Source of the DNA: Oligoflexales bacterium
Lineage (GTDB): Bacteria; Bdellovibrionota_B; Oligoflexia; Oligoflexales; CAIYRB01
Length of the DNA stretch: 64,000 nt
Reading direction: 5' to 3'
Assembly: GCA_041736175.1 (NCBI GenBank)
Contig: JBGSUI010000240.1
Span: 1-64,000, forward strand
Shown here: piece by piece, positions 1 to 64,000 of the stretch
How the letters are laid out: each line of letters starts with the position of its first letter
How positions within the stretch are numbered: the first letter of the stretch is position 1
Program-made: the position numbers and the translations under genes
Notes under the pieces: generated by a model
The model's input: the letters and a program-made list of their open reading frames with translations, nothing else
Told to the model about the DNA's origin: nothing
Databases searched by the model: none

Positions 1-38
1 ACCATTTATGTTGCTCAAAGAAACCACGGTCCGGGGGC

Positions 39-578
39 CTAGGCTGAGCATGTTACCTGCGTTGGTTTTTGAGAAGTTACAAAAAATGGGTGGGTCAATT
101 TACTTGAGCCTAGGTGGGTCAAATTAGTCAAGCGACGTAGCCGGTTTCCATCGGTAAAAGATTTTTGATAAATTTCATTTGTTGGTCTTGTCTTTTCTAT
201 CCATTCCGTCACAGATAGCTCTTGCCTTTGAAATGTAGGATCAAGGACCACTGGCTCGTCAGTCTCGCCTCTTATCACGGTTGCAACATGATACTGCCAT
301 CCAATGCTCGGAAATGGGGCAAAAGACCCAAAGATAAAAATTTGATTAGAGGGAATTTTCTCTAAAGCAAGCTCTATAGCGAGGTAAAACGCTCGTGTTT
401 CACATCCTGCCAACTTAAAATCGTAGGGAAGGTAGTCAATCTTACTCAAAACGGCGAGTGCTGTACCTAATTGGTTATCATTCCCCTGAATAGTCGAGCT
501 ACCGAGTGAATGATTACCCGAACCACAAGCGCAGAGCATCCCGTAATAAATTAGTAAATAAACACTAAGACGTTTCAT
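39..578 (-). CDS. Protein-glutamine glutaminase (deamidase)-like lipoprotein
   Basis: Lipobox-like LCAC. The motifs GCETRA, WQYHVA and VLDP give the Cys-His-Asp triad in the order of the protein-glutaminase family. Confidence 0.7.
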   Translation of the reverse strand: MKRLSVYLLIYYGMLCACGSGNHSLGSSTIQGNDNQLGTALAVLSKIDYLPYDFKLAGCETRAFYLAIELALEKIPSNQIFIFGSFAPFPSIGWQYHVATVIRGETDEPVVLDPTFQRQELSVTEWIEKTRPTNEIYQKSFTDGNRLRRLTNLTHLGSSKLTHPFFVTSQKPTQVTCSA

Positions 579-603
579 ACTCGTTTTCCCTTGCTAGGGT
601 TGA

Positions 604-623
604 GTCATGGTAACGACCATGAC
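604..623. promoter_or_regulatory. Perfect 8-4-8 inverted repeat GTCATGGT-aacg-ACCATGAC, candidate operator
   Basis: Seen directly, about 25 bp upstream of the 578 start codon. Confidence 0.4.
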
Positions 624-926
624 AAAATCTCTTTGAATGAACATAATATCCTCAACTGTTTAGACTCTTTGCATCGGGAAAAATCGAAAGAGATCTGCTC
701 CAAGCTGTATGTCTAAGCAACGATTTACCAATCTTGATGAAGATTGGATTGGCATAAACGACTTATCAAAACCTGTGCCGTAAAGCAGTATCCTACAAAA
801 GGCTTTAGTTTTTGCCAGATCAAAATGACCAGGTCTATCTGTAAACAATGAACTTAAGGAACTTCACTCCACGATACTGCAAACCAAAGCAGCATGGCTA
901 TCCGTTGATCGAGACCTTTAGACAAC

Positions 927-2783
927 CTACCTGTACACGATCTCCACCCTAAAATCCACTGCCCTTGCCTTGGCCCTCATCCCGAATTTGCCAGGCCACC
1001 GCCGCTTGGCCGTAGTCAGGCTGATGCCCAGAGCCTCCGCTACGCCCCTTCGGGTAAGGCGGCCGTCAGCGAGCCTTTCTCTGATCTCGATGTCAGAGAG
1101 CTTGATTAGATCCTGACCGGATGCACCTTCCTTGCCAGAACCATCCGGCACGATCACCGCGTGGGTTGCCACCAGTTGCAGGGCTTCCCGGAGGCTCCTA
1201 TGGCGTTCTCCACGGTCACCGCTATCGCCCTCGTCACCAAGAGCAGCGGTTAGAGCCGCCCGTATCATAGCAATCGTGAGGTGAGAGGCGTCCGCGGGTT
1301 TTGACCTGAGCCTGGCCCCTGTGGCCACAGCGTCGGCTTTTGCCAGCTGCTCCTCCAAATCTGAGATGACACTTAGGTTTTTGTCTCGCACCCGCAGGTA
1401 GGTGTCATCGGCGAGGAGACCCGCGGCCCATTTTTCAGTTACCTTAGTTAAGAGATCGCGTTTTTTTTCCAAGGAGTCTCGAGCTGCCTCTGCCGCTAGT
1501 GAGGCCTGCTGGGCTTCGGCTTCGGCCGCATCGCCATTTTTAAGCCTTGCGATCACCGCATCTATTAAGGAATCGTTGGCTGAAAGGGTTGAAATTTCCC
1601 GAGCTGCAAGCCTCTCTACATCCTCCACACGAAAAGTCCGGTGACTCGGCTGCTCGGAGCAAACGTAAACGGGATGAGTCCGTCCGTGCCCCCTCGTCAC
1701 CATGCGGCCTTTACATTCTGAACACTGTAGAAGCCCGTGAAGCCACCTTTTGTGATCCCGAGGTCTTCGTTTAGAGGTGATGCGGTCGTGGTAGTCTTGG
1801 TACCTAACGCGGGCCTTTTCAAAAAGCTCCTCGTCAACGATTCGCGGCACCTCGATCACTTTAGTCGTAAGCGAGATATTGTACCTGGCCTGGGGCTTGA
1901 AGCTCACGATAAGCCGCCCTGCGTAGATCTCGTTTCGGAGGATCGCCAAGACATGGTAGCGATTCCACGGACCGGGTTTTGCCGACGGGGTCACCGCTAC
2001 CCACGGCGAGCGGTCCACTCCAGCGGAGTTTAGTTGGTCAGCGATGTCGTAAACAGAAAGGGGTCTATTGCCATAGACATTGGAGAGAGTTTGGGCACCC
2101 GCGCCGCAGTAAAGCCTGAAAATGTCACTCACGACTTGGGCCTCTTTTTCGACCACGAAATAGCGCCAAGGGTTTTCTTTTTTGCCGGTCTTCTCGAACC
2201 GATATCCAAAGGGCACGTTGGTGAGCCGCCACTGGTCTTGGTTGACAAGTTTTTGAATCCGACCCGACTGGAGCATCCTCGAGTTTTCAAGTTTAGCGAT
2301 GGCCCCTAGTTCTTGGATGACTGCGGAGGCGATCCGGCCTGACGTGTCTGTGACACGGTAGACCACATCTTCGCTTTGGCTGATAAGGCGGACACTGAGG
2401 TGACGGAAAACGTCGGTGATTTCTCCGCGAAGTTCGGCACTCTCGCCCCGAAAAATCCGGTCGCTTGCGGCGACGATGATGGTATTGACCTGCTTGGCCT
2501 TGACCAGTTCGATCAGTTTCCAGAATTCTCGGTCCGAGTCTTTGGCCTCGAGGTTATAGCCCTCGTCTTTAAACACGTCCACGAGGCGCGCGGATTCATG
2601 AGTCCCGAACAGTCGTTCGTAACGTTCCTTAGTGACCGCAAGCTGGCGTTCGATCGTATCCTCTTTTGCTTGTTTATTCGTCGAGACCCGGGCGTAAATG
2701 GCAACCAGAGGGGTTTTGCCAGCTCCACCTTCGTAGACTGGTTCCTTAAGTTCCTTGAGTCGACTTTTTTTAAGGTTGGCCAT
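927..2783 (-). CDS. Large serine recombinase B, with an extra C-terminal HTH
   Basis: Catalytic YARVST, SDRIFR, recombinase-domain PFGY and ILRNEIYAG, Zn-ribbon CSEC, coiled coil, and HTH-like RRGVAEALGISLTTAKRRW. Confidence 0.95.
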   Translation of the reverse strand: MANLKKSRLKELKEPVYEGGAGKTPLVAIYARVSTNKQAKEDTIERQLAVTKERYERLFGTHESARLVDVFKDEGYNLEAKDSDREFWKLIELVKAKQVNTIIVAASDRIFRGESAELRGEITDVFRHLSVRLISQSEDVVYRVTDTSGRIASAVIQELGAIAKLENSRMLQSGRIQKLVNQDQWRLTNVPFGYRFEKTGKKENPWRYFVVEKEAQVVSDIFRLYCGAGAQTLSNVYGNRPLSVYDIADQLNSAGVDRSPWVAVTPSAKPGPWNRYHVLAILRNEIYAGRLIVSFKPQARYNISLTTKVIEVPRIVDEELFEKARVRYQDYHDRITSKRRPRDHKRWLHGLLQCSECKGRMVTRGHGRTHPVYVCSEQPSHRTFRVEDVERLAAREISTLSANDSLIDAVIARLKNGDAAEAEAQQASLAAEAARDSLEKKRDLLTKVTEKWAAGLLADDTYLRVRDKNLSVISDLEEQLAKADAVATGARLRSKPADASHLTIAMIRAALTAALGDEGDSGDRGERHRSLREALQLVATHAVIVPDGSGKEGASGQDLIKLSDIEIRERLADGRLTRRGVAEALGISLTTAKRRWPGKFGMRAKARAVDFRVEIVYR

Positions 2784-4527
2784 GGTAGGCCTCCCCTAAC
2801 ACGGCCAACGGTTCGGATTTGGTCAAATGCACCCTGTAAACCGGCTTTTTATTGGTCCCGTTGGTCTCCTTGAAATCCTTGGACTCGTTGCCCTGTTGCT
2901 TGTTGACGATGACCAGGAGTTTGGCTGCAGCAAAAACCACCCTTATGGATCTCCCCCCCCGTTCCATATCTTCGGTCAACTCTATGATGGCTTTTTCGAT
3001 AGCCTCCTTTGGCCTTAAGATCTCCAGTGCGGAGTTTGCGAGTCCTCTTTTGGAATGGAGCTTTGCATCTCGTTCCGCTAATGCGACTTCAACTTTTAAG
3101 GACTCCATCGACCTTTCGTATTCCTCCTGACTCACTTCATCCAGCGCGTATCTTTCGGTGAGTCGGTCGATGAGGGTGTGAAGCTCCGCAAGTTTGGTCT
3201 TGCCCGATTGTTTGGGGGTCTTTTTAAAATCAGCATTGATCTTGTCCAACGCTCGATCTTTGAGAGCCCCTTTGAATGCGTCGTTAAAGGTGAGCGATTT
3301 GACCAGATCGCCCACGGCTGTCTTAAGAAAGTCGAGCCGCGGCATCACATGGTGCTTTCTGCATCCATAATAAGAAGAACCGCGTTTATAATGATTGATC
3401 AACGACAAATGCATACCGCAGTGCCCACAGTGGAGAAAATCGTGAAACCAAACGTCTGCCGGCGTGACCATTGGCGCATCGGAATGATCGGATGCTTCGC
3501 CACGCTCTTTTCTTATTTTTTGCGCGGTCTCGAAGGTCTCCCGATCGATGATCGGAGTCTCGAGACAGACTTGCCGGACCTCTTTGTCTGGAAGTAGATT
3601 GGTGCGACGAAATCTAATGGTCCTGACCCCGGTGTAAAGTTCGCAGCTTAAAATCTTGACCACCGCCTCAGGGGTCCACAGCGGACTGGAATTATGAGCG
3701 GCCTCAGAAATCCATGCCTCTCGACTCACTCCCGCGTCGCGCAGGATGCGGGCGATACGGATATAGCCGATCGGCGTGCCGCCCCCTGGTGGCAAAATTT
3801 TCGGCTTTTTGCCTAAGTAAAGGGCGAACACGTCGCGGATGATGGCGGCTTCCGAGGCCACAACACGGTAAGAAAAATGCTTTTTACTTTTGATCAGGGT
3901 GCGATCCACCCTGATGCCATAAGGGGCGATGGGCTGGTGATACTTTCTGTTTTCCACTTGCAGACGAAACCCCGTCTGCAGAGATTTCACCAACTCGATT
4001 TTGTTGGCGCTGCCGATCTCCTGGGACAGAGAACTCACCAATCTTGATTGGGAATCCGCAAGACTATAGACGACGTCGGACACCGGGGTGACGACCCGCA
4101 CCCCACCTCTGCGCAAAGTATCCAAGATTTTGCCTCGTATCGAAGCTTTTTCTCCCCGAAAAATCCGGTCGTCCGCAGCGATGACGATGGTCGATATCAT
4201 GGATTTTTCCACAAGGCTGAGGATTTTCCAGAAAGCTCTCGTGGCTTCGAAGGTTTCAAGGTTATAGCCCTCGTCCGCGAAAGTGCCGACAACCGTCGCT
4301 CCCTCGGCTACAAGCTTATTCACGATTTTGTCGCAGAGAAACCGCTGCCGGTCGATGTTGTCGTGCTTTGCCTGCTCCTCGGTCGAGACCCTGAGGTAAA
4401 CGGCCACGAGTTCGCGCCTCTTAGGCGGCTCCCTCGTCGCTTCCCGGGATCCATTTTGACTTGGACTTGTCCGAGTTGGCTTTTTTCGATTTTGATTTTT
4501 CGGCTTCACCGGGTCCAACTTCTTCAT
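2770..4527 (-). CDS. Large serine recombinase A
   Basis: YLRVST, DDRIFR, APYG, ILSCELYTG, CGHC and a coiled coil. Overlaps recombinase B by 14 bp. An alternative GTG start at 4407 has a GAGG SD and follows the small ORF's stop. Confidence 0.95.
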   Translation of the reverse strand: MKKLDPVKPKNQNRKKPTRTSPSQNGSREATREPPKRRELVAVYLRVSTEEQAKHDNIDRQRFLCDKIVNKLVAEGATVVGTFADEGYNLETFEATRAFWKILSLVEKSMISTIVIAADDRIFRGEKASIRGKILDTLRRGGVRVVTPVSDVVYSLADSQSRLVSSLSQEIGSANKIELVKSLQTGFRLQVENRKYHQPIAPYGIRVDRTLIKSKKHFSYRVVASEAAIIRDVFALYLGKKPKILPPGGGTPIGYIRIARILRDAGVSREAWISEAAHNSSPLWTPEAVVKILSCELYTGVRTIRFRRTNLLPDKEVRQVCLETPIIDRETFETAQKIRKERGEASDHSDAPMVTPADVWFHDFLHCGHCGMHLSLINHYKRGSSYYGCRKHHVMPRLDFLKTAVGDLVKSLTFNDAFKGALKDRALDKINADFKKTPKQSGKTKLAELHTLIDRLTERYALDEVSQEEYERSMESLKVEVALAERDAKLHSKRGLANSALEILRPKEAIEKAIIELTEDMERGGRSIRVVFAAAKLLVIVNKQQGNESKDFKETNGTNKKPVYRVHLTKSEPLAVLGEAYHGQP

Positions 4528-4729
4528 TGAGGTGCTTCACTAAACTTGATTTCATGAGTTCTGCCGCTACCAGTTCGGCCAAAGCGTCGATCAGTTCGCC
4601 ACTTGCGGCATAATCGCGCCCACCAACGGAAAAGGCCGGCGTCTCGGATCCAGAAAGCTTGAGATGGCGACCCGGGACCTTTTTGGCTGCTTTTTTGGCT
4701 GACTTTTTTGGTGACTGTGAGACTTTCAA
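4421..4729 (-). CDS. Small Lys-rich protein upstream of the recombinases, possible accessory or directionality factor
   Basis: TTG start with GGGGGA SD, first ORF after the sigma-28-type promoter, with an amphipathic helix LIDALAELVAAELMK. Function is inferred from position only. Confidence 0.55.
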   Translation of the reverse strand: MKVSQSPKKSAKKAAKKVPGRHLKLSGSETPAFSVGGRDYAASGELIDALAELVAAELMKSSLVKHLNEEVGPGEAEKSKSKKANSDKSKSKWIPGSDEGAA

Positions 4730-4782
4730 GGTTCCCCCGAAGTGGACCTGACCTAAACATTGCCATGAAGGCTTCAGGGGTT

Positions 4783-4809
4783 TTATCGGCGGGATAGGGG
4801 CTGACTTGA
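4783..4809 (-). promoter_or_regulatory. Sigma-28 (FliA)-type promoter of the small ORF/recombinase operon
   Basis: Minus strand reads TCAAG-N14-GCCGATAA, a perfect FliA -10, 54 bp upstream of the 4729 start. Confidence 0.7.
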
Positions 4810-4903
4810 CTCCTTGGGGGAGAAATTTTCAAATTTTCTTGAAGATACTTTTTTATCACTTTTAAATCCTTTAATTTCAGTCTGTTACAGCGTGTGGACC
4901 AGT

Positions 4904-4930
4904 TTGCCTAACCTGTACGGCGTTAGGCAA
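4904..4930. repeat. Perfect 9-9-9 inverted repeat TTGCCTAAC-ctgtacggc-GTTAGGCAA, candidate att site
   Basis: Seen directly, at the junction between the AT-rich arm and the gene remnant. Confidence 0.65.
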
Positions 4931-5021
4931 CATGCCCCCTGGGCAAGCAGGTCCACCCTTTGCTGGCGCGGTCTTCGATCTTAAAGAATCGGTCCGCTGC
5001 TGGTTGGAGCAAAACCCATGA
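4911..5021 (+). pseudogene. Orphan 3' end of an interrupted gene with a cytochrome c-like MPP...W C-terminus
   Basis: Frame reads TCTALGNMPPGQAGPPFAGAVFDLKESVRCWLEQNP*. Its TGA overlaps the DUF1501 ATG (ATGA). An in-frame TAA at 4872 means the 5' part is missing here. Confidence 0.6.
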
Positions 5022-6385
5022 AGAAACCTCCTAAAAACAATGCAGAAACCAGCTGGCGTATCAGCACACCAAAGCTTGTGGAAGAATGCTCAAGGCGCCA
5101 ACTCATCGAGACAGGGTTTAGCCTTACGGCCTGGACCACCGCAGCCACCCTGTTCGGGTCACAGGCCGTCCGTGGACAAACAGCCTACACACCAAAACGC
5201 AACCTTATTTGGATCAATATGGGTGGGGGATGGGATATCCTCGAAGTCACGGATCCCAAGCCAGCCTCGACCGCCGGGATTGACCTCCTCTATGGCTTCA
5301 ACGAAGCTCGCGACGTGGCCCAATCCACCGACGGGGTCAAAGTCGGTCGGTGGCTCTCCGGCATCGCCGGCCTAGGCCAAGACCTGCTTGTGGTGCGAGG
5401 GCTCGCCATGGGAACCACCTCCCACAATGCTGGGATGGTTTATATGGATACGGGAATCCTAAGCAACGCCGGTCGCGTCAATGCCGCTTCGATTCCTGCG
5501 ATTGTTGCATCAGAGAGCCAAGCCACAATCCCCATCATTCAACTCTCCGGGGGCACCGACCCCCAAATCGACCGTGGTCTCCTGAATCCCGTTTCCGTTG
5601 TGCGGGCGGGCAACCTGGATCTTTACCGCTCGATGTATCCTGCAGAAGCTGACATCACTCGCAAACTCGCGGTCCTCGATTACCTGAAAAATTCGGTGAC
5701 CGATCTTGAAACCAAAGTGGGTAAAAACGACCGTCTCTCCAATCTAGCCGCTGCTGAATCGAAAGTCCGTGGCCAATTCACCACCAATGTTGGGGCTAAA
5801 TTAGCGCTCACCGACGCCGACCGGGCTCTCTTTAGGAACGGAGCCCCGACGGGGATGAACACTGGCTTTCAAGATGCTGTAGCACTTGCCTTAAAATTGA
5901 TTAATAATGACATATGTACCACGATAAACCTAGGCATTGGAGGATTTGACACACACCAAAACCAATCCACACGGCTTCAGCCGATTTTGCAGTCTGTTGA
6001 TTTCGCCATGGCAAGGTTAGTGGCTGGCCTCAAGGCTTCAGGAAAGTTAGATACGACGTTGATTGTGCTCTATTCAGACTTTGGACGGACCCCCCGGGTC
6101 AACGGCTCCAATGGGCGGGACCATTGGCCGACAGGAGGTGCATTGGTGATGGGTGGCAAGATCGATGGGGGACGTGCTGTCGGAGCATCCACAGATGACA
6201 CTTTAAGTGCCGTCAACCTCATCGACACCAACACCGGTGTTGTCACCAACGATCCCGCAACCGGCACCCAACTCAACCCAAGCCATCTTGGTGGCATGGT
6301 CCTGGCACTCACCCTAGGGGATGGCTACAGCCAGTTCCGGCCCTACTTGGCCGCGCTCCCCTGTATGACACGAACGAGGACCTAG
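5018..6385 (+). CDS. DUF1501 family protein, probably Tat-exported
   Basis: Twin-Arg SRRQL, then INMGGGWD, GGFDTH, SDFGRTP and GRDHW motifs. Confidence 0.9.
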   Translation: MKKPPKNNAETSWRISTPKLVEECSRRQLIETGFSLTAWTTAATLFGSQAVRGQTAYTPKRNLIWINMGGGWDILEVTDPKPASTAGIDLLYGFNEARDVAQSTDGVKVGRWLSGIAGLGQDLLVVRGLAMGTTSHNAGMVYMDTGILSNAGRVNAASIPAIVASESQATIPIIQLSGGTDPQIDRGLLNPVSVVRAGNLDLYRSMYPAEADITRKLAVLDYLKNSVTDLETKVGKNDRLSNLAAAESKVRGQFTTNVGAKLALTDADRALFRNGAPTGMNTGFQDAVALALKLINNDICTTINLGIGGFDTHQNQSTRLQPILQSVDFAMARLVAGLKASGKLDTTLIVLYSDFGRTPRVNGSNGRDHWPTGGALVMGGKIDGGRAVGASTDDTLSAVNLIDTNTGVVTNDPATGTQLNPSHLGGMVLALTLGDGYSQFRPYLAALPCMTRTRT

Positions 6386-7596
6386 TGAAGAGTACGCAAG
6401 AGGTTACGAACCTCCTCCATGCCACCCTGGTAGTTTTAAAAATATTATGTTTAGTGATCCTATGCAGCCTGTGGATTCTACCAGACGCGGCTTTAGCCCA
6501 GCTTGGAGAACACACGGCTTTGATGCCCACCGATACCATGGTGCCCCCTGTGGTCATGACCCATCCTGGGGTGATGCCTCCCAAAAGTCGCGCCAACGGT
6601 CACGAAGCCGGTCTGCTTATGACCCGCGACGAACGTACGTCAAAACTAGACCATACCACTGTGGGCGGCGATGATATTAAGTCGGTTGTTTCTGATGAAG
6701 CGGTTCTTGGGGCGGTTCATTTTGACTTAGGTGCAGGAGCCCGGGTCGCCTTGCTCCACGAGCTGGTTTTTCGCAAAACAAAGACCACTTCCAGCGCCAT
6801 CCGTCGAGGAGTCCCCCGTGAGGAGGTCGAGAGGATCCAGATGGACGCGCTTAAAATCACCATCGAGCTTACCGAAGGCCTGACCGCCGGCATGATCCTG
6901 CGCTATGTCTATAGAGACCGTCTCATCTATGGCGATCTTTCCGTTGCTCAGCAAAATCGATATAAAATTTCCATGATCGGCTACGGTGGGGGCGCTGCCT
7001 TAACCCTTAAAAATTTCGGTTTAGGATATGCTTACTATCCACAATTACGGGGGAAAACAGACGTTCTGGGCGAAGAAAAAATTGTGGTCGAACCTGGATT
7101 TCTCAACATCGATGTATCCTACAAACCAAGTGATTCCTTGGCTTTTTCGCTTCTCAACCGGCGCTTTTTGTGGGAACTAGACGATATCGGTCGAGGCACG
7201 ACCAATACCGATACCAACCAGACCCGTATTTCTCTTTACGGACTCGATCCCGACCAATACCTTTTGACCGACACTTTGACGATGCTCGGTGTTTCCTATG
7301 AACTCGGGAAAATAGCAACTCTAAAAGTTGCTTTAGGCCAAGAAAAAGCCCATTTTAATTTTCAAGATTTGTTGGTCTATAATCGCGTCGACGTGCGACA
7401 AAGGACGGGTGACCCGAGAGATCTCACTTACAATCGCGCGAGAGCCCAAATCAGTTGGCTACTTAACAAAGGTCTCGACATATCTTTAGGCATGGGTCTT
7501 TATGAGCGTAAATTTGAATTTCCAACCGCTATGAATGGAGGCACCTACGAGGCCTCAGGTAGAGAACTCATAGCGGCAGCAGGCATCAGTTTTTGA
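6385..7596 (+). CDS. Putative outer-membrane beta-barrel protein
   Basis: Signal peptide, amphipathic beta-strands and terminal Phe (AGISF). Confidence 0.65.
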   Translation: MKSTQEVTNLLHATLVVLKILCLVILCSLWILPDAALAQLGEHTALMPTDTMVPPVVMTHPGVMPPKSRANGHEAGLLMTRDERTSKLDHTTVGGDDIKSVVSDEAVLGAVHFDLGAGARVALLHELVFRKTKTTSSAIRRGVPREEVERIQMDALKITIELTEGLTAGMILRYVYRDRLIYGDLSVAQQNRYKISMIGYGGGAALTLKNFGLGYAYYPQLRGKTDVLGEEKIVVEPGFLNIDVSYKPSDSLAFSLLNRRFLWELDDIGRGTTNTDTNQTRISLYGLDPDQYLLTDTLTMLGVSYELGKIATLKVALGQEKAHFNFQDLLVYNRVDVRQRTGDPRDLTYNRARAQISWLLNKGLDISLGMGLYERKFEFPTAMNGGTYEASGRELIAAAGISF

Positions 7597-7636
7597 TGAG
7601 AAGGAGTCAACACTTTACATTTCCGGGAGCAAATGT

Positions 7637-8242
7637 ATGACACGAATTCTTGTTTTGAACGCGGGGTATGAGCCTCTACAGCTCGTGAGTTGGCAGAGGG
7701 GACTCTGCTTGGTTTTATCCAACAAGGCTGAGGTAGTCGAGCGCTCCCGGGCTGTGGCTCGCTCGGTAAGCTGCACGATAGAACTCCCCTGTGTGGTGCG
7801 GTTAGTTCGCTATGTTCACAATGTCAGCAAGATGGGTATGGTGCGTTGTTCCCGACGAAATATCCTGCTCCGAGATAGGTTCCAGTGCCAATACTGTGGC
7901 ATCAGGTGCAAACCCGCCCATGCGACCGTGGACCATATTGTACCTCGCGTCATGGGGGGAAAAACCACCTGGACGAACGCCGTGGCCGCATGCAATAACT
8001 GCAATCGGAAGAAAGGGTCTCGCAGCCTTGATTCTTCGGGCCTTAAGCTCATGAGAGCACCCAGGCGCCCCACGTGGAACGATCTGTTTGTGGTCCCCAA
8101 GGAAACCCACGGCGAGCTTTTGGCGGGTCCTGGTCTAGGAGTCGACCTGCAACCAGGTACTGTCGATACAAACCACGAGGCACGGGTCCAAAGCGTTCAG
8201 GAGATAGGCTTTAGAGAAGTTTGGCTTAAATATTTGAGTTAG
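7637..8242 (+). CDS. HNH endonuclease
   Basis: LVLNAGYEPL N-terminus, RDRFQCQYCG, TVDHIVP and ACNNCNRKK. Confidence 0.9.
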   Translation: MTRILVLNAGYEPLQLVSWQRGLCLVLSNKAEVVERSRAVARSVSCTIELPCVVRLVRYVHNVSKMGMVRCSRRNILLRDRFQCQYCGIRCKPAHATVDHIVPRVMGGKTTWTNAVAACNNCNRKKGSRSLDSSGLKLMRAPRRPTWNDLFVVPKETHGELLAGPGLGVDLQPGTVDTNHEARVQSVQEIGFREVWLKYLS

Positions 8243-8268
8243 TTCTTGATGGAGAGAGGCTACAAATC

Positions 8269-9171
8269 GTGAAACAAGTGCGTCCTGGACCCATACGACT
8301 GGTCTGTCCTGAGAGTTTTTCCGTGACTCTTGAAAACAATTGTGGAGTAGGTTCTTCCGCATCTGCGGACAAGCATTTTACCTGGACCCGCTACCCCTAC
8401 CCTTGGACAGAAGGTCTGGTTTTCGGCACATGGGATACCGACGACAGGAAAACAATAGATAGTTTAACGGCGTTTGTGGGAGATCTGATCCACAAGGGCT
8501 TCACTGCGGGTATTATGGGCACGCAAGCGATCAAAGCGCTGTTTTTCGATATGGATGCGACCGTGATCGTCGAAGAATCCCTGGTGGAGATCGCCTCCGA
8601 AAGAGGGCTCTCCGCAGAGATCCACCGCATTACGGAGCTGGCCATGGACGGTAAACTAGATTTTAAGGAGGCTCTCCTCCAAAGGATCATTCTGCTCAAG
8701 GGAACACCTAAAAAGCTGGTTGAAAAGGTCCTCCATCGCCTCACCCTCCAACCCGGAATCATCCCCTTGGTGGGACGAGCCCGAGAGAATAACATCAAAT
8801 GCTACATGGTTTCTGGTGGTTTTACGATCCTAGCAGACCCTATCGGCAGGACCGTGGGTATGGATGGGGTCCACGCCAACACCTTTGGATTTGAAGGGGA
8901 CACCCTAAGCGGTCGGCTCGAAGGTGAGATCGTCGACGCCATCGGGAAAAAAGACTTTTTAGAAAAAACCTGCCAAGCTCTTAAGATTTCTCCAGACGAA
9001 ACCATCGCCATAGGCGACGGAGCCAACGATATCCCTCTCGTCTCAACAGCCGCCTTTGGCTCAGGGTTTCGCCCCAAACATGCCCTTCGGTCCGCAATCC
9101 ATTTTCAAAACCAAAAGGGTGACCACAGACTGCTGGAGTATTTTCTTTTTGGATCCCTACGGGAGACCTAA
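8269..9171 (+). CDS. serB: Phosphoserine phosphatase (HAD family)
   Basis: FDMDAT, ITELAMDG.LDF..AL..R, VSGGF and IGDGAND. Confidence 0.88.
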   Translation: MKQVRPGPIRLVCPESFSVTLENNCGVGSSASADKHFTWTRYPYPWTEGLVFGTWDTDDRKTIDSLTAFVGDLIHKGFTAGIMGTQAIKALFFDMDATVIVEESLVEIASERGLSAEIHRITELAMDGKLDFKEALLQRIILLKGTPKKLVEKVLHRLTLQPGIIPLVGRARENNIKCYMVSGGFTILADPIGRTVGMDGVHANTFGFEGDTLSGRLEGEIVDAIGKKDFLEKTCQALKISPDETIAIGDGANDIPLVSTAAFGSGFRPKHALRSAIHFQNQKGDHRLLEYFLFGSLRET

Positions 9172-9183
9172 CACTTGTTTGAG

Positions 9184-11052
9184 CTATAGACTAAGCCAAA
9201 GAGCAATGGTTAAACTGCTTGAGAATCCAGCGTCCACAAACTCTAGAGCCAGTTCTTTATTCTTGGAAATTTCTAAGACCGCAGTTGTATCGGTAAAAAA
9301 TCCACTTCGGCGATTGATATGGGCTGCAAATCGGTAGGCGCTTTGATGGATAAAGCGAAAGCGTGATGATTCAGAATGTAATATAACCAGAGCAGGTGCA
9401 ATAAATAATTCTGTATCTGCTAAATTTCCAGGTGTTTGCAAGGTCCCCTTTATTCCACCCGCTAGGCGCAATCCACCCAATGGGAATGTGCCGTTGAAAA
9501 ACGCTTCAAGCTCAGCACCTTTTGCCAATGAAGCCAAGCGATCAAAATGCCCATAGCGCACGTACATATTGGTATTCAAAAAGTTTTTATAGGGGATTTT
9601 CGCCTGATAATTCTCTACCTTGATCAGATCGACATACAAAAGATCAAGACTTTTTGGCTCGACTAGAATCCCTAGATTAAACATTTCTAGCCCCATATCA
9701 CTTCGGGATCCCTCGGGGTTTCCTAAGATACCCTTCAGAGTCGGTCGCCAGGTAAAAATCATGGCTTGTTTGTGCGGTGTGCGGTATCCTCCAACCCCAA
9801 AACGCTGCTCTGGAGGCATCAAGGCTGGGTTTTCCCGCTTTGGAACAACAGGATCGGCATAGGGTGGCACGGTGTTAAGGGATCTTGCCATCAATAATTC
9901 TCGCCTTAAACCTGAAAATTGTTTAGGAACTTCGGCCCCAGTCAGTCGAGAATCGAAGTCAATATAATCGATCATAGTATCTAGAATATGAGCTGCCGAT
10001 TCTCTGGACGCTTGCTGCAAAGGTGTTAGATTTTCCATCTCCCATAGGTCGTGAAAAATTTCCCTTTCAGCCTCAGTAAGCATGCCATACTGATGCAGGT
10101 AGCGAGAACGATTAGATGGGTGGTAAATCACTTGCTGAGGATCACCCAAGACGGTAATCGTCCGTTTTAGGAGATCCGGAGGTGTTGCCCAAACCCGGTA
10201 GCGAGCAGATAGTAAAACCTCTGAGCTGGCTGCTTGTAGAAGCTTGGTTAAGAGGAGTGAACAATTTCTTGATAGATAGTAGTAGCTGCTCCAAGCCTGC
10301 CTGACTTCAAAATAGGTCAATATAAAATTGTCTATTTGATCAGGAGTAAGCTTAAGGGGATACTCCCACAAATCCCGGCTTTCATGATTAGCATATTGTT
10401 GCAATTTGTAATGCATCGGTAGTATTTCAAAAATTCCTTGAAAGCTTCCGGTAAGACCACCAATGACGTAGCTCAGATAGTTGACCGATCCATGAACAGC
10501 AGAAAAATTAATCACAGGATCTAACATAGGGTTATGGTATTGATCATTTTTTTTGACCTGGAGGCGGATAAAACTATGGCCAAAAAAAGAAGCAGGACTT
10601 TCCAGAAAATAACTAGAAAATATCAAGGAAATCCCTTCAACTTTCGTTAAACCTAAAATGGTGTAGGTATTTGGACAGGCAATTTTTGGCAACCTTTCAG
10701 ATAAGATCCCGAGGTGCTTCATGGCCCACTTGACACGCCGCGGAAACCGACAGCCAACATAGTTGGCTGCAGACCTATTGCCCGCAAAAAGTGCTTGCAA
10801 AAATGCTGTCAACTCATCCCGCTCATCCCATTTGCCATTGGGACTCAGATAAAAACCAGGTGAATCGATAAGACCGGAAGCACCACCCCATAGATTGGGG
10901 TGATAAAAAAGCAGTGCCCGCCACTCCTGCCACGCAGCCTCTGTCGGCTCTTGATTTAAAAGCGGCTTGACATCTCGGCTATGATTAGCAAAAGCATCGC
11001 TTCCATACCACAACCCCTGAAAAACAATTAAAACTAAGAAATACCAGGACAT
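9184..11052 (-). CDS. DUF4105 (Lnb N-terminal-like) protein
   Basis: W.ALL.Y, CRFP.R, PASFFGH, ESRDLWEY and YYYLSRNC motifs, with a beta-rich C-terminus. Confidence 0.85.
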   Translation of the reverse strand: MSWYFLVLIVFQGLWYGSDAFANHSRDVKPLLNQEPTEAAWQEWRALLFYHPNLWGGASGLIDSPGFYLSPNGKWDERDELTAFLQALFAGNRSAANYVGCRFPRRVKWAMKHLGILSERLPKIACPNTYTILGLTKVEGISLIFSSYFLESPASFFGHSFIRLQVKKNDQYHNPMLDPVINFSAVHGSVNYLSYVIGGLTGSFQGIFEILPMHYKLQQYANHESRDLWEYPLKLTPDQIDNFILTYFEVRQAWSSYYYLSRNCSLLLTKLLQAASSEVLLSARYRVWATPPDLLKRTITVLGDPQQVIYHPSNRSRYLHQYGMLTEAEREIFHDLWEMENLTPLQQASRESAAHILDTMIDYIDFDSRLTGAEVPKQFSGLRRELLMARSLNTVPPYADPVVPKRENPALMPPEQRFGVGGYRTPHKQAMIFTWRPTLKGILGNPEGSRSDMGLEMFNLGILVEPKSLDLLYVDLIKVENYQAKIPYKNFLNTNMYVRYGHFDRLASLAKGAELEAFFNGTFPLGGLRLAGGIKGTLQTPGNLADTELFIAPALVILHSESSRFRFIHQSAYRFAAHINRRSGFFTDTTAVLEISKNKELALEFVDAGFSSSLTIALWLSL

Positions 11053-11582
11053 GCGCTCACTATTTTGCCGTCTGATTGACCTACTTGCTTCATTTTTTTA
11101 TAGACCAATTCTGGCGTTGGTTCGTTGTAAATTAAGGAATACCTAGATTTATTAAATCGGTAGAATACTCCCCGATCTGCATCGGTTTCACAACCAAATA
11201 ATTCGGCTAAAGCATCCAAATGGCTACCTTGACCTTGAACGGCCTCTTTTTCAAGACTAGAAAGGTTGGCGCTGATAAAAACAGCTTGTTCCATTTGTGC
11301 TGTTTGGTTGGAATAATCGCAATTTGACGTCCCTGAAGTGATTGCCGAAGATACAAACCCAATATAGGTGTTGATGAGCGAAGCAGCGATCTGAGCATTT
11401 TTCGTCTTTTCCGAGATAATCACCGATCCTAGCCCACATCCCGCCTTGCCAAAGGGGGTGCTATAACCACGATTCTCCTTTATAGTTTTTTTACCATAAG
11501 CGACCCCATGGATAGGATGGCACAGCATGATCGGGACCAATATCAACAAGCGAGAAATCATAGAAAAATATTTGATCTTCAT
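11034..11582 (-). CDS. DUF3015 family protein
   Basis: Signal peptide, GKAGCGLGS, ITSGTSNC and EAVQGQGSHLDALAELFGC. Confidence 0.85.
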   Translation of the reverse strand: MKIKYFSMISRLLILVPIMLCHPIHGVAYGKKTIKENRGYSTPFGKAGCGLGSVIISEKTKNAQIAASLINTYIGFVSSAITSGTSNCDYSNQTAQMEQAVFISANLSSLEKEAVQGQGSHLDALAELFGCETDADRGVFYRFNKSRYSLIYNEPTPELVYKKMKQVGQSDGKIVSACPGIS

Positions 11583-11614
11583 TGTGGAGCCTCCGTTGAA
11601 TGATTGAGAGCTGA

Positions 11615-12190
11615 TTATTCACGATTTGCTTGAGCTAGCTGTAGAGTTTCTGCAGATTGAATTTTGATGCAGCTCGCCACCAGGATTGAATTTCCACGAA
11701 TTTTTTCATTGAGCTCTAAAAAAGTCGCGCGGACACCCGGTTGGGCAAAAATAGTCGAAAATTGACTTTTCACAAAACCGCCAAAATCGCGGTAGGAAGA
11801 TTTGGGACAACCAAATTGCGCGGCTAAGCCTTCCAGTATTTGCCCTTCTCCCCGCGCTGCTTCTTTTGCTAGTGCAGCAAAATTCTGAAATGTAAAATTA
11901 TACTGGTCAAAGTAGGCTACCGGCATGGCGTCTTCGCCGCACCCCGCAAAGTCAAAGGTGATCGACCACGGTTGCGATGTGGGCACACCTATCAATCCAT
12001 TGGCAATGGGAATAGTACCGTGGTTCGTGGTCGCGGCCGAGGTCTGCCAATTTCTGGGGCCAAAGATCCGAGTTCCTGCCCCACATCCTGCAAACCCATA
12101 ACTTTCTGCTTGTGAATTCCCCGAAAAAAATATGCCCAGAAACACTAAACTTGTGACGCCAGAGAGCACCCTTTTAGCCTTGACACGCAT
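11615..12190 (-). CDS. DUF3015 family protein (paralogue)
   Basis: YGFAGCGAG and EAARGEGQILEGLAAQFGC. Start moved to ATG 12190, which gives a clean signal peptide. Confidence 0.8.
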   Translation of the reverse strand: MRVKAKRVLSGVTSLVFLGIFFSGNSQAESYGFAGCGAGTRIFGPRNWQTSAATTNHGTIPIANGLIGVPTSQPWSITFDFAGCGEDAMPVAYFDQYNFTFQNFAALAKEAARGEGQILEGLAAQFGCPKSSYRDFGGFVKSQFSTIFAQPGVRATFLELNEKIRGNSILVASCIKIQSAETLQLAQANRE

Positions 12191-12626
12191 ATAAGCCCCA
12201 ATCATCCTTGATGCAGCTAGCATGTGATAAGAAATTGAAAAAGCTTTGCCTATGCTGCCCCCCCCGATATCCTCGTACCTGCGTGATGGAAATCGAGTTT
12301 TGACAGCCCAGGATTTTTTCAAGTTAGCACATTTCATTTGTACTATTTCGCGCCACAGATTAGCTGAGTTAAAAGTTGTTTTCATGCTACCAAGAAAAAT
12401 ACTTGTTGTCTATGCCAAATGGACTCACAACAGGGCGATTGCATTTAACTGTCTTGATAGGATTTTTTTCTTTGAGTTTGCCACCACAACCAGAAGTATA
12501 AAATCTAATAAGAGCAGGTTGAAAAGGTCCTCCAACGCCTCATCCTCCAACCCGAATCATCCCCTGGTGGGACCAGCCCGAGAGGACAGCATCAAGAGCT
12601 ACAGACTTCCCACTAACAATTTCTGT

Positions 12627-14882
12627 TTACCTATGGCTGCTGGGTTTCCACCGTTTGAGTAAAAGAGCGCTTCCGACCACACTGGCACTACTCAGGGCCA
12701 TAGCTGCTCCGGCGACCATAGGACTCAGCAGACCAAAGGCTGCCAGAGGGATTCCTAAGATATTGTAGATAAACGCCCAAAAGAGATTTTGTTTAATTTT
12801 TTGGTAGGTTTTACGGGAAATCTCTAGGGCGTCGGGGATCAGCAAAGGATTTCCATGCATCAGGGTAATGCCCGCCGTGTGCATCGCCACATCTGTTCCC
12901 GTGGCCATGGCGATGCCGATATCAGCGGTTGCCAGGGCAGGTGCGTCATTGATACCGTCGCCGACCATGGCGACGATTTCGCCTCCTTTACCCTCCTTGC
13001 CCGTACCTTTGAGGGAGGTGACCATGTTAGCTTTTGCTTCGGGCAGTACCTCTGCCCTCCAGTCGGCGATTCCGACTTCCTGGGCCACCCGCCGGGCACT
13101 GGCGGGATTGTCCCCGGTGATCAACACGGTCTTAATTCCAAGGCCTGATAGGATCCTTATGGCTTTTGCAGCTTCGGGCTTAAGGGCATCTCGAAAGGTG
13201 ATCATACCGAGAAATTTTGTTTGGTCTTGGTTAGCCACATAGCTTACGGTCAGACCATCGTCTGGGACAAAGTCCTTAGAGACTTTAGGGGGTAGAACCT
13301 CGATCTTAAGGGAATTCATAAGGGCCAAGGACCCTACAACGATAGTTTGTTTGTCCACTTGACCCACCACCCCTTTTCCTGGGACAGCCTGGATATTACG
13401 GGCCGGGACATAGGAGAGATTTTGTTTTTTGGCAGAGTCGACCACGGCTTTGGCCAGGGGATGCTCGCTCCCGTCTTGGACAGCAGCCGTGATCCTAAGC
13501 AACTCTTCGCGATCTCCTGATTGGGGGAAAATCCCGACGATTTCGGGGCGTCCTTGGGTAAGGGTCCCGGTTTTGTCGAAAACGATGGTTGTGACTTTGT
13601 GGGCGGTCTCCAGGGCCTCGGCGTCTTTGATAAGAATCCCTTGTTGGGCAGCCATACCGGTTCCAACCATAATCGACGTTGGAGTGGCTAAACCTAAAGC
13701 ACAGGGGCAGGCGATCACCAGGACTGCAACTCCGTGGAGTAGGGCCGCTTCCCATTGGCCGGTGACCATCCCCCACAGGAAAAAGGTTAAGAAGGCAATC
13801 CCTAGGACCGTGGGCACAAAAACATTGCTGACCCGGTCCACAAGACGCTGGATGGGAGCCTTTGCCATTTGGGCATTTTCGACCAGGCGGATCATCCGCG
13901 CCAAGGTCGACTCGGCACCGAGGGCTACGGTGGTGACGATGAGTTGGCCATCACCATTAAGAGTGCCCCCTGTGACGATGTCACCAGGAGATTTGGTCCG
14001 CGGCAGGCCCTCCCCGGAGACCAAGGACTCATCCACAAGACTCGATCCCTGGAGCACACGACCATCCACAGGGATTTTTTCTCCTGGTCCCACGACCACC
14101 AGATCTCCAAGCCGCACTTGGCTCAGCGATACCTCTTGATCACCGTCAGGTCGACGGAGACGGGCCCGGTCGGGGATGATGGCTTGGAGGGAGCGCAACG
14201 CTTGAGAGGTTTGGTGCTTTGCTCGAGACTCGAGATACTTGCCCAAAAGAACCATGACAATAATCACGGCGGCGCTCTCAAAATACAGAGCACGGGAACC
14301 CATAAACAGATTATAAACGCTTAAACCAAAAGCCGCGCTGGTACCAAGCACCACCAGGAGATCCATATTGCCAGCGCCAGCCCTTAATGCGCTCCAAGCG
14401 GCTTTATAAAAGCGGGCCCCAAGCCAAAACTGGATCGGCAAGGCAAAAATCAAGGGCGTCCAACCAGGCAGCATAAAGTGGAGACCAAAGGGTTCCAAAA
14501 CCATCGGAACCACAAGAGGCAAAGCAAGCAGCGCACCCACCATCACCAGTCGTCCCTGATGGTCGAGGTCGGATGGAGCCGCCTTTGTTTGGGTTTGATC
14601 AGGGATAGAAAGGGGATCTTTGATCAGCACAGCTTTGTAACCCGCCTTTTCCACCTGTTGGACCAAAATCTCAGGGGTGATTGCTCGATTCCCATAGTTG
14701 ACCCGCGCCCGCTCCGTGGCCAGATTTACCTGGACGGTTTCCACCCCTTGCACCTGAGAGAGTGCTTTTTCAAGTCGCTGGACACAGGAGGTGCAGCTCA
14801 TTCCGCTGATGGCTAAATCAACTGTTTTTGTGCCCACAGGAAAGCCGGTGGGTTGGGGTTGTGATGGTTGTGGCTCAGACAT
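12627..14882 (-). CDS. copA: Cu(I)-translocating P1B-type ATPase
   Basis: HMA GMSCTSC, CPC, DKTGT, SEHP, GDGIND, YN and MALSS. ATG at 14882 has an AAGGTG SD. Confidence 0.93.
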
Positions 14883-15002
14883 ATTTTTCACCTTATGACG
14901 ATGGTCCTGGGATCTCGTCTCTCAGTTTATTAAGAAAACAAACTTTCCACCCAAACTCATCTGGTTTTACATTTTCTGGACCTTAGCCGTCAAGCAGCCC
15001 GT

Positions 15003-15035
15003 CTACTGATAAGTCGAACCGCGCATTTTGAGCTC
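15003..15035 (+). repeat. Direct repeat A, copy 1 (29/33 identical to 16650-16682)
   Basis: CTACTGATAAGTCGAACCGCGCATTTTGAGCTC. Confidence 0.8.
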
Positions 15036-15293
15036 ATCTCGCGGTCTGCGGGCTGGTCCTGGCAAAACGCTCAAGAGAAGATTGAGTTGGCTAAATTGGC
15101 GAAAGAGGTCGGACATTACAATAGTGCCGATGAAGCGGCCCCAAAGAAGGCCAAGATATAGTTTCCTTGTTTTGGTTGTGAGCTGTTAAAGGATTTTCCG
15201 GCGATGAACAATGTATAGAGATTGGAATTTACAGACGCATCGCTCCGATTCAAGCACAGAGTGTGGCGATTGTGGCTCAAGGTGTGCCACCGA

Positions 15294-16466
15294 TTAATCT
15301 AGTAGCTGGTAACGCAGCAAATAGTGCCGGAACAGCGGGTCAGCTAGGCTATAGGACTGCACATGCTCTTTGCCCAAGAAGTCTCGATAGACCACTCCGT
15401 CGTCAAGAAACTGTTTCAAGATGCGCGCAATACCGGTTTTCGATACCTTCCCAACGGCAGCCACAAACTCGGTCCCAAGTACCTTGATGGCCCGGTGCTC
15501 CCGGGCCAAGATCCTGAGCACCCGACGCTGGCTCGCACTGAAACCGGCGAACCGGTGGGCATAAATAGATAATGTTTGACCTAAATACGCATCGAGATGA
15601 ATCTCTAGAGAAGCTTTTGAGACTTCAAAGTCACCAGGTAGGCTGGCAATGAAATCGGCAAGTCGATTGATGCTCTCTGGAATGCGATCAACAAGGTCTT
15701 GCAACGCGTGGGTCACTTCCGATGTGGCACTCTTGCCGGCGAGGCGCCAACGTTCGGCAATATACTCGTGGTATTCATGGTATGGGATGTAGCCAAACTC
15801 GATGCTTGTTCCCCAATTATAAAATGGTGCACGCGGCGTTTGAAAGATTTTCTCGAGCAAATGCTGGGCAGAACCAAGTACAACGATCGGAACTCCTTGG
15901 CCTAATGCTTCAAGGCAGGTCCGCAGCTTGGCCGCCGCCTGTGGGATTAGGTTGATCTCCTGAAACTCATCGAGGATGATTAAAAATTCGAAGGTTTTCG
16001 CTTGCGCCAGTGCCGCGATATTAGCCAAGACTGTTTGAAAATCGACAAGGCTGGCACCCGCTTCGGTCTTAATGCTAAAATTTCCGAAGTCGCCGCCATC
16101 AACCGAAGGAGTCCAGGTTGGCCTGACGCGACTTAAGACCTTTAGCCAATCGAGCCCCTTTTCCCAAGTTCGGCGTTTCGCCGAGAGGGCAATATTAAAG
16201 GCCTTGGTAAACTCAATCGAGATGTCTGCAAGGCTTCGGGCTGCGTAGAGATCGACAAAAAAAATGATGCGGCGCTCGGGCGCTTCTCGCTCCCACTGCC
16301 GTGCGACAATATTCTTCGTGACGGACGTTTTGCCAAAATTACGCTTGCCATAAAGACGGACTGCTCGACCAGCCTTGACGTGCTCGATCAAGCGCGTTGT
16401 TTCCTCTTTGAAATTGCATATTTCGGATGGTTCCAATAGCCGGTCATAGGTAAAAAATGAGCGCAT
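15294..16466 (-). CDS. AAA+ ATPase (archaeal-ATPase-like) with probable C-terminal winged helix
   Basis: Walker A GKRNFGKT, Walker B LIILDEFQ, and C-terminal Y.LADPLF. Start placed at ATG 16466, downstream of the promoter and repeats. Confidence 0.85.
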   Translation of the reverse strand: MRSFFTYDRLLEPSEICNFKEETTRLIEHVKAGRAVRLYGKRNFGKTSVTKNIVARQWEREAPERRIIFFVDLYAARSLADISIEFTKAFNIALSAKRRTWEKGLDWLKVLSRVRPTWTPSVDGGDFGNFSIKTEAGASLVDFQTVLANIAALAQAKTFEFLIILDEFQEINLIPQAAAKLRTCLEALGQGVPIVVLGSAQHLLEKIFQTPRAPFYNWGTSIEFGYIPYHEYHEYIAERWRLAGKSATSEVTHALQDLVDRIPESINRLADFIASLPGDFEVSKASLEIHLDAYLGQTLSIYAHRFAGFSASQRRVLRILAREHRAIKVLGTEFVAAVGKVSKTGIARILKQFLDDGVVYRDFLGKEHVQSYSLADPLFRHYLLRYQLLD

Positions 16467-16509
16467 GAGGGGTCCCATAAAGAGGAATAATCTGTACCTT
16501 TTAAAAGCC

Positions 16510-16575
16510 GGTCCACAAAAAAAGGTCCACAAAAAGTGGTCCATCAATAATGGACCATAGAAATGCTAAGGTCAA
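16510..16575 (-). promoter_or_regulatory. Sigma-70-like promoter overlapped by a GGTCCA repeat array and palindrome
   Basis: TTGACC-N17-CATTAT on the minus strand. GGTCCA occurs at 16510, 16524 and 16538, and the palindrome TGGTCCAT-N5-ATGGACCA spans 16537-16557. Confidence 0.65.
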
Positions 16576-16649
16576 GGTGATTTTCGTGGATGAGGGGGAG
16601 GTTTTTGCTTCGGGTGTGAGTTGATCTAGGACGCCGTCAGCTTTAAACC

Positions 16650-16682
16650 CTACCGAAAAGCCGAACCGCGCATTTTGAACTC
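16650..16682 (+). repeat. Direct repeat A, copy 2
   Basis: CTACCGAAAAGCCGAACCGCGCATTTTGAACTC; it supplies the last codons and stop of the lipoprotein gene. Confidence 0.8.
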
Positions 16683-17573
16683 CTGTCTTAAAGATTTGCT
16701 GTGATTATTGGGCACCTGAATCTCAGGCCCATCGACAAAAGTCTGGTTATCGCGAAAGTAACGCACCAGATAAGACCCCGGTGGTAAACCTCTTAATTTG
16801 AAGTTAGAATTCATTACGGGTGCCTGGCTAAAAGCATTTTTGCAAGGCGTAGACTCATCCAAAACAACCTTGTCTTTGGAAGAAAATACCGGTCGATCTT
16901 CCATCCGCGGTCCGCGGGCTGGTCCTTTGAAAGGGGGTGGTGGAAGCTGTTGCATCTGGTTATAAAGGTAGACACAGATCCACTGGGCATCGGCTATCGG
17001 CGCGACGCCTGTGATCGGTTCTCCCAGATCTCGTTTACGGCCATCACCACGTGGTTTAAAGACTATGCCGTCATTGGCGGGACCTTCGATCACCGATTGA
17101 TAGGGGTTCATATTGAGCAGCAACTCAGTTTTTTCGCCTTCTTTTATGGTGAAGGGATAGGACAGAGCAAAAGCATTTGCTTGCGGATCTTCCCACCGGA
17201 TTTTTTTCGCCACCCCATCTCGATCAAAATATCTCAGGGGATTGTCCTGGACCAGCTGAAAAACAACTTGGCTGTAATCACCAACTTCGATTTCGGTCGC
17301 GCCAAGATCCTGGGAATCGACACTGTCCCCTTGGTTAGAATCATCAAACAGACTAAACTCCGATTTTTGTGGCTTAAAGCCCTGGACGGCGGAGTCTTGC
17401 TGCGAAGCAACCAACTGGATTTCCTGAAGAGCCAAGGTGAGCTGTTGTTTGCCCGCCTTCGGTTCCCTCACCACGGCGATAGATAGGGTCCCTTTTTTGG
17501 TTCCACCCCCCGGATTTCCGGCTTCCACACCACATCCAAATAAAAGAAGAGCCAAAAACCAAAGACGTAACAT
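16650..17573 (-). CDS. Lipoprotein, DUF4382-like
   Basis: Lipobox LFGC followed by GNP, and a beta-rich domain (G.Y.Q..F, F.I..G..TEL.L). Confidence 0.65.
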   Translation of the reverse strand: MLRLWFLALLLFGCGVEAGNPGGGTKKGTLSIAVVREPKAGKQQLTLALQEIQLVASQQDSAVQGFKPQKSEFSLFDDSNQGDSVDSQDLGATEIEVGDYSQVVFQLVQDNPLRYFDRDGVAKKIRWEDPQANAFALSYPFTIKEGEKTELLLNMNPYQSVIEGPANDGIVFKPRGDGRKRDLGEPITGVAPIADAQWICVYLYNQMQQLPPPPFKGPARGPRMEDRPVFSSKDKVVLDESTPCKNAFSQAPVMNSNFKLRGLPPGSYLVRYFRDNQTFVDGPEIQVPNNHSKSLRQEFKMRGSAFR

Positions 17574-17576
17574 TTT

Positions 17577-18434
17577 TTAGTCCCCCCTTTTTAGGAGTGA
17601 AAAGAGCTGTATATTTAGCTGCACCACATCATCGGGTGCTGATTCTGCTGCGGACTGGTTTAAAAATCGCTTACGAAGGGCAATGATGTCATCTTTCATC
17701 TGCGCCACAAGACTCTGTGATACCGTGATGGTGATGGCACTGATGTCTCTCTCTTCCCGTGGTAGATAGTCCAAGGCGTCCAAAGACAAGCCAAGCATTT
17801 GGCGATGATAACTCTGGAGTGCAAGACCGAGCACTTCGTTTCCCGATGAGATCGTGGCATCGGTGGGCCGTAGTTTTTGCGACTCAGGGTCTCTTGCTAT
17901 ATAACCAAGGTCAAGCAGCAAGGCGAGGCTCTCTTCGACTTTTTGCTTGGATATTTCCGGACAGATTTTAAGGGAAAGCCATTCCGCATCATCACGACTG
18001 TCTGGCAAGCGCAAGATTTCTAGGATCGCTGCATGATACCAATGCTCAAAAAAGCTTAACTGTTTACGGTCTAGTTCTGTAGGCAAGACCTTACTACGCA
18101 GCTCCATGCGGGCGGCAAAAGCTTCATCCCGTTCACCCCTGGTTTTGGCCCGCATCGCTTCGACCATGGCTAAAAAATACTTTTTCTGAACCCCCACAAG
18201 GGCTAATACAGATACGATTTTGAGCGCTGATTTCTGAGTTAAAGGACGCCGACCGCTGATGACACCGTGGGCATTGGCTGAGCCTAAACCTAAATCTTCT
18301 GAAAATTTTTGGTAGGAGTAGTGGGGATCTGCAGATTTTAAAGCCAGATAGACTGCCTGAAGGTAACTCCTCGGGTCACCGTAGTCTGTTACCAGGATTC
18401 GTCTTGCAATGTCCTTAAGATCACTTAAAGTCAT
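17577..18434 (-). CDS. TIGR02147 family protein (N-terminal HTH plus DUF4423)
   Basis: YSY..FS..LG, ISGRRPL, WYHAAILE, YHRQML, ERDIS and QLNIQLF. Confidence 0.9.
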   Translation of the reverse strand: MTLSDLKDIARRILVTDYGDPRSYLQAVYLALKSADPHYSYQKFSEDLGLGSANAHGVISGRRPLTQKSALKIVSVLALVGVQKKYFLAMVEAMRAKTRGERDEAFAARMELRSKVLPTELDRKQLSFFEHWYHAAILEILRLPDSRDDAEWLSLKICPEISKQKVEESLALLLDLGYIARDPESQKLRPTDATISSGNEVLGLALQSYHRQMLGLSLDALDYLPREERDISAITITVSQSLVAQMKDDIIALRKRFLNQSAAESAPDDVVQLNIQLFSLLKRGD

Positions 18435-18463
18435 ACTATGATCCTCCTCTGACCATAAAACAC

Positions 18464-18491
18464 TTATCGGTGTTTCTAGCTAAAAACTTGA
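18464..18491 (-). promoter_or_regulatory. Sigma-28-type promoter of the TIGR02147 gene
   Basis: TCAAG-N15-ACCGATAA. Confidence 0.6.
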
Positions 18492-18611
18492 GCCTACTTT
18501 TGAGTATATCTCCCCTGGGTAACAGAAGGAGATATCCATACTCAATTTTTTGATAGAAATTCATAGACTAAAATCTATAATATACAGTATTTATTCGATA
18601 TATTATATAAT

Positions 18612-18638
18612 TAAAGTTTTCTAATTATAAACCGATAA
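18612..18638 (+). promoter_or_regulatory. Sigma-28-type promoter of the EF-hand gene
   Basis: TAAAGTTT-N11-ACCGATAA, close to the extended FliA consensus. Confidence 0.65.
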
Positions 18639-18764
18639 TACCTGTGAAAGAAATGGTGCTACCGAAGTGTCACCTTAAAATAGGAAATATTCTGAACACC
18701 CCGTTTCTAACCTTCGGCAGCACCATTGTGGTGTCCCAATCAACCGTTTTTTGAGGAGTCTTGT

Positions 18765-19355
18765 ATGAAAAAAAGTATGTATGCGATCAGTGGTTTGCAA
18801 ACAGAAGCTGCACGGGAGCAAACCGACCAGGACCTCTATCTGGACGATGTATTGGATTCTGCCGGAGAGCCGGCTAGTCCGTCGACCCCCGTGGATCCGT
18901 CGGTAGAAACCGCCACCAAGGCCGATCGACTTGCCAAAATAACAGCGAGCCTCTTAAAGGACCTGGATACTGATCAGTCAGGACAGCTAAGTCTTGAAGA
19001 GTTTTTGGCGGCGCCTAAGGCTCGCGCCGAAAAGCGGCAATGTAGCAGCGATATTGCTGAAAAGATGGAGGCCAAAATGACTGAAGACTTTAAGAAATAT
19101 GCTGGTGATGACGGCCAACTTTCCAGTTCTGAGCTGACGACCTTACTCACTGAGGCAGGTCCCAGGGTCGGAAAGCACCGGAGTGAGCACCACCGTGGCG
19201 GCCATGGCCCTCGTCAAAAACAGTCTTTTTCTCAGGTGACCGACCAATTTGATGCCGATAAAGATGGAAAACTAAACCAACAAGAATTTGAGACTTGGCA
19301 GGCTTCACGGCCAACCCGCAGCGGTAAAAAACATGGTCCCGGACCCCGTCCTTAA
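18765..19355 (+). CDS. EF-hand domain protein
   Basis: DTDQSGQLSLEE, DDGQLSSSE and DADKDGKLNQQE loops. ATG at 18765 has a GAGGAG SD. Confidence 0.8.
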   Translation: MKKSMYAISGLQTEAAREQTDQDLYLDDVLDSAGEPASPSTPVDPSVETATKADRLAKITASLLKDLDTDQSGQLSLEEFLAAPKARAEKRQCSSDIAEKMEAKMTEDFKKYAGDDGQLSSSELTTLLTEAGPRVGKHRSEHHRGGHGPRQKQSFSQVTDQFDADKDGKLNQQEFETWQASRPTRSGKKHGPGPRP

Positions 19356-19373
19356 ATGATTTAATTAAAAGAC

Positions 19374-19401
19374 TCAAGTTTAAGACTGAAACTGCCGATA
19401 A
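19374..19401 (+). promoter_or_regulatory. Sigma-28-type promoter
   Basis: TCAAG-N15-GCCGATAA. Confidence 0.65.
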
Positions 19402-19481
19402 TGCCCCCGTCTTTGGGGGGCGCCATCTTGTTGCGTCGAAAAATGGTTGATCTCAGTGTTTTTTTTAGCGGAGCAGTCTTC

Positions 19482-21152
19482 ATGGTCATTCATCAGATGT
19501 TGAAGTGGATCTCTTTTATAGCCCTCATTATGGGTATCGTGCATTGCCGCACCAGCGACTTAAACCCCGTGACTTCTACCGTTACCAATATTGCAGCCAA
19601 CCAGGTCAGAAGCGAGCTAGAAAGCTGCGTAGCCATCCGGGGCAACGGTCCGAGGATTTTTGCCCACTTTGGCGCCTTGGCCCGCTACCACGAACACTAC
19701 AAACCCTTCCAAGGTCTTGCCGGTAGCAGCTCCGGGAGTATCACCAGTTTTGTCTATGAATCCATGATGAAAAACCCATTGCTGGCAACCTGTGGCTCTA
19801 AGCCCTGCACTGAAACTGACCAAAGGACAAGGCTTTCGTTTCTACTAAAATCAATTTTTATATATGTCGATGCTTTTATGGATTCTCCTGAAATCAAAGC
19901 TTTAAAATATATCTTTGACCAGGTAAGTACTATCAAAAGCAAGACATTTGATCTAGGATCATTCACCGATCTCATTAAGTCTAATCCTGATAAAGCTTGG
20001 GACGAGATGCAAACAGTCCTAGGATCACAAGAAATCAGGCCACTGGTGAATGGCAAGCTTTTTCAGATGGTGCGAGAGTCTACCAACCCGTCGTTTCATT
20101 TAAATGAGATTCAAAAATCCTTAAAGTCTTTTGGAAATTTTGAAGCGACCGATCCCAGCGTCCTACTTTTCCCAGGGTTTGTTGATTGGAATGAAATAGC
20201 GACCCGCTTTGGCAGATTAGGAGATTTTTATGCGGGGTATGGTTCCTACTACCCCCGGGACACTATGGAACAGATTTTAGCTCGTTGCTCCCAACCCATG
20301 CTTGGAAAGCCGTGGGATAATATGCAGGACATCCCTTTTTCAGAGGGAATCTCTTGCAAACAAAAGCTGATCGAAGTCATCAGCTCTTATCGCAACCGCA
20401 AAATCAAAGACCCCTCAGGGCCAAAACGTATCGAGGAAACACCGGGAGGAGCGCTGACCATCCTGATCTCGACCTCAGTCTTGACCGATGGCATGGCCAC
20501 TCAATACCAACAGGCCGCCCAAAAATACAGCAGAGGCCTGCCGTTCTCGTGGGCTCCTGATGCCTCTGGAGTCAAAGTTGGTTATTTTGCGACTCCTGAT
20601 CAAGCCAAGAAAATCCAGCGAGACCCCCTGGCCTTTACCGGACTACGGGAGGGTCGCTTTAAGGCGCTTCCCCTGACCACATGGCGGGAAATCCTACAAA
20701 CATCCCCCGCAGAACCAGGTCTCTCGGGAGTTAAAACCCTCAGGGATGGCACCCTCTCTGCCGGAGGATGGATCGACCTCACGCCGGTCTTGACTCTCAA
20801 AGCAGTAGGCTGTCAAAACACGGTGCTGTTGACCCGTCCCGTCAGCCCCGGGATCAGCGGATTTGCAGCGGGAGTCTTCCGGCTTTTAGGCGCCTCCGAG
20901 CAGCTACTCGCCGATGAGTTTGACCCCAATCCTAACCGTAATCCTCCGTCCGTCGCCTCCCAAGCCCTCGGTGCCGCGGATGCCGTTCTCTGTGCCCCAT
21001 GGGATGGGCCAAATCACCTAGACATCAAAGCGGTCAGTCAAACCGGCTATAAGGCTACCTTCTTAACCGATAGTCCCTATTGGCGGTCCAGTGCATCGGC
21101 TGATCCACAGATTGTGGGTGCGAAAGGCCGGGCATCTTGTCTTGCTCCCTAG
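19482..21152 (+). CDS. Secreted patatin-like serine hydrolase
   Basis: Signal/lipobox ending IVHC, Gly-rich GNG, nucleophile GSSSG and a distal GGWID. The start must lie downstream of the promoter, so 19401 is unlikely; the exact start is uncertain. Confidence 0.55.
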   Translation: MVIHQMLKWISFIALIMGIVHCRTSDLNPVTSTVTNIAANQVRSELESCVAIRGNGPRIFAHFGALARYHEHYKPFQGLAGSSSGSITSFVYESMMKNPLLATCGSKPCTETDQRTRLSFLLKSIFIYVDAFMDSPEIKALKYIFDQVSTIKSKTFDLGSFTDLIKSNPDKAWDEMQTVLGSQEIRPLVNGKLFQMVRESTNPSFHLNEIQKSLKSFGNFEATDPSVLLFPGFVDWNEIATRFGRLGDFYAGYGSYYPRDTMEQILARCSQPMLGKPWDNMQDIPFSEGISCKQKLIEVISSYRNRKIKDPSGPKRIEETPGGALTILISTSVLTDGMATQYQQAAQKYSRGLPFSWAPDASGVKVGYFATPDQAKKIQRDPLAFTGLREGRFKALPLTTWREILQTSPAEPGLSGVKTLRDGTLSAGGWIDLTPVLTLKAVGCQNTVLLTRPVSPGISGFAAGVFRLLGASEQLLADEFDPNPNRNPPSVASQALGAADAVLCAPWDGPNHLDIKAVSQTGYKATFLTDSPYWRSSASADPQIVGAKGRASCLAP

Positions 21153-21508
21153 GGTCGACGTTTCTTAGGTAACAGCGGTCTGACAGTGGCAAAGATCAGG
21201 TAGCCTATTTTTGCCAAGCTATAAATCACAGGCCATTTAATGATCCGCGCAGCTAGGTTATATTTGGGGATCTGCGACCAAATATGGGCAAACGCATCCA
21301 CTCCAGTCTTTACAACACCCTCCGGGGTGCGCACATGCATATGCTTTTGGACGGCAGCAGGGGTTAAGTTATATTCTTCAGCATCGAAACCTGATGCACT
21401 GATATCAACCATATCAAACAAATCTGGAGCGATGCGTTTGTAGTGGGAGATCTCCATATCACAAACGATGCAGTTGCCGTCGACAAAGATCAGTGTTTTA
21501 TTTCCCAA
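21149..21508 (-). CDS. DCC1-like thiol-disulfide oxidoreductase (DUF393)
   Basis: DGNCIVC and GVDAF..IW motifs. Confidence 0.9.
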   Translation of the reverse strand: MGNKTLIFVDGNCIVCDMEISHYKRIAPDLFDMVDISASGFDAEEYNLTPAAVQKHMHVRTPEGVVKTGVDAFAHIWSQIPKYNLAARIIKWPVIYSLAKIGYLIFATVRPLLPKKRRP

Positions 21509-21659
21509 ACAATCACCACGTTTTGATATGAATTCTAGCTATTGTCTCACCTTTTAACTTTTTTTACCTTACCAGACTCTTCTGGCAACGTCATGGGTCA
21601 TAGATTAGGAACTGGAAACCTCCCCACAAAAAAAAGCATTCCCCCCCATTACTTTGAAC

Positions 21660-21676
21660 TTGAGAATCAGTCTCAA
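21660..21676. promoter_or_regulatory. Fur-box-like palindrome TTGAGAAT-C-AGTCTCAA
   Basis: 8-1-8 inverted repeat with one mismatch, overlapping TTGAGA-N16-TATAGT upstream of the 21721 gene. Confidence 0.55.
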
Positions 21677-21720
21677 TTTGCTATAGTCCTCGTCTGACGC
21701 ATTTAGGAGGGTCTCGTCCG

Positions 21721-22932
21721 GTGGTAAAACTTATTAATTTTAGTGGCTTGCTCTTTTTTGGGTTTTTTTTGAGTGGTTTGGAAGGGCACGCCGCTCCCAC
21801 ACCCGCACCTGCTTCCACACGACCAGCCAGTCCTCAGGATATCGCTATCGTATTACCCCCGACTCCAGATCCTCAGCTGCGCATTCCGATGACCGGTGAG
21901 TTGTTCCCCGAATCCTGGTGGAATACCTCCCTGAGACTTTATGAGACCACCACTGTGGGGTCAGCCGTCTCTACTGAAAACAGTTTAAAAGACTGGCAGC
22001 TCGTATCCCTTCGGTTTGCACCGTGCCAACCCCTCATCCCCTACCTCACACCAGTCAATGATTCTTTTTGCGCCGCGGAGATACGCCTGGTGTGGCAACC
22101 CTTTTTATATGCCCGGTTGTCACAGTGGACTTACGAAGGGGACGACCGCGCCTATCATGTCACCTACCGGCTCAGGGGAACCCACGCCCTCACGCCAAGT
22201 GACAGGACAAAATATCTAGACCTGCAAAAAAATCCCAACCCGACTCCCACGCAAGTAACTCTTTATGAGTCGCTTCACCAAAAGGTGGTCGCCAAAACCC
22301 TCGGAGACCTCAAAAACCTAGCCACCGTCATCCCCGCAGACGAATTACAAGCGCGCCTTGAATTTCAAACAACCAATCTTGGTAAACAGTTTAGAGACCA
22401 ACTCGCCGCCTTTTTACGCCAGGAAGCCGTCCAAAACCAGGTCGCCGAAGTCACCGGATTTTCCCTACCGGAAGGCCGTGATCCCCCTCTCCTGGACGAC
22501 TGGGTTTTTGTCGCCTTTGCCCCGACCCAAGCCGGCGAACATCTAGACCCAAAAAATATCCTCCTCAAGTCGACCCATGATGGCCGGGTTCTAATCGACT
22601 TTGGACCTGCAACTTCGGTTTCAATGCACCAAGATGACACCCGTATCTTCGAAATGATGAGTCAGCTAGGGGAAGCGGACCAAAAAGAGGTTGCAACCCA
22701 TACCATCCTCAACTTCATAGAAAAGCGCACGAAACGGGCCTTGATTGCTGATTCTCAAGCCGTGCAAGTACCCCATACCACCTGTGGATCCTGTCATAAA
22801 CTCAATGCTCAGCCCTTTGATTTCCACAATCTGAGCTATTTTAAAAACCACAATGTGACGATCAGTCCACGGGTTCACCAAGACGTCCGTCGGGATCTCC
22901 AGTGGCTTAAGTCCCGTGGTTTGACACCTTAA
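21721..22932 (+). CDS. Secreted protein with a single CxxCH heme-binding motif
   Basis: AGGAGG SD, signal peptide, and CGSCH near the C-terminus. Confidence 0.65.
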   Translation: MVKLINFSGLLFFGFFLSGLEGHAAPTPAPASTRPASPQDIAIVLPPTPDPQLRIPMTGELFPESWWNTSLRLYETTTVGSAVSTENSLKDWQLVSLRFAPCQPLIPYLTPVNDSFCAAEIRLVWQPFLYARLSQWTYEGDDRAYHVTYRLRGTHALTPSDRTKYLDLQKNPNPTPTQVTLYESLHQKVVAKTLGDLKNLATVIPADELQARLEFQTTNLGKQFRDQLAAFLRQEAVQNQVAEVTGFSLPEGRDPPLLDDWVFVAFAPTQAGEHLDPKNILLKSTHDGRVLIDFGPATSVSMHQDDTRIFEMMSQLGEADQKEVATHTILNFIEKRTKRALIADSQAVQVPHTTCGSCHKLNAQPFDFHNLSYFKNHNVTISPRVHQDVRRDLQWLKSRGLTP

Positions 22933-23056
22933 GGTTTAGGAGACTAGGGTGTTTTATGACTCCAGTAATGGGATTTATAGTACTCGATCACAAGGGGGCA
23001 TTAATCAAATCCTCGAAAATTTAGAAACTATTTCCATAAATATCGCAATATCCTCC

Positions 23057-23083
23057 TAAAGATCTGCCGCGAATATGCCGATA
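23057..23083 (+). promoter_or_regulatory. Sigma-28-type promoter with no long downstream ORF
   Basis: TAAAG-N15-GCCGATA. Confidence 0.55.
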
Positions 23084-23089
23084 CCCCCC

Positions 23090-23195
23090 CCGCGCGTCGT
23101 GTCTCGCACTGGTTAGCAGGAGGGTAAAATGCTTGGAGACTGGGTTTACTTGGTCTTTTTTCAGGGATGATTGCCTGCAGCAGTGCCAGCCCTTC
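23090..23195 (+). ncRNA. Candidate structured small RNA or small-peptide transcript
   Basis: Long imperfect hairpin (GCACTG/CAGTGC, GCAGG/CCTGC) enclosing AGGAGG and a 13-aa ORF at 23129-23170. Confidence 0.35.
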
Positions 23196-23200
23196 CTATG

Positions 23201-24715
23201 CTAAGGCATCACATGAAACCTAAGGTACTGCTCGTCGACGGTTGTACCGTCTTTTTTCCACACAAACCTTAAGATCGACAGTCCTGGTCTAGAATCAAAC
23301 GAAAATTTCATGGTCGTAGGATCGGAAGTGGCAAACGACTTGAGGGGTGCTCCATTGAGTTCGATATCGAGGGAGATCCCCGCGCCGACCAAACCACCTT
23401 TTGGTCTTACTTCGAGTAACGTAGGGCGGCCCATAAAAACCGCTCCTTTTTGTTTGCCATCTAGGAGAACTTCAAACTGGTCCCAGCGTCCCCAGGAATT
23501 GGTTTCTATGGGTCTTTTAATCCTCGGCGGCTGTTGGTTGGGATCATAACCTGCGGATTCAGCCCATAGTTTAATCACTTCTTGGGCGTTGATGTGGGGA
23601 TTGCCCATAAACCGTGTTCCATTTGGCTGGGTCGGCTCAAAGGGAATCCAAATAAAATCTGGGTGATACTTGCGACTTTGGGAACCCGCCCATTCTCCCC
23701 CAAGGATTTCGCCCGCATCGTTGAGTTCTAAGACATAGTGCAGGTCCATTTCCTTTGTGATCAGTTGGCCTAAAACCTCTTTCTTTAGAGCCTCTGCATA
23801 CTGCATTTTAAGATTGATATAATAAAATTTGGTCGCATTGGGATTAAAAACATATTCGCCTCCAGAATTAGACACGTACTGTCTTGCGAGGGACTCTGGA
23901 ATTTCCTCCCGCTTAAGCACTTGGTAGCTAAAAGCCGGATAGTTCCAGACCTCTTCACCGAGGGAGGTATCGGTGATTAGAGGAAATTTCATTCGTCCAA
24001 TCCAGTTGGTCAAGGCCAGATGCAGTGTCCCAGGGTTGACGTCTTCGCAAACATCCATCACGCTGGGATCTGCGGATCTCTCGGGATTTAAAACACGATC
24101 GGTAGATGGATCGCCGGCCTGGTTACAGCGATTGCCGCCGATAAACTCATAGTCGGCATTCATGTAAATCTCTGCCAGCAGCGCCTTAATATCCTGTGGC
24201 GAAAAGGTCACTCCACCCCGCTGAACATTGCGAAAAGGTTCTCGCGGATGGCGGATGGCTGCCGCCGCAAATCCATTGCAGTGCCCAGCCCAGACGGGAC
24301 CTGTGGTGTGCTTTTCCACTTCCCAGGCCACCGCACGGTTTTGCCCCCCGTAAAAGGCCTCATCGTATTTTTGGAGAGGCGTCTTACCACCCACCATCAC
24401 GACATTGGTACCCCCATCCCGCTCGGGATAATAGCCGCCTGAATAGGGTTTACGCTCGGGGGACGCTGCTCCCGTCAGGGGAAGCTGATCCAGCTTATTG
24501 CTAAATATCTCGTTCCAAATCTTGAAATACAGTTTGTTGTTTTTGTTTATAAACTCTGGATCTGCGGCATAGTACTGGCTTTTGGGGGTCATCTTTGCAT
24601 CGACGATTTTTTCGCTGCCTTCTTCTTGAGTGGGAGTTTGGGCGAATTTAGTTCCAAAATCCTTACAGGACATGCTTAGCAGGGGCAACATGGTTAAAAT
24701 CGAAACGACTCCCAT
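23201..24715 (-). CDS. Transglutaminase-elicitor-like lipoprotein
   Basis: P.QKYD, WAGHCNGF, DIKALL, NPGTLH, VWNYP, GGEW and HPDFIW. A start at 24715 gives the lipobox LSMSC. Confidence 0.8.
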   Translation of the reverse strand: MGVVSILTMLPLLSMSCKDFGTKFAQTPTQEEGSEKIVDAKMTPKSQYYAADPEFINKNNKLYFKIWNEIFSNKLDQLPLTGAASPERKPYSGGYYPERDGGTNVVMVGGKTPLQKYDEAFYGGQNRAVAWEVEKHTTGPVWAGHCNGFAAAAIRHPREPFRNVQRGGVTFSPQDIKALLAEIYMNADYEFIGGNRCNQAGDPSTDRVLNPERSADPSVMDVCEDVNPGTLHLALTNWIGRMKFPLITDTSLGEEVWNYPAFSYQVLKREEIPESLARQYVSNSGGEYVFNPNATKFYYINLKMQYAEALKKEVLGQLITKEMDLHYVLELNDAGEILGGEWAGSQSRKYHPDFIWIPFEPTQPNGTRFMGNPHINAQEVIKLWAESAGYDPNQQPPRIKRPIETNSWGRWDQFEVLLDGKQKGAVFMGRPTLLEVRPKGGLVGAGISLDIELNGAPLKSFATSDPTTMKFSFDSRPGLSILRFVWKKDGTTVDEQYLRFHVMP

Positions 24716-24867
24716 AGTAAATCCGCGATGATCACCCTGTTTTGCTCGATAATTTAAAATCATGAGTTGGTTCCACATTAAAATTAAAGACCAATCCAAA
24801 ACCAGACGACTGAACACTTAATTATAAATATCATTTCTTGATGTTAGCATAATTTTCAGAAGCTTGT

Positions 24868-24893
24868 TCAAGATCTTGGCATGGACACCGAAC
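24868..24893 (+). promoter_or_regulatory. Sigma-28-type promoter
   Basis: TCAAG-N14-ACCGAAC upstream of the NHL gene. Confidence 0.45.
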
Positions 24894-24984
24894 ACCTCTT
24901 TGGTGGTTTGGTCTAGCAGGGCTTGGACCGCTCCAGATTGATCCCCATATTCACAGTACTGTTAAAGGTACGAAAGGAGGATTC

Positions 24985-26733
24985 ATGAATACCCAAAATG
25001 CGATCACGGTTCCCTGGATGTTTCTTTTAGGAAAAACCTCGACCTTTCTCCTTGTGCTCCTGGTCTTGTGCGGCATCTTGCAATCCGACTGCACCCTTGA
25101 CCCGTCCGATCGTGGGGATTCGTTAGAATATTGGAATGAAGAGCCCAACTCACTAACCAGCGCCGCTAGCCCAGCCAACCCTACCCAAATCATGGACACT
25201 CTTGTTAAGCAGCTCAGACAAATAGCCTTGCCCTTACACCATCAAAATGATCTCCAGGAGACCGTTGGCTTTAACCTTATTTTAGATTCGAAGTCGGAAT
25301 CCCTGGCTACGCCATCCCCTGTTTTGTCTTGGACTCATGATCTAAGAGCTTCCTCCTATTCCGTCGCAATCGATGATAGCGAAGAATGCTCGTCGCCCCT
25401 TTATCAGACTAAAGTGACCACGAACCAGCTTAGAGTGCCCATTTTTCTGGAAAATGGCAGCTACTGGGCATGTATCAGCGCTGTGACCTTAACCGGTGAG
25501 AGTCTAGGTTCTACAGACTCCCAGTTTAGCATCACCGCCGAGGGTGTTGGATCAGCCGAGGATTTTCTCGGGCACCAGAGCACTCCTCGCTATGGTCGGT
25601 TTAGTCCTCCCGACCAAGGGCTTGTTCAGGAGATCTTAGGGAACCACTCGACTTTCTGGAGCCGTCCAGACGCATCACAACCTTCCCCACCCTCTCAGGA
25701 CTCTGTGGGATTTTTCCGCCATTTTAGTTGGATCACCGACCCGAATGATGACTGGAAGATCAAACTCTTGGTGGTCGACCAAATATGGAATCGGCTCCTC
25801 GTCTTTTCAAAATACCCGGAATCCGACGACACCTTACCCGATCTCGTCCTGGGCCAACAGACCTTTGACGATCCCGAACCAAACCACACACTGGAGGTTT
25901 CTGCCTCGACCCTTAACCGCCCTAGCCACGTCAGCGTTTGTACAGACGGCCGTCTCCTTGTCACCGATACGGGAAATCATCGAATTCTAATCTGGAATCA
26001 GATTCCACAAGACTCCTTTGTGCCCGCAGATTTTGTGATTGGCCAAGAGAACTTTGAAACCGCCGCCTCTGGAGTGGGACCTTACAAACTAAACCAACCT
26101 GTGGCCGCATTTTGTACCCACCAAGGTATCCTGGTGTCCGATGGGGGCAATCACCGGGTTTTGCTGTTTAGTCGCCAAGACTACCGCAAAGCGCGCCTTG
26201 TGATTGGACAACCGGATTTTTTTGCCAACAAACCCTCCTGCTCCCAATCTTCCCTAGGCCGTGTGGAAGACCTTTGGATCGATGGCAATCAACTCCTTAT
26301 CGCCGATACCAGCCACCATCGGATCCTTTTCTTTGGGACTTTTCCGACCCACAATGGGGCTAAAGCCCAAAAGGTTTTAGGTCAAACCAGCTTTGAACGT
26401 TGTCTCCCCAATCAAGGTCTCCCCAACAACTCGGTCTCCAACGATACCCTCCATGAACCGAGCAGCCTAGCGATCCGCGACGGCGTCCTGGCCGTCAGCG
26501 ACCGCAAAAACAAGCGTATCCTCTTTTACCACTGGAATCATCGCTTTCCAAAAGAAGCCTATGACGTCTTCGGACAGCGGGATTTTGGCCTTATGTCAGC
26601 CACCACCAAAGCCAGCCTTTTGACCTCCCCTTTTGGACTTGGCGCGTCCGATCTCCACGGGGTCTCCTTTGTCAAAAATGGCCTTTGGACCATCGACCAA
26701 ACCATAGGCCGGTTGATAAAGCTTTCACTTTAA
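24985..26733 (+). CDS. Secreted NHL-repeat beta-propeller protein
   Basis: Repeated L.V.D..NHR.L and AD.V.GQ..F units, preceded by a signal peptide and an Ig/Fn3-like segment. Confidence 0.85.
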   Translation: MNTQNAITVPWMFLLGKTSTFLLVLLVLCGILQSDCTLDPSDRGDSLEYWNEEPNSLTSAASPANPTQIMDTLVKQLRQIALPLHHQNDLQETVGFNLILDSKSESLATPSPVLSWTHDLRASSYSVAIDDSEECSSPLYQTKVTTNQLRVPIFLENGSYWACISAVTLTGESLGSTDSQFSITAEGVGSAEDFLGHQSTPRYGRFSPPDQGLVQEILGNHSTFWSRPDASQPSPPSQDSVGFFRHFSWITDPNDDWKIKLLVVDQIWNRLLVFSKYPESDDTLPDLVLGQQTFDDPEPNHTLEVSASTLNRPSHVSVCTDGRLLVTDTGNHRILIWNQIPQDSFVPADFVIGQENFETAASGVGPYKLNQPVAAFCTHQGILVSDGGNHRVLLFSRQDYRKARLVIGQPDFFANKPSCSQSSLGRVEDLWIDGNQLLIADTSHHRILFFGTFPTHNGAKAQKVLGQTSFERCLPNQGLPNNSVSNDTLHEPSSLAIRDGVLAVSDRKNKRILFYHWNHRFPKEAYDVFGQRDFGLMSATTKASLLTSPFGLGASDLHGVSFVKNGLWTIDQTIGRLIKLSL

Positions 26734-26766
26734 ATACAAAACAGTTTATTTTCTACCACACCAGAC

Positions 26767-27195
26767 CTATTCCTGAAAACTCCCGCGGTCTACGGACTCC
26801 AGAAAAGCTGCAACATGTTGCACACCATCCCGCTGCAACATCCTGACAAGGGGCGCCTGGCCCCACTGGGGCAAAGACCGACGGATCCACGATCTCCAAT
26901 GGGTCTCTTCAGCACCCAACAGGGCGGACAGGCGGCTTGTGATCCTAACGAGGGCATCGGCCCGTTCGGCCTCTCCGTTGTAGCCGTCCACCGTTCGAGT
27001 CCCTTTTTTCATCGCCTGATAGACCCCCGACGGAACGCCCAAGACCAAGGCTGCATCGGCAGGACTCAGGCCGAGTTTGCCTGCGCTTTCTAAAGCTCGT
27101 TGGGTCAGCTCCGCCGCTTTTCCCAATTCCGTATCTCTTGCATTTCGTAGATTTCCTGGATTTTGTGGATTTCGTGGCTCTTTATTTTGCATCAA
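26767..27195 (-). CDS. Xre/MbcA/ParS-type antitoxin (DUF2384-like), orphan
   Basis: N-terminal HTH LGLSPADAALVLGV and C-terminal W......W GQAPL..M....GV..V..FL. Confidence 0.75.
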   Translation of the reverse strand: MMQNKEPRNPQNPGNLRNARDTELGKAAELTQRALESAGKLGLSPADAALVLGVPSGVYQAMKKGTRTVDGYNGEAERADALVRITSRLSALLGAEETHWRSWIRRSLPQWGQAPLVRMLQRDGVQHVAAFLESVDRGSFQE

Positions 27196-27415
27196 TTTTT
27201 CTTTCTATGGATCAAACTTGTGATTTTCCAAAGAGTTCATAGTCTAACCTGCAACATTTTTTTAGAGCTGTCACGGGTTTGTTCGGGGAGCCCCCCACCA
27301 TGCATGAGTGCAAGAGCGATCATAAAATAGACCCTTTCCCTAAAAATTGTGTACACTCCACGTCTGTGCAGTCGATCGAGACCGACTCTTGTAAACCTAT
27401 GATTTGGAGACTCCC

Positions 27416-27922
27416 ATGCTATACGATCTGCTAGTCGTTCAATTCGAACGTTCTTTACGTAATATGACGCTTATTCTTAATAAAGCGGTTGCCTATTCCG
27501 AACATAAAAAGTTTGATATCAACGTACTTCTAAACTCCCGCCTAGCTCCTGATCAGTTCAACTTTACGAGACAGATTCAGATCCTGTGTGATACTGCAAA
27601 ATTTGGCGCTGCCCGTATTACAGGCAAGGAAGCCCCCAGTTTTGAGGATAACGAAACCACCGTTGACCAGCTCAAGACCCGAATCGACAAAACTCTTAAC
27701 TACTTGCGAACATTTCAGCCCAAAGATTTTGATGGTGCCTCTGTGTGTAAAGTGACCACCCCTCGCTGGGAGGGAAAATACCTCTTTGGGACCGAATATG
27801 CGTCGCAACACGTGATTCCAAACTTTTATTTTCATATGACCACGGCCTACGCCATCCTGCGCCACAACGGCGTCGATATCGGCAAAAAAGATTTCCTTGG
27901 AGAACTCACTTTTAAAGCGTAG
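27416..27922 (+). CDS. DUF1993 family protein
   Basis: RLAPDQF, PNFYFHMTTAYAILRHNGV.IGK.DF. ATG at 27416 has a GGAG SD. Confidence 0.92.
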   Translation: MLYDLLVVQFERSLRNMTLILNKAVAYSEHKKFDINVLLNSRLAPDQFNFTRQIQILCDTAKFGAARITGKEAPSFEDNETTVDQLKTRIDKTLNYLRTFQPKDFDGASVCKVTTPRWEGKYLFGTEYASQHVIPNFYFHMTTAYAILRHNGVDIGKKDFLGELTFKA

Positions 27923-28033
27923 GGATTGCACCAGAGGGTTCTAAAAAACCAGGCTGCCCTCTCCTCATGGTGATCGTGTGAAGAGTGAGCACCAACGGGG
28001 AAATCCTGGTTAGACCTGCTGAAGGGAGACGAT

Positions 28034-30265
28034 ATGGGATACGAGAGACAGCATCGAGGCCTCAATCAGTCTTACAAACCATCTTTCCAGGGTGGGGATC
28101 GGGTTACGTACCAAAACATCGGACTCACCGCCGCCTACTTTCCTACGGTGGGGCGGTTTGCAGATATGGGCTGTGGTTTAGGGGATGCAAGCTTTTATCT
28201 GGCTAAGCTGTTTCCCCGGGCACTGATTGTCGGGGTAGACTCCAGTCCAGAGTCGATCGCTTACGCACTGTCCCATCATCAAGCACAAAACCTAAGCTTT
28301 CTCACAGGGGATTTGGCTCAAAAAATATTTGAACCCGCATCCCTTGACGGGATTTTTAACTCTTCGGCCCTGCACCAGGTTTTCAGCTCCCATCAGATCC
28401 CCACAGCTCAAATCGGCAACCTCTTAGACGCCCACACCCTTCAGCTTAAGGAGGGAGGTCTTCTGGCAATTCGAGATTTTGCAGTTCCCGAGTTTCGAGG
28501 TCCCATCCTGATCGAATTGAGTCGTGACGACGCTCCATTCGCACAAGATCCTCAAAACCCTGAGTCCTGGTCCACCGCTGATCTGTTTTTAAAGTTTTCA
28601 AAGGGCTTTAAAAGCAGCCTTTATCCCGATGGTTCGGTGCCATGGAGCGATGCCTCGGAGACCCTCACGCCATCGGAACAAAAACAACTCTTTCGGGCCG
28701 TTGTCGATTTTAGGACAGCTTTAGAATTTATTTTACATAAGGATGTCCGTGCTACCTGGGACCAGGAACTCCAAAAAGAGTACACCTATTTTACTAAAAA
28801 GCAGTTTGAGTCCGAGCTTAAACAACGGGGCTATCAGATCCTCGTATCAACATCGATTAGAGATCCGTGGATCATCAAAAACTGTTTCGAAGGCTCCATC
28901 AGATTGCTACACCTCCATACCAAACACCCACTTCCTTGGCCGGCTACCAGTTATCTGATCGTAGGTCAAAAATGCGCGGCCCATAAACCGGTCGAACTTG
29001 TGGAAGCCCACTTTGACGAAGTCGTCACCCCCCAATCCTTGTCCTTAGAGTGCCATATCCTAGAGTCAACCCAACAAAAGATTGAGATGTGCCATCGTTC
29101 CCAGCGGGTCGTCGACTTGATCCCCTGGTTTCGAGAGGGGGATGACCTTAAACTCCTAGTCCAACGGGGCGTTCCCCGCCCGATTCTTAACTCAATGGCC
29201 GACATACCTTCCCCCGTGGACGACACCTATACGGCGGGCTATGTGGTCGAGCCCATCAGTGTCCCTTGGGATCATCCCAGCCCCCAAAATATTCCGCAGA
29301 TCCTGCACCAACGTATCAACCTACAAAAAACCCATATCATCGCTGTAGAACCAGGTCTCACCACTTTGCCATCGGCTGGTGTGATCGATGAAACCATCGA
29401 AAGTTTTTACATAGAGATCATTCCCGAAGCTGTCGGTGAGATTCACCTCGGCGAATCGAGGGCCTTTCCCAACCTAGGTGTGCTGGATGTTGTGAGCGCG
29501 AACCAGCTTTTAAGGGGCTACCAGATTGGTGGACTCTTTGATAACCGTGTCAATATTGTCCTCTACGATCTTTTGCTCCGCAAGGGGATTCCATTAAATC
29601 CTTGGCTTGGAGAACAATGTGACCTATCAAAGTTTAAATCCTGCCATCCGCTTCCTAAAAAAATTGATAAGCTGTTTGAAGATCTAGGGGAACGATTTAA
29701 AAAGTTAGAACCCTATAGTCATTTCGAACAGCTTCGCAGTTTTACCGGGACTTTTGTTGAAAAAAATGCTGCCAAACAGGTCCTTCGGTCGATAGAATGT
29801 GAATATATCGTACCTCGACAAGCCTCACGATTTACCTGCTCGCTGCTCCCCATCGCTAAGCAGGCTAACAAACTCTATGTGGGTCTCGATAAAAAAATCC
29901 GCCCTATAGGTTTGCCTGCTAAAAATTCCACCATTCTGTATGGGGTGCCTGCATGGCGGCTGGGTCCGGATACCTTTACCTATGAAGATGCCCTTAGGGA
30001 GATCCGCCAAAAGTTGATGAACGAACACGGGGTCAATGCCCACCAACCCATACGACTTGGGGGCAGCTATGCGCCCACTCCTGGAATCTCTCCAGAGCGG
30101 GTCACTCCCTTTGTGGCTATTGTCGAAGAGATGTTTTCTTCGGAAGCTCCACTTCATTGGGTTGAACTCGATGAGTGGGTCAACCACCGCTCCCGGTTCC
30201 ATGACGCCCATTTGCTGGTCTCGGTGTTGCGAGCCTTTCACCTGTTTAAGACACATGGGCTTTAG
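28034..30265 (+). CDS. Class I SAM methyltransferase fused to Nudix-like domains
   Basis: ADMGCGLG, GVDSS and SSALH, followed by two segments with PSAG..DE.I and PTPGISPERV Nudix-like motifs. Confidence 0.7.
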   Translation: MGYERQHRGLNQSYKPSFQGGDRVTYQNIGLTAAYFPTVGRFADMGCGLGDASFYLAKLFPRALIVGVDSSPESIAYALSHHQAQNLSFLTGDLAQKIFEPASLDGIFNSSALHQVFSSHQIPTAQIGNLLDAHTLQLKEGGLLAIRDFAVPEFRGPILIELSRDDAPFAQDPQNPESWSTADLFLKFSKGFKSSLYPDGSVPWSDASETLTPSEQKQLFRAVVDFRTALEFILHKDVRATWDQELQKEYTYFTKKQFESELKQRGYQILVSTSIRDPWIIKNCFEGSIRLLHLHTKHPLPWPATSYLIVGQKCAAHKPVELVEAHFDEVVTPQSLSLECHILESTQQKIEMCHRSQRVVDLIPWFREGDDLKLLVQRGVPRPILNSMADIPSPVDDTYTAGYVVEPISVPWDHPSPQNIPQILHQRINLQKTHIIAVEPGLTTLPSAGVIDETIESFYIEIIPEAVGEIHLGESRAFPNLGVLDVVSANQLLRGYQIGGLFDNRVNIVLYDLLLRKGIPLNPWLGEQCDLSKFKSCHPLPKKIDKLFEDLGERFKKLEPYSHFEQLRSFTGTFVEKNAAKQVLRSIECEYIVPRQASRFTCSLLPIAKQANKLYVGLDKKIRPIGLPAKNSTILYGVPAWRLGPDTFTYEDALREIRQKLMNEHGVNAHQPIRLGGSYAPTPGISPERVTPFVAIVEEMFSSEAPLHWVELDEWVNHRSRFHDAHLLVSVLRAFHLFKTHGL

Positions 30266-30523
30266 TTTAAAGGTCACTGCTCAACCGCTGCCTGCCTACA
30301 AGATAGCTATTGTTGTTTTTATAGACAATCGCTGGACCTCCAGAATCATCTTTGGCCGTATAGGAACCTGTCCCATAGGTACCAGTCCCAGGGGTTAAAG
30401 AACAGAAAACGCCTATGGATTCAGGGGCAGATTTGAGATGAGGGAAAGCCTATGCCAAAATTCCGGCATGACTCTTGCTGTAGTGTTTTCGTGTTCGTTA
30501 ACCAGCCTTAAGGAGTCTTGGCG

Positions 30524-31558
30524 ATGGTTCGACAAAGTAGCATCATTTGTTTGCTGATTTTTAATCTCTCGGTTGCAGCTTGCGAGAAAAGTCAAAAAGA
30601 CGCCTCTTCCCAAGTCCAGGTAGATACCAGCGAAAATACCCAGAGACAACTAGAAGAGAGCTTTCAAAATAAGGTCAGAGGTTTAAAAACCATGATCACC
30701 TATGGAAAACTTTCGCTAGGTCGAAACTCTCGTGAATATACTTATTGGGGTCTTCCCCTCAAGTCGCAAGATGGTGGGGAGGTTGTAGCAACATTTTACT
30801 TCAAGAAAAATGAATCCAGTGTTGGTCCAGATATTAATATTGAATTTGCGGATTCTGGCGAGATGGTGAGTTTCTATCTAAACAGTTACATTTCTGCTCG
30901 AGCAGCCTTGACTGCCGATAGCCCCGGGGGGAAAATCCGAGTATGGGAAGCGTTAGATTTGTTAAAGAAGGAATCTGATAAAAAGCCCCCTAGCCAACTC
31001 ATGCAAAATCTTTGGTTGAGCTTGAATAATTTGTCAAAGTTTTTAGATAGGCCCACTATTACTAAGAAATTTGAGGGCGAAGATGCAACCGGAAAAGCAT
31101 GTTTTATCCATACAACTAATGACTTAGATGGCAATATTCTGAAAGTTCAAGTTGGATACACGGATCCAAAGAATAGCTTTCCAAAAGCCAATTTTTTTCT
31201 GGGTCCTGTCAAGCTTGATACAGATATCTGCAATGTGATCGAATTTGATTCTACCAAAAAACAAGGACTATCATTCCATAACGCTTTTTATGGTTATGGG
31301 ATCACCTATGAGAGACAGTGGATCAAGCAGACGGGTGTGGACAATTTCGAAGCCACCCAAATCGAAGCCGGTCTCTATGGAGGGATCCTGTTATCGGCCG
31401 CTGCTTGTAATGCCTCAAAACTCACTTTATGCCAAGATAGAGCGCAGCTTAAAAGAGCAGCCTTTGGAGGGGGCGCCGTTACATTTCTCCCTTTCCTTGG
31501 AGGAGCCGTCAAAAGCAATTTCATTTTTGACTGTAGAAACCTAATACCGAAGACATAA
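30524..31558 (+). CDS. Hypothetical lipoprotein
   Basis: AAGGAG SD, lipobox VAAC and a long ORF. Confidence 0.7.
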   Translation: MVRQSSIICLLIFNLSVAACEKSQKDASSQVQVDTSENTQRQLEESFQNKVRGLKTMITYGKLSLGRNSREYTYWGLPLKSQDGGEVVATFYFKKNESSVGPDINIEFADSGEMVSFYLNSYISARAALTADSPGGKIRVWEALDLLKKESDKKPPSQLMQNLWLSLNNLSKFLDRPTITKKFEGEDATGKACFIHTTNDLDGNILKVQVGYTDPKNSFPKANFFLGPVKLDTDICNVIEFDSTKKQGLSFHNAFYGYGITYERQWIKQTGVDNFEATQIEAGLYGGILLSAAACNASKLTLCQDRAQLKRAAFGGGAVTFLPFLGGAVKSNFIFDCRNLIPKT

Positions 31559-31576
31559 TGATCGTCCTCCGTCTTG

Positions 31577-32806
31577 TTACCCCACTTTTCGATCCGAAGC
31601 TTTTTCCACATTGCGCGGGGTCCGAACCCATCCCTGAGGTCTAGGTTTGAGGCTCACAAAAAGCTTCCAGATCATATAGAACGGCGCATAGCCAAGGGGT
31701 TTTAAGTCCTTTAGAGGCATCCCGAGTTTAACGGTGGGTAAAAGACCGTAAAGTCCTAAACCTAAAAATCCTAGGCCACAGACAATCCAGCAACCCCACC
31801 TTAACAAGACTGGGCCATCTAAAAAGACGCCTGCTACAGCCCAAATTCCCGTGAGTAAGAGTCCACTGACAAACCGACTCAAAGGCAACATCCAAAGATC
31901 CGCAAGAGCAATCCCTTTGGCAAAAAACGACAAGTGACCGCTTTTTAGGACATCTCGCGTAAAAAGACGTTTTAGTTGGCTTCGCCCTTCTTCCCACCTT
32001 TGCCGCTGTGTTATTACGCCCTGGGAATGACCCACCACCATTTCTCCGTAGACTTTTGTTTCGGGGACAAATGCGACCTTTTCCCCTTGGATTCGCAGCC
32101 GCCAGGCGAATTCTAAATCCTCTGTCAACCCATAGGCCTGCCAGGGAAAGCGGCGAAGCCCTTCCGCACTAAAGCACATCCCATTGCCCCGCAGTGCCGA
32201 ACCAAGCCCCAATTCCTCCTGGCCATATAGCCATACTCCGTTAAAGAGAGAGAGGGCATACTTCATAAGTCCGGTACGCCAATGGTCTTGTGGATTTCGT
32301 ACCGTATAAAAAGCTTGAAGCCATAAATAGCCTTTTTCTAGATACCGATTAAACACAAAAAGTAGATTTGGATCCACCTCAGTATCAGCGTCGACGATCA
32401 CATAACCTTCCACGGACCCAAGCTCTAGGGTATCTTTGATGTCAAAGAAATACTCCAAAGCATAGCCTTTGCTCTTTTTGCTGTCATGAAACCGTTCGAC
32501 TACAAGAGCGCCTTTGGACCTAGAAACGGTCGCTGTTTGATCCGTGCAATTGTCAGCTATAACGACTATCCTAAAAAGCTCCTGTGGGTAGTCCAACTTC
32601 CTAAGGCTTTCAAGAGTCCTTGCGATGGAGTCCTGTTCATTGTGTGCTGGGATGGCGACGCAAAACCTACTTTTTCTCTTAGATTCTTCATTCATCAACT
32701 GTCGGACACTAAACAATGAAGCCAATCCAATTAATAGGACCAGCATCACAAAGGGTAATAGAGCAATCATCAAGACGATGGCTACAATGCTATAAAAGTA
32801 ATCCAA
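31577..32806 (-). CDS. GT2 glycosyltransferase (processive type)
   Basis: IPAHNE, DNCTD, DAD, TED and QRQRW motifs, with TM helices. Confidence 0.92.
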   Translation of the reverse strand: MDYFYSIVAIVLMIALLPFVMLVLLIGLASLFSVRQLMNEESKRKSRFCVAIPAHNEQDSIARTLESLRKLDYPQELFRIVVIADNCTDQTATVSRSKGALVVERFHDSKKSKGYALEYFFDIKDTLELGSVEGYVIVDADTEVDPNLLFVFNRYLEKGYLWLQAFYTVRNPQDHWRTGLMKYALSLFNGVWLYGQEELGLGSALRGNGMCFSAEGLRRFPWQAYGLTEDLEFAWRLRIQGEKVAFVPETKVYGEMVVGHSQGVITQRQRWEEGRSQLKRLFTRDVLKSGHLSFFAKGIALADLWMLPLSRFVSGLLLTGIWAVAGVFLDGPVLLRWGCWIVCGLGFLGLGLYGLLPTVKLGMPLKDLKPLGYAPFYMIWKLFVSLKPRPQGWVRTPRNVEKASDRKVG

Positions 32807-32838
32807 GCCTATGCTCCTTTTATTTCCATTTTTTACAC

Positions 32839-33024
32839 CTAGCGACGTGGGTCAAATTGATCTATAAAACCAAAGACAATGATGGACATCAAAAGATAGA
32901 AGCAAAAGAGAACAAGAAAAATCACTTTATAATTTTTATAGTTGACCCCAATCTTAAATCTGCCCAGAACAATTCCAGGAATCATAAAACTCATCAAGAT
33001 GCTCAGTCCAAGGAGTTTACCCAT
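32839..33024 (-). CDS. Small two-TM protein in the polysaccharide operon
   Basis: 61 aa, hydrophobic, overlaps the wzy stop, and is in operon orientation. Confidence 0.6.
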   Translation of the reverse strand: MGKLLGLSILMSFMIPGIVLGRFKIGVNYKNYKVIFLVLFCFYLLMSIIVFGFIDQFDPRR

Positions 33025-34474
33025 AGGTGTTTTCTGAAGCCTCCTGTCTTGATAACCTCAATCTGAGGCCGATGCTCACTCCAGTAAAAACCATTGCCAC
33101 CGTCGATGACCGTATTTCGATTAGGCCCAAATCGGCAAAACAATAAAGCAACCACTGGATCGTCCCAGCAATAGCTACCAGTCCAAACAGCTCGGCCTGC
33201 CGGTCGTGGCTAAATTTTGTGAGATAAATATTGGACATAAATCCCATCGCCACAATCGAAGATAGCGCCGCCATAGCTAAAGGCCCCCCATAGGCCCACA
33301 AAGCCAGCATGGTATTATGGGGGATCAAGTCAAAAAGAGCGTAGATCTCACTGATATCGGGCATGGGCGCTACCATTTCAAAGCGTTGCCCAAAGCCAAA
33401 TCCTAACAGGGGACTTTGAGCCAGCATGGCCAAAATATTAAAGTTTTCCAAATCCCGATAGTCAATGGGATTTTGATCCTGATTTTTGATCCAATGATTG
33501 ATAAAAAAGATAAGGTAGAGCGGGAGCCCGTATTTTAGGAGACCAAAGAGTCTTCGGAGTTGCTGCTTTTTTAAAACCACTAGCATAAACATAAAAGTAA
33601 ATCCGATTCCAAGAAAAGATGTTCGTCGATCATTTAGGATATAGGGGTAAGCCATCAATGCGATCAGGAGGGTTCCAATGATTTTCATTTTGAGTTCGCG
33701 ATTCCACAGAAAGGACCTGGCAAAAATATAAATCATCGCGATGCTCCAGAACATCGATGCATGGTGATCCACCAGATATTCAGCGTCCGTAAATTGCCTT
33801 AATTCAGTCCAGTATACGTAAATTGCGATCAACGACTTTAAAATCATCGCAATAGTTAAGGAGTTTAGCAGTGCAATAGCCTGGTCTACCTGGTAAATAC
33901 TCCAAAATCCAATCATAAACCAAAAGTATAAATAGAATAAAAATCTCACTTGTATAAATACCAGGTAGGGCTGATGGCCTTTAGCAAGGCCCCAAACCAC
34001 ACCGATCAAAATACTAACTAGGAGCATTAGACTAGATCTAACAACCAGCGTTTTGTCACCTGGCAATAACCCCAGCTTTGTAAATTGGGGTACGTAGAGG
34101 ACCATGACCAATAAAAACAGACTGAAGGTGATCAGATCGAAGGGAAGTATTGAGAGTCCCGGAATCCCCAGGGTATTGCCAAGAGAATTAAACAGTAGCA
34201 CACCACCTAAAAGCTCCGAAAAGGGATCCACATGGTAGTAGGCTGGTGCAGCTGGTACATCTAATAAAAGCATCAAAAAGAAAAATCCAGTCACGATTTG
34301 ATGCAGGGGTAAAGACACCACACGCGGACCAACTATTGAGGCCGCTAAAAAACCTAGCAGGCCAAGTGGCACTGCTATATTCCCAGTGGATAGGGTAATG
34401 ACCGCAAAACTCCCTAATGCTAGGATCATCATGAGACCAGCCAGCTTTAGGGACGAATCATCACGACTGATCAT
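33017..34474 (-). CDS. Wzy polymerase / O-antigen ligase family protein
   Basis: Many TM helices, RRTS, PLLGFGFG and PHNT.L motifs. Confidence 0.85.
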   Translation of the reverse strand: MISRDDSSLKLAGLMMILALGSFAVITLSTGNIAVPLGLLGFLAASIVGPRVVSLPLHQIVTGFFFLMLLLDVPAAPAYYHVDPFSELLGGVLLFNSLGNTLGIPGLSILPFDLITFSLFLLVMVLYVPQFTKLGLLPGDKTLVVRSSLMLLVSILIGVVWGLAKGHQPYLVFIQVRFLFYLYFWFMIGFWSIYQVDQAIALLNSLTIAMILKSLIAIYVYWTELRQFTDAEYLVDHHASMFWSIAMIYIFARSFLWNRELKMKIIGTLLIALMAYPYILNDRRTSFLGIGFTFMFMLVVLKKQQLRRLFGLLKYGLPLYLIFFINHWIKNQDQNPIDYRDLENFNILAMLAQSPLLGFGFGQRFEMVAPMPDISEIYALFDLIPHNTMLALWAYGGPLAMAALSSIVAMGFMSNIYLTKFSHDRQAELFGLVAIAGTIQWLLYCFADLGLIEIRSSTVAMVFTGVSIGLRLRLSRQEASENTYG

Positions 34475-36513
34475 GCTGCAGATTCCAGCATGGCGATGCC
34501 GCGTATATTAGCTTGTTCTAGATCGATCATAAGCCGCTTCAATACGGCATATTGGGTCGTTTCACAATCCAAAAAGACGATAGTATCAGTGACATACTTT
34601 TGTAGTTTACGGTTTTCTACAGAAAATGACGCCGGAAACCCCAGTACAAAAATCCATTCATAGGTTTTGCGATAAAGATCAAATATGTTTGAATCCGAGC
34701 TTTGTCCCAAAAAATCAAATCCAGCTTCAGACTCATGGACTGGAATGTAGTCAAAATGATTGTTCAGCTTGTTGCCGCTAATCGCAGCAAGATGAGGATA
34801 AAAATGGTTATCATGACTTCCCACAGCCCTGCTACCTGACTTGATACTTTCTCGGGAGAGATTCTTGGTACTCTCTAAGGAGATAAGCGGTGATACAAAA
34901 TTAAAATCGATAACCATGGCTGACTGAGTCTGATCTTTGGCAAAGATATTCAGAAAATTCTTTAGGTGATGGCTACAAAGACTTACATCGGTCATTTGAG
35001 TCAAAAGGATGGTTTTACCAACACAATTTTCAATCAGTGAGATTTCAAAGGCTCTGTTTTCTAAAATCCCTTTAATATAACCCTTTTTCACAATCTTGGG
35101 GGAGACTTTGCCACGAACCCATTGTTTAAGAATCTCTTTTTCACCCTTTACATCGTCGATAAGAACACGGGGAAGTTTAGCAATAATTTCTTTACCCGAT
35201 ATTTTGCGGATACGCCAGGCGTCTTGAGCTTTCTCACTAAAAAATTCCATGATCAACAGACCCAAAAACAATATAAACATTCCTACCAATCCGATTCCAA
35301 CACTGACTTTAGCTTTGGCATTTATATACGGCTTTATATTTAGTGCAGGCGGCTTAATAGTCCTAAATATTGTGCTTTGTTCAGGATTCATGAGATCCTT
35401 AATAATTTTTTCCTTCTCAATCTCAATATCGTTAAGCCCATTGGTAAGTAAGTTGAGGTTAAATGCAGCGTCACCAAGTCCAGATTCTACAAGCGAATCT
35501 TTGGCATTTGATTTACGCCGCACGTCTCTTAAGCGATTTTTGAGGTCGTCTCTTAGCTTTTCTTTAGTCGATACAATGTCATCGGGACTAACCGCCATGA
35601 TTTCTTTTCTCTTTGCCACAAGTGTTGGGTGGTCGGGCTGAAGCATCGTGCTGAGACGTTTGTATTCGGCTTCGAGGGAAAGGCGACTTCGGGTTTTTTC
35701 AAGATTGAGACTATTTATCTCACCGGTTAATTCTCGCACTCTCTCGGTCAGTTCTAATTCGCTTTCTCGACGAGATGACAGCTCCTCTTCTTCTCTGCTG
35801 AGTGTCGACTTTAGACCTTCCTTGACCTGAGAGTAGTTTGATTTTGCAAGAGCCATATTAGACTTTAATGATTGCGACTTTCTCTCCAGGTAGGCAACTT
35901 CTGATTCTAATTCAGTCACGATAAAATGATTCATGATCAACTGGGTGATTCTTTGTGCTTTATCAGGAGAATCAAAAAAAGCTTCGATCGTCAAAACCCC
36001 TGTCTCAGAAGCGTAGGCTACAAAGGCTTGACTTAGACTATCTATTGCTCGGAATTTATTACCATATTTTTCGTTTTCGGCATCAAACTCACCGCCCTGG
36101 AGTTTGATTAGAAAGATCTTGATTTGCTTTTTTGCCAGAGCAACTAAGGACTCCAACTCTAAACTGTTATCTTTTATGATCCCCTCACGGAGCATACGCT
36201 CATAAACCTCTCCCAAAAACTTTTGGGATTTAGTCATCATACTAAAGGAATCGATATGCTCACGGACATTAATAGGTTCCAGGACTCGGGAGACTACAGT
36301 CCTATTGTCTGCCTTTATCACTACTGAGGTGTCTGAGGAATATTTATTCTTCACTTTATAGTACCCCACAAAGGCACTAGCAATCGTGATGACGAGCATC
36401 GATATAATAAAATAGCGATGTCTCTTGAAAAGGCTTAAAAAATACACACCATCGGGGAGCGCCGTTCGGAGCCACTCCACCAGCTGATCCTCGGGAATCT
36501 TACTTTGACTCAT
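34471..36513 (-). CDS. Polysaccharide co-polymerase (Wzc-like) with a degenerate kinase domain
   Basis: Two TMs flank a coiled coil containing PDHP. The cytoplasmic domain lacks a Walker A motif and a Tyr-rich tail. Confidence 0.8.
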   Translation of the reverse strand: MSQSKIPEDQLVEWLRTALPDGVYFLSLFKRHRYFIISMLVITIASAFVGYYKVKNKYSSDTSVVIKADNRTVVSRVLEPINVREHIDSFSMMTKSQKFLGEVYERMLREGIIKDNSLELESLVALAKKQIKIFLIKLQGGEFDAENEKYGNKFRAIDSLSQAFVAYASETGVLTIEAFFDSPDKAQRITQLIMNHFIVTELESEVAYLERKSQSLKSNMALAKSNYSQVKEGLKSTLSREEEELSSRRESELELTERVRELTGEINSLNLEKTRSRLSLEAEYKRLSTMLQPDHPTLVAKRKEIMAVSPDDIVSTKEKLRDDLKNRLRDVRRKSNAKDSLVESGLGDAAFNLNLLTNGLNDIEIEKEKIIKDLMNPEQSTIFRTIKPPALNIKPYINAKAKVSVGIGLVGMFILFLGLLIMEFFSEKAQDAWRIRKISGKEIIAKLPRVLIDDVKGEKEILKQWVRGKVSPKIVKKGYIKGILENRAFEISLIENCVGKTILLTQMTDVSLCSHHLKNFLNIFAKDQTQSAMVIDFNFVSPLISLESTKNLSRESIKSGSRAVGSHDNHFYPHLAAISGNKLNNHFDYIPVHESEAGFDFLGQSSDSNIFDLYRKTYEWIFVLGFPASFSVENRKLQKYVTDTIVFLDCETTQYAVLKRLMIDLEQANIRGIAMLESAA

Positions 36514-36657
36514 AGCAAAGTTCTCGCAAATTGTGTCTATAGGGTTCGTGGGTCACATGGCAGGGGGGGTTCAAAACAAGGAAATGTAGGGTACAATAAA
36601 GTGCAGTCAGGAAACGGCGCCTCCTCTTCAGTGTACACGACCCTCGAAAGATTGGCC

Positions 36658-37959
36658 ATGGACGACACAGCAACCCCTCACAAAAAACTGCGCGTCCTTA
36701 TGATCGCAGAACTAGCAAACCCCGATTGGGTGAGTGTCCCACTCGTCGGCTGGAATATCGCTCGGCACGTGGGCGAAATCTGCGATGTACACCTGGTAAC
36801 GAGTAGCAGAAACCAAGAAAATATAGATAGGAATGGATTTTTTAAGAAAAATGTCACCTATATAGACCAAACAAAAACCATTAATTTTTTGGTAAGTTGC
36901 GCCCGTTTCGTACTCCTTGGAAAAGCGGTAGACTATACGACCTTCCAAGCTCTCACTTTTATTTTCTATCCTCTTTTCGAAATTAAAACATGGTTTCTTT
37001 TTCGCAAAAAAATCAAAAATAATGAATTTGATCTCGTGCATCGTGCAACACCTTTAAGTCCCGTAATCCCTAGTCTGTTAGCCTCCCTTTGTAAAAGTCA
37101 TAAGACCCCCTTTATCATCGGGCCGCTCAACGGGGGGCTCAAATGGCCGGAAGAATTCGCTTACCTTCAGTCTAAAGACCGGGATTACCTAAGCAGATTT
37201 CGTCAAATTGTTCGCTGCCTGCCTTTTTACAAAAGCACACGCAGAGATAGCTCGGCTATCATCGTGGGGTCCAATGCCACCCTCTCCGAACTCACGCCGA
37301 CCTACCTTCACAAGTGTCATTACCTCCCTGAAAACGGCATGACCGCCCAAGAGATCCCCCGTGACAACCAAAAAGTCTGGGATCTCCCCCTTAAGGTACT
37401 CTTTGTGGGTCGACTCGTCGCCCTCAAGGGTGTCGATATGGTCATCGAAGCGAGCGCACCTCTGCTTAGAGATCGTCAAATCACCCTTCAGATCATAGGC
37501 GATGGACCAGAATTACAAAATCTTCGGAACCTGGCCCAAAGCCTTGGCATCGGAGATAAGGTGGATTTTAAAGGTTGGATTGATCGAAAGATCATCGGGG
37601 ATTTTTATAAAATGAGTCACATCTTTGCCTTTGCCTCTATAAAAGAGTTCGGTGGCGGCGCCCTTATCGAAGCTATGTCTTTCGGACTGATTCCCATTGT
37701 CGCCGACTATGGCGGACCATCTGAAATCGTTACCAGTGACTGTGGATTTAAAGTTACTATGCAAAACAGAGATTTGATGATCCAGAAAATCACCTCACAC
37801 CTTAGAGAGCTTGCCAGCAACCACACCTTGGCGAAAACCCTTAGTCAACACTCACGCCAAAGGATCGTAGACGAATACCTTTGGCCCCAAAAAGCCCAAA
37901 AAATATTGGCCGTTTACTCTAAAGTACATCTCGATAAGCTATCAACCTATGGACGATAA
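36658..37959 (+). CDS. GT4 glycosyltransferase
   Basis: LFVGRL..KG, GDGP and EFGGGALIEAM. Start moved to ATG 36658. Confidence 0.9.
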   Translation: MDDTATPHKKLRVLMIAELANPDWVSVPLVGWNIARHVGEICDVHLVTSSRNQENIDRNGFFKKNVTYIDQTKTINFLVSCARFVLLGKAVDYTTFQALTFIFYPLFEIKTWFLFRKKIKNNEFDLVHRATPLSPVIPSLLASLCKSHKTPFIIGPLNGGLKWPEEFAYLQSKDRDYLSRFRQIVRCLPFYKSTRRDSSAIIVGSNATLSELTPTYLHKCHYLPENGMTAQEIPRDNQKVWDLPLKVLFVGRLVALKGVDMVIEASAPLLRDRQITLQIIGDGPELQNLRNLAQSLGIGDKVDFKGWIDRKIIGDFYKMSHIFAFASIKEFGGGALIEAMSFGLIPIVADYGGPSEIVTSDCGFKVTMQNRDLMIQKITSHLRELASNHTLAKTLSQHSRQRIVDEYLWPQKAQKILAVYSKVHLDKLSTYGR

Positions 37960-39424
37960 AACTCCTGTCCTGCATCGCAAGATCTTGGACAATTTTTTCC
38001 GCTTTGCTATGAGCACTGGAACGACGATGGTTCTGTCTCTAGCACTCAAACTTTACCTCCCAAGGGTTTTAGGACCCGAGAAACTTGGTGCTTTTTATTT
38101 TACTGAGTCTTTCTCAATGCTGTTTTTTATCTTTCTTTCCTTTGGAACTCAGTCTTACATCGCCAGAACCGTACCTCCCAATAACCATCACGCTAAAGAG
38201 ATTTTTTCGACTCTATTTGTATCCCAAGTCCTATTTTCCTTGCTCTTAGAAGCGTGCCTTTATGTGGGGCTTAAGATTTTAGACTCTGACCAAGAAACCA
38301 CCAATGCTGCCTTGGTGATGGGTATCCAGTATGCCGTCATGATGCTGCAGACTAATCTCTTTAAATGTATGTTTATATCCCTTGAGCGATACAAGCTCGT
38401 CATTCGCATTAATATCTTAACTAAAGTGGTCCTCGTATCGTCATCGTTAGCTGTTTTGCATTTTAAACCTGAAATCATCTACTTATCTGTTTGCTTTTTG
38501 ATCGCTGAGCTCACAGGCTTGACCATTCTTCTGTCCATCGCCTATCGAGAAAACCTCCTCTGCAAAAATCTTAATTTCCCACTGTTGAAAGGGATTTTGA
38601 GGTTAAGCATGCCCTTTTTTATCACTGGAATTTTTGGAGATATTTACAATTCCATCGATTCGAGCATGCTTACTATCCTGACGGGTCCTAAAGAAGCCGG
38701 GTATTATGGAGCTGCCTTTCGATTGATCGGGGTCTGCTTAGTGTTTGTTCCCATCATTGATTCAGCAATCATGCCGACACTCTCAAAATCCTTCAAAGAG
38801 AGCATTCCAGAATATACCCTTCTTTTGCGCAATATAATGGACTTTTTACTACTCGTATCTTTTCCTATCGCTTTAGCCATCGTTTTGTTTGGCCAAGAAA
38901 TAACACTGATTTTATTTGGACCTGGGTTTGAAAAGTCCTACCGGATTATGGTGTTTCTCGCGCCGATTTTGCTGGTGATCTATCTGAACGTCTTTCTTGC
39001 TGTTGGATTAAAGCTGTCGACAAATGGATATAAAATGGCTTTGGTGCTCTGTTTCACAACCTTGATCAATATTATCATAAAGAGGTTTATGATCCCCTTC
39101 GGGGCTAGCCAGTGGGGCGAAGGCGGCGCAGGAATGGCGGCGGCAATCAGCACTTTTGGAGCCGAAATGCTGATCTTTAGCCTGCTTCTTATGATCACAC
39201 CGCACCGCTCTTTTGATTGGCGATCAGCGAAAAACTGTTTGTTGTCCATTGCTCCCGTATTTATTGCCGCTGTCTTTTATGAATCCATAGCAGAAACCCC
39301 AGTCTATCTTAAGATCATTGGTTTTATCATAGGAACACCTTTATACGCCTTGGCCATTGGACTACTTAGTATCAAAAATATACTACAAATCCTACAACTC
39401 AGAAATATTCAAAAGTCGCCTTAA
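37949..39424 (+). CDS. Wzx flippase
   Basis: PR.LGPE..G, IYNSID..ML and GYYGAA.RL motifs, with many TM helices. Confidence 0.88.
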   Translation: MDDKTPVLHRKILDNFFRFAMSTGTTMVLSLALKLYLPRVLGPEKLGAFYFTESFSMLFFIFLSFGTQSYIARTVPPNNHHAKEIFSTLFVSQVLFSLLLEACLYVGLKILDSDQETTNAALVMGIQYAVMMLQTNLFKCMFISLERYKLVIRINILTKVVLVSSSLAVLHFKPEIIYLSVCFLIAELTGLTILLSIAYRENLLCKNLNFPLLKGILRLSMPFFITGIFGDIYNSIDSSMLTILTGPKEAGYYGAAFRLIGVCLVFVPIIDSAIMPTLSKSFKESIPEYTLLLRNIMDFLLLVSFPIALAIVLFGQEITLILFGPGFEKSYRIMVFLAPILLVIYLNVFLAVGLKLSTNGYKMALVLCFTTLINIIIKRFMIPFGASQWGEGGAGMAAAISTFGAEMLIFSLLLMITPHRSFDWRSAKNCLLSIAPVFIAAVFYESIAETPVYLKIIGFIIGTPLYALAIGLLSIKNILQILQLRNIQKSP

Positions 39425-39457
39425 ATCGCCCACTCTCTATGGATAGGTGCCGGTCCT

Positions 39458-41254
39458 ATGAAATTAAGAACCACACAGTTTCTTTCCACAAACGGGAAAA
39501 TGATCCTTTCATGGGTGATCGCTGTGAGCGGGGCGCTGCCTGAAAAGCTGTCCGCGGCAAGCCCTGTCTATTCCATATCAAAACTGGGGATTAAAAAGCT
39601 AGAAAGTCCCACAGATGACCCGCGAGGCCCTATTAAATTAACTGTGGACACCTCCCATACCGGACAGATTTCACCCTATATCTACGGATTCGGTGCGGTT
39701 TCGGGCGCCTCTGAGCTTTGGAGCGCGGACAACCAATTCAGTCTGTTTAGACTCGGTGGCAATCGATTTACCGGCTACAATTGGGAAAATAATATGTCCC
39801 ATGCGGGCAGCGACTGGCGTTACCAAAACGACCTATACCTATGCTCTAATCTTAACCCCATCGTCACGATGAAAGATTGCTCTAACCCTGGTGGCGTCGT
39901 CAGCGGATTTGCTAAGCAGGTCTTTGGGGTCAACGGGAGTGGACCAACGGCAAGTATCTTGGTCACCATCCCCATCATCGGTTACGTCGCCTATAAAGCC
40001 ACAGATGGAGATGTTTGCGCACCAGCCAACCAGCTCAAAGACGGTAACTGTAAAAATCGCGATTATCTTAAGACTCATTTTAGAATATCCCGAACCAAAA
40101 CTGCTGAAAAACCGACAACTAATCCAAATTTATCAGACGAGTATGTTAATCAAAATGAGTTTATAAAGTGGATCTTTGAGAGCTTCCCCGATAAGAAGCG
40201 GGGAGACTCACAGATTTTCTTTTCGCTCGATAATGAAGTCGCCCTTTGGGGAACTACCCATAATCGAATCCGACCGGGGGGTGATTTTTGCCAACACAAC
40301 CCCTCTTACTCCGAAATCCTCAAGCGCAATATCGACTACGGGTCTATGGTCAAAGAAATCCGGCAAGATGCACTGGTTTTTGGGCCCGTGGATTACGGTT
40401 GGTACTCGATGACAAGTCTTCAGGGCTTTGGTCACTGTGACGGTAACGGGAACGTCAATTTTTACGAATTCTATCTCAAAGGCCTCAAAAAAGCCGAGGA
40501 CGAAGCTAAGACTAAAGGTCCCATTGTCGACATCCTAGATTTCCATTGGTACTCTGAAGTCGAACCCAAACAGGGTGTTCGGATCACCCATAAGGATGCC
40601 CCAGATAGTCTCGAATACCATCAGGCCCGCATCGATGCTACTCGGACTCTTTGGGACCCAACCTTTGTGGAAGACACTTGGATTGCAAAAAAAGACCTGG
40701 GTGGCAAGGCAATCCGTCTGATACCACGGATGCGGGAAACCATCGAAAAATGGAACCCTGGGATGGGCCTTGCTATCACCGAATACAACTATGGAGGTGA
40801 AAATCAAATCAGCGGAGCTATTGCCCAAGCAGATATTTTAGGGATTTTTGGGCGCGAAGGAGTCTTTGCGGCATCCTACTGGCCACTCTCATCTAATTCC
40901 TCTTATATTTATGGTGCATTTAGGATGTTTAGAAATTTTGATGGCAAACGCAGTCGCTTTGGCGATACTGGATTAGCTTCTGCGACTTCAAGCCCAACCC
41001 GTACTTCCATCTACGCCAGTATCGATCCTATAAATCCTAAAAATCTGGTCTTAGTGGTCCTTAATAAGACAAAAGACCCCTTAACTGTTGACCTCAGTAT
41101 GAAAGGAACGACCCAAACGTTTAAATCAGCAGAAATCTACAAATTAGATAAAAGCTCCCCGCTACCAGGACTTCTCAAAAAGACGCCCTTTTCAGACCTC
41201 AAAAATCTCTCTATTCCAGGATTCACCATCTACACAATCAGAATAACACCTTAG
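39458..41254 (+). CDS. GH44 endoglucanase
   Basis: ISPYIYG, RLGGNR.TGYNWEN, LDNE, ITEYNYG and ADILGIFG. Confidence 0.9.
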   Translation: MKLRTTQFLSTNGKMILSWVIAVSGALPEKLSAASPVYSISKLGIKKLESPTDDPRGPIKLTVDTSHTGQISPYIYGFGAVSGASELWSADNQFSLFRLGGNRFTGYNWENNMSHAGSDWRYQNDLYLCSNLNPIVTMKDCSNPGGVVSGFAKQVFGVNGSGPTASILVTIPIIGYVAYKATDGDVCAPANQLKDGNCKNRDYLKTHFRISRTKTAEKPTTNPNLSDEYVNQNEFIKWIFESFPDKKRGDSQIFFSLDNEVALWGTTHNRIRPGGDFCQHNPSYSEILKRNIDYGSMVKEIRQDALVFGPVDYGWYSMTSLQGFGHCDGNGNVNFYEFYLKGLKKAEDEAKTKGPIVDILDFHWYSEVEPKQGVRITHKDAPDSLEYHQARIDATRTLWDPTFVEDTWIAKKDLGGKAIRLIPRMRETIEKWNPGMGLAITEYNYGGENQISGAIAQADILGIFGREGVFAASYWPLSSNSSYIYGAFRMFRNFDGKRSRFGDTGLASATSSPTRTSIYASIDPINPKNLVLVVLNKTKDPLTVDLSMKGTTQTFKSAEIYKLDKSSPLPGLLKKTPFSDLKNLSIPGFTIYTIRITP

Positions 41255-42095
41255 GGTTTGTCAATGGATTTACTGCAGGCAAGATTACGACAAAACAAGT
41301 GCACTCCGAAGCGTGGTCTAAGCAGAGTTGGCCATGGAAATTTTCTACGATGCCCTTTGCTATCGATAAGCCAAGACCATACCCGTTGTGTTTTGTAGAT
41401 CTATAGGACCTTTTTCTGTCTGAGGCTTCCACCAAGGGCATACCAGGTCCATTGTCCATGACTTTGATCGTAACAACTTCGGTTTTCTGAACAGCGTGGA
41501 TCTTTATCCAAGGATTTTTCATACCGTGCACTGCGTCCAACGAGTTGTTCATTAGGTTTGTGACGACCTGTGACAGTTGCCCAACATCCCCCCATACTTT
41601 GGGGTTTTCCTTCAATTCGATTTCAAGCTCGACTCCTTGGCTTTTGACCCGCTCCTGCCAAAGGACCTTGGATTCTTCGATCACTGCGCACAGTGGCCCG
41701 ACGACGGCATTTTGTTCACCATGGGAAGAACGCACCAAGCCACCTAAAGTTCTTGTCAGGGTTTCAATACGCCGGGCCATGCGTATGATGGTATCTAAGT
41801 CCTGCCTGAGTTCTTGCTTACCATAGGTAGCCAGCCCCACCAACTCTAAGGCACAGGCCTGTTTATGGACCTGCTCACATTTTGTGAGAAGAACTGTCAA
41901 CGGCGACCTAATCTCGTGGGCCACCGAAGCGGTGATCTCTCCGAGCCAAATAGAGTCGGGAGAATGACGAGAATGAGGAGATTGACCGCCTTGGTTGGAG
42001 CGTGTGGAATTTCGTCTCCAGCGCCCTTTCAAGATTTTCCCTAAGGCCACCAAACCCTGCCACAATTTATCGATTCTATTTATTACGAAGGTCAC
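41238..42095 (-). CDS. Sensor-less histidine kinase
   Basis: AHEIRSPL, NLMNNS.DA, DNGPG and GYGLGL boxes after only about 50 N-terminal residues. Confidence 0.85.
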   Translation of the reverse strand: MTFVINRIDKLWQGLVALGKILKGRWRRNSTRSNQGGQSPHSRHSPDSIWLGEITASVAHEIRSPLTVLLTKCEQVHKQACALELVGLATYGKQELRQDLDTIIRMARRIETLTRTLGGLVRSSHGEQNAVVGPLCAVIEESKVLWQERVKSQGVELEIELKENPKVWGDVGQLSQVVTNLMNNSLDAVHGMKNPWIKIHAVQKTEVVTIKVMDNGPGMPLVEASDRKRSYRSTKHNGYGLGLSIAKGIVENFHGQLCLDHASECTCFVVILPAVNPLTNPKVLF

Positions 42096-42176
42096 CTACT
42101 GAATCTCCATCCACCGATCCCAGTCTAGCGGCCGAGCCACACCATAAATCAATCAGCAATCCCTGGCAATGCGCTA

Positions 42177-42217
42177 TAAAATTTTGAAAATTATTTTGGA
42201 CTTTACCAACGTCATTC
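42177..42217 (+). repeat. Direct repeat B, copy 1 (35/41 identical to 44622-44662)
   Basis: Core ATTATTTTGGACTTTACCAACGTCATTC. Confidence 0.75.
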
Positions 42218-42248
42218 TGTAGCCTTAACCTATACAGAAAGATCTCTC

Positions 42249-42307
42249 AAAAAAACCGGACACCTCTTCTGAGAGAGTTTGGGATTTTAAGATCCCGGTT
42301 CGGTTTT
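42249..42307 (-). terminator. Branched stem-loop followed by a U-tract, downstream of the GT61 gene
   Basis: Outer stem AAAACCG/CGGTTTT, inner hairpins CTCT/AGAG and GGGAT/ATCCC, and a T-run on the minus strand. Confidence 0.45.
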
Positions 42308-42319
42308 AATTCCTGCCAA

Positions 42320-43492
42320 CTAAATAACGTCGTGCAACGTGGGATCTAAAACATTTCGTGGAAAGAGACGTAGAGTTTGCTCTATTTCGTTGAGATCGAT
42401 CCGAAAGCCTTCGGCTTCTTGATGGCCGACTACAAATCCATAGTGCTGTCCGTCCCTATCAGTCGTGCGCTTGATCACAGGACAAAATCGGAAAGGCGGC
42501 TGCAAAACGAAAACAGCTGCACCAGGCTGGAGGACCATAAGTCCATGAATAAGGTGGCTTCCTTCGACTCCCATAAGAATTTGCGCTCCAGCGCACGCAG
42601 TTAAGATCTTAGGGACGTCATCTTTAGTTACATCCACGACCCGCATGCCAAATTTACGCTGCATATGCTCCGCAACTTCTTTTTCATTGATGAGTTTGCG
42701 TTGTTTTCCAGAGTCGCCACGAATGATAAAGACCCCGGGATGGGGTTTTGGAGGGAAGTAACCACAAAGTCTCTCACGGAGTTTGTGAAATCGAACTTGT
42801 TTAGAATTATTCTGTAGTCGATCGTCAAAAATCACGAGTTCGCGGAAAAAGGCTGAATGGAGCCTTACTGGTCGCATATCTAGTAGTTTTTCATACGCTG
42901 ATTGATGGCTGCTCAGAGGTCGCGAGCTCGTAATCGGCAGGCCCTCATTGACTGCGAGTGGATAAAGGACACAATCGTCTTGGAGCCATAAACCAAAGAA
43001 CAAATTACCGTCGATCGTGCAGTGAACAGCACCTCGATCGATTTCCTGTTCGACCCGGTGCGGTAGGCCGACTTGAGACCTCGGGCAAACGCGATCGATA
43101 GACCCAGCCTTATAGAAACCACCATCGATGAGAAAGACCTCTTTTAATAAATAAGCCATCGTAGGCGCCTGGTAGCGCACAATGCCTCCGGCCATTTCAT
43201 ACTTGAGGCTTTCTTCGACTCCATGATCAACCCAATTGTAAGAGTAAGCTCGGCCGGTCACTCGTTCTAATTGATTGCTTAAGTAATAGGCAGGAAGGGT
43301 CGTCAGGTTTGAGCTTGGTGCCACTTCCCACGCCTTCGAGGCCAAACTTTTTAATGGCTTTTCTGGCAAACCAACGAACTGCTTTAACTTTCTCTCAATA
43401 AACCCCAGCAAAGGCTGAACAGTCCACCGAATTCTTGGCGTAGGCTCTGCAAACTTGACCCCGTTTTTATCATGCATAAGACTCGATTGCAT
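42320..43492 (-). CDS. Glycosyltransferase family 61 (DUF563)
   Basis: FFG.WL.D, RG.SG..R.L.NE and G.EGS.L.H motifs. Confidence 0.8.
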   Translation of the reverse strand: MQSSLMHDKNGVKFAEPTPRIRWTVQPLLGFIERKLKQFVGLPEKPLKSLASKAWEVAPSSNLTTLPAYYLSNQLERVTGRAYSYNWVDHGVEESLKYEMAGGIVRYQAPTMAYLLKEVFLIDGGFYKAGSIDRVCPRSQVGLPHRVEQEIDRGAVHCTIDGNLFFGLWLQDDCVLYPLAVNEGLPITSSRPLSSHQSAYEKLLDMRPVRLHSAFFRELVIFDDRLQNNSKQVRFHKLRERLCGYFPPKPHPGVFIIRGDSGKQRKLINEKEVAEHMQRKFGMRVVDVTKDDVPKILTACAGAQILMGVEGSHLIHGLMVLQPGAAVFVLQPPFRFCPVIKRTTDRDGQHYGFVVGHQEAEGFRIDLNEIEQTLRLFPRNVLDPTLHDVI

Positions 43493-43559
43493 TCATTAGT
43501 CATAGACTTTTATTTTTTGACAGGCCCTTACGGGCACAAGCGATGCTACGCTACACAAT

Positions 43560-44447
43560 CTACATAAGTAGTTTAGTGATTTCATCATAAGTAGAGCCTT
43601 GACGAACGGCTATAAAGTCATGGGCCACCGTCGGTGTCGAAGGGAGAAATGGCTTAATTTTCATTTTTAATTTTGCCTTCGGAAGACTAAGAAAGTTGTA
43701 ACCATAGCTACCTAGAATAGCAAAGCTAGGATCATTCGATTTGTCAGGTAGGTTAGACTCGAACAATATTACATCAGGCTTGTTGAGTTCGAAGACCTCT
43801 TTGGCGCCTTTAAGCACTTCCGGTTCAAATCCTTCAACATCAATTTTAATTAAACGAATTTTCTGAATGAATTTTCCTCGCCGCATGATATCCGATAAAG
43901 TTTCTACCGGAACGGAGCATGATTCACAATTCTCACCCTGGTAATTCTGGACAAGGGAGGAACGCCCAAAGTGCCCTTGGGGAATATTTAATGTCAACAA
44001 CCCTGGAGATGCACCTAAAGCTATTGGAAACAGCTCGATGTTGTTTATTCCGTTTTTTTCAATCGCTTTTCGTATCAGTGTCTGCATGTACGGTATCGGC
44101 TCAAATGCCAAAACTTTACCCGAGGGTTGAACCAGCTTGGCTAAAATCATACTAATCAAACCAAGATTCGCCCCAATATCAAGGACAAGATCCCCAGGCC
44201 GAACGACTTTAGATATCACCCAAGTGATTTTTCGATCTAGCTCTCCAGAGTAATAAACCGCTCTACCAACATAATCATCCAGAGGTGCCGGGGCAAAATA
44301 ACCACCATGGACTTTGGCCCAAGCTAGCTCTTTACTCTCACCAGCCAACTTTAATACCAGAGCATGGTTAGCAAGGGAACCACTGCCACTGTACAAAGGA
44401 TAGAGTCTCAAAACCTTTGACATAACAATTTGTCTAAAAGTGGGCAT
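43560..44447 (-). CDS. FkbM family methyltransferase
   Basis: LDIGANLG, AFEP and KIDVEGFE. Confidence 0.92.
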   Translation of the reverse strand: MPTFRQIVMSKVLRLYPLYSGSGSLANHALVLKLAGESKELAWAKVHGGYFAPAPLDDYVGRAVYYSGELDRKITWVISKVVRPGDLVLDIGANLGLISMILAKLVQPSGKVLAFEPIPYMQTLIRKAIEKNGINNIELFPIALGASPGLLTLNIPQGHFGRSSLVQNYQGENCESCSVPVETLSDIMRRGKFIQKIRLIKIDVEGFEPEVLKGAKEVFELNKPDVILFESNLPDKSNDPSFAILGSYGYNFLSLPKAKLKMKIKPFLPSTPTVAHDFIAVRQGSTYDEITKLLM

Positions 44448-44621
44448 GATCTTCCTTTATTGATTTTGTATTGATACTATTATAGCAGACCATTGAGCCG
44501 TGCCAACACCCTTCATAGAAGGTCAAACCGGTGACGAGGACCTATAGGCGGGCACCTGCTGCTACACTAAAAAGGACGTAGGTAACGATCTGTAGGCAAG
44601 AGAAAATAAACGGTATTTGTT

Positions 44622-44662
44622 TAAAATCGTGAGGATTATTTGGGACTTTACCAGCGTCATTC
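44622..44662 (+). repeat. Direct repeat B, copy 2
   Basis: Core ATTATTTGGGACTTTACCAGCGTCATTC. Confidence 0.75.
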
Positions 44663-44748
44663 GTCCCAAAGTTACATGAAACCCTCCCTAAAACTGAGGC
44701 AGCAGGTTTTTGCGTTGATCATATCTTCGAATACTTATCGGAGAGCAT

Positions 44749-45471
44749 TCATAATATTTGGTTTAGGAACTGAATCGTCCTTGGCGACTTTGGGGCCTGA
44801 AAAAAATCTTGTGGCGGAGCTACTTCGACGATCTCCCCTTGGTCCATAAAAATCACTTTATCGGCGATGCGTTTGGCAAAAGACATTTCATGGGTGACAC
44901 AAATCATCGTAATCCCTGTTTCGGCAAGCTCGATCATGACGTCTAGTACTTCTTTGATCATCTCTGGGTCAAGGGCCGAGGTGGGTTCATCAAACAGCAA
45001 AACTTGGGGAGACATGCAGAGGGAACGCGCAATCGCGACCCGCTGTTTCTGGCCACCAGATAACTGCTCGGGATATTTATGGGCTTGGTCACTAATATGC
45101 ACCCGCTTAAGAAAACCCATGGCCTTGGTCTCGGCCTCCTTGCGTGACATTCCTTGAACCCATTGGGGAGCAAGACAAAGATTATCTAAGATTGAAAGAT
45201 GGGGAAAAAGGTTAAACTGTTGAAAAACCATCCCCACTTTTTTGCGGACCTCTAGGAGATGTCTAGGATGTTCGTCAACAAGGTTACCATCAACCCAAAC
45301 CTCTCCTTGTTGGTAGTCTTCAAGGCCATTGATGCAACGTATCAAGGTTGACTTGCCAGAGCCGGAAGGGCCGCAGATCACTATTTTTTCGCCCCGACCC
45401 ACTTCTAAATTAATCCCTTTAAGGACCTCAAAGGTTCCATACCATTTTCTAAGGTTTTTAATATCAATCAT
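44749..45471 (-). CDS. aapP: Amino acid ABC transporter ATPase
   Basis: [14 protein letters not shown] and [11 protein letters not shown], in the expected operon context. Confidence 0.9.
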
Positions 45472-45523
45472 AGTTGCGTCTCGCCTGTCTTTTTTTGGAG
45501 TTCACTAAATCTATATTTAGAGC

Positions 45524-46603
45524 CTACATCGAGGCTGCATGATTCCTTTGCAAACGCGCCTCTAAGCGCAAACTGGTCTGCGACATGGAAAAGCAAAACA
45601 CCCAATAGACAACCCCTGCAAAAAAATACCCTTCATAGGTGCAGCCAAGCCACTGGGAATCGGTAGAAGCCGCCTGAATCATCCCCATAAGATCAAACAT
45701 CCCGATAACGAGCACCAGGGATGTATCCTTAAAGAGGCCAATAAAAGTATTTACGATTCCCGGAATCGACATCTTAAGTGCCTGTGGTAAAACCACGAGC
45801 ATCATCGTCCGCACCCATCCAAGGCCGAGGGAATAGGCTGCCTCATATTGGCCTCTCGCAACGCCATTGAGGCCAGCCCGCACCACCTCAGCCATATAGG
45901 CCGAGGCAAAAAGAGTCACGCCTATCACGGCCCGCAACAGCTTGTCCACATCCATCTCCTTAGGCAGAAAGAGTGGAATCATGACCGAAGAAAAAAACAA
46001 AATCGTTACAAGGGGCACACCTCTCCAGAGTTCGATAAAGGCAACGCTTACCTTGTTGACAAAAGGTTTCTTCGACCTCCTACCTAGCGCCAGGATAATC
46101 CCCAAGGGTAAGGACCAAAAAATCCCGCAGAGAGATATAAAAAGTGTTAGGAGAAGTCCCCCCCACTCCGCCGTATCAACCGCCGCCAGACCCCATCTTC
46201 CACCCTTTAAAATCACCCATCCAAAGAGGGGAAATCCTAAGACGCCCCCGGTTAACACCCCAAACCGCCGCGGCCAGCTTCCTCTAAATAAAAGCGCTCC
46301 TAAGACAAAAAACAAAGGCCATAAAGGTAAAAGGGCCAGCCTCCACCGTTCATGTTCAGGGTAAAATCCAACCATAAACTGCCCCATGCGGGACCAAACA
46401 AAAGGCCAACAGGCTCCTTCTCCTGTACAGTCGCTACGGTTCATCCCCACAAAGGTAGCGTCCCAGACAAGCCAGTTCCATAAACCCGGAAGAATCCATA
46501 AACAAAGTCCCACGATTATAGCTGTGATAATCCAGTCGAGGGGAGTCTTCAAAAGGTTTTTGCGCAGCCACGGGACAAGATTTTCACTCTTAGCCAAGGT
46601 CAT
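45524..46603 (-). CDS. aapM: Amino acid ABC transporter permease
   Basis: GACW, WGGL.LT, RGVPL and SAYMAEVVR.GL. Confidence 0.88.
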   Translation of the reverse strand: MTLAKSENLVPWLRKNLLKTPLDWIITAIIVGLCLWILPGLWNWLVWDATFVGMNRSDCTGEGACWPFVWSRMGQFMVGFYPEHERWRLALLPLWPLFFVLGALLFRGSWPRRFGVLTGGVLGFPLFGWVILKGGRWGLAAVDTAEWGGLLLTLFISLCGIFWSLPLGIILALGRRSKKPFVNKVSVAFIELWRGVPLVTILFFSSVMIPLFLPKEMDVDKLLRAVIGVTLFASAYMAEVVRAGLNGVARGQYEAAYSLGLGWVRTMMLVVLPQALKMSIPGIVNTFIGLFKDTSLVLVIGMFDLMGMIQAASTDSQWLGCTYEGYFFAGVVYWVFCFSMSQTSLRLEARLQRNHAASM

Positions 46604-47591
46604 GGGTCGCCCACCTTTTTTGCAGCAACCATAGGCTCAAAGCTATGAGAAGGCTTAGACCGAGGTATACCGCCATCGTCAAAAGCATGACCTCCACGGC
46701 TTGACCAGTTTGCATCAGAACGGTTCCCGCAAAAATAAGAACCAGATCTGGATAGGCGATGGCCGCCGCTAGGGAGGTGTTTTTTGTCGTATTTAAATAT
46801 TGACTCGTCAGCGGCGGCAGAATCACGCTCCGAGCCTGAGGGATAACGACTAGACGTAATGTTTGAAACCTAGTCAGACCGAGAGCCAAGGCCGCCTCCC
46901 ATTGGCCGCGACTCACCGCCAAAATACCTCCCCGTATGATCTCCCCAATAAAAGCCGCTGAATAAAGGGAGAGAGTTAAGACGAGAGCCACCAATTCGGG
47001 AAGGATCACCAACCCACCGGTAAAGTTAAACCCCTCCAGTTGGGGCACACTCCACCCTCCTCCCCGAAATGAGTAGGTGGGGATCGATAAACCCCGGATG
47101 TTGAGGTAGATGACTCCTCCCAGCGAATAACTCTCCCTGGGTGACGGCAAAGATCGCAAAACCCCGAAGTACCAGAAAAACAACTGGAGCAACAAAGGAA
47201 TATTGCGGATCACCTCGATATAAACCCTGCCCAGCAAGCGTACGAGAAGATTTTGGGAAAAAGCTGCAAGGCCGATCAAAACTCCTCCAACACTTCCGCC
47301 GATGATTCCCAAGATCGCCACTAATAAGGTATTGAGCAGCGCAACCCAAAAGGCATCTCCGTAGGTAGAACTTTCACCGTAAGGAATCAGATGCTGGGTG
47401 ATTCCAAAACCGGCAGTACGATCCCAAAAGCCAAAACCCGAGGCTATGGACTGCCGCTGGAGGTTTTCGAGGGCATTTTGGCCCCCGACATAAAATCCTG
47501 CGAGGATGATCGCCAGAAGTAGAACCTGCAACCAAATGCTGACCCATGATACCTTTCTTGGACGCCGGATATGGGGCTGACTTTGTGACAA
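46590..47591 (-). CDS. aapQ: Amino acid ABC transporter permease
   Basis: IASGFGF, RNIPLLLQ, AFIGEIIRGGI and AAAIAYPDL. Confidence 0.88.
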   Translation of the reverse strand: MSQSQPHIRRPRKVSWVSIWLQVLLLAIILAGFYVGGQNALENLQRQSIASGFGFWDRTAGFGITQHLIPYGESSTYGDAFWVALLNTLLVAILGIIGGSVGGVLIGLAAFSQNLLVRLLGRVYIEVIRNIPLLLQLFFWYFGVLRSLPSPRESYSLGGVIYLNIRGLSIPTYSFRGGGWSVPQLEGFNFTGGLVILPELVALVLTLSLYSAAFIGEIIRGGILAVSRGQWEAALALGLTRFQTLRLVVIPQARSVILPPLTSQYLNTTKNTSLAAAIAYPDLVLIFAGTVLMQTGQAVEVMLLTMAVYLGLSLLIALSLWLLQKRWATHDLG

Positions 47592-47629
47592 AGGAAGCTC
47601 TTTAAAAAGGAGGTTGATCAGTGGAGGTT

Positions 47630-48652
47630 TTAACGGACCGGCATTGGATAGTGAAGACCGCCTTTATTCCATAGGGCATTCATACCCCTGGCGATTTTAA
47701 GGGGTGTGGCTTCGCCGAGATTCCGCTCAAAAACCTCGCCATAGCTACCTACTTGTTTGACAATTGACAACGCCCAATCCGGCCGTAGTCCCAAATCCTT
47801 TCCTACTTCACCCTCAGCCCCTAAAAAACGCCTGACTCCAGGATTTTTACTTGTTTTCAGCTCTCCGTCAATATTTTGACTGGTTAGGCCAAGTTCTTCA
47901 GCCTCCAATAAAGCAAACAAGGTCCAACGCACGATGTCGGCCCATTGATTATCACCATGGCGGACGGCAGGTCCCAAGGGTTCTTTAGAGATCACCTCGC
48001 TGAGCACCATATGATCCGCTGGCTGCTTGAGCTTTGTGCGACTCGCATAAAGTCCAGACTGGTCGGCAGAGAGGACGTCACACCGCCCGGCCTCGTAGGC
48101 AGCCACCACCTCGTCATTTTTCTCAAAGACAACCAGTTTATATTTCATATTTTTGGCGCGAAAAAAGTCGGCGATATTGAGTTCGGTTGTCGTGCCGGTT
48201 TGGGTGCAGATAGTCGCCCCTGCCAGTTCCGTTACCGCTTTAACTCCGGCCTTTTTGGAAACCATAAATCCCTGCCCGTCATAGTAAAGGACTGCCGGAA
48301 AATCCAACCCTAGGGATGCATCCCTTACAAGGGTCCAGCTTGTGTTGCGCGAAAGCAGATCGATTTCTCCAGTCTGCAATGCAGTAAACCTTTCTTTAGC
48401 TGACAGGGGCCGGTATTTGACTTTAGTCCCATCACCTAAGACGGCGACTGCAACTGCTCGGCAGAGATCCACATCGATTCCCGACCAAGAGTTTTTGCTA
48501 TCCGGGGCCGAAAAACCCGCAAGGCCCTGGCTGACTCCGCAGTGGAGTACCCCCCGCTTTTTCACAACCTCGAGAGTGTTGGGAGCTGCTATTCCATGGG
48601 TAGCCAGAAATATCAATGATATGACCAAAAAACAGAAAAAGGAGTGCGGCAT
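47630..48652 (-). CDS. aapJ: General L-amino acid ABC substrate-binding protein
   Basis: CGVSQGL.GF, ERFTALQ.GE.D.L.RNT, ISKEPLGP and VG.YGE.FERN. ATG at 48652 has an AGGAG SD. Confidence 0.92.
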   Translation of the reverse strand: MPHSFFCFLVISLIFLATHGIAAPNTLEVVKKRGVLHCGVSQGLAGFSAPDSKNSWSGIDVDLCRAVAVAVLGDGTKVKYRPLSAKERFTALQTGEIDLLSRNTSWTLVRDASLGLDFPAVLYYDGQGFMVSKKAGVKAVTELAGATICTQTGTTTELNIADFFRAKNMKYKLVVFEKNDEVVAAYEAGRCDVLSADQSGLYASRTKLKQPADHMVLSEVISKEPLGPAVRHGDNQWADIVRWTLFALLEAEELGLTSQNIDGELKTSKNPGVRRFLGAEGEVGKDLGLRPDWALSIVKQVGSYGEVFERNLGEATPLKIARGMNALWNKGGLHYPMPVR

Positions 48653-48781
48653 GGTTTCTCCTAGTAAACTTATGCAAGAGGGCCCCGAAAGTGCTGGAAG
48701 GTCTCGATTTCCAAACAAGACCCCATCTCTACCAAAGAGTTGTCCTGGATTCCAGCACTAATAGCACGATGGTATCCAAAC

Positions 48782-50143
48782 TTAAGGAACAACCTTGCAG
48801 CTCTGACCGTTCTCCCAGCCCCAACCGTCTCCATCTACGTCGGAGGTTTGCGACCTGCAGGGGACCCAAGGAGTGGCACCAGACAAAATTTGGTTGATGT
48901 CCGTTTTGCGATTCATCACCACTCGCCTGAGGCTCTCATAAGACTTTTTCGGCTCACCCTCTTCATACCACCCCGGGACATGACTTGCAGGGTAGTAAGC
49001 CAAGCTATCGATGCGGGCCAAGATACTTTTTTCATCCCAAACAATGGTTAAATAGTAGCTGATGGCATCTTTGAGGTATTGAAAGTATCGAGGGTTTTGC
49101 AAAATTTTTTGGGTCAATCGATGGCTGCGAAAGAAAACTTGGTTGTATGGTACTCCACTGCCTTTTGGATCCACATAATCTGTCAAAACCTGGTCCATAC
49201 CCCGTGGAAACATCATGGCCCGGCCGTTTCTGGGATAAAAATATATAAATGAATTGTTTCGACTCTGAGTAAAACCGTCCCAGTGAACCAAGATTATCTC
49301 CATGGCCCAAAAACGAATAAACTGCTCTATATCCAGGTGCTTTCCAATTTCTGTTAGGTCTGGGCTCTGGTCCCTGAGGACGGCCTGGATCAAGGCGTTC
49401 AAATCGGTGAGACTGTTATCTTCGGGGACCTTAAAACTATCGAGATTTCTTTTAAATCGACTGAGGGCCCATACATCCAGGTCTTCCCCAGCGACTTCAT
49501 AGAGATTACCGATCGGGGACCCTAGGTTTCGTGTTAAAAACTCCCTGTCATATGGCTCCAGATTGACGTACAGGCCAATCTTTTTGTTGTTGGCCCACAC
49601 TTCAATAAAATTGCAATACTGTTTAGGAAAGCCCGCTTTCCCTAAAATCTCGCTGACCAGGCATTGACGAATGAGCGAAGGGTCCTGAACCGAGTTTTTT
49701 AAAACCAGCTCTGTGGTTCCTGTCAGAGCTAACGCAGCCGTTTTAGCTGCCTGGTTGAATTTGGTGAGGTTTAATTTAAGATTCGGCTTGGTGTCTGAAT
49801 AGGAGCCACAAAACGAACTCTTTTTGATGGCGGCATTGGCAAAGGTAACACCATTGATTTTAACGGTAGGGGCGTTGAACGTGTCGAAATGATCACCCAC
49901 ATAATCGAAGTTACACCGACCACCTTTGGGCTGCTGGGTAGCCAGTTTGGCCCAGTCAGGGATCCAGATTTCTATCTTTTGAAGCTTGGAAACATCATAA
50001 AAAAAAGCCCGGGACGAGTTCCCGGAGTCCACTGCAGCGAGTTCGTTTTCCGAACCAGGATTCGATCCAGGTCTGCAACCAAAGATTCCACTCAGTATCA
50101 CAGACCCGAGGAGGATCTTGAACCTTGAAATACGCATCATCAT
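48782..50143 (-). CDS. CotH kinase family lipoprotein with a C-terminal CBM10-like module
   Basis: Lipobox IFGC, KP.LK, L.L.N..QDPS..R, GLY.N.E and HWDG...NN motifs; tail C....SD.DGDGWGWENGQSC. Confidence 0.8.
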   Translation of the reverse strand: MMMRISRFKILLGSVILSGIFGCRPGSNPGSENELAAVDSGNSSRAFFYDVSKLQKIEIWIPDWAKLATQQPKGGRCNFDYVGDHFDTFNAPTVKINGVTFANAAIKKSSFCGSYSDTKPNLKLNLTKFNQAAKTAALALTGTTELVLKNSVQDPSLIRQCLVSEILGKAGFPKQYCNFIEVWANNKKIGLYVNLEPYDREFLTRNLGSPIGNLYEVAGEDLDVWALSRFKRNLDSFKVPEDNSLTDLNALIQAVLRDQSPDLTEIGKHLDIEQFIRFWAMEIILVHWDGFTQSRNNSFIYFYPRNGRAMMFPRGMDQVLTDYVDPKGSGVPYNQVFFRSHRLTQKILQNPRYFQYLKDAISYYLTIVWDEKSILARIDSLAYYPASHVPGWYEEGEPKKSYESLRRVVMNRKTDINQILSGATPWVPCRSQTSDVDGDGWGWENGQSCKVVP

Positions 50144-50266
50144 TTTGGCGCCCTTTATCAGCAGAAATTTAACAGTCTTTTACGAGACTACGGCTGGAAA
50201 TAGCCAGAACCGAGCCCTCGGTAGGACCTAGCGCCTGCCTACCTAAAAATCAAGACCTATTATGGT

Positions 50267-51223
50267 TTAAAAGAGCTCCCAAATCTCCTGAAAGAGCTTG
50301 GGGTCTCTAATAAATCCAAGATGGGGCTCAAAATCGGGACCAGTATAAGACTTCTGAATATTCTTAACCTGATCGATTGGACTCGAATGGAGCAGATTGT
50401 AGTTGGTTTGATAATAATTCACCCACGGTTTTGCGGGCTTAATTTTGTCAAGGTTCGGCTGTGAAATATCTCGGGGTGCTCGCACACATCCAGGTTGGGG
50501 AATACCCGAAAACAGCACATCGATAAATCCTTGGGGCGTACACTCCACCTTGCTGATAGGATCAAGAGTCACCATGACATGAAGTTTAAATTGCGGATCG
50601 AGAAGAGGTGCTAATTTCATCGCTGTCCAACCTCCATAGGAGTGGCCCACAAGGCCAATACGCACCGAATGATGGCCCTTAAGAGAAGTATTGATAAACT
50701 TTGCCATCTCCTCTACCGATGGGGCCGCACCGTGTTTAGGTTGGTGGTCCCAGCTAAAATGAATCTTGTTTGGATCGGTTCCGTAGCAAGACAAAAAAAG
50801 CAGTTTGGTTTCTCCGGATTCAGGTTTGACATTGGCCTTTAAAAAGCCGCCGATCTCAGTCATCGCCTGGTCTAACGGTGTCTCAGGATCGTCGCAGCTA
50901 GTGTATCCACCGAGAACCAAAAGAGCCAAGACTTTTTCTGATTTTTCGAGAGAAGCAACGTCGTCATCTCCTTCGGATGAGCGCGACGAAGAACTTGAAG
51001 GAATCACAGGATTCTTTTCACTACCGCCACTGGAAGTCGGTGAGGTCGCAGAAACCGGATTTCCAGATGGGTCCAGGGAGGCTTGGTCGTTACCGGCACT
51101 CTGCCCCCTAAGGTCCACGGGGTCGTCTTTTCCACAGGAAGATAAAATCCCTGCTAACGCTAATAAAACTAAAACTTCGGTTAGGTTTCGCAAACGGGGT
51201 TTAGGGACCACAACCATAGGCAC
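50267..51223 (-). CDS. Alpha/beta hydrolase lipoprotein
   Basis: Lipobox LSSC, GHSYGG, TLDP and a C-terminal His. Confidence 0.8.
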   Translation of the reverse strand: MPMVVVPKPRLRNLTEVLVLLALAGILSSCGKDDPVDLRGQSAGNDQASLDPSGNPVSATSPTSSGGSEKNPVIPSSSSSRSSEGDDDVASLEKSEKVLALLVLGGYTSCDDPETPLDQAMTEIGGFLKANVKPESGETKLLFLSCYGTDPNKIHFSWDHQPKHGAAPSVEEMAKFINTSLKGHHSVRIGLVGHSYGGWTAMKLAPLLDPQFKLHVMVTLDPISKVECTPQGFIDVLFSGIPQPGCVRAPRDISQPNLDKIKPAKPWVNYYQTNYNLLHSSPIDQVKNIQKSYTGPDFEPHLGFIRDPKLFQEIWELF

Positions 51224-51267
51224 TCCTGAGATACAGTTCTAATCCTCATTAATAAGGCTCGTGAACT

Positions 51268-51294
51268 GTTCGGCTTATTTTGGTTAAGACTTTA
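51268..51294 (-). promoter_or_regulatory. Sigma-28-type promoter
   Basis: TAAAG-N15-GCCGAAC. Confidence 0.55.
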
Positions 51295-51326
51295 ATTTAA
51301 TTATTTTTTAGAATATTTACAATGAC

Positions 51327-53114
51327 TTATTTGTTTACATTAAAACGATCCCGGTTCCCAAGAACAGCAAGCTGCTGGCACTGAGACTTTAAGACTAATG
51401 CAATATATTCATCGATAGACCAAAGATGGGCGACCGGGTTTGCGACAAAGTAAAGGGCAGTCGCTAAAACCGTAATATCTCTAAACTTATTACCATTTAT
51501 CTCATGACGCGCATCCCCCAAGATCGGGTGCTCAAGGTGTAGGTCTTGTTCAAGATCCACCAGTGTGCTGTGGATCGAAACAAAATTTAACAGAATTTTG
51601 CTGTAGGAATTGGTGACCAGATGTCCGGAGGGTTCCGACCGAAATTCGATTTTTGGTTTATAGAACTTTGCTTCTAGAGCCTGCCACACGGCAATCACCT
51701 GCTGGGTGAGATTAGCACCCCCACGGGAGCTTTGGTCCTCAGACAAACCAAAATCACTTGAGAGAGTCTTCGCAAAAAGTTGGGTGAGACTCTCCTGGTG
51801 CTTTGGTTGGGTACATAGATGACGCAAAGGCTTAGTGGCTTGACCAAAATAAAAGGGAACATCCTGCATCAGAAGATCGATTTTTGTCGGAAAAAACTTG
51901 TAGGGACTGGAGCTCGGCATCTTTTCGAGCAGATCAGGATGATCTGCCAAAAATTTAAACTCGACCACATCAGCAAGCATTTCGGCAAAGATGGGTGTTA
52001 GGGCAACTGGCAGGCGGGCCGATAGAAAGCTGTGGATCCAAGACTCGACCCTTGGGGTGTTTAAGGAAGCTTCGTTTTCTTTGACCACGATGGCTTGGTT
52101 TAATAAATCGGGAGTCAGCTCTATCGCTTGGCTAAGGGGCGCCGAAAAACCCGCCATCATCTGGTAGTGCCTATCAAAAGGGACAAGACTTGCTTGCCAG
52201 CCATGCCCCCAAAGATCGTGGACGATATACTTATCAACCTCCTGGAGAGGCAGAATAGAAACCATCCGACTTAGCAGAGATTTGACAGTGGCACGGTCCA
52301 TTTTGCATTTTTGCATCAAAGATTGGATCACGACAGGATCCATCTTTTCAAAATCAAAGGAGCCAAAGGCCGGAAATCTAGCAAATTGATCTTGTTTAAA
52401 TCTGCGGATCTCTTTTAGAAAAGTTGAGATTTGATCCCTGGCCTCAGAGGTTCGCTGGCTATGCCATGGAGTAAGCAGCTCGCCGTCGGCAAACGGTATA
52501 CAAAAGCTCCAAAGGGTACCGCTGGTGATCAGCTCAACCTCTCCGGCACAGAGCGGCACTGCGGGGTAAAAGGCCTGAAAGGCTTTGAGAACCTGCTCTT
52601 TTTGTGCGGCTCCTGAATGGTTTCTGATCTTAAAGTCATCAAGGAGAGACTCGATCACCAAACTCTTTTGTGCCGCAAGGACTAGACAGTCTTGGAGTCG
52701 ACCCTCGATGCGAACAATCGCTTCTGAACTGAGTTGAAAAGACGTGGCAAACTGTTTCCAATCAATCTTTGGCAACAAATCGGCATCGCTTGCGTGATGG
52801 CTCAAAGTTTCCGAGCCAGCAGTGTCCAATAGACCACGGGGCCCTAAGACCACCCGTGAGAGGAGTGTGGACTGGGCTACAGCCTCCACAAAGATTTCGT
52901 TGAGGTGGGGACGCTGGTCTTGAAACTGGTGATGGCGGTCTGCCTCCAGGAGAGTCCGTGCAGCCTTGAGGAGCTCTAGATGATTTGGAAAGAGGTCTTC
53001 CGGCTTCTCAAGCCTGTCTTCGAGATGTTTCAGGACAACCAAGAGCGGCTGCCAGAGATTTGGTAAAGACAAATTATTTATAGAGTTAGCGTCTAGGTGG
53101 ATAAGCTCCCCCAT
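51327..53114 (-). CDS. Hypothetical protein, possible zincin-like metalloprotein
   Basis: 595-aa ORF with a GGGAG SD, HDLWGH and a downstream AEMLAD. Confidence 0.6.
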   Translation of the reverse strand: MGELIHLDANSINNLSLPNLWQPLLVVLKHLEDRLEKPEDLFPNHLELLKAARTLLEADRHHQFQDQRPHLNEIFVEAVAQSTLLSRVVLGPRGLLDTAGSETLSHHASDADLLPKIDWKQFATSFQLSSEAIVRIEGRLQDCLVLAAQKSLVIESLLDDFKIRNHSGAAQKEQVLKAFQAFYPAVPLCAGEVELITSGTLWSFCIPFADGELLTPWHSQRTSEARDQISTFLKEIRRFKQDQFARFPAFGSFDFEKMDPVVIQSLMQKCKMDRATVKSLLSRMVSILPLQEVDKYIVHDLWGHGWQASLVPFDRHYQMMAGFSAPLSQAIELTPDLLNQAIVVKENEASLNTPRVESWIHSFLSARLPVALTPIFAEMLADVVEFKFLADHPDLLEKMPSSSPYKFFPTKIDLLMQDVPFYFGQATKPLRHLCTQPKHQESLTQLFAKTLSSDFGLSEDQSSRGGANLTQQVIAVWQALEAKFYKPKIEFRSEPSGHLVTNSYSKILLNFVSIHSTLVDLEQDLHLEHPILGDARHEINGNKFRDITVLATALYFVANPVAHLWSIDEYIALVLKSQCQQLAVLGNRDRFNVNK

Positions 53115-53137
53115 TTAGTTCTCCCTTTTTTGGAATT

Positions 53138-53164
53138 CTTCGGTTATCATTTTGGAGTACTTAG
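53138..53164 (-). promoter_or_regulatory. Sigma-28-type promoter
   Basis: CTAAG-N15-ACCGAAG. Confidence 0.45.
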
Positions 53165-53273
53165 ACTCAAAGAGTAGGGACCTAACGGAGAGAATCTCTT
53201 AATAGGGTAACATAGGGCTTTTTAGGCAGATAGGGGCTCTAGGGTTTGTGATTGCCATGAGAAAGGTAAATGA

Positions 53274-54992
53274 ATGCGACAATTCACAGAGACTTATTGG
53301 TGTAAAAAGATATTATTTGGCCTGTTTGTGATTTTTTCCCAAAAAGCTCTTGGTGTCAATTTTATTGACGCCGCGCCTCTGGGCGCATTGATCAAAGAGC
53401 CTGTCGCCTCTTGCAAGGGCGAAAAGACCATCCAGGTCCCAGTGATTACTTGGGGTGGGGACATGATGACTATCTTTGCCAATGGTGGCAAGACAACCCA
53501 GCCCGCCAGCCTGTTTGGGAAATCTGGTCTCAGCCTCCAATTGGTTAGGGAGGATATTTTTACCAACCAAATCAAATCCTATCTTGCCTGTAAAACACCG
53601 TTTTTAAGGGGCACATTAGGAATGATCAATCTGGCCGCACCCCTCACGGATGTCGACCCTAAATCGAAAATGATTGTGATCCACCAGCTAACCTGGTCGG
53701 CTGGCGGCGATGCCTTGGTGGTTAAAAGTGGGATCTCCAAACCAGCAGACCTGAAGGGTAAAACCATTGCTCTCCAGGCTTACGGTCCCCATCTGGATTA
53801 TTTAGGAAAGATCCTCGATGATGCAGGCCTAACCATTAAAGACGTCCAGTTGAAATGGGTCAAAGATCTGACAGGAACTGCCCAATCTCCGGCGGCAGCC
53901 CTTCGAACTCAGGGGATCGATGCTGCTGTCGTGATCATTCCCGATGCCTTAGCATTGACATCAAATGGATCCGTTGGGACAGGAGCCGAAGATTCTGTCA
54001 AGGGTGCCTCGATCCTCTTATCGACTAAATCGGCAAGTAAGATCATTGCAGATGTCTATGCGGTGCGATCGGATTTTTATGAACAAAATAAAGAGCTGGT
54101 CCAAAAATTTGTAACGACTCTTATCCAGGCCCAAGGCGATCTCGCCCAGCTCTGGAAACAAAAAGAAAGTGCACCCTATAAGGACTTTCTAACCCTGTCG
54201 GCACAAATTCTGCTCGACAGCCCCCAAGCCACCAAGGACGTGGAAGGGATGTACGCCGATGCTGAGATGCTAGGAGCTGCAGATAATGAGCGCTTTTTCA
54301 ATGATGGAAAATACCCGCGAAATTTTGCGGCTTTAAACTCAGAAATAGCCCCTATTCTAACAGCTCTCAAGCTTATTGATAAAGCGACTCCCTTAAAGGC
54401 AGCCCAATGGGACTATAAAACACTGGGTCTCCTAGGTGCTGGCGACCGCTTACCCAAGCAAAGATTCGATACCGACCAAGTGGCCAAGGCCGTCATGCGC
54501 AAAGACCAGCAAGGAACCCTCAATGATTCCTCCTTGTTTTCCTTCGAGGTGGTTTTTAAGCCCAATCAAAACTCTTTTAGCGCTGACGACTATGAAAAAG
54601 AGTTTAAAAAGGTGGTCAGTTTAGCCTCAACCTATGGGGGAGCAGTGATCACGGTCGAAGGCCACTCAGATCCCATGGCTTATCTCAAGCAGCAAAAACA
54701 AGGGACGACAGATGTGGTCCTCAACCGACTCAAACAGTCCGCAAAGAATCTCAGTCTTACCCGTGCCCAGGTGGTGCGTGATGCCCTTATTAAGTATGCA
54801 GAAGCCCAGTCCATCAGTCTCGATCCTAGCCAATTTGCACTGGTAGGCCATGGGATTGCAAAACCAAAGACGGGAGTCTGTGGTACTGATCCTTGCCAGC
54901 CAAAATCTGAGAAAGAATGGTTAAGTAATATGCGAGTCGAATTTCGAATCGTCCAAATGGAAGCAGAAGAATCTGTCTTTAAGCCTCTTTAG
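53274..54992 (+). CDS. NMT1/SsuA-type substrate-binding protein fused to an OmpA-like domain
   Basis: Signal peptide, WSAGGDALV, DLKGKTIA and IADVYAV, then VEGHSD..LS..RA..V and NMRVEF. Confidence 0.85.
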   Translation: MRQFTETYWCKKILFGLFVIFSQKALGVNFIDAAPLGALIKEPVASCKGEKTIQVPVITWGGDMMTIFANGGKTTQPASLFGKSGLSLQLVREDIFTNQIKSYLACKTPFLRGTLGMINLAAPLTDVDPKSKMIVIHQLTWSAGGDALVVKSGISKPADLKGKTIALQAYGPHLDYLGKILDDAGLTIKDVQLKWVKDLTGTAQSPAAALRTQGIDAAVVIIPDALALTSNGSVGTGAEDSVKGASILLSTKSASKIIADVYAVRSDFYEQNKELVQKFVTTLIQAQGDLAQLWKQKESAPYKDFLTLSAQILLDSPQATKDVEGMYADAEMLGAADNERFFNDGKYPRNFAALNSEIAPILTALKLIDKATPLKAAQWDYKTLGLLGAGDRLPKQRFDTDQVAKAVMRKDQQGTLNDSSLFSFEVVFKPNQNSFSADDYEKEFKKVVSLASTYGGAVITVEGHSDPMAYLKQQKQGTTDVVLNRLKQSAKNLSLTRAQVVRDALIKYAEAQSISLDPSQFALVGHGIAKPKTGVCGTDPCQPKSEKEWLSNMRVEFRIVQMEAEESVFKPL

Positions 54993-55000
54993 GGAGTCCT

Positions 55001-55801
55001 ATGAATAAAAGAGCCAAAGGAAAAAATAAGTCTTCAGGTACTGTTATTGGGTTTGTTGTCATCGCTTTGGTTGGCTATGGCGTCTACCTTATGTTTAAGC
55101 CTGGCGATCAAGTGGATGGAGCACCCCCCTCAGCCACACCAGTCAAAAGGCCCTGGCCAAGGGTCGTAGACGCTGGAAATCCAGAGGAGAGCAAATCCAC
55201 AGGAGCATCTCTCGCCCTGGCTGCTAAAAATTACTACGTGGTCTTTGATGCCTCGGGGAGCATGGGTGTCTCGGGTTGTTCGGGAAGTAGCGACAAAATG
55301 CATGTGGCCAAGGAGTCTCTCGTTAAGTTTGCATCCTCTGTACCTGAAAACGCCCATCTTGGCTTGACAGTCTTTGACGGCCAAGGAGTCAGAGAAGTGG
55401 TTCCCCTTGGAATTCAGAATCGAAAAGAGTTTACCTCAGCGGTGACCGGGTTGACCCCAGGGGGATCGACCCCCCTAAAAAGCGCTATGACCCTTGGTGC
55501 AGAAAAACTCGAAGACCAAGCTCGCAAACAATTGGCTTATGGCGAGTATAATCTCGTCGTGGTGACCGATGGCGAAGCTGACAAAGGCGAAGATCCAAGA
55601 CCGGTGGTGGATGACCTCCTTTTAAACTCTCCCGTCATCATCCATACGGTGGGATTTTGTATCGGTTCAGACCATTCCCTTAACCAACCTTCCAAGGTTC
55701 TCTATAAAGCTGCCAATGAACCGGGGGAGCTGACTAAGGGCCTTGAGGATGTTCTAGCGGAGTCGGAATCCTTTGATGTGTCGACCTTTACCAGTCCTTA
55801 G
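55001..55801 (+). CDS. Membrane-anchored vWA domain protein
   Basis: N-terminal TM and MIDAS motifs DASGSM, GSTPL, VVTDG, plus IHTVGF. Confidence 0.9.
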   Translation: MNKRAKGKNKSSGTVIGFVVIALVGYGVYLMFKPGDQVDGAPPSATPVKRPWPRVVDAGNPEESKSTGASLALAAKNYYVVFDASGSMGVSGCSGSSDKMHVAKESLVKFASSVPENAHLGLTVFDGQGVREVVPLGIQNRKEFTSAVTGLTPGGSTPLKSAMTLGAEKLEDQARKQLAYGEYNLVVVTDGEADKGEDPRPVVDDLLLNSPVIIHTVGFCIGSDHSLNQPSKVLYKAANEPGELTKGLEDVLAESESFDVSTFTSP

Positions 55802-55812
55802 TGGGATTTTTT

Positions 55813-57405
55813 ATGAATAGTCCAACCACTGGAAATGCAAAAATCATCGGTGTGATCGTGATGCTTATCGTCGGAGCGGCAGCCATGATCGCTTACCGTT
55901 TGGTCGCGCCCCAGATCAAAGATCAGCAGCAGGCAGACTCCTCTGATGCTGCGGGGACCAAAGGCACCATTAAAGTCGGCATAGACAGCTGGGTGGGCTA
56001 TATTCCCCTCTGTAGTAAGATCATGCGCCAAGAGATGCGTGCAAAGGGGTATCTCTGGGTTTGTGAAGACGACCAAGGCAACTACAAAGACAGGTTTAGC
56101 AATCTTTCCAAGGGCCAGATCCAACTAGCCGTCAGCACCATCGATGCCCTGCTGGTCAACGGCGCGGCCTATGACGACCCTGGTGTCATCATCGCTGTCC
56201 TCGACGAATCAAAAGGAGGTGACGCTTTAGTGGCCGATAAAGCGAAGTACAAAAATCTAGATCAGGTTAAAAAATCCACAGAAAAGCTCAGGATCGCCTT
56301 TACTCCGGCATCGCCCAGCGAGTATTTTCTGACTGCAGTGGGAGTTCACTTTGATATCCCCAAGTTTCTCAAGCAAGGTGAATCCAAACGGATCGAAGTC
56401 GAAGGTGCTGAGCAGGCCTTTAAAAAGCTGAAAAACAAAGATGCGGATATCGCGGTCCTTTGGGAGCCTTTTGTTTCGATGGCTATGGCATCGGGCGATC
56501 ATGCGGTGCTGCTATCGACCCGAGACTCCGCACAGGTTATCGTTGACGTGCTCCTTGCCCAGAGGACTTTCGCCCAGCAAAATCCCAGCTTAATACAGGA
56601 CATTCTTTCGGCCTACTTTCATACATTAAAACAGTTTCGAAATGACTCCCAATCCCTCCACCAGGAAGTCGCTGCCCAATCGAAACTCCAAGCCGATATG
56701 GTAGGACCTGTCCTCAAAGGTGTAAACTGGTTTACATTGATGCAAAATGCCCGTGATTGGTTTGGCCTGATCGCCCAGCCTAACGGCAAAAAGACCGAAG
56801 GACTCGCGGACGCCATAGAATCCACGGCAAAAATCCTCCTGGAAAGCCGATTTCTCCCTAAGAATCCTATCCCTGGCGGTGATCCCTTCCGGCTGCAAAA
56901 CAAGTCCTATCTAGAGGCACTCTACCAGTCTGGAGTGGGCGTAACCCTGACTAGCCTTGGAGATGAGCAAAGTGGTCTTACCAATTCCTTAACACGCCCC
57001 TTTACGGATCTTGACGCTCAGGGCTGGAGCCAACTCATCGAGGTTGGGTCCCTTAAGGTACGGCCCATTGCTTTTCAAAGTGGGACCGGAGAACTCGGCG
57101 ACGAAAGCCGTGCCGAGCTTGATGCTGCAGCCCAGCATCTAGCCCATTACCCCAATTTTCGGATTTTGGTCAAAGGTCACACAGGTGTGTCTGGAGAACC
57201 CGAAGCAAATCGACAGCTCTCGGAGGCAAGAGCCCAATCGGTAGTTGATTATTTGGTCACACAGCACCAGATCAGCCGTTCTCGCCTTAGACCCGTAGGT
57301 CTTGGTGGCACAAATCCCCTTCCCCGCCAGCTCGACGAGTCTGATCGGGCTTTTAACTATCGACTACCACGGGTGGAAATCTCCTTGGTTTCTGAGATGT
57401 ATTGA
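55813..57405 (+). CDS. Membrane-anchored substrate-binding protein fused to an OmpA-like domain
   Basis: TM, DSWVGY, DESKGGDA, VLWEP and IVDVL, then KGHT..N..LS..RA.SV and PRVEI. Confidence 0.85.
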   Translation: MNSPTTGNAKIIGVIVMLIVGAAAMIAYRLVAPQIKDQQQADSSDAAGTKGTIKVGIDSWVGYIPLCSKIMRQEMRAKGYLWVCEDDQGNYKDRFSNLSKGQIQLAVSTIDALLVNGAAYDDPGVIIAVLDESKGGDALVADKAKYKNLDQVKKSTEKLRIAFTPASPSEYFLTAVGVHFDIPKFLKQGESKRIEVEGAEQAFKKLKNKDADIAVLWEPFVSMAMASGDHAVLLSTRDSAQVIVDVLLAQRTFAQQNPSLIQDILSAYFHTLKQFRNDSQSLHQEVAAQSKLQADMVGPVLKGVNWFTLMQNARDWFGLIAQPNGKKTEGLADAIESTAKILLESRFLPKNPIPGGDPFRLQNKSYLEALYQSGVGVTLTSLGDEQSGLTNSLTRPFTDLDAQGWSQLIEVGSLKVRPIAFQSGTGELGDESRAELDAAAQHLAHYPNFRILVKGHTGVSGEPEANRQLSEARAQSVVDYLVTQHQISRSRLRPVGLGGTNPLPRQLDESDRAFNYRLPRVEISLVSEMY

Positions 57406-57421
57406 GAGGAATCGTTGGCCT

Positions 57422-58264
57422 ATGACTCAGCAGCTTCCGGATTTTTCAGCCCAAGCCACAAAAAAGGCTCTTATAAAAGAGACTATCCAACATCCTTTGA
57501 CCCTATACAGTGGCGGTATTTGCGTCCTTAGCTTTTTGTCCATTGGCCTTTTTGGACTAAACTGGCTCAATGGTACAGTGGGCTTCGTTTCCTTGGCTTT
57601 AAGTGGTGGATCTTGGACTTATAATTACTTTGCAAGATATGATGTCTACACCAGGCGCCATTTAGAATCCCTACGACTTATGATGGAGGCTCAAAAAAAA
57701 GCTTTAACTGATAAACTATCCAAGTCCCTTAAAGAGATTGCCTCTACCCCCGGCACGGAGGAGCTTGTCCAACAAGCAAAAGCTCAATTTCCCATGCTCA
57801 ATAGCAAATTTGAGGGGTTTAGGTCTCTGTTGGCAGATAAATTTGCGCCCACCGAAATCACCTATGGGCGCTACCTAGGAAGCGGCGAACAACTCTATCT
57901 ATCGGTTTTAGACCAGCTCAATCATGTGGTCACTCTGTTTAAAAGCATCGACTCTTCCGACATGGCCTATGCCAAAAAGCGGATGGATAGCCTTAAAAAA
58001 AACGCTGCAAACTTGTCCCCTGACGACCGAGACGAATTGGTAGCACTCGAAAAAAGGGTCTCCATTGTCGATCAATGTCTCAAGGACATCGACGTTATCC
58101 TCAGCCGCAACGAGGAAGCCTTGACCGCACTCGAACTAGCAAAGGCATCCATAGCCTCCATTCAAACATCGAGGGGGCAAACCTCAGCACAGCTCCCAGA
58201 CACCATCAAAGACTTAGAAGATTTGGCCCAAAGGGCAAAACATTATGCCATCAATAACCAATAA
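57422..58264 (+). CDS. Two-TM helical protein, XpaC-like partner of TelA
   Basis: Two N-terminal TMs, an all-helical coiled region, and a position directly upstream of the TelA gene. Start at ATG 57422. Confidence 0.6.
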   Translation: MTQQLPDFSAQATKKALIKETIQHPLTLYSGGICVLSFLSIGLFGLNWLNGTVGFVSLALSGGSWTYNYFARYDVYTRRHLESLRLMMEAQKKALTDKLSKSLKEIASTPGTEELVQQAKAQFPMLNSKFEGFRSLLADKFAPTEITYGRYLGSGEQLYLSVLDQLNHVVTLFKSIDSSDMAYAKKRMDSLKKNAANLSPDDRDELVALEKRVSIVDQCLKDIDVILSRNEEALTALELAKASIASIQTSRGQTSAQLPDTIKDLEDLAQRAKHYAINNQ

Positions 58265-58297
58265 ATCGTTTTTTTCAATTTTTAAAGGAGTTCAAAC

Positions 58298-59500
58298 ATG
58301 GCAGCAGTCATCCAAGAGTCAGGGACCTCTCTCCATGCGGCCGATCCCCAGACTCTGAAACTAGACCTCAAATTAGTCGATAGCGCTGCGATTGCAGCCC
58401 ATCCTGGGGATCACCCGGAGCTAGACCGCAAAGCTGAGGATTTTGTAAAAGCCCTTGTGAGCCTTAATCCTGGGGATGAAACGTCGCGGGCATCCGCCAA
58501 AAGTTCGGTAGAAACCATCGGTTTTGACCTGCAAAAAGAAGCAGCTCGGCAGAGTGAGATGCTTAAACAGCCCCTCAATGCCCTCGCCAAAAAAAGCGAG
58601 GATGGTGGTGAAGTGGCCAAATCTTTGATCGACCTAAAGATGCAAGTTGAAGACCTCGATCCAGGGAAAATAGACCTTGAGGCTGGTTGGTTTTCAAGGA
58701 CCGTAGGCTTAATCCCAGGTATCGGAAATCCCCTCAAACGATACTTCTCAAAATATGAATCCGCCCAGACGACCATCGGTGCGATCATTCGTAGCTTGGA
58801 GAATGGCCGGGACCAGCTTAAAAGGGACAATATAACCTTAAGCCAAGATCAAAAAAGGATGCGTGAACTAACCATTAAGATCGAGTCGACGATCAAGCTG
58901 GGGCAGCTCGTCGATCAAAAACTCGAATATTTGGCAGATCGAGAACTAGCAGCCGATCAGGTCAAACAAAAATTTGTTCGTGAAGAGCTGCTTTTTGCCG
59001 TAAGACAAAGGCTTATGGATCTGCAGCAACAGCTCGCCGTCAACCAACAAGGCGTCTTAGCGACGGAGATCATTATCCGCAACAACCAAGAGTTGGTCCG
59101 AGGCGTAGAGCGTGCCCTTAACGTGACGGTTTCGGCACTCCAAGTCGCCGTGACGGTGGCGATGGCCTTAGCTAACCAAAAAATCGTCCTCGATAAAATC
59201 TCGGCGATCAACCAAACCACCTCAAATCTTATCGCAGGCACGGCCCAACGACTAAAAACCCAAGGCGCAGAGATTCACAAACAAGCAGCATCGACCACGA
59301 TCGATATGGAGGCTTTAAAAGGGGCTTTTATCGATATCAATGCAGCCATGGAGGATATATCTAGTTTCCGCTCTAAAGCACTCCCGCAGATGGCAAACAC
59401 GATTATAGAAATGGACCAGTTAACCTCGCAGGCCAACGCTTCGATCGTCAAGATGGAAAAAGGAAACCGTGCAAAGCCGTCCATAACTTTAGATGTCTAA
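58298..59500 (+). CDS. TelA-family toxic anion resistance protein
   Basis: L.DL..Q.EDLDP, YF.KYESAQ..I..I, L.RDN and I..NN.EL.RGV.RA..VT. Confidence 0.9.
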   Translation: MAAVIQESGTSLHAADPQTLKLDLKLVDSAAIAAHPGDHPELDRKAEDFVKALVSLNPGDETSRASAKSSVETIGFDLQKEAARQSEMLKQPLNALAKKSEDGGEVAKSLIDLKMQVEDLDPGKIDLEAGWFSRTVGLIPGIGNPLKRYFSKYESAQTTIGAIIRSLENGRDQLKRDNITLSQDQKRMRELTIKIESTIKLGQLVDQKLEYLADRELAADQVKQKFVREELLFAVRQRLMDLQQQLAVNQQGVLATEIIIRNNQELVRGVERALNVTVSALQVAVTVAMALANQKIVLDKISAINQTTSNLIAGTAQRLKTQGAEIHKQAASTTIDMEALKGAFIDINAAMEDISSFRSKALPQMANTIIEMDQLTSQANASIVKMEKGNRAKPSITLDV

Positions 59501-59527
59501 TCGTTAAAACATAAGGAGAGTGAGTCT

Positions 59528-60598
59528 ATGGTAACGCGTTTTTTGAGTAAAGTAATCGCTTCGGCAGCCCTTTTGGGGATCATAGGATTTTCCTCACGAT
59601 CGGATGCAAATCCAAATCAAAAAGATTTTAATGTTTGCTGGTCCCATTATACGGGCTGGGAACCTTGGGCCTATGCGGAATCTTCGGGAATCCTTAAAAA
59701 ATGGGCTGATAAGTACAGCATTTCCATTAAACTAACCCTGATTAATGACTACGTGGAGTCTATCAATCTCTACACCGCCGGCAAATACGATGCCTGTACC
59801 ATGACCAACATGGATGCGCTGACCATTCCAGCGGCCGGGGGTGTGGATTCCACGGCACTGGTTATCGGCGACTTTTCTAATGGCAACGATGGAATCATCG
59901 CCAAAGGAGCGAGTGACCTTAAGGAGCTTAAGGGCAAAAATATTAAATTAGTCGAACTCTCGGTGTCCCATTACCTTTTAGCTAGAGCTCTGGAAACGGT
60001 CAGATTAAAAGAATCCGACGTCAAGGTTATCAACACCAGCGATGCTGATATCGGCGGAGTCTTTACGTCCGAAAAATCCGGAGTGGCCGTCACCTGGAAC
60101 CCCATTTTGATGCAACTAAAGGCCGGCCAAGGGGTTAAGGAACTCTTTAATTCTTCCAAGATCCCCGGTGAAATCATCGACCTTATGGTGGTCAAGACGG
60201 TTGCTCCAGAAAGTCTTAAAAAAGCCCTGGTCGGAGCCTGGTACGATGTGATGGCGATCCTGAATGGCAGCGGATCTCAAACAGATGCCGCTTTAGCATC
60301 CATGGCCAAAACCGCTGGGGGTTCGGTCCAGGAGTTTAAAGATCAGCTTAAAACCACCGCCATGTTTTACAAGGCCAGCGATGCCGTCGCTTTTGCAAAA
60401 AGTGGAGATCTTAAAAAAACCATGGACCAGGTCCGGAGCTTTTCCTTTGAAAAGGGTCTTTTTGGCAAAGGAGCAAAATCCAAAGATGACATCGGCATCA
60501 TCTTTCCAGATGGCAGCATCCTAGGATCTAAAACCAATATCAAGCTCAGATTTGATAGCACCTTTATGCAGCAACTAGCCTCTTCAGGCCAACTCTAA
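59528..60598 (+). CDS. ABC substrate-binding protein of the urea-carboxylase-region type (TIGR03427-like)
   Basis: WS.Y.GW.PW, NDYVESIN.YTAG, TNMDALTIPAAGGVD.T, LVELSVSHYLLAR and IPGEIID. Confidence 0.88.
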   Translation: MVTRFLSKVIASAALLGIIGFSSRSDANPNQKDFNVCWSHYTGWEPWAYAESSGILKKWADKYSISIKLTLINDYVESINLYTAGKYDACTMTNMDALTIPAAGGVDSTALVIGDFSNGNDGIIAKGASDLKELKGKNIKLVELSVSHYLLARALETVRLKESDVKVINTSDADIGGVFTSEKSGVAVTWNPILMQLKAGQGVKELFNSSKIPGEIIDLMVVKTVAPESLKKALVGAWYDVMAILNGSGSQTDAALASMAKTAGGSVQEFKDQLKTTAMFYKASDAVAFAKSGDLKKTMDQVRSFSFEKGLFGKGAKSKDDIGIIFPDGSILGSKTNIKLRFDSTFMQQLASSGQL

Positions 60599-60611
60599 AC
60601 AAGGTTTCCCC

Positions 60612-61502
60612 ATGACCACAAGCGTCAAAGCCACAGAACCTGCGACTTTCCATCGAACCAAACCCTTGGTGAAAGTTGGATGGAAGGCCCAGATTTGGGG
60701 CCTTGACGCACAACCAGGACCGATCTTAACGGTGGTCTTAGGGGCCTTACCGTTTTTACTTTTGATTGGGGTCTATGTATTCGCCTCCCATCTGCGGCAT
60801 CTGGACAATCCGAGCGATAAGCTATTGCCTAGTCTCACCCAGATGTTTGAAGCTATGAAAACTATGGCTCTTGAGGAAGATCCTCGTAGCGGCAGTATCC
60901 TTTTATGGCTCGATACCACCCAGAGTCTGGTCAGGATTGGGACTGGAATGGCTGCCGCCGGGCTGGCTGGACTCTTAACAGGGGTCCATCTGGGGGTTTT
61001 TGCCCAGTGGCGGGCGGGGTTTTTGCCCCTGGTCACCTTTATGTCAATCATCCCGCCGCTGGCGTTGTTACCCATCTTGTTTATCGTTTTTGGGGTCGAT
61101 GAGTTCGCCAAAATTGCGCTTATTTTTATAGGGGTCTATCCGATTATTGCTAGGGACATCTTTGGTGCCGTCGCCAAACTTCCTGCTGAGCAAAGGACAA
61201 AGTCCCAGACCCTTGGGGCTGACGGAATCGCCTATTTATATTGGGTGGTCATGCCCCAGGTGTTGCCTCGCCTGGTAGAGACAGTGCGGTTAAGCATGGG
61301 CAGTGCATGGTTGTTCTTGATTGCATCCGAAGCGATCGCTGCCGATGCTGGACTGGGATACCGCATTTTCCTGGTCCGTCGTTATCTATCGATGGATATT
61401 ATTATCCCCTATGCTTTGTGGATTACTCTTTTAGGATTTTCTCTGGATTATATCCTTAAATCTGTCAATAAAAAATGGTTTAAGTGGTACGTTTGGACCT
61501 AG
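60612..61502 (+). CDS. NitT/TauT-type ABC permease
   Basis: DKLLP, IPPLALLP and AWLFLIASEAIAA..GLGYRIFLVRRYL. Confidence 0.9.
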   Translation: MTTSVKATEPATFHRTKPLVKVGWKAQIWGLDAQPGPILTVVLGALPFLLLIGVYVFASHLRHLDNPSDKLLPSLTQMFEAMKTMALEEDPRSGSILLWLDTTQSLVRIGTGMAAAGLAGLLTGVHLGVFAQWRAGFLPLVTFMSIIPPLALLPILFIVFGVDEFAKIALIFIGVYPIIARDIFGAVAKLPAEQRTKSQTLGADGIAYLYWVVMPQVLPRLVETVRLSMGSAWLFLIASEAIAADAGLGYRIFLVRRYLSMDIIIPYALWITLLGFSLDYILKSVNKKWFKWYVWT

Positions 61503-61518
61503 GTGGAGAATTTCTATA

Positions 61519-62427
61519 GTGAATCAAAAACAACCTTTTGATGCCGACAAAAAATTGATCAGTGTCAAAGACGTCTATAAGTCTTACGGACCTAAGCTGG
61601 TCTTAGATGATATCGATCTCCACGTAAAGGCTGGGGAATTGTGCACGGTCGTTGGGCCGAGTGGCTGTGGCAAAAGCACGCTGTTAAGGTTGATTTTAGG
61701 CCAAGAAAAGCCTACCCAGGGAGCTGTCTATTTCGAAGAAAATCTCGTCGACAGGGCTCGACCAGATAGGGGAATCGTCTACCAAAAATATAGTTTATTT
61801 CCCCACCTCTCGGTGCTTTCTAACGTGCTCTTAGGCAAGCGGTTTATGTTGGGTTGGGGCGCCTGGTTAAGTCAGAAAAGATCACTGGAAGAAGCCGCTC
61901 TCCAGCTCCTCAAGCGTATGCGTTTAGAGGCACACGCCCATAAATACCCCCATGAACTCTCAGGTGGGATGCAGCAGCGCGTTGCTATAGCCCAAGCCCT
62001 GATGACCCGGCCGAAAGTCCTCCTAATGGACGAGCCTTTTGGGGCCTTAGATCCTGGGACCCGGGAGGATATGCAGCTTTACCTGCTGGAGCTTTGGGAA
62101 GAAACCCGGATGACCATATTTTTTGTGACCCATGATCTTGAGGAGGCAGCCTACCTAGGGACCAGGCTCCTCGTAGTGTCCCAATTTTACGAGGATGACC
62201 GGGGCCGAGATTTTGCCAGGGGTGCAAAAATCGTCGGTGATCATGCTTTAGAGCGGACCGCATTGTCCACAAAGGTCAAGGAGTCTTCGAAATTTGTAGA
62301 ATTTGTGGCGAGGATTCGCTCCGAAGGGTTTGACCCTCACACCAAGCGGCATATCCGGGATTTTAACCTCAACCACTCCGATTCCTTCCGCACGGTTTCT
62401 AATCAAGAATGGGCTAACCAACCCTGA
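61519..62427 (+). CDS. NitT/TauT-type ABC ATPase
   Basis: [26 protein letters not shown] and VTHD. Confidence 0.92.
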
Positions 62428-62432
62428 GGCAC

Positions 62433-62906
62433 GTGCAGCGGATCGATGAAACCCGCCTTCTGATCGGCACCTCCTTAAATCCAGATCTGTCAAAAATAAC
62501 CATGAGAGAACCCAGAGTCATATCACTCAATGAGCAGACTGGGGAACTAAACGAAATTGTGATCAACAAACATTTGTCAGGGACCTCTCTACCACGCAAC
62601 CACATTTCAGAGTCTCTAAGTATAAGTCTCGATAAGCGCCGAAAGCGTTTTGCTGTGACTCTCCCCTATAATGAAGCAGTCGTCTTTCTTGATCTTAATA
62701 CTTTCAAGATTTTGGGTGCCCATAAAATGCAGCAGCCTGTAGGCATAGATCTTACTCCGGATGAGCGATATTACATAGTCAGTTGTAAAAACCGCAATCC
62801 AGGTTTGAGATTTATTGATGCAGAAACCATGGTCGAAGCGCCGGAATTAGCCATGAATCTGGAGTACGAACATTTAGCTCACGGTTCCTTTGTACCCCTA
62901 ATATGA
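62433..62906 (+). CDS. Partial beta-propeller (YncE/YVTN-like), possibly a remnant
   Basis: Blade-like V.F.D..T and P.GI.LTPD motifs, but too short for a full propeller and without a signal peptide. Confidence 0.4.
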   Translation: MQRIDETRLLIGTSLNPDLSKITMREPRVISLNEQTGELNEIVINKHLSGTSLPRNHISESLSISLDKRRKRFAVTLPYNEAVVFLDLNTFKILGAHKMQQPVGIDLTPDERYYIVSCKNRNPGLRFIDAETMVEAPELAMNLEYEHLAHGSFVPLI

Positions 62907-62996
62907 CTTTGGCATTTTTAATGACTCTCATGGAGCATTTAGTGCGACCTTGACGGACCCCTTTAGGGAAGGAGAAGAAGACACGGAAACCCCTGT

Positions 62997-63512
62997 TCAA
63001 GTTTCGGCTTCAAAAATCTCTTCGATGAAAAACTGGGTCTTTGGTGGGATTTGAGTTTTAGGATAATAGTCTTGGACTATATTAAACACAGCTATGGCTA
63101 GGGTAAGCTTCAAGAATTTAATCAGGAAAATAACATCGTCGCGATCTGATGTATCCCATCTTGCGCTGATGCATTTCATCGCTAGCATGTAGCGCGCTTC
63201 TGGAGCCCAAACGAGAAGATTAGAGAATTTAGCAACATTTTCCCGGGTAAAATGATTGGTCATAAAGGCCTTGGCGCCGTCGTTTAACCAATCTTCTGGC
63301 AAACCTCTTTGCGCAGCTATTTTTGCAGCCGCGCGACGAATGAATTGACTGGGCTCGAAAATCCCATCGACATCGCGTGTTGCCACGCGTGCATTATAGA
63401 CAAGGCACATCACGGCACCCCCAACAATGCCGATCTCACCATTTTGCCCTTCCTGGCGCAGTTCTTCATTAAGCGCACTCAAACAATCCAATATTTGATC
63501 GCGAGTAAGCAT
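62997..63512 (-). CDS. Nucleotidyltransferase, DUF6036/AbiEii-like
   Basis: VGGAVM, R.ATRDVD, WLN and LAMK...R...D..D motifs. Confidence 0.85.
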   Translation of the reverse strand: MLTRDQILDCLSALNEELRQEGQNGEIGIVGGAVMCLVYNARVATRDVDGIFEPSQFIRRAAAKIAAQRGLPEDWLNDGAKAFMTNHFTRENVAKFSNLLVWAPEARYMLAMKCISARWDTSDRDDVIFLIKFLKLTLAIAVFNIVQDYYPKTQIPPKTQFFIEEIFEAET

Positions 63513-63514
63513 AT

Positions 63515-64000
63515 TTAAACTCTCCTGAGAAAGTTTTCATGGACAAAAATATTATTTCGACGAAACTCCGGCGGAGATTCCAGCAGCGCCATTGCTTTCA
63601 ACGACTGCATACCAGAGACAAACCAAGGTCGATCGAGAAAGTGCTCACGTTGCGCCCATAAAGGCAGGTTGACCCCAGTCTCATAACACAAAGCGCTGGT
63701 TATCGACGCAAAGAGCGCGTGCAATTTTTGGTCCAGCCCCGGGACCGGTGCTAGCAAGATCAATCGAACATCACAGGTTCGTCTAAATTCATCCACGAAG
63801 TTCATAAAGTGGATTTTCCACGAGTCAAAACCATCGCGAAGGACAGCCAAGGAGACAGCAACGCTGGAACATTCGCTTGCTGGAGGTGCTTCTGGAACGA
63901 ATTCGAGTAAGACCTGACGATTCAATATCATAGCCATTTTTTCAAGATGAATGACTTTAGCGTGTCGAGGTTCCGCTTCGCATCTGCGGAGTGTCTCCCG
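63515..64000 (-). CDS. XRE-HTH protein, partner of the nucleotidyltransferase (5' end outside the window)
   Basis: The frame stays open to the window edge (RETLRRCEAEPRHAKVIHLEKMAMIL, HTH-like). C-terminal P.EFRR.NIF. Its stop lies 2 bp before the NTase start. Confidence 0.75.
   Translation of the reverse strand, partial: RETLRRCEAEPRHAKVIHLEKMAMILNRQVLLEFVPEAPPASECSSVAVSLAVLRDGFDSWKIHFMNFVDEFRRTCDVRLILLAPVPGLDQKLHALFASITSALCYETGVNLPLWAQREHFLDRPWFVSGMQSLKAMALLESPPEFRRNNIFVHENFLRRV

Follow-up and report, generated by a model that had tools for sequence, protein, structure and literature searches.

We found that the upstream partner of a DUF1501 gene in an Oligoflexales bacterium is split by an insertion, which is very probably a mobile gene-intervening element lying inside a cytochrome-c-domain gene, moved by the site-specific recombination of large serine recombinases (LSRs) and restoring the gene when it excises. 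Since the attB (restored-gene) and attP (circle) junctions were both recovered from environmental assemblies without differences in the flanks, excision and gene reconstitution are real, and excision with exact restoration of the gene occurs in nature. The window, that is, the whole stretch of 64,000 nucleotides analysed here (contig JBGSUI010000240.1 of assembly GCA_041736175.1), begins at the first base of its contig, so that the element runs off the left edge. Its right part occupies window positions 1-4930, where the end of a repeat is followed by the gene of a lipoprotein cargo and by an operon (small ORF, LSR2, LSR1) that adjoins attR, as listed below with the evidence for each feature.

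1..140, no strand: end of a multi-copy IS-like repeat at the contig break, still interior to the element (unitig depth and recurrence)
39..578, minus strand: cargo gene for a 179-aa lipoprotein-like protein, Gln_deamidase_2 (PF18626, E = 2.8e-11)
927..2783, minus strand: LSR1, 618 aa, with an extra C-terminal helix-turn-helix-like stretch (Pfam, PHROG)
2770..4407, minus strand: LSR2, 545 aa, its start re-set to the probable GTG at 4407 (coding score, identical gene call)
4421..4729, minus strand: gene that opens the operon, encoding a lysine-rich protein of 102 aa whose helical centre lies between SPKK-like ends (+0.30 per codon in the coding test)
4783..4809, minus strand: sigma-28-type promoter motif, TCAAGTCA-N11-GCCGATAA (weight matrix, consensus)
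4894..4956, no strand: attR, with the element-side arm at 4894-4908, the core GGCAA at 4926-4930 and the host-side arm at 4942-4956 (repeats, unitig branches)
4926..5021, plus strand: 3' end of the interrupted gene, consisting of the core, the last 29 codons and the stop (homology to relatives)
5018..6385, plus strand: DUF1501 gene, 455 aa, with the twin-arginine-type leader SRRQLIETG (PF07394, E = 8.4e-39)
6385..7596, plus strand: 403-aa gene of no known family (found after DUF1501 in relatives as well)

The sequence-only reading of this DNA had called a FliA-type promoter, a small ORF, two LSRs, an att-like inverted repeat at 4904-4930 and a headless 3' gene fragment coupled to DUF1501. All of these were borne out, with the start of the second recombinase corrected and the inverted repeat placed within the larger attR.

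We then examined the split gene. The stop-to-stop frame 4875..5021 is similar to the C-terminus of the relatives' proteins only from 'GN MPPGQAGPP...' on, i.e. from 4926, and its TGA (5019-5021) overlaps the ATG of DUF1501 at 5018. A tblastn search of this fragment against its own genome returned only the self-match, and the missing 5' half was detectable only with the relatives' full-length proteins as the query. It lies on a separate contig of the same genome, C259 (G000:C259:40571-42147), and the match to the relatives' proteins, with 61-69% identity, spans C259:40553-42148. Its homology ends at '...MMASGN', after which 19 unrelated residues and a stop close the 545-aa ORF of the integrated state; the element thus brings no replacement 3' end, the presence of which would have refuted the earlier reading. 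As that reading had anticipated, the two halves join in frame. Excision in silico at the common GGCAA core yielded a 555-aa ORF colinear with the orthologs, residues 10-555 of which align to residues 24-570 of the ortholog in genome G003 with 69.5% identity. With one reading frame running through both parts of the ORF once they are joined at the att core, the locus has the split-gene structure of developmentally regulated intervening elements. The comparison with empty sites, also proposed from the sequence, gave the same picture: in each of the seven loci examined in relatives, the upstream gene runs through without a break and has the same tail, with DUF1501 directly after it.

The interrupted gene encodes a protein of about 555 aa with a cytochrome-c domain, a weak PSD2/PSCyt3-like match that scores under the Pfam cut-offs. 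DUF1800 was considered as the missing partner and rejected; PF08811 has no match in the genome. Orthologs of the DUF1501 gene are present in 15 of 40 other genomes with 54-70% identity, and the 403-aa gene behind it is presumably part of the disrupted operon, judging from synteny. The insertion lies 29 codons before the stop of the gene, the conserved and translationally coupled upstream partner of DUF1501. Integration cuts the conserved 'MPPG...CW' tail, which may contain the methionine haem ligand, off from the CXXCH motif. It also uncouples DUF1501 and the genes behind it from the upstream gene and its promoter.

The attachment site has the properties of an LSR-type att site: it is short, its few core bases are identical at both junctions, and its inverted arms are imperfect. 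The arms at 4894-4908 and 4942-4956 (15 nt, 87% complementary, 33 nt apart) are centred on the core, and within them lies the inverted repeat 4904-4912/4922-4930, whose 9-nt arms are 100% complementary and whose right arm holds the core. The same GGCAA is found at C259:42143-42147. One motif is common to three of the four half-sites, and the outer arms of the rebuilt attP are CCAGTTTGC and GCAAACTGG. We propose that LSR1 and LSR2 would recombine attL with attR within the 5-nt GGCAA, to yield an intact attB and a circle carrying attP.

Indeed, both predicted products were found in public assemblies, where the sequence-only reading had suggested looking for them. The assemblies of four runs (X1-X4) were aligned to the window; since all of them belong to one study, possibly the source of the genome itself, they are not independent. 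The unitigs branch exactly at 4926 and 4930. The loose ends at 4926 (X3 and X4) read 25 letters that are unique in the genome, C259:42118-42142, which is the attB junction, and the loose end at 4930 (X4) reads 25 letters of C259:42148-42172, the attP junction. The attB junction was thus present in two of the four runs and the attP junction in one, while X1 and X2 had no branch at the insertion site. In X4, the attR unitig had a depth of 26.8, compared with 69.3 in the element and 67.6 in the flank; in X3, a depth of 4.5 for the attB unitig compares with 15.2-18.5. The excised share can be given only roughly, as between about a fifth and a third, since the contig depths fail to add up: in X4, attR (26.8) together with attB plus attP (about 30.5 by bin-depth arithmetic) remains below the flank value of 67.6.

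These junctions could also be read as a record of infection, in which no excision is ongoing and subpopulations with and without the element coexist with free circles of a spreading plasmid- or phage-like episome. The occurrence of attB without attP in X3 agrees with this, as it fits element loss or an element-free subpopulation equally well as excision. So do the ParB-like partition-type gene and repeat array, as in plasmids and plasmid-prophages, and the close relatives, 89-91% identical, that the small ORF and LSR2 have in other metagenomes, which indicate that the element family circulates. We consider this reading very unlikely, as no base difference separates the forms in X2-X4 over 8 kb including the flanks, the element depth in X4 equals the chromosomal depth with no sign of excess free copies, and the 6.8 kb of element at hand holds no replication gene. 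It also involves the same recombination and the same split gene as the excision of a gene-intervening element that we favour, and differs from it only in direction and timing.

Next, the recombinase genes were characterized. Window positions 927-4729 (minus strand) form one operon for a 102-aa basic protein and two LSRs, which starts about 200 nt from the crossover core. Both LSRs exceed the cut-offs for the Resolvase domain PF00239 (41.2 and 33.0 bits versus 23.3) and the Recombinase domain PF07508 (41.6 and 38.0 bits versus 21.1), while the zinc ribbon PF13408 (Zn_ribbon_recom) stays under its cut-off of 25.3 bits in LSR1 (23.7) and LSR2 (19.5). For LSR1, the E-values are 2.2e-10 (Resolvase) and 1.6e-10 (Recombinase), with a weak HTH_24 match at 572-595. 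Both retain the catalytic serine and the D-R-x-x-R motif, as seen in VAIYARVST and SDRIFRG of LSR1 and VAVYLRVST and DDRIFRG of LSR2, and they share 34% identity over 398 aa. The LSR2 frame had been annotated as 2770..4527, but codons 4408-4527 score -0.10 per codon versus +0.27 to +0.30 in real genes, and the true start is probably the GTG at 4407; an identical 545-aa gene call (P0007) is present in the protein collection. The end of LSR2 and the beginning of LSR1 share 14 nt. The small ORF starts with TTG at 4729, and an overlapping 111-aa ORF (4524..4859) was rejected as non-coding (+0.03 per codon). The 102-aa protein has no match in Pfam, PHROG or NCBIfam and is a candidate accessory or directionality factor.

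The arrangement of two LSR genes in one operon beside an att site resembles that of CcrA/CcrB of SCCmec, and by analogy the two LSRs may act together as such a pair does. According to PMC5595907, CcrA and CcrB integrate and excise without a separate directionality factor, and such two-way activity would explain the coexistence of attR, attB and attP here. The sequences are nevertheless far apart: the NCBIfam scores are 36.4 bits for CcrB and 33.6 and 18.9 bits for CcrC, against cut-offs of 900. The XisF equivalog (fdxN element; cut-off 375 bits) likewise gave low scores, 59.5 and 36.9 bits. SCC integrates into rlmH at its very 3' end, and rlmH stays functional; unlike this, the insertion here removes a conserved 29-residue tail.

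Both recombinases fall into the PHROG integrase family phrog_95 (LSR1, E = 1.8e-50; LSR2, E = 5.6e-43), the ParB-like protein matches phage ParB-like PHROGs, and among solved structures LSR1 has its best match in SprA of prophage SPbeta, although weakly and at the family level (E = 6e-6). The operon could therefore be the integration module of a temperate phage, attB and attP reflecting ordinary spontaneous induction, and phage or transfer genes could sit in the unassembled middle of the element. We regard this as quite unlikely. Genes for capsid, tail, terminase, lysis, repressor or replication proteins were not found in the 6.8 kb of element at hand, 2.9 million viral contigs contained no relative of LSR1, and the element depth was not above the host depth in any of the four runs. 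Furthermore, spontaneous prophage induction lies far under the excised share estimated here. A mobile gene-intervening element, not evidently of phage type, remains our preferred reading.

As for the anatomy of this element, it is not closed, as both contigs break in repeats; its size is at least about 7 kb and probably about 10 kb or more. The left part, on C259 from 42148 to the contig end, contains a ParB-like gene with an 11-nt tandem repeat in five copies upstream of it; C259 then ends with the 3' end of a TnpB-type IS. On the right, window positions 1-140 belong in X1 to a 2,959-nt unitig with a depth of 330 versus 37 for its neighbour, with three other branches at 140-142; the same 140 nt are found again at, or close to, the ends of contigs C111, C110, C116 and C24, and this contig end, that of C45, is part of the 2,959-nt repeat. 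The last ~34 codons of the cargo gene enter this repeat, and four other contigs also encode residues 155-179 of its product. The GC content of the element is 0.54-0.555 versus 0.50 in the flanks, but positions 141-926 differ from this with 0.41. No RNA gene was detected when the parts of the element were scanned with Rfam and for tRNAs. Contig C185 was rejected; it encodes a ParB-like paralog (64% identical) but no recombinase.

The element was absent from the 130 other genomes of the phylum that were searched, and the recombinases from all 11 genomes of the same family. Across the phylum, single recombinase genes, 30-37% identical, occur in two of the 130 other genomes; those of G068 and G064 were rejected as relatives of the element, being single genes in unrelated contexts. 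This absence from the family and rarity in the phylum suggest a mobile element that was acquired recently and not a developmental device that has been conserved. Genome contigs likewise yielded no relative of LSR1, and no relative of it exceeds 41% identity. The small ORF has one 98-aa relative (P0006, 89% identical) from another metagenome; a search of metagenome contigs with both proteins gave no match, which left us without a second copy of the element to read.

Finally, we considered whether the host times the excision. The sequence-only reading had proposed a programmed reconstitution, in which excision in the motile phase under sigma-28 restores the partner gene of DUF1501. The restoration itself stood, while the tie of the promoter motif to motility did not. 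In its fuller form, FliA would turn on the operon in the motile phase, the cytochrome/DUF1501 operon would be rebuilt and expressed, and the ParB circle would be kept and later re-integrate, so that the locus would act as a reversible switch like those of 'active lysogeny'. The -10 element GCCGATAA (4790..4783) and the -35 element TCAAGTCA (4809..4802) lie 54 nt upstream of the TTG, where no sigma-70-type site was found. The motif reads TCAAG-N15-CCGATA, compared with the Bdellovibrio bacteriovorus sigma-28 consensus TTAAG-N16-CCGATA given in PMC3627812. When scored with a weight matrix derived from 26 other sites, the genome has 188 sites at least as good as the operon motif versus 28 in the shuffled genome, and it encodes FliA (above the family cut-off) and nine flagellin-type genes. 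The excised share also varies by sample, from none seen (X1 and X2) to substantial (X4), and an X4 element depth close to that of the flank, together with the lower attR depth, fits circles that are kept, not lost. The ParB-like gene with its upstream repeats and, by analogy with CcrAB-type pairs (PMC5595907), action both ways without a directionality factor would suit such a switch.

Against this, the motif is the one pointer to a putative sigma-28 control, and no flagellar or chemotaxis domain was detected in the 20 tested ORFs downstream of its best copies (two trypsin-like proteases, four toxin-antitoxin-type proteins, one PEBP, one DUF4160, one weak lipoyl match and 11 without a family). 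A strict -10 was found in none of the nine flagellin upstream regions, and the operon motif has a spacer that falls one base short of the length in most copies, a spacing found in eight of the 26 seed sites. A broad, Bdellovibrio-like regulon would also fit. A sigma-28-like site seen by eye upstream of the target operon (C259:39741-39768) was rejected as weak, with 960 genomic versus 409 shuffled sites. The absence of the element from the family and the intact target in all seven relatives also speak against host timing, as does the fact that we know of no terminally differentiated cell type in this group. The relatives' genomes are named as Oligoflexales, Oligoflexus or Silvanigrellaceae MAGs, not Bdellovibrio, and the analogy with the attack phase is thus a borrowed one. 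Overall, a host-timed programme appears unlikely, and its specific version, in which a sigma-28-timed CcrAB-like LSR pair flips a ParB element out in the motile phase and later back in, decidedly so. The acting recombinase, the small protein as direction setter, the retention or re-integration of the circle and sigma-28 control are what we infer around the excision that was observed.

Gene-rebuilding intervening elements have been investigated thoroughly in Bacillus and Clostridioides as well as in heterocystous cyanobacteria. The closest parallel here is the gin element of Bacillus cereus ATCC 10987, a non-phage element intervening in gerE that carries the serine recombinases girA, girB and girC together with GirX (PMC5595907). 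Both elements look non-phage, split a coding region, have more than one serine recombinase with two in one operon, share a short core at both junctions (9 bp in gin, 5 bp here) and rebuild the gene by precise excision, with an inverted repeat around the core of the attP-type site. In contrast, the operon pair girAB of gin is dispensable, the separate GirC and small GirX doing the work, and its excision is controlled by sporulation and takes place in a mother cell that is terminal (PMC5595907), whereas the operon pair comprises the only recombinases seen here and the host is of a Gram-negative Oligoflexia type. As described in PMC4191935 and PMC5499854, SPbeta/SprA-SprB (spsM) and skin/SpoIVCA (sigK) of B. 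subtilis likewise combine LSR integration in an ORF with reconstituting excision, but they are a prophage or its remnant with a single LSR and a sigma-controlled directionality factor. In-gene elements that serve as on/off switches by reversible excision without lysis are also known from active lysogeny, such as the Listeria comK prophage and Sa3int phages in hlb; these are, as described in PMC7397523, PMC6597384 and PMC12607152, complete prophages whose condition-dependence was shown by experiment, while the present element is known from sequence. Our literature search on Oligoflexia integrases and prophages and on gene reconstitution by serine recombinases found no such case in this phylum. 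The prophages of active lysogeny use tyrosine or single serine integrases.

Here, both gene halves, both att sites and the excision products were all caught in environmental data, and the element provides a natural on/off allele of the DUF1501 operon. The short, defined att sites could interest collectors of orthogonal LSRs for genome engineering. If the sigma-28 link is true, programmed DNA rearrangement would extend to a new lineage and a new type of phase in the life cycle. Reversible gene reconstitution tied to one phase would then be known for the first time outside endospore formers and heterocystous cyanobacteria, with a CcrAB-like LSR pair at work instead of one LSR with a directionality factor, in a flagellated, non-sporulating member of the Bdellovibrionota.

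We found that the frame directly 5' of the DUF1501 gene in the window, which is the first 64 kb of a contig of a 6.08-Mb genome (264 contigs, 91.6% complete), is the tail of a cytochrome-c-domain gene split by a mobile element. The frame and the gene are as follows.

The split gene and its neighbour (window positions)
4875..5021: 3' fragment frame, stop to stop; its terminal TGA overlaps the DUF1501 ATG
5018..6385: DUF1501 gene (PF07394, E = 8e-39)

The overlap bears out the sequence-only reading, which had described a headless 3' fragment coupled to DUF1501. Orthologs of DUF1501 at 54-70% identity were found in 15 of the 40 other genomes searched, and eight of their loci were taken for comparison; one, from genome G009, lay on a contig too short for use (3.2 kb) and was left out. 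In all of the seven loci compared, the gene just 5' of DUF1501 is an uninterrupted ORF (417-812 aa stop to stop, mostly about 560-580 aa), the C-terminus of which, '...MMASGNMPPGQAGPP..I..ELKEAVRCW.EQ..', lies immediately 5' of DUF1501. The window frame is homologous to this tail only from 'GN MPPG' on (position 4926), and its preceding 17 residues are unrelated. With the relatives' full-length proteins as queries, the missing 5' part was located on contig C259 (40553-42148, 61-69% identity), where the ORF reads '...CTNCHKPGTSRQDLSTEAQWKQWGRQGVSMMASGN' and then runs through 19 unrelated residues to a stop. GGCAA is common to both junctions (C259:42143-42147 and window 4926-4930), and joining the halves in silico at this core indeed afforded a 555-aa ORF with one stop, at its end. 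Residues 10-555 of the rejoined ORF align with residues 24-570 of the ortholog in genome G003 at 69.5% identity, and four other orthologs align similarly. The 5' half that the sequence-only reading had proposed to look for thus exists and joins in frame, and a replacement 3' end carried by the element is excluded, since the integrated ORF ends in the 19 unrelated residues.

The insertion point lies 29 codons 5' of the stop codon, so that the element comes between the CXXCH motif and the conserved 'MPP' tail, the methionine of which is probably a haem ligand, by analogy with class I cytochromes c. The interrupted protein gave only sub-threshold matches to PSD2/PSCyt3 and no match to DUF1800. 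The DUF1501 neighbourhood also includes a conserved HNH endonuclease gene (window 7637-8242; PF01844, E = 4e-15), which the relatives' genomes G003, G001, G024 and G028 have at the same position. The source genome also holds three paralogous DUF1501 sets of another layout (C157:26883-30764, C188:19168-22998 and C259:5555-9283), with a ~275-aa protein before DUF1501 and a ~560-580-aa protein after it, whose C-terminal 'MPP...L' tail resembles the split-off tail.

Excision, as had been proposed, is documented by junctions in environmental assemblies. We compared window 1-8000 with Logan contigs of four public runs, X1-X4; all four belong to a single hot-spring and biofilm metagenome study and may be the source of the genome. 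X1 and X2 each gave a single contig spanning 112..8000, while in X3 and X4 the unitigs end precisely at 4926 and 4930; zero base differences were reported for X2-X4. In both X3 and X4, the loose end at 4926 consists of 25 letters that are unique in the genome (C259:42118-42142) and lie immediately 5' of the C259 core, which is the restored-gene junction attB. In X4, the loose end at 4930 likewise consists of 25 unique letters (C259:42148-42172) lying immediately 3' of that core, which is the circle junction attP. In X4, the contig-mean depth of the unitig over the right element-host junction attR (4901-4955) was 26.8, against 69.3 in the element unitig and 67.6 in the flank; given a bin depth of 78.6, the two other junction unitigs should sum to about 30.5, and the X3 bin is reproduced exactly by this arithmetic. 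The attB unitig of X3 had a depth of 4.5 vs 15.2-18.5, and attB without attP in this run fits element loss and excision equally well. As read from these contig-mean depths, which are not cleanly additive, excised copies make up a sizeable minority in X3 and X4, approximately one fifth to one third, and are below detection in X1 and X2.

Two catalytically plausible large serine recombinases (LSRs), encoded in one operon, adjoin attR. Domain matches and coding scores confirmed them, together with the small ORF also noted earlier.

The recombinase operon and its upstream motif (window positions, all on the - strand)
927..2783: LSR1, 618-aa ORF; Resolvase and Recombinase domains, zinc-ribbon match just below cut-off
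2770..4527: LSR2, long ORF call; Resolvase and Recombinase domains, zinc-ribbon match just below cut-off
4421..4729: small ORF, lysine-rich 102-aa frame; +0.30 per codon (recombinases and DUF1501 score similarly)
4809..4783: sigma-28-type motif, TCAAGTCA (4809..4802), 11 nt, GCCGATAA (4790..4783), 54 nt upstream of the small ORF

To refine the gene starts, we scored codon usage by log-odds, with 456 long ORFs from the same genome as the training set. In the long LSR2 call, the initial 40 codons scored -0.10 per codon, and therefore, given the score of the 102-aa frame, the most likely start of LSR2 is GTG 4407, which follows a GAGG and lies 13 nt past the small-ORF stop; a 111-aa frame overlapping the small ORF scored +0.03. 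A protein collection holds an identical 545-aa gene call for LSR2. The order is small ORF, LSR2, LSR1, with a 14-nt overlap between the recombinase genes, whose products are 34% identical to each other, both match phrog_95 (a PHROG integrase family) and are the only such proteins of the genome. LSR1 carries an extra C-terminal helix-turn-helix-like stretch (residues ~560-600, window 1000-1110; weak HTH_24 match) that is absent from LSR2.

The att-like inverted repeat was also recovered: its perfect 9-nt arms (4904-4912 and 4922-4930) are nested within attR, the 15-nt arms of which (4894-4908 and 4942-4956) are 87% complementary, with 33 nt between them and a centre adjoining the core. The element half of attL, the junction on C259, carries GCAAACTGG ~16 nt from the core; its complement, CCAGTTTGC, is found in the element half of attR, so that the rebuilt attP would have symmetric outer arms, as attP sites of LSRs do. 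The host-side left arm is without the shared motif. The attB region is conserved in relatives as protein and partly as DNA, and a strict DNA pattern for it matched 9 of 13 loci, four of the 13 being the same contigs under other ids.

Matches to LSR1 (E <= 1e-30) occurred in three of the 95 genomes of the order, its own included, and in none of the 11 in its own family; LSR2 was matched in three of the 131 genomes of the phylum sample, its own included. The two foreign matches are lone genes, 30-37% identical, in unrelated contexts. Among the 5.8 billion proteins of a large collection, foreign relatives of LSR1 reached at best 40-41% identity; LSR2 had a closer relative (91% identical, on a 2.5-kb contig), as did the small ORF (89% identical), so that a sister element exists. 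The host relatives are MAGs named Oligoflexales, Oligoflexus or Silvanigrellaceae.

The assembled parts of the element total 6.8 kb, in which we found no virion, lysis, replication or transfer genes, and the gap between them contains at least one IS-type repeat.

Further features of the element
G000:C259:42485-42540 (L024:6486-6541): tandem repeat right of attL, 11-nt unit CCCAGAGCATC x 5.1
C259, right of attL: ParB-like gene, 377 aa; phrog_1033 (PHROG), E = 1e-19; TIGR00180 below cut-off
G000:C259:44166-44305: 3' end of a TnpB-type IS, occurring at at least 15 other contig ends
window 1-140: end of a 2,959-nt repeat, about nine-fold depth, at least four different right-hand flanks
window 39..578: Gln_deamidase_2-like gene, 179 aa, lipoprotein-like, behind the repeat end

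GC content is 0.555 in the ParB part and 0.54 in the LSR part, falls to 0.41 around the Gln_deamidase_2-like cargo gene, and is 0.50 in the flanking DNA. The CCCAGAGCATC array precedes the ParB-like gene by ~90 nt and could be ParB-binding or iteron-like. A second ParB-like gene (G000:C185:3977-5206), 64% identical to that of the element, adjoins a 304-aa unknown gene with no recombinase nearby. The left element contig terminates in the multi-copy, hairpin-rich TnpB-type (IS200/IS605-family) repeat, which is sharply bounded at GTGAACTACC, and diverged copies on C5 encode a TnpB zinc-finger/RuvC C-terminus. Since the repeat at window 1-140 supplies the last ~34 codons of ORF 39..578, this ORF may itself be interrupted.

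The sequence-only reading had further assigned the operon to a FliA-type promoter, and the motif is indeed present. Its spacer is N15, in contrast to the attack-phase consensus of B. bacteriovorus, TTAAG-N16-CCGATA (PMC3627812). The genome encodes FliA, above the family cut-off, and nine flagellin-type genes; GCCGATA[AT] occurs 619 times vs 369 expected from base composition, T[ACT]AAG accompanies it at the right distance at 26 distinct other sites (18 with N16-equivalent and 8 with N15-equivalent spacing), and 188 genomic vs 28 shuffled sites reach the element motif's matrix score. These observations speak against a chance occurrence of the motif. The strict -10 matched none of the nine flagellin upstream regions, one of which reads, by eye, TTAAGTTT-N11-GCCGAATT. 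Among the ORFs downstream of the 26 sites, four short ones and two duplicates were left out; the 20 scanned showed no flagellar or chemotaxis domain and comprised two trypsin-like proteases, four toxin-antitoxin-type proteins, one PEBP, one DUF4160, one sub-threshold lipoyl match and 11 without a family. Such a distribution would be compatible with a broad regulon of the Bdellovibrio kind, or simply with a common promoter type in the genome, and does not establish motile-phase timing; on balance, sigma-28 regulation is less likely than plain mobile-element behaviour. The motif TAAAGTTT-N11/12-GCCGATAA is enriched genome-wide, and the toxin-antitoxin-type genes 3' of its copies are RelE-like, Gp49-like, ParE and Xre/MbcA/ParS antitoxin genes. 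Another sigma-28-like site (G000:C259:39741-39768; CTAAAGTA, 12 nt, GCCGAATG), which immediately precedes the GTG of a 279-aa lipoprotein gene at the head of the interrupted operon, was rejected as weak and not significant by the matrix test.

LSR1 and LSR2 would act as a pair, with CcrA/CcrB as the closest working model. According to PMC5595907, CcrA/CcrB always form a two-gene operon and recombine both ways without a directionality factor. The two LSRs are not members of that family (36 bits vs a 900-bit cut-off), and the lysine-rich small protein is a candidate accessory or directionality factor. The stretch 4730-5017 gave no sigma-70-type site on either strand, and therefore no promoter belonging to DUF1501 itself is obvious in the integrated state. 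The element belongs to a known kind, the LSR-borne gene-intervening elements, of which we found none for this phylum in the literature searched. While integrated, it would truncate the cytochrome-domain protein and sever DUF1501 and a 403-aa gene from their operon, and its behaviour is possibly that of an active-lysogeny-like switch.

Follow-up and report, generated by a model that had tools for sequence, protein, structure and literature searches.

Two overlapping large serine recombinase genes at the end of an integrated island in an Oligoflexales bacterium may act together on an asymmetric site

Serine integrases are prized for genome writing, but an enzyme that works by itself depends on a target with rough symmetry. 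In the window studied here (the whole stretch of 64,000 nucleotides from an Oligoflexales bacterium), two large serine recombinase (LSR) genes, LSR_A and LSR_B, lie side by side. The reading we prefer, with about an even chance of being right, is that the two proteins work jointly at an asymmetric site. The features of the locus are collected in Table 1.

Table 1. Features of the recombinase locus and its surroundings (positions in the window)
Feature	Position	Strand	Remark
Outer end of multi-copy IS-like repeat	1..140	.	ends contig
Lipoprotein-like ORF with Gln_deamidase_2	39..578	-	Pfam score 44 bits (cut-off 25); within the island in this assembly
LSR_A (P0001)	927..2783	-	618 aa; clade-typical large serine recombinase
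LSR_B/LSR_A gene junction	2770..2796	-	14-nt overlap, read directly from sequence
LSR_B (P0002)	2770..4527	-	585 aa; divergent LSR paralogue, full catalytic-motif residue set
Non-coding leader	4528..4893	.	between LSR_B and att site; no Pfam match, frameshifting indels
attR	4894..4956	.	synteny break, core and arms
P half-site motif	4894-4908		within attR
Common core GGCAA	4926-4930		within attR; counterpart junction on contig C259
Detached last 29 codons of target gene	4931..5021	+	alignment with four relatives, codon count from sequence
B' half-site motif	4942-4956		within attR

The two genes are physically interlocked. The ATG of LSR_A (2783-2781) sits within the final codons of LSR_B, whose stop codon is at 2772-2770, and a Shine-Dalgarno-like GGGGAGG (2796-2790) lies 6 nt 5' of this ATG. 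LSR_B and LSR_A would be made from one transcript in overlapping frames. The junction is spanned by contigs from two metagenome runs, X5 (2729-2983) and X6 (2435-4930). Promoter and terminator scans of window positions 500-5100 gave counts not above those of shuffles, and there are no tRNA genes in the window. Two elements, nested or side by side, might each have brought one integrase, since SCC elements that carry several ccr sets are known in tandem or nested form (PMC13739063), and the stretch left of LSR_A (141-928) is uncovered in runs X5-X7, which is weak evidence and not the same as absence. But 14 nt are common to both genes, so there is no boundary between them, and the junction is identical in X5 and X6, which comes near to a refutation and makes this origin very improbable.

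Both frames are intact and carry DEGYNLE, FWK(L/I) and DRIFRGE, as the original prediction held, and the catalytic Ser, also predicted, is kept within Y-x-R-x-S in both proteins (S34 in LSR_A, S48 in LSR_B). LSR_A and LSR_B retain the Y-x-R-x-S, Q, Q, D, R and D-R-x-x-R residues; Tn3 numbering was assigned through the order of motifs (PMC2794168) rather than by direct alignment with Tn3 resolvase. In LSR_A, R32, S34, Q47, R109 and R112 are either invariant or conserved at 90% or above, and D73, R85 and D108 are invariant in a five-row alignment of the pair with three database relatives; the LSR_B equivalents of the catalytic residues are R46, S48, Q61, D85, R121 and R124. The same five rows are invariant at N77, L78, E79, F87, W88, D108, R109, F111, R112 and G113. 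N77 stands opposite the Ser of the D.G.SG-type motif of TP901-1 integrase (HMMER alignment); this motif is absent from LSR_A and LSR_B, where N-L stands for S-G. Among 138 rows aligned from the best library matches, 97 have S, T or A followed by G, A, S, R or K at the two columns, and the remaining 41 show either N or, in second position, a hydrophobic residue (28 NL, 3 NA, 2 NF, 2 NM, 4 SL, 1 AL, 1 TL). The change from S-G to N-L does not disqualify the proteins as LSRs, because the S39A mutant of Tn3 resolvase retains high in-vivo resolution and this Ser was judged non-catalytic (PMC2794168).

The zinc ribbon also differs. C354, C357 and C375 are conserved, and in the 138-row alignment a fourth Cys follows at most 20 residues past the third in 93 of the 97 canonical rows, whereas 28 of the 41 NL-like rows have no fourth Cys there and 29 of 41 have His at the column of LSR_A H381. 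This residue falls at most 1 residue from the fourth Cys of SPbeta integrase in the alignment. Thus His appears to occupy the place of the fourth zinc-ribbon Cys in both proteins, in line with the earlier claim. CRKHH of LSR_B is CRKRH in its 91%-identical orthologue, and therefore the second His is the conserved one.

On sequence grounds, these signatures (DEGYNLE, FWK, DRIFRGE and His) mark a distinct and rare LSR clade and not just LSR_A and LSR_B. In a quick tree of 69 rows (LG+G4), 39 N-L-type rows are separated from 30 canonical D.G.SG rows with an SH-aLRT of 99 on both sides, which bears out the predicted subfamily; LSR_A and LSR_B are both among the 39 and so belong to the same clade. 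Of 1.84 billion representative proteins, only 41 score against the clade profile at E <= 1e-30. A scan of IMG/VR with the clade motifs gave 63 pattern matches, 0 of which encode a relative, and is uninformative on viral origin. A literature search for serine recombinases in Oligoflexus, Oligoflexia or Bdellovibrionota gave none with "serine recombinase" among the matches listed.

How the pair arose is less clear-cut than its clade membership. In the best tree, LSR_A is grouped with single-gene relatives (support 94) and LSR_B branches one node deeper (85 and 88). A tree with the two forced together is just 0.89 lnL worse (p-AU 0.477), so the trees neither favour nor disfavour the tandem duplication that had been proposed. 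That members of the clade always occur in pairs is not supported: six other clade loci (L003, L006, L007, L008, L009 and L010) each have one LSR place, and a single copy of the subfamily is present in each of the two further genomes of the phylum that have it. Because these six loci have one LSR, LSR_A-like proteins are presumably sufficient alone elsewhere, which counts against joint action.

LSR_A and LSR_B share 32% identity across 541 aa (BLASTP, E 2e-61), unevenly distributed over the catalytic domain (48%), helix E (29%), RD (27%), ZD (25%) and CC (17%). Both are above the Pfam cut-offs for Resolvase (41.2 bits for LSR_A and 33.0 for LSR_B; cut-off 23.3) and Recombinase (41.6 and 38.0; cut-off 21.1), and slightly below that for Zn_ribbon_recom (23.7 and 19.5; cut-off 25.3). 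LSR_A is ordered as catalytic domain, helix E, recombinase domain, CCCH zinc ribbon, coiled coil and C-terminal module; the last is an extra four-helix HTH-like module at about residues 556-600, with weak HTH_24 and HTH_7 matches at 566-597. LSR_B has a basic 39-residue N-terminal tail and is without the C-terminal module. In the AF2 models (mean pLDDT 88.9 for LSR_A and 84.8 for LSR_B), the NTD, helix E, RD, ZD and CC are all present in LSR_B, and the coiled coil is a long helix pair in both (417-453 and 459-494 in LSR_A; 416-461 and 467-522 in LSR_B). For the LSR_A model, the one submitted to Foldseek, the best matches (9dxh, 9y66, 9rah and 9iu2) are full-length LSR-DNA complexes with a probability of 1.00.

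Is LSR_B just a surplus copy, drifting to loss with no role of its own? Its terminal branch is long (1.05; LSR_A 0.83, median 0.59), the C-terminal module is lost and the Pfam scores are below those of LSR_A. However, the frame of 585 codons is intact, and so is that of an orthologue from another study (P0167; 582 aa, 91% identical, also beginning at M1), whose differences concentrate in the N-terminal tail, with 0 changes in residues 86-180. In coding DNA, all listed indels are in frame: the sole indel listed within the LSR genes of the X6 relative is an in-frame one of 9 nt, while at 4699-4738, in the leader, it has indels of 1, 1, 1, 2, 3, 3, 6, 6 and 1 nt. Besides, the AF2 model is confident for all LSR_B domains. 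Because of the overlap, the Shine-Dalgarno-like sequence, the kept motifs, the unchanged residues 86-180 and the single in-frame indel, we take the genes to be coupled and LSR_B to be under constraint, and a redundant duplicate is improbable. A search of short proteins gave no fragmentary LSR_A orthologue; an LSR_A orthologue is seen as the contig of run X6.

A finding new in this analysis is that the pair forms the recombination module of an integrated mobile island, at its right end, and would serve as its integration/excision module. Four relatives from the same family have the gene order of a 250-aa gene, a 580-aa gene, DUF1501, an orf, (HNH) and a SerB-like gene; in the present genome (G000), the first two genes of that order are on contig C259 and the remainder on C45. 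The target gene is continuous and next to DUF1501 in the four relatives, and split at GGCAA in G000, its body being at G000:C259:40508-42147. Homology to the relatives ends at C259:42147-42149 and restarts at window position 4926, with GGCAA common to both. The last letters of the gene, ATGA, overlap the start of DUF1501 at 5018. The island would thus have been integrated by a serine-recombinase crossover at GGCAA in the 3' end of the gene preceding DUF1501, an event that would replace its last 29 codons. This target gene has matches to PSD2 and PSCyt3, both sub-threshold. DUF1800 was considered as the interrupted gene and rejected, as PF08811 was not found in the genome, and Rfam gave nothing at E <= 0.01 on both island ends.

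Other metagenomes show the element in another state. A contig of 2488 nt from run X6, which belongs to another study, covers window positions 2435-4930 at about 90% and continues for 25 letters identical to C259:42148-42172, the genome-unique stretch directly past the core at the island's other end. This right-end-to-left-end join is an attP junction, and the element is therefore mobile. The LSR pair is found at a likeness of at least 82% in runs X5 and X7, so that it is kept in the metagenomes of three other studies, and a contig of run X7 (4837-5022) reaches across attR. No loose end of the attP or empty-attB kind was seen in run X1. The island interior and size are unassembled because both contigs end in repeats; the 140 nt at the window's left edge adjoin, in identical form, five different flanks (C45, C110, C111, C24 and C116), with a depth of 330 against 37 in run X1. 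ORF 39..578 is probably variable cargo: at a likeness of at least 82%, runs X5-X7 cover the LSR genes but not window positions 218-868, although missing cover is weak evidence. Two small ORFs upstream of LSR_B (4421..4729 and 4524..4859) were considered as Xis- or RDF-like genes and rejected, having no Pfam match and frameshifting indels in X6; they are probably not genes, and no gene for a recombination directionality factor was identified among the small ORFs checked there against Pfam.

The shape of the att sites suggests joint action. The P 15-mer is matched at 12 of 15 positions in P', 13 of 15 in B' and 7 of 15 in B, while in 20,000 shuffled 40-mers at least 12 matches occur in 0.035% and at least 13 in 0.005%. 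The distance from motif to core is 17 and 15 nt in attP and 11 nt in B', that is, 4-6 bp nearer in attB. The analysis is based on one integrated copy and one attP read-out of 25 letters (contig depth about 4), and the crossover is resolved to the 5-bp GGCAA, not to a dinucleotide within it. The heteromer proposed earlier by analogy with CcrA/CcrB gains indirect support from the gene overlap, from the retention of the pair in the metagenomes of three other studies, and from att sites in which three half-sites are similar and one is odd. Most likely, LSR_A and LSR_B would join one synaptic complex. We infer that both proteins are needed and which of them binds which half-site: LSR_A, resembling single-gene relatives, would occupy the motif-bearing half-sites P, P' and B', and LSR_B, with its catalytic domain kept but helix E and the DNA-binding domains diverged, would serve the odd half-site B, a split of roles like the one reported for CcrA and CcrB on the asymmetric SCCmec sites. 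The 39 nt between the two attP motifs are an odd number, an imperfect symmetry that counts against this explanation. Poorly symmetric attB sites are common among single-LSR systems, and so one odd half-site need not mean a second enzyme.

A prediction of the complex of the two catalytic domains with helix E gives joint action weak support, with a score of 0.46 against 0.00 for the best of 3 controls, at least 51% contact agreement among runs and a partner pLDDT of at least 74. Of 157 solved complexes, 116 pass the mark used, as do 2 of 215 mismatched pairs; scores of 0.60 or less among the passes belong to 18 of the 157 solved complexes and to both passing mismatches. Since solved serine-recombinase dimers exist, the prediction shows likeness only.

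The chief competitor, which we consider possible but less probable than joint action, is that no mixed complex forms: LSR_A alone would be the integrase for these att sites and LSR_B would do another job, such as recombining a second target site, resolving multimers, inverting an internal segment or controlling directionality or expression. LSR_A clusters with single-gene relatives that must suffice alone, and LSR_B, besides missing the HTH-like module, has no relative other than its own orthologue above 34% identity. The perfect 9-bp inverted repeat in the P arm (4904-4912 and 4922-4930, with a 9-nt spacer) could be a distinct binding site. But the overlapping frames favour equimolar co-production, all catalytic-motif residues of LSR_B are kept with the catalytic domain unchanged over about 9% divergence, and no second candidate site pair was found in the small assembled part of the island.

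To our knowledge, CcrA/CcrB is the only well-studied natural two-enzyme collaboration of this sort; the roles of CcrA versus CcrB in half-site binding were reportedly treated by Misiura et al. in 2013. Like CcrA/CcrB of staphylococcal SCCmec, the present pair consists of neighbouring LSR genes that point the same way and lie at one end of an integrative island, which is integrated into the 3' end of a chromosomal gene. The three similar half-sites with one odd one are also likened to the SCCmec asymmetry, in architecture only: in both systems the odd half-site is in attB and attL (PMC13739063, PMC4363357), and in SCCmec the fourth half-site lies in the rlmH frame (PMC13739063) and two serine recombinases collaborate on the asymmetric site (PMC4363357). 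In contrast to CcrA/CcrB, this pair belongs to another LSR clade (N-L for S-G, CCCH ribbon) and another phylum, in a host that shares its order with an Oligoflexus MAG, and uses another target gene and core. LSR_A reaches 36.4 bits with the CcrB model (NCBIfam NF047343 and kin; cut-off 900) and is not a member, and LSR_B has no CcrA or CcrB match in NCBIfam. The scores are also below the cut-offs of the CcrC model (33.6 and 20.4 bits; cut-off 900) and the XisF model (NF041201; 59.5 and 36.9 bits; cut-off 375).

The serine integrase triplets of Streptococcus ICEs (Ambroset et al. 2016, PMC4701971) offer another comparison, as far as the available text of that paper goes. They likewise have co-oriented LSR genes at the element end and gene-disrupting integration with 2-8 bp repeats, and their paralogues cluster by position, which was read as old duplications. 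Unlike here, there are three genes rather than two, the hosts are Firmicutes, and the ICEs are conjugative, whereas no conjugation genes have been seen in the present island, whose interior is unassembled. With the single integrases LI/A118, SPbeta SprA, PhiC31 and Bxb1, the pair shares the full-length fold (Foldseek probability 1.00 for LSR_A) and domain order, although LSR_A has 14-18% sequence identity to the solved ones, and the attP/attB half-site logic, the outer motif lying some 5 bp closer to the centre in attB. This shift, a site anatomy of the LSR type, matches that of LI integrase, whose zinc-ribbon motif is roughly 5 bp inward in attB (PMC3783163). Single integrases differ as homotetramers of one protein with a four-Cys ribbon (PMC3783163, same portion), against two proteins here with His for the fourth Cys and N for the motif Ser, and LSR_A has its extra C-terminal helical module.

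It is plausible, though somewhat short of an even chance, that the pair is an independently evolved, obligate two-subunit LSR of a Gram-negative environmental lineage, in which LSR_A reads three half-sites and the fast-evolved LSR_B the fourth. If this is true, LSR_B would let the element target a conserved coding sequence without inverted symmetry, and the pair would be a second natural case, with no relation to Ccr, in which serine integrases split the recognition of a site. The readable attP, attB, attL and attR would permit a direct test of half-site recognition shared between paralogues. A clade that has exchanged the Ser-Gly of the motif and, apparently, the fourth zinc ligand bears on the essentials of the LSR fold, and for the organism, the finding marks a mobile island by which a gene in translational coupling with DUF1501 is cut short.

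The two large serine recombinases (LSRs) of the window, LSR_A (P0001) and LSR_B (P0002), align over 541 residues with 32% identity (E 2e-61); by domain, the identity falls from 48% (catalytic domain) to 29% (helix E) and 17-27% (DNA-binding parts). In Pfam searches, both score above the cut-offs for Resolvase and Recombinase and slightly under that for Zn_ribbon_recom. The two genes overlap by 14 nt, with the LSR_A ATG within the final LSR_B codons and GGGGAGG 6 nt ahead of it; given this overlap, it is hardly credible that they stem from two nested elements. AF2 modelled both proteins with confidence (LSR_A, pLDDT 88.9; LSR_B, 84.8), and the LSR_A model matched full-length LSR-DNA complexes with a probability of 1.00. 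A further C-terminal module of four helices, with weak matches to HTH_24 and HTH_7, is present in LSR_A and in its single-gene relatives but not in LSR_B.

Features of the island and its ends (window coordinates unless a contig is named; G000, genome of the window; C259, contig with the left end; L024, locus on C259)
Feature	Position	Strand	Remark
Lipoprotein-like ORF	39-578		Gln_deamidase_2 (protein glutaminase) domain; inside island
LSR_A (P0001)	927..2783	-	618 aa ORF
LSR_B (P0002)	2770..4527	-	585 aa ORF
P motif (15-mer)	4894-4908		17 nt from core
B' motif	4942-4956		13/15; 11 nt from core
P' motif	C259:42163-42177		12/15; 15 nt from core
ParB-like gene	G000:C259:42633-43766 (L024:3634-4767)		just inside island left end; sub-threshold HTH_ParB

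The catalytic-domain motifs named in the original prediction, which were taken to mark a distinct subfamily, are present in both proteins. When LSR_A and LSR_B were aligned with the three database proteins closest to them, N77, L78, E79, F87, W88, D108, R109, F111, R112 and G113 were invariant, and so were H349, C354, C357, C375 and H381. We ran a profile of these five sequences against 1.84 billion representative proteins and got 27,795 matches at E <= 0.001, 6,777 at E <= 1e-10 and 41 at E <= 1e-30, with scores dropping clearly beyond about 45 proteins. In the alignment of the best matches, the columns of N77-L78, the pair that replaces S-G of the D.G.SG motif, hold S/T/A followed by G/A/S/R/K in most rows (97 of 138) and N or a hydrophobic second residue in 41 of 138; HMMER aligned N77 opposite the motif Ser of TP901-1 integrase. 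A 69-row tree (LG+G4, quick search) set 39 N-L rows apart from 30 canonical rows with an SH-aLRT of 99 on both sides, in agreement with a distinct subfamily. The fourth Cys of the zinc ribbon lies at most 20 residues from the third in 93 of 97 canonical rows, while 28 of 41 N-L rows have none and 29 of 41 show His in the H381 column, ahead of a conserved x-x-[FY]-R-A-x-D-x-E; the Cys is retained in a sister group of 11 rows. An alignment to the solved SPbeta integrase puts H381 no more than one residue away from the fourth Cys. The predicted replacement of this Cys by His appears to be right for the two proteins and for much of the clade. The catalytic-motif residues other than the N-for-S change are complete in both, as assigned to Tn3 numbering through motif order and not by direct alignment. 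In Tn3 resolvase, the S39A mutant is described as keeping high in-vivo resolution and the residue as non-catalytic (PMC2794168), so by analogy catalysis may tolerate the N-for-S change. Some clade members, P0005 and that of locus L010 (G075:C33), are 778-790 aa long with a transposase-type HTH fused to the LSR C-terminus (precomputed domains PF13384, PF01527 and PF13518).

To the genome of the window the subfamily contributes LSR_A and LSR_B only; within the family or order of this genome, 60 of 60 relatives lacked the subfamily at E <= 1e-20. In the phylum it occurs in 3 of 131 genomes, with two copies in G000 and one each in G075 and G077, the G077 locus being the one that public records name as an Oligoflexus sp. 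MAG. The order of G000 also includes an Oligoflexus MAG, and no paper among the matches listed joined a serine recombinase with Oligoflexus, Oligoflexia or Bdellovibrionota. Searched by tblastn with both proteins, six other clade loci (L003, L006, L007, L008, L009 and L010; flanks of about 1 kb, one side only, up to 8 kb at either side) each gave one LSR place. The clade is therefore normally single-gene, and an invariable pairing of its members is not supported. In L006, two small overlapping ORFs (L006:184-827; 110 and 104 aa) immediately precede the single LSR, in a layout that resembles a toxin-antitoxin pair. The relatives of LSR_B all have at most 34% identity except one 91% orthologue, P0167. 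The tree places LSR_A among members that occur singly (support 94), with LSR_B splitting off one node deeper (85 and 88); forcing the two together is only 0.89 lnL worse (p-AU 0.477). The tandem duplication first proposed is compatible with these data, but separate origins are equally so; the duplication would be an old one, followed by fast change of LSR_B. It is rather improbable that LSR_B is a decaying duplicate.

To the right of the LSR pair, DUF1501, an unnamed ORF, the HNH gene and the SerB-like gene are syntenic with four relatives, while the pair and the lipoprotein gene lie outside this synteny. The HNH endonuclease gene (7637-8242), which separates the DUF1501 operon from the SerB-like gene, exists in G001 and G003 and was not found by tblastn in the syntenic loci of G007 and G008. 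In all four relatives a gene of about 580 aa precedes DUF1501, its stop overlapping the DUF1501 start; its G000 orthologue lies on a separate contig (C259:40508-42205). Nucleotide alignment located the break to the base, as C259 follows the relatives through 42143-42147 and the window takes up the match at 4926-4930, both stretches reading GGCAA, the core. Hence the last 29 codons of this target gene, at window 4931-5021, are detached from the gene body, which now ends in about 19 codons encoded by the island. The ParB-like gene is 33% identical (E 3e-17) to a gene divergent beside the single LSR of L007 (1420-2130) and has a paralogue on G000:C185:3984-5047 (71% nucleotide identity, 1077 nt); ParB-like gene, attP and LSR may form a conserved module. 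The window start is a contig end, and window 1-140 is the outer end of a multi-copy IS-like repeat with an internal short direct repeat, which truncates the 3' end of the lipoprotein ORF. This 140-nt end abuts five different flanks in the assembly, at the start of the window, at the ends of C110 and C111 and within C24 and C116, giving at least five differently flanked insertion sites. Its depth in metagenome run X1 is 330 against 37 (about 9-fold), and the repeat body is absent from the binned genome. C259 ends in a second, unrelated multi-copy repeat (G000:C259:44165-44305; L024:5166-5306) that also occurs at or near the ends of other contigs, in about 17 places. Repeats abound in the genome and break its assembly. 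The lipoprotein ORF may be variable cargo, because its stretch had no cover in three other metagenomes that have the LSR pair.

Read from the core outward, three of the four half-sites of attP (P, P') and attB (B, B') share a 15-mer, while the best score in B is 7/15. Among 20,000 shuffled 40-mers, 0.035% scored 12 or more and 0.005% scored 13 or more, and a repeat finder independently picked up P and B' as an inverted repeat of 15 nt. In attB the motif sits 4-6 bp closer to the centre than in attP, a shift that Rutherford et al. linked to a repositioned zinc-ribbon domain (PMC3783163). Within the P arm of attR, the right junction, a perfect inverted repeat of two 9-bp arms, 9 nt apart (4904-4930), includes the crossover core in its right arm and might serve as another protein-binding site or as a regulatory hairpin.

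Window 900-5100 was found nearly whole in four runs of one study, possibly the source, and in part in runs of five other studies. We compared contigs of four runs (X1, X5, X6 and X7) with window 1-6500. In X6, a 1464-nt contig covers window 929-2384 with 153 differences and no indel, and a 2488-nt contig covers 2435-4930 with 230 differences, one in-frame 9-nt indel in LSR_B and a frameshifting cluster at 4699-4738. The latter continues 25 letters past 4930, identical to C259:42148-42172, which occurs once in the genome and starts directly after the core at the island left end. It therefore joins both island ends across the core and is the attP junction of a circular, or otherwise unintegrated, island. 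Contigs of X7 and X5 span attR (4837-5022) and the gene overlap (2729-2983), respectively. Taken with those of X6, they show that the pair, its overlap and the att-proximal region are conserved at about 90% identity in three other studies; at low depth (2-5x), these contigs show presence only.

In the proposed mechanism, LSR_B and LSR_A would be co-translated from one message starting about 400 nt inside the island right end, and together would recombine attP with the asymmetric attB in the target gene, cutting within GGCAA. LSR_A would read the shared motif, like its single-gene relatives, while LSR_B would serve half-site B. We give an even chance to the two proteins acting together, as originally suggested; a separate role for LSR_B is a weaker candidate, though a serious one. 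A complex prediction run on the catalytic domain plus helix E of each protein lends weak support (score 0.46, against 0.00 for the best of 3 controls; contact agreement at least 51%, partner pLDDT at least 74). Of 157 solved complexes, 116 attain the mark, as do 2 of 215 mismatched pairs; scores of 0.60 or below account for only 18 of the 157 and for both passing mismatches. Since serine-recombinase dimers are already solved, the model shows likeness, not binding.

The pair reached no NCBIfam equivalog cut-off (XisF 59.5 bits against 375, CcrB 36.4 against 900 and CcrC 33.6 against 900). A known multi-LSR module is ccrAB of staphylococci, for which Misiura et al. 2013 reportedly worked out which Ccr protein binds which part of the SCCmec site. 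The att sites of SCCmec are described with the same arrangement as those of the island, three similar half-sites and one odd, the odd one in attB and attL (PMC13739063), and a meeting report states that two serine recombinases collaborate there to recognise an asymmetric site (PMC4363357). Streptococcus ICEs carry serine-integrase triplets whose paralogues cluster by position, read as old duplications (PMC4701971). Judged by sequence, our pair lies outside both the ccrAB and the triplet families and belongs to another, rare LSR clade that has signatures of its own. Since each of the four att sites can be spelled out, the question whether the two proteins act as a heteromer is directly testable.

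Follow-up and report, generated by a model that had tools for sequence, protein, structure and literature searches.

A candidate sigma-28-type promoter in front of tandem serine recombinase genes in an integrated element of a Bdellovibrionota genome

Introduction

Programmed excision of DNA that is timed by sigma factors is documented for elements of spore formers, such as SPbeta and skin, and is also found in cyanobacterial heterocysts. The expression of ccrAB in SCCmec is reportedly SigB-dependent (Zhang, Shu and Sun 2016), and control of serine-recombinase excision by alternative sigma factors is already known for both SPbeta and SCCmec. SPbeta encodes the recombinase SprA and a small factor, SprB, whose mother-cell sporulation promoter has a -10 box of the sigma-E/K type, and excision of SPbeta rebuilds the gene spsM (PMC4191935). 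Skin-type elements are developmentally excised gene-intervening elements that carry large serine recombinases (PMC5025042).

The consensus of sigma-28 promoters in E. coli is TAAAGTTT-n11-GCCGATAA (PMC2859248). In Bdellovibrio bacteriovorus, the motif TTAAG-N16-CCGATA was reported at 92 of the 140 attack-phase promoters that had been mapped; a role as global regulator of the attack phase in this species has been proposed for FliA (PMC3627812). Among the matches listed in literature searches on FliA combined with integrase, mobile genetic element or excision, no title or abstract opening described a FliA promoter in front of the recombinase genes of a mobile element.

Here we describe a sigma-28-type promoter motif on contig C45 of a draft genome (G000; 6.08 Mb in 264 contigs) from the Bdellovibrionota. 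The stretch of DNA analysed, the window, comprises the first 64 kb of this contig. A first-pass annotation had described the motif as a host-type sigma-28 promoter inside a mobile element, aimed at recombinase genes, which would tie mobility to the motile state. The features are listed in Table 1, with positions in the window unless another contig or locus is named.

Table 1. Positions of the features discussed in the text
Feature	Position	Strand	Remarks
Sigma-28-type promoter motif	4783..4809	(-)	-35 octamer TCAAGTCA 4802-4809, 11-nt spacer, -10 octamer GCCGATAA 4783-4790
AT-rich stretch upstream of -35 box	4810..4875	(-)	possibly UP-element-like
orf102	4421..4729	(-)	TTG start, 102 residues, lysine-rich, first gene downstream of motif
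rec1	2770..4407	(-)	large serine recombinase, 545 residues, GTG 4407; Resolvase and Recombinase domains
rec2	927..2783	(-)	large serine recombinase, 618 residues; Resolvase and Recombinase domains
Element cargo gene	39..578	(-)	179-residue protein, Gln_deamidase_2 domain
attR, right junction	4894..4956		arms 4894-4908 (element side) and 4942-4956 (host side); core GGCAA 4926-4930
Detached last 31 codons (stop included) of DUF1800-type gene	4929..5021	(+)	stop overlaps DUF1501 start (ATGA)
DUF1501 host gene	5018..6385	(+)	DUF1501 134 bits; downstream partner in interrupted operon; orthologues, conserved synteny
Stronger matrix sites, window	19374-19401, 23057-23084, 44093-44118, 18464-18491, 18612-18638	(+), (+), (-), (-), (+)	
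Host-operon box, this genome	C259:39742-39768		
Host-operon boxes, orthologous	L017:7050-7076, L018:5614-5640, L019 ~6895-6925, L020 ~768-796	(-), (+), (-), (+)	
Flagellin genes without canonical GCCGATAA-type promoter	C171:31263, C158:11508, C158:12421, C165:1698, C175:15296, C52:31487, C78:43624		

Results

An element is integrated in the 3' end of a DUF1800-type gene

The presence of a mobile element, assumed in the first-pass annotation, was established by synteny with four relatives (G001, G003, G007, G008) and by the anatomy of the attachment sites. In all four relatives, an uninterrupted DUF1800-type gene is located directly upstream of the DUF1501 gene, with overlapping stop and start codons. 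The best match to this gene in the genome studied here is on another contig (C259:40508-42205), and this copy ends with the residues VSMMASGN, followed by 19 foreign residues. The detached end, which encodes NMPPGQAGPP...CWLEQNP and a stop codon, is located on C45 and aligns with the C-termini of the intact genes in the four relatives; the breakpoint falls directly after a conserved Gly-Asn (MMASGN/MPPGQ). To the right of the element, DUF1501 and the genes for a 403-residue protein, an HNH protein and an HAD protein are syntenic in the same four genomes. In G001 and G003, the stand-alone HNH endonuclease gene (7637-8242) has kept its place beside the DUF1501 cluster, at about 60% identity.

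The inverted arms of attR are 15 nt long, 87% complementary and centred on the breakpoint, and the 5-bp core is common to attR and attL (C259:42143-42147). The P' arm (C259:42162-42177) mirrors the element-side P arm at 11 of 14 positions, as judged by eye. Attachment sites of serine integrases are expected to have this anatomy. C259:42148-44305 and C45:1-4925, which are the parts of the element known so far, amount to at least 7.1 kb, and the size is given only as a minimum because both contigs end in multi-copy repeats. The assembly breaks at C45 in a repeat (bases 1-140) that is found with 98.6-100% identity on four other contigs. This repeat corresponds to the common C-terminus of a gene family that resembles the gene for the 179-residue cargo protein. 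The end of C259, roughly its final 140 bases (44165-44305), recurs at no fewer than 15 contig ends and begins like a truncated NYN-type gene.

The base composition and G+C content of the element did not differ from those of the flanks, and no contig with an empty site was found in the assembly. Searches of viral contigs yielded merely generic serine recombinases with 24-28% identity, and thus no evidence for the element being a phage.

The motif belongs to a promoter class of the host

The motif is located within the element, at a distance of about 120 bp from attR, and is directed towards the interior. As had been noted, it is an exact match to TCAAG-N14-GCCGATAA, which was found once in the window and in none of 100 dinucleotide shuffles; the octamer GCCGATAA was counted 8 times in the window, as compared to 1.52 times expected, a number reached in 0 of 100 shuffles. 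Compared to the E. coli consensus, the candidate is identical in the -10 box (8/8) and in the length of the spacer (11 nt), and it agrees at five of eight positions in the -35 box. Genome-wide, the loose pattern T[AC]AA[GA]-N13-16-GCCGATA occurred 69 times, as compared to about 12 occurrences expected from base frequencies by our arithmetic. Spacers of 11 and 12 nt were used by 26 and 36, respectively, of the 62 seed sites.

A two-block matrix was trained on 58 non-redundant host sites, with the candidate excluded from the training set. The unconstrained columns of the matrix recovered the expected biases, cTAAAGTTT and GCCGATA(A/G). The candidate scored 17.7 bits, with 5.9 bits from the -35 part and 11.8 bits from the -10 part. 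At this score or higher, 158 hits were obtained in the genome, the 58 training sites included, whereas the reversed sequence gave 7 hits and the three order-3 Markov simulations gave 16, 24 and 21. According to a crude ORF-based gene model (5147 genes; 88.5% of the genome coding and 11.5% non-coding), 100 of these hits were in non-coding DNA and 46 wholly within called coding DNA. A same-strand gene start was located at -60 to +300 nt for 106 of the 158 hits, and the distance from the -10 box to the start peaked at 25-75 nt. The candidate is typical in position, orientation and distance, with about 53 nt between its -10 box and the start of orf102; its classification as coding by the crude gene model arose because a spurious 111-codon frame (4524-4859) overlies it. 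The excess of genome hits over the controls, taken together with the typical positions, shows that the motif class is real in this host, in line with the earlier description of the motif as host-type, and that the candidate is a low-scoring member of it. Chromosomal genes of the window are likewise preceded by the motif, as had been claimed: five stronger matrix sites were found there, and the genes downstream of window sites include DUF4423, EF-hand and patatin-like genes. In total, about 2-3% of the host genes carry a site.

The form TCAAG is the second commonest -35 sequence of the host, with 15 occurrences in the 100 non-coding sites. The -35 sub-score of the candidate is at the 10th percentile (10 of the 100 sites are as low), and its spacer contains 27% A+T, a value that is equally low in just 2 of the 100 sites. 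The 58 nt upstream of the candidate contain 71% A+T, which is typical given a median of 67% at the non-coding sites of the host. Transcription is predicted to start near 4774-4776. No sigma-70-like site was identified on either strand in 4300-5100 with a simple consensus scan, which misses weak or non-canonical promoters, and no match to Rfam was obtained within the same interval.

A second site, with a score of 25.0 bits, was identified in the left part of the element (C259:43984-44011), which gives two sites per approximately 7.1 kb as compared to about 0.18 expected at the genome average (our arithmetic). This site is directly followed by TTGACA-17-TATACT and then by a 10-bp GC-rich terminator hairpin with a U run. 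The region C259:43984-44125 (locus L075:1985-2126) contains a candidate small RNA of about 100 nt, the fold of which has a z-score of -3.6, with 0 of 200 shuffles being as stable. No sequence in the C259 part of the element, the small RNA candidate included, scored above the Rfam gathering score, and no Rfam family was assigned.

The motif faces a predicted operon of orf102 and two large serine recombinases

The motif had been described as a promoter of the recombinase genes. It does point toward them, and the first gene downstream is the conserved orf102. This gene was also called by public gene callers (P0005). A relative of 98 residues (P0006) has 89% identity and differs by an in-frame indel close to the N-terminus. 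No match to orf102 was found among Pfam or NCBIfam families or among metagenome contigs. The orf102 product is a candidate accessory factor of the recombinases; a prediction of the complex of orf102 with rec1 (score 0.05, mark 0.32) counts neither way. A frame starting from ATG 4764, about 18 nt after the -10 box, was rejected as the first gene; its product is rich in Arg and Trp and has no relatives.

The rec1 protein of 545 residues corresponds to P0001, with the start at GTG 4407 as called by others. Between the orf102 stop and this start are 13 nt, which include AAGAGG. In a longer rec1 model, from ATG 4527, the gene overlaps with the 3' part of orf102. The overlapping stretch has 3 changes in the last 35 residues in the orf102 frame (P0006) as compared to 9 changes in 40 residues in the rec1 frame (P0002), two relatives of 89-91% identity that stem from different records. 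Conservation upstream of 4407 is stronger in the frame of orf102 than in that of rec1, so that the longer model is less likely and GTG 4407 is probably the start of rec1.

The two recombinases are 32% identical to each other, and the last 14 nt of rec1 are shared with the start of rec2. Both contain the resolvase domain PF00239 (33.0 and 41.2 bits; cut-off 23.3) and the Recombinase domain PF07508 (38.0 and 41.6 bits; cut-off 21.1), and the RVST motif is present in the translations as YLRVSTEEQ and YARVSTNKQ. The matches to the zinc ribbon were below the cut-off (19.5 and 23.7 versus 25.3 bits), with the invariant Cys and His columns present. The nearest solved relative of rec2 by sequence is SprA/YokA of SPbeta, a weak match (E 6e-6), and no solved relative of rec1 was identified by sequence. 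No terminator-like hairpin was detected on the minus strand between orf102, rec1 and rec2, and the three genes would form one operon with a single transcript.

Motif sites of the host stand in front of diverse non-flagellar genes

The host has a single FliA, encoded on contig C125 (287.5 bits; cut-off 189.6), and it also encodes FlgM. A second FliA-like sigma factor as reader of the motif was ruled out, the second hit being RpoD.

The proposed tie to the motile state was not borne out. The flagellin genes and flgM do not carry the motif, and the strongest sites precede genes for toxin-antitoxin systems, proteases, a chemoreceptor and proteins without a known function. None of the nine flagellin-domain genes had a site above 11.9 bits in the 300 nt upstream, where the 95th and 99th percentiles of the best scores in random 300-nt windows are 8.9 and 13.6 bits. 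Upstream of flgM (C78:67952-68119), no hit reached 13 bits. The canonical promoter is absent at the flagellin genes and flgM although the genome holds more than 100 such sites and one FliA. It is therefore by its likeness to the promoters of E. coli and B. bacteriovorus that the motif is assigned to FliA. A link to motility is too narrow for these data, and "FliA-active phase" is the safer wording.

We surveyed the genes downstream of the 40 best non-coding sites that are followed by a gene; once duplicates had been dropped, 34 genes were searched against Pfam, with 15 matches. These were two Gp49/HigB-like toxins, RelE, an Xre-type antitoxin, DUF4160, an HTH_3 protein, Peptidase_M78, an HTH_17 protein, three trypsin-like proteases, a chemoreceptor, a sigma-54 activator, an MMPL transporter and a patatin-like protein. 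Strong sites in front of toxin-antitoxin-type genes are located, for example, at C194:61531-61558, C200:656-683, C200:4385-4411, C223:2545-2571, C45:111422-111449 and C135:4396-4423. Duplicated sites were observed on the contig pairs C7/C164, C200/C211, C41/C194 and C155/C179. A site on C254 in front of an HTH_17 gene was considered as a second case in a mobile element and was dismissed, as the neighbouring genes DnaK and LpxC give no support. By analogy, the motif regulon of the host would match the broad FliA-type attack-phase regulon of B. bacteriovorus, and the FliA programme in this phylum is probably a broad one of the non-growing or attack type that extends beyond flagellum assembly.

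The interrupted host operon has a sigma-28-like box

The host operon consists of genes for a 253-residue protein, DUF1800 and DUF1501. About 20 nt before its first gene is a sigma-28-like box, the position of which is conserved in five genomes of the family. The box reads T(A/C)AAG(T/A)(A/T)T, followed after 11-12 nt by a weaker -10 sequence, (G/C)CCGAA or GGCGAA. The scores were 12.6 bits in the genome studied here, 10.6 in G001, 12.2 in G008 and below 10 in G007 and G003. The conserved position suggests that the split host operon may belong to the same sigma-28-type regulon. The known element genes on C45 all run opposite to DUF1501, and the insertion should therefore cut DUF1501 off from the promoter of the host operon.

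The promoter is not a trait of the recombinase family

No close homolog of rec1 was found in 40 related genomes, six of which gave weak small-resolvase hits only, and no close relative was found among the genome contigs that were searched with the single rec1 protein as query. Two family searches of the genome studied here identified 21 recombinase hits, of which 17 were examined after four fragments or broken copies had been dropped. Among these 17, only rec1 has a same-strand site of at least 12 bits within 1.5 kb upstream; no such site was found for the 15 genes other than rec1 and rec2. The named relatives of the recombinases come only from B. bacteriovorus and a Bdellovibrionaceae genome.

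Likewise, six of seven related recombinase loci, including that of B. bacteriovorus, had no upstream site that reached 12 bits (two of the seven, L035 and L037, are identical in sequence). The exception is L036, a distant relative, where the site TCAAGTCG-n11-ACCGATAG, with a score of 17.2 bits, is followed by a 55-codon ORF and then by the recombinase. With this single positive locus, the promoter is not a trait of the recombinase family.

Small ORFs overlap or abut the starts of related recombinases (L034:912-1055, L036:1192-1359, L038:884-1024, L035:2467-2640). By eye, these ORFs share an acidic amphipathic helix, for example FDEQFYAELAAILL and FPDQFYRELVELL, and no significant BLASTP similarity to orf102 was found for them. 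In the Bdellovibrionaceae genome, a sequence that resembles tRNA-Ser by eye is located just upstream of the related recombinase (L040:1090-1190), a hint that the element there targets a tRNA gene.

Discussion

We consider it fairly probable that the motif is a rather weak sigma-28-type promoter of the three-gene operon orf102-rec1-rec2. That the site fires, and that it is read by FliA, we infer from its sequence and surroundings. In the mechanism that we propose, an integrative element has entered a host gene of the DUF1800 type at its 3' end; the insertion separates DUF1501 from that gene and should also separate it from the conserved promoter of that gene. Transcription would start near 4775 from a FliA-class promoter within the element, about 120 bp from the right junction, and the transcript would cover orf102 and then the two tandem large serine recombinases, with their coupled or overlapping starts. 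The recombination genes would accordingly be transcribed while the single FliA-type sigma factor of the host is active, and mobility of the element may be confined to a single phase of the host's life.

Several other explanations have to be weighed. The site could be read by sigma-28 RNA polymerase and yet contribute little, if the operon were transcribed mainly from an unrecognised promoter or were nearly silent, as are many integrase genes. The weak -35 box and the GC-rich spacer would fit with such a minor role, as would the lack of conservation of the motif across the recombinase family. On the other hand, a simple consensus scan, albeit one that overlooks weak or non-canonical promoters, identified no sigma-70-like site in 4300-5100, and we regard this explanation as unlikely. 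We find it very unlikely that the match arose by chance and has no promoter activity. The controls yield 7-24 hits per genome at 17.7 bits, and the candidate has an unusual spacer and a score close to the lower limit of those accepted, but for a 290-nt gap on one strand only about 2e-4 to 6e-4 hits are expected by our arithmetic. Moreover, with a site at 2-3% of the host genes, the position, the orientation and the distance to orf102 are those of a typical site, and a second site is located within the same element on C259.

The promoter might also serve orf102 alone, with the recombinases transcribed separately. The start of orf102 is at the modal distance from the site, with the first recombinase about 375 nt downstream, as would be expected if this were the case. 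However, there is no terminator-like hairpin on the minus strand between orf102 and rec1, only the 13-nt gap with AAGAGG separates the two genes, and rec1 and rec2 overlap by 14 nt, so that we judge a promoter for orf102 only to be highly improbable. If the site were inactive, the integrated element would be an ordinary one, and its promoter-like box would be weak or fortuitous.

Returning to the reading of the motif as an operon promoter, a working site would mean that the phase-specific sigma factor of a Bdellovibrio-like host has been adopted by an integrative element to time the expression of its recombinases. A further step would be a stage-timed gene-intervening element, in which active FliA leads to an excision that rejoins the DUF1800-DUF1501 operon, in the manner of SPbeta and skin under sporulation sigma factors. 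The basis for this idea is that the interrupted operon and the orf102-rec1-rec2 operon have putative promoters of the same class; it is argued by analogy, and we hold it to be quite unlikely. If true, FliA-timed excision would be the first developmental DNA rearrangement to be tied to sigma-28 and to this phylum, and a sigma-28-timed case in the Bdellovibrionota would carry the principle to a different kind of life cycle.

Compared to known sigma-28 promoters, the candidate shares with the FliA promoters of E. coli an identical -10 octamer, the spacer length and a related -35 box (PMC2859248). The occurrence of the motif in front of many non-flagellar genes, including proteases, a chemoreceptor, regulators and genes without a known function, is similar to the situation described for B. 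bacteriovorus (PMC3627812). Unlike known sigma-28 promoters, the candidate precedes the recombinase operon of a mobile element rather than a host gene, matches only five of eight positions in the -35 box and has a GC-rich spacer.

The similarity to SPbeta and skin consists of a serine-recombinase element inside a host coding sequence, a small gene beside the recombinase and a putative promoter of an alternative-sigma type in front, and the putative promoter of the same class at the interrupted host operon is a further parallel. In contrast to SPbeta and skin, the host is a member of the Bdellovibrionota without sporulation, and there are two tandem recombinases; unlike in SPbeta, the small gene orf102 is located in the predicted recombinase operon rather than being controlled separately. 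Like SCCmec, the element carries a tandem pair of serine recombinase genes at its end, has a conserved host gene as its target, which it enters at the 3' end, and is under putative control by an alternative sigma factor. It differs from SCCmec in that the target is a DUF1800-type gene, not rlmH (orfX), in that the last 30 residues of the host protein are replaced, and in the class of the sigma factor. By analogy, the logic of the locus would be the same as in SPbeta and SCCmec. Four features would set it apart: its class of sigma factor, its phylum, the tandem arrangement of the recombinases and a small gene that belongs to the same operon.
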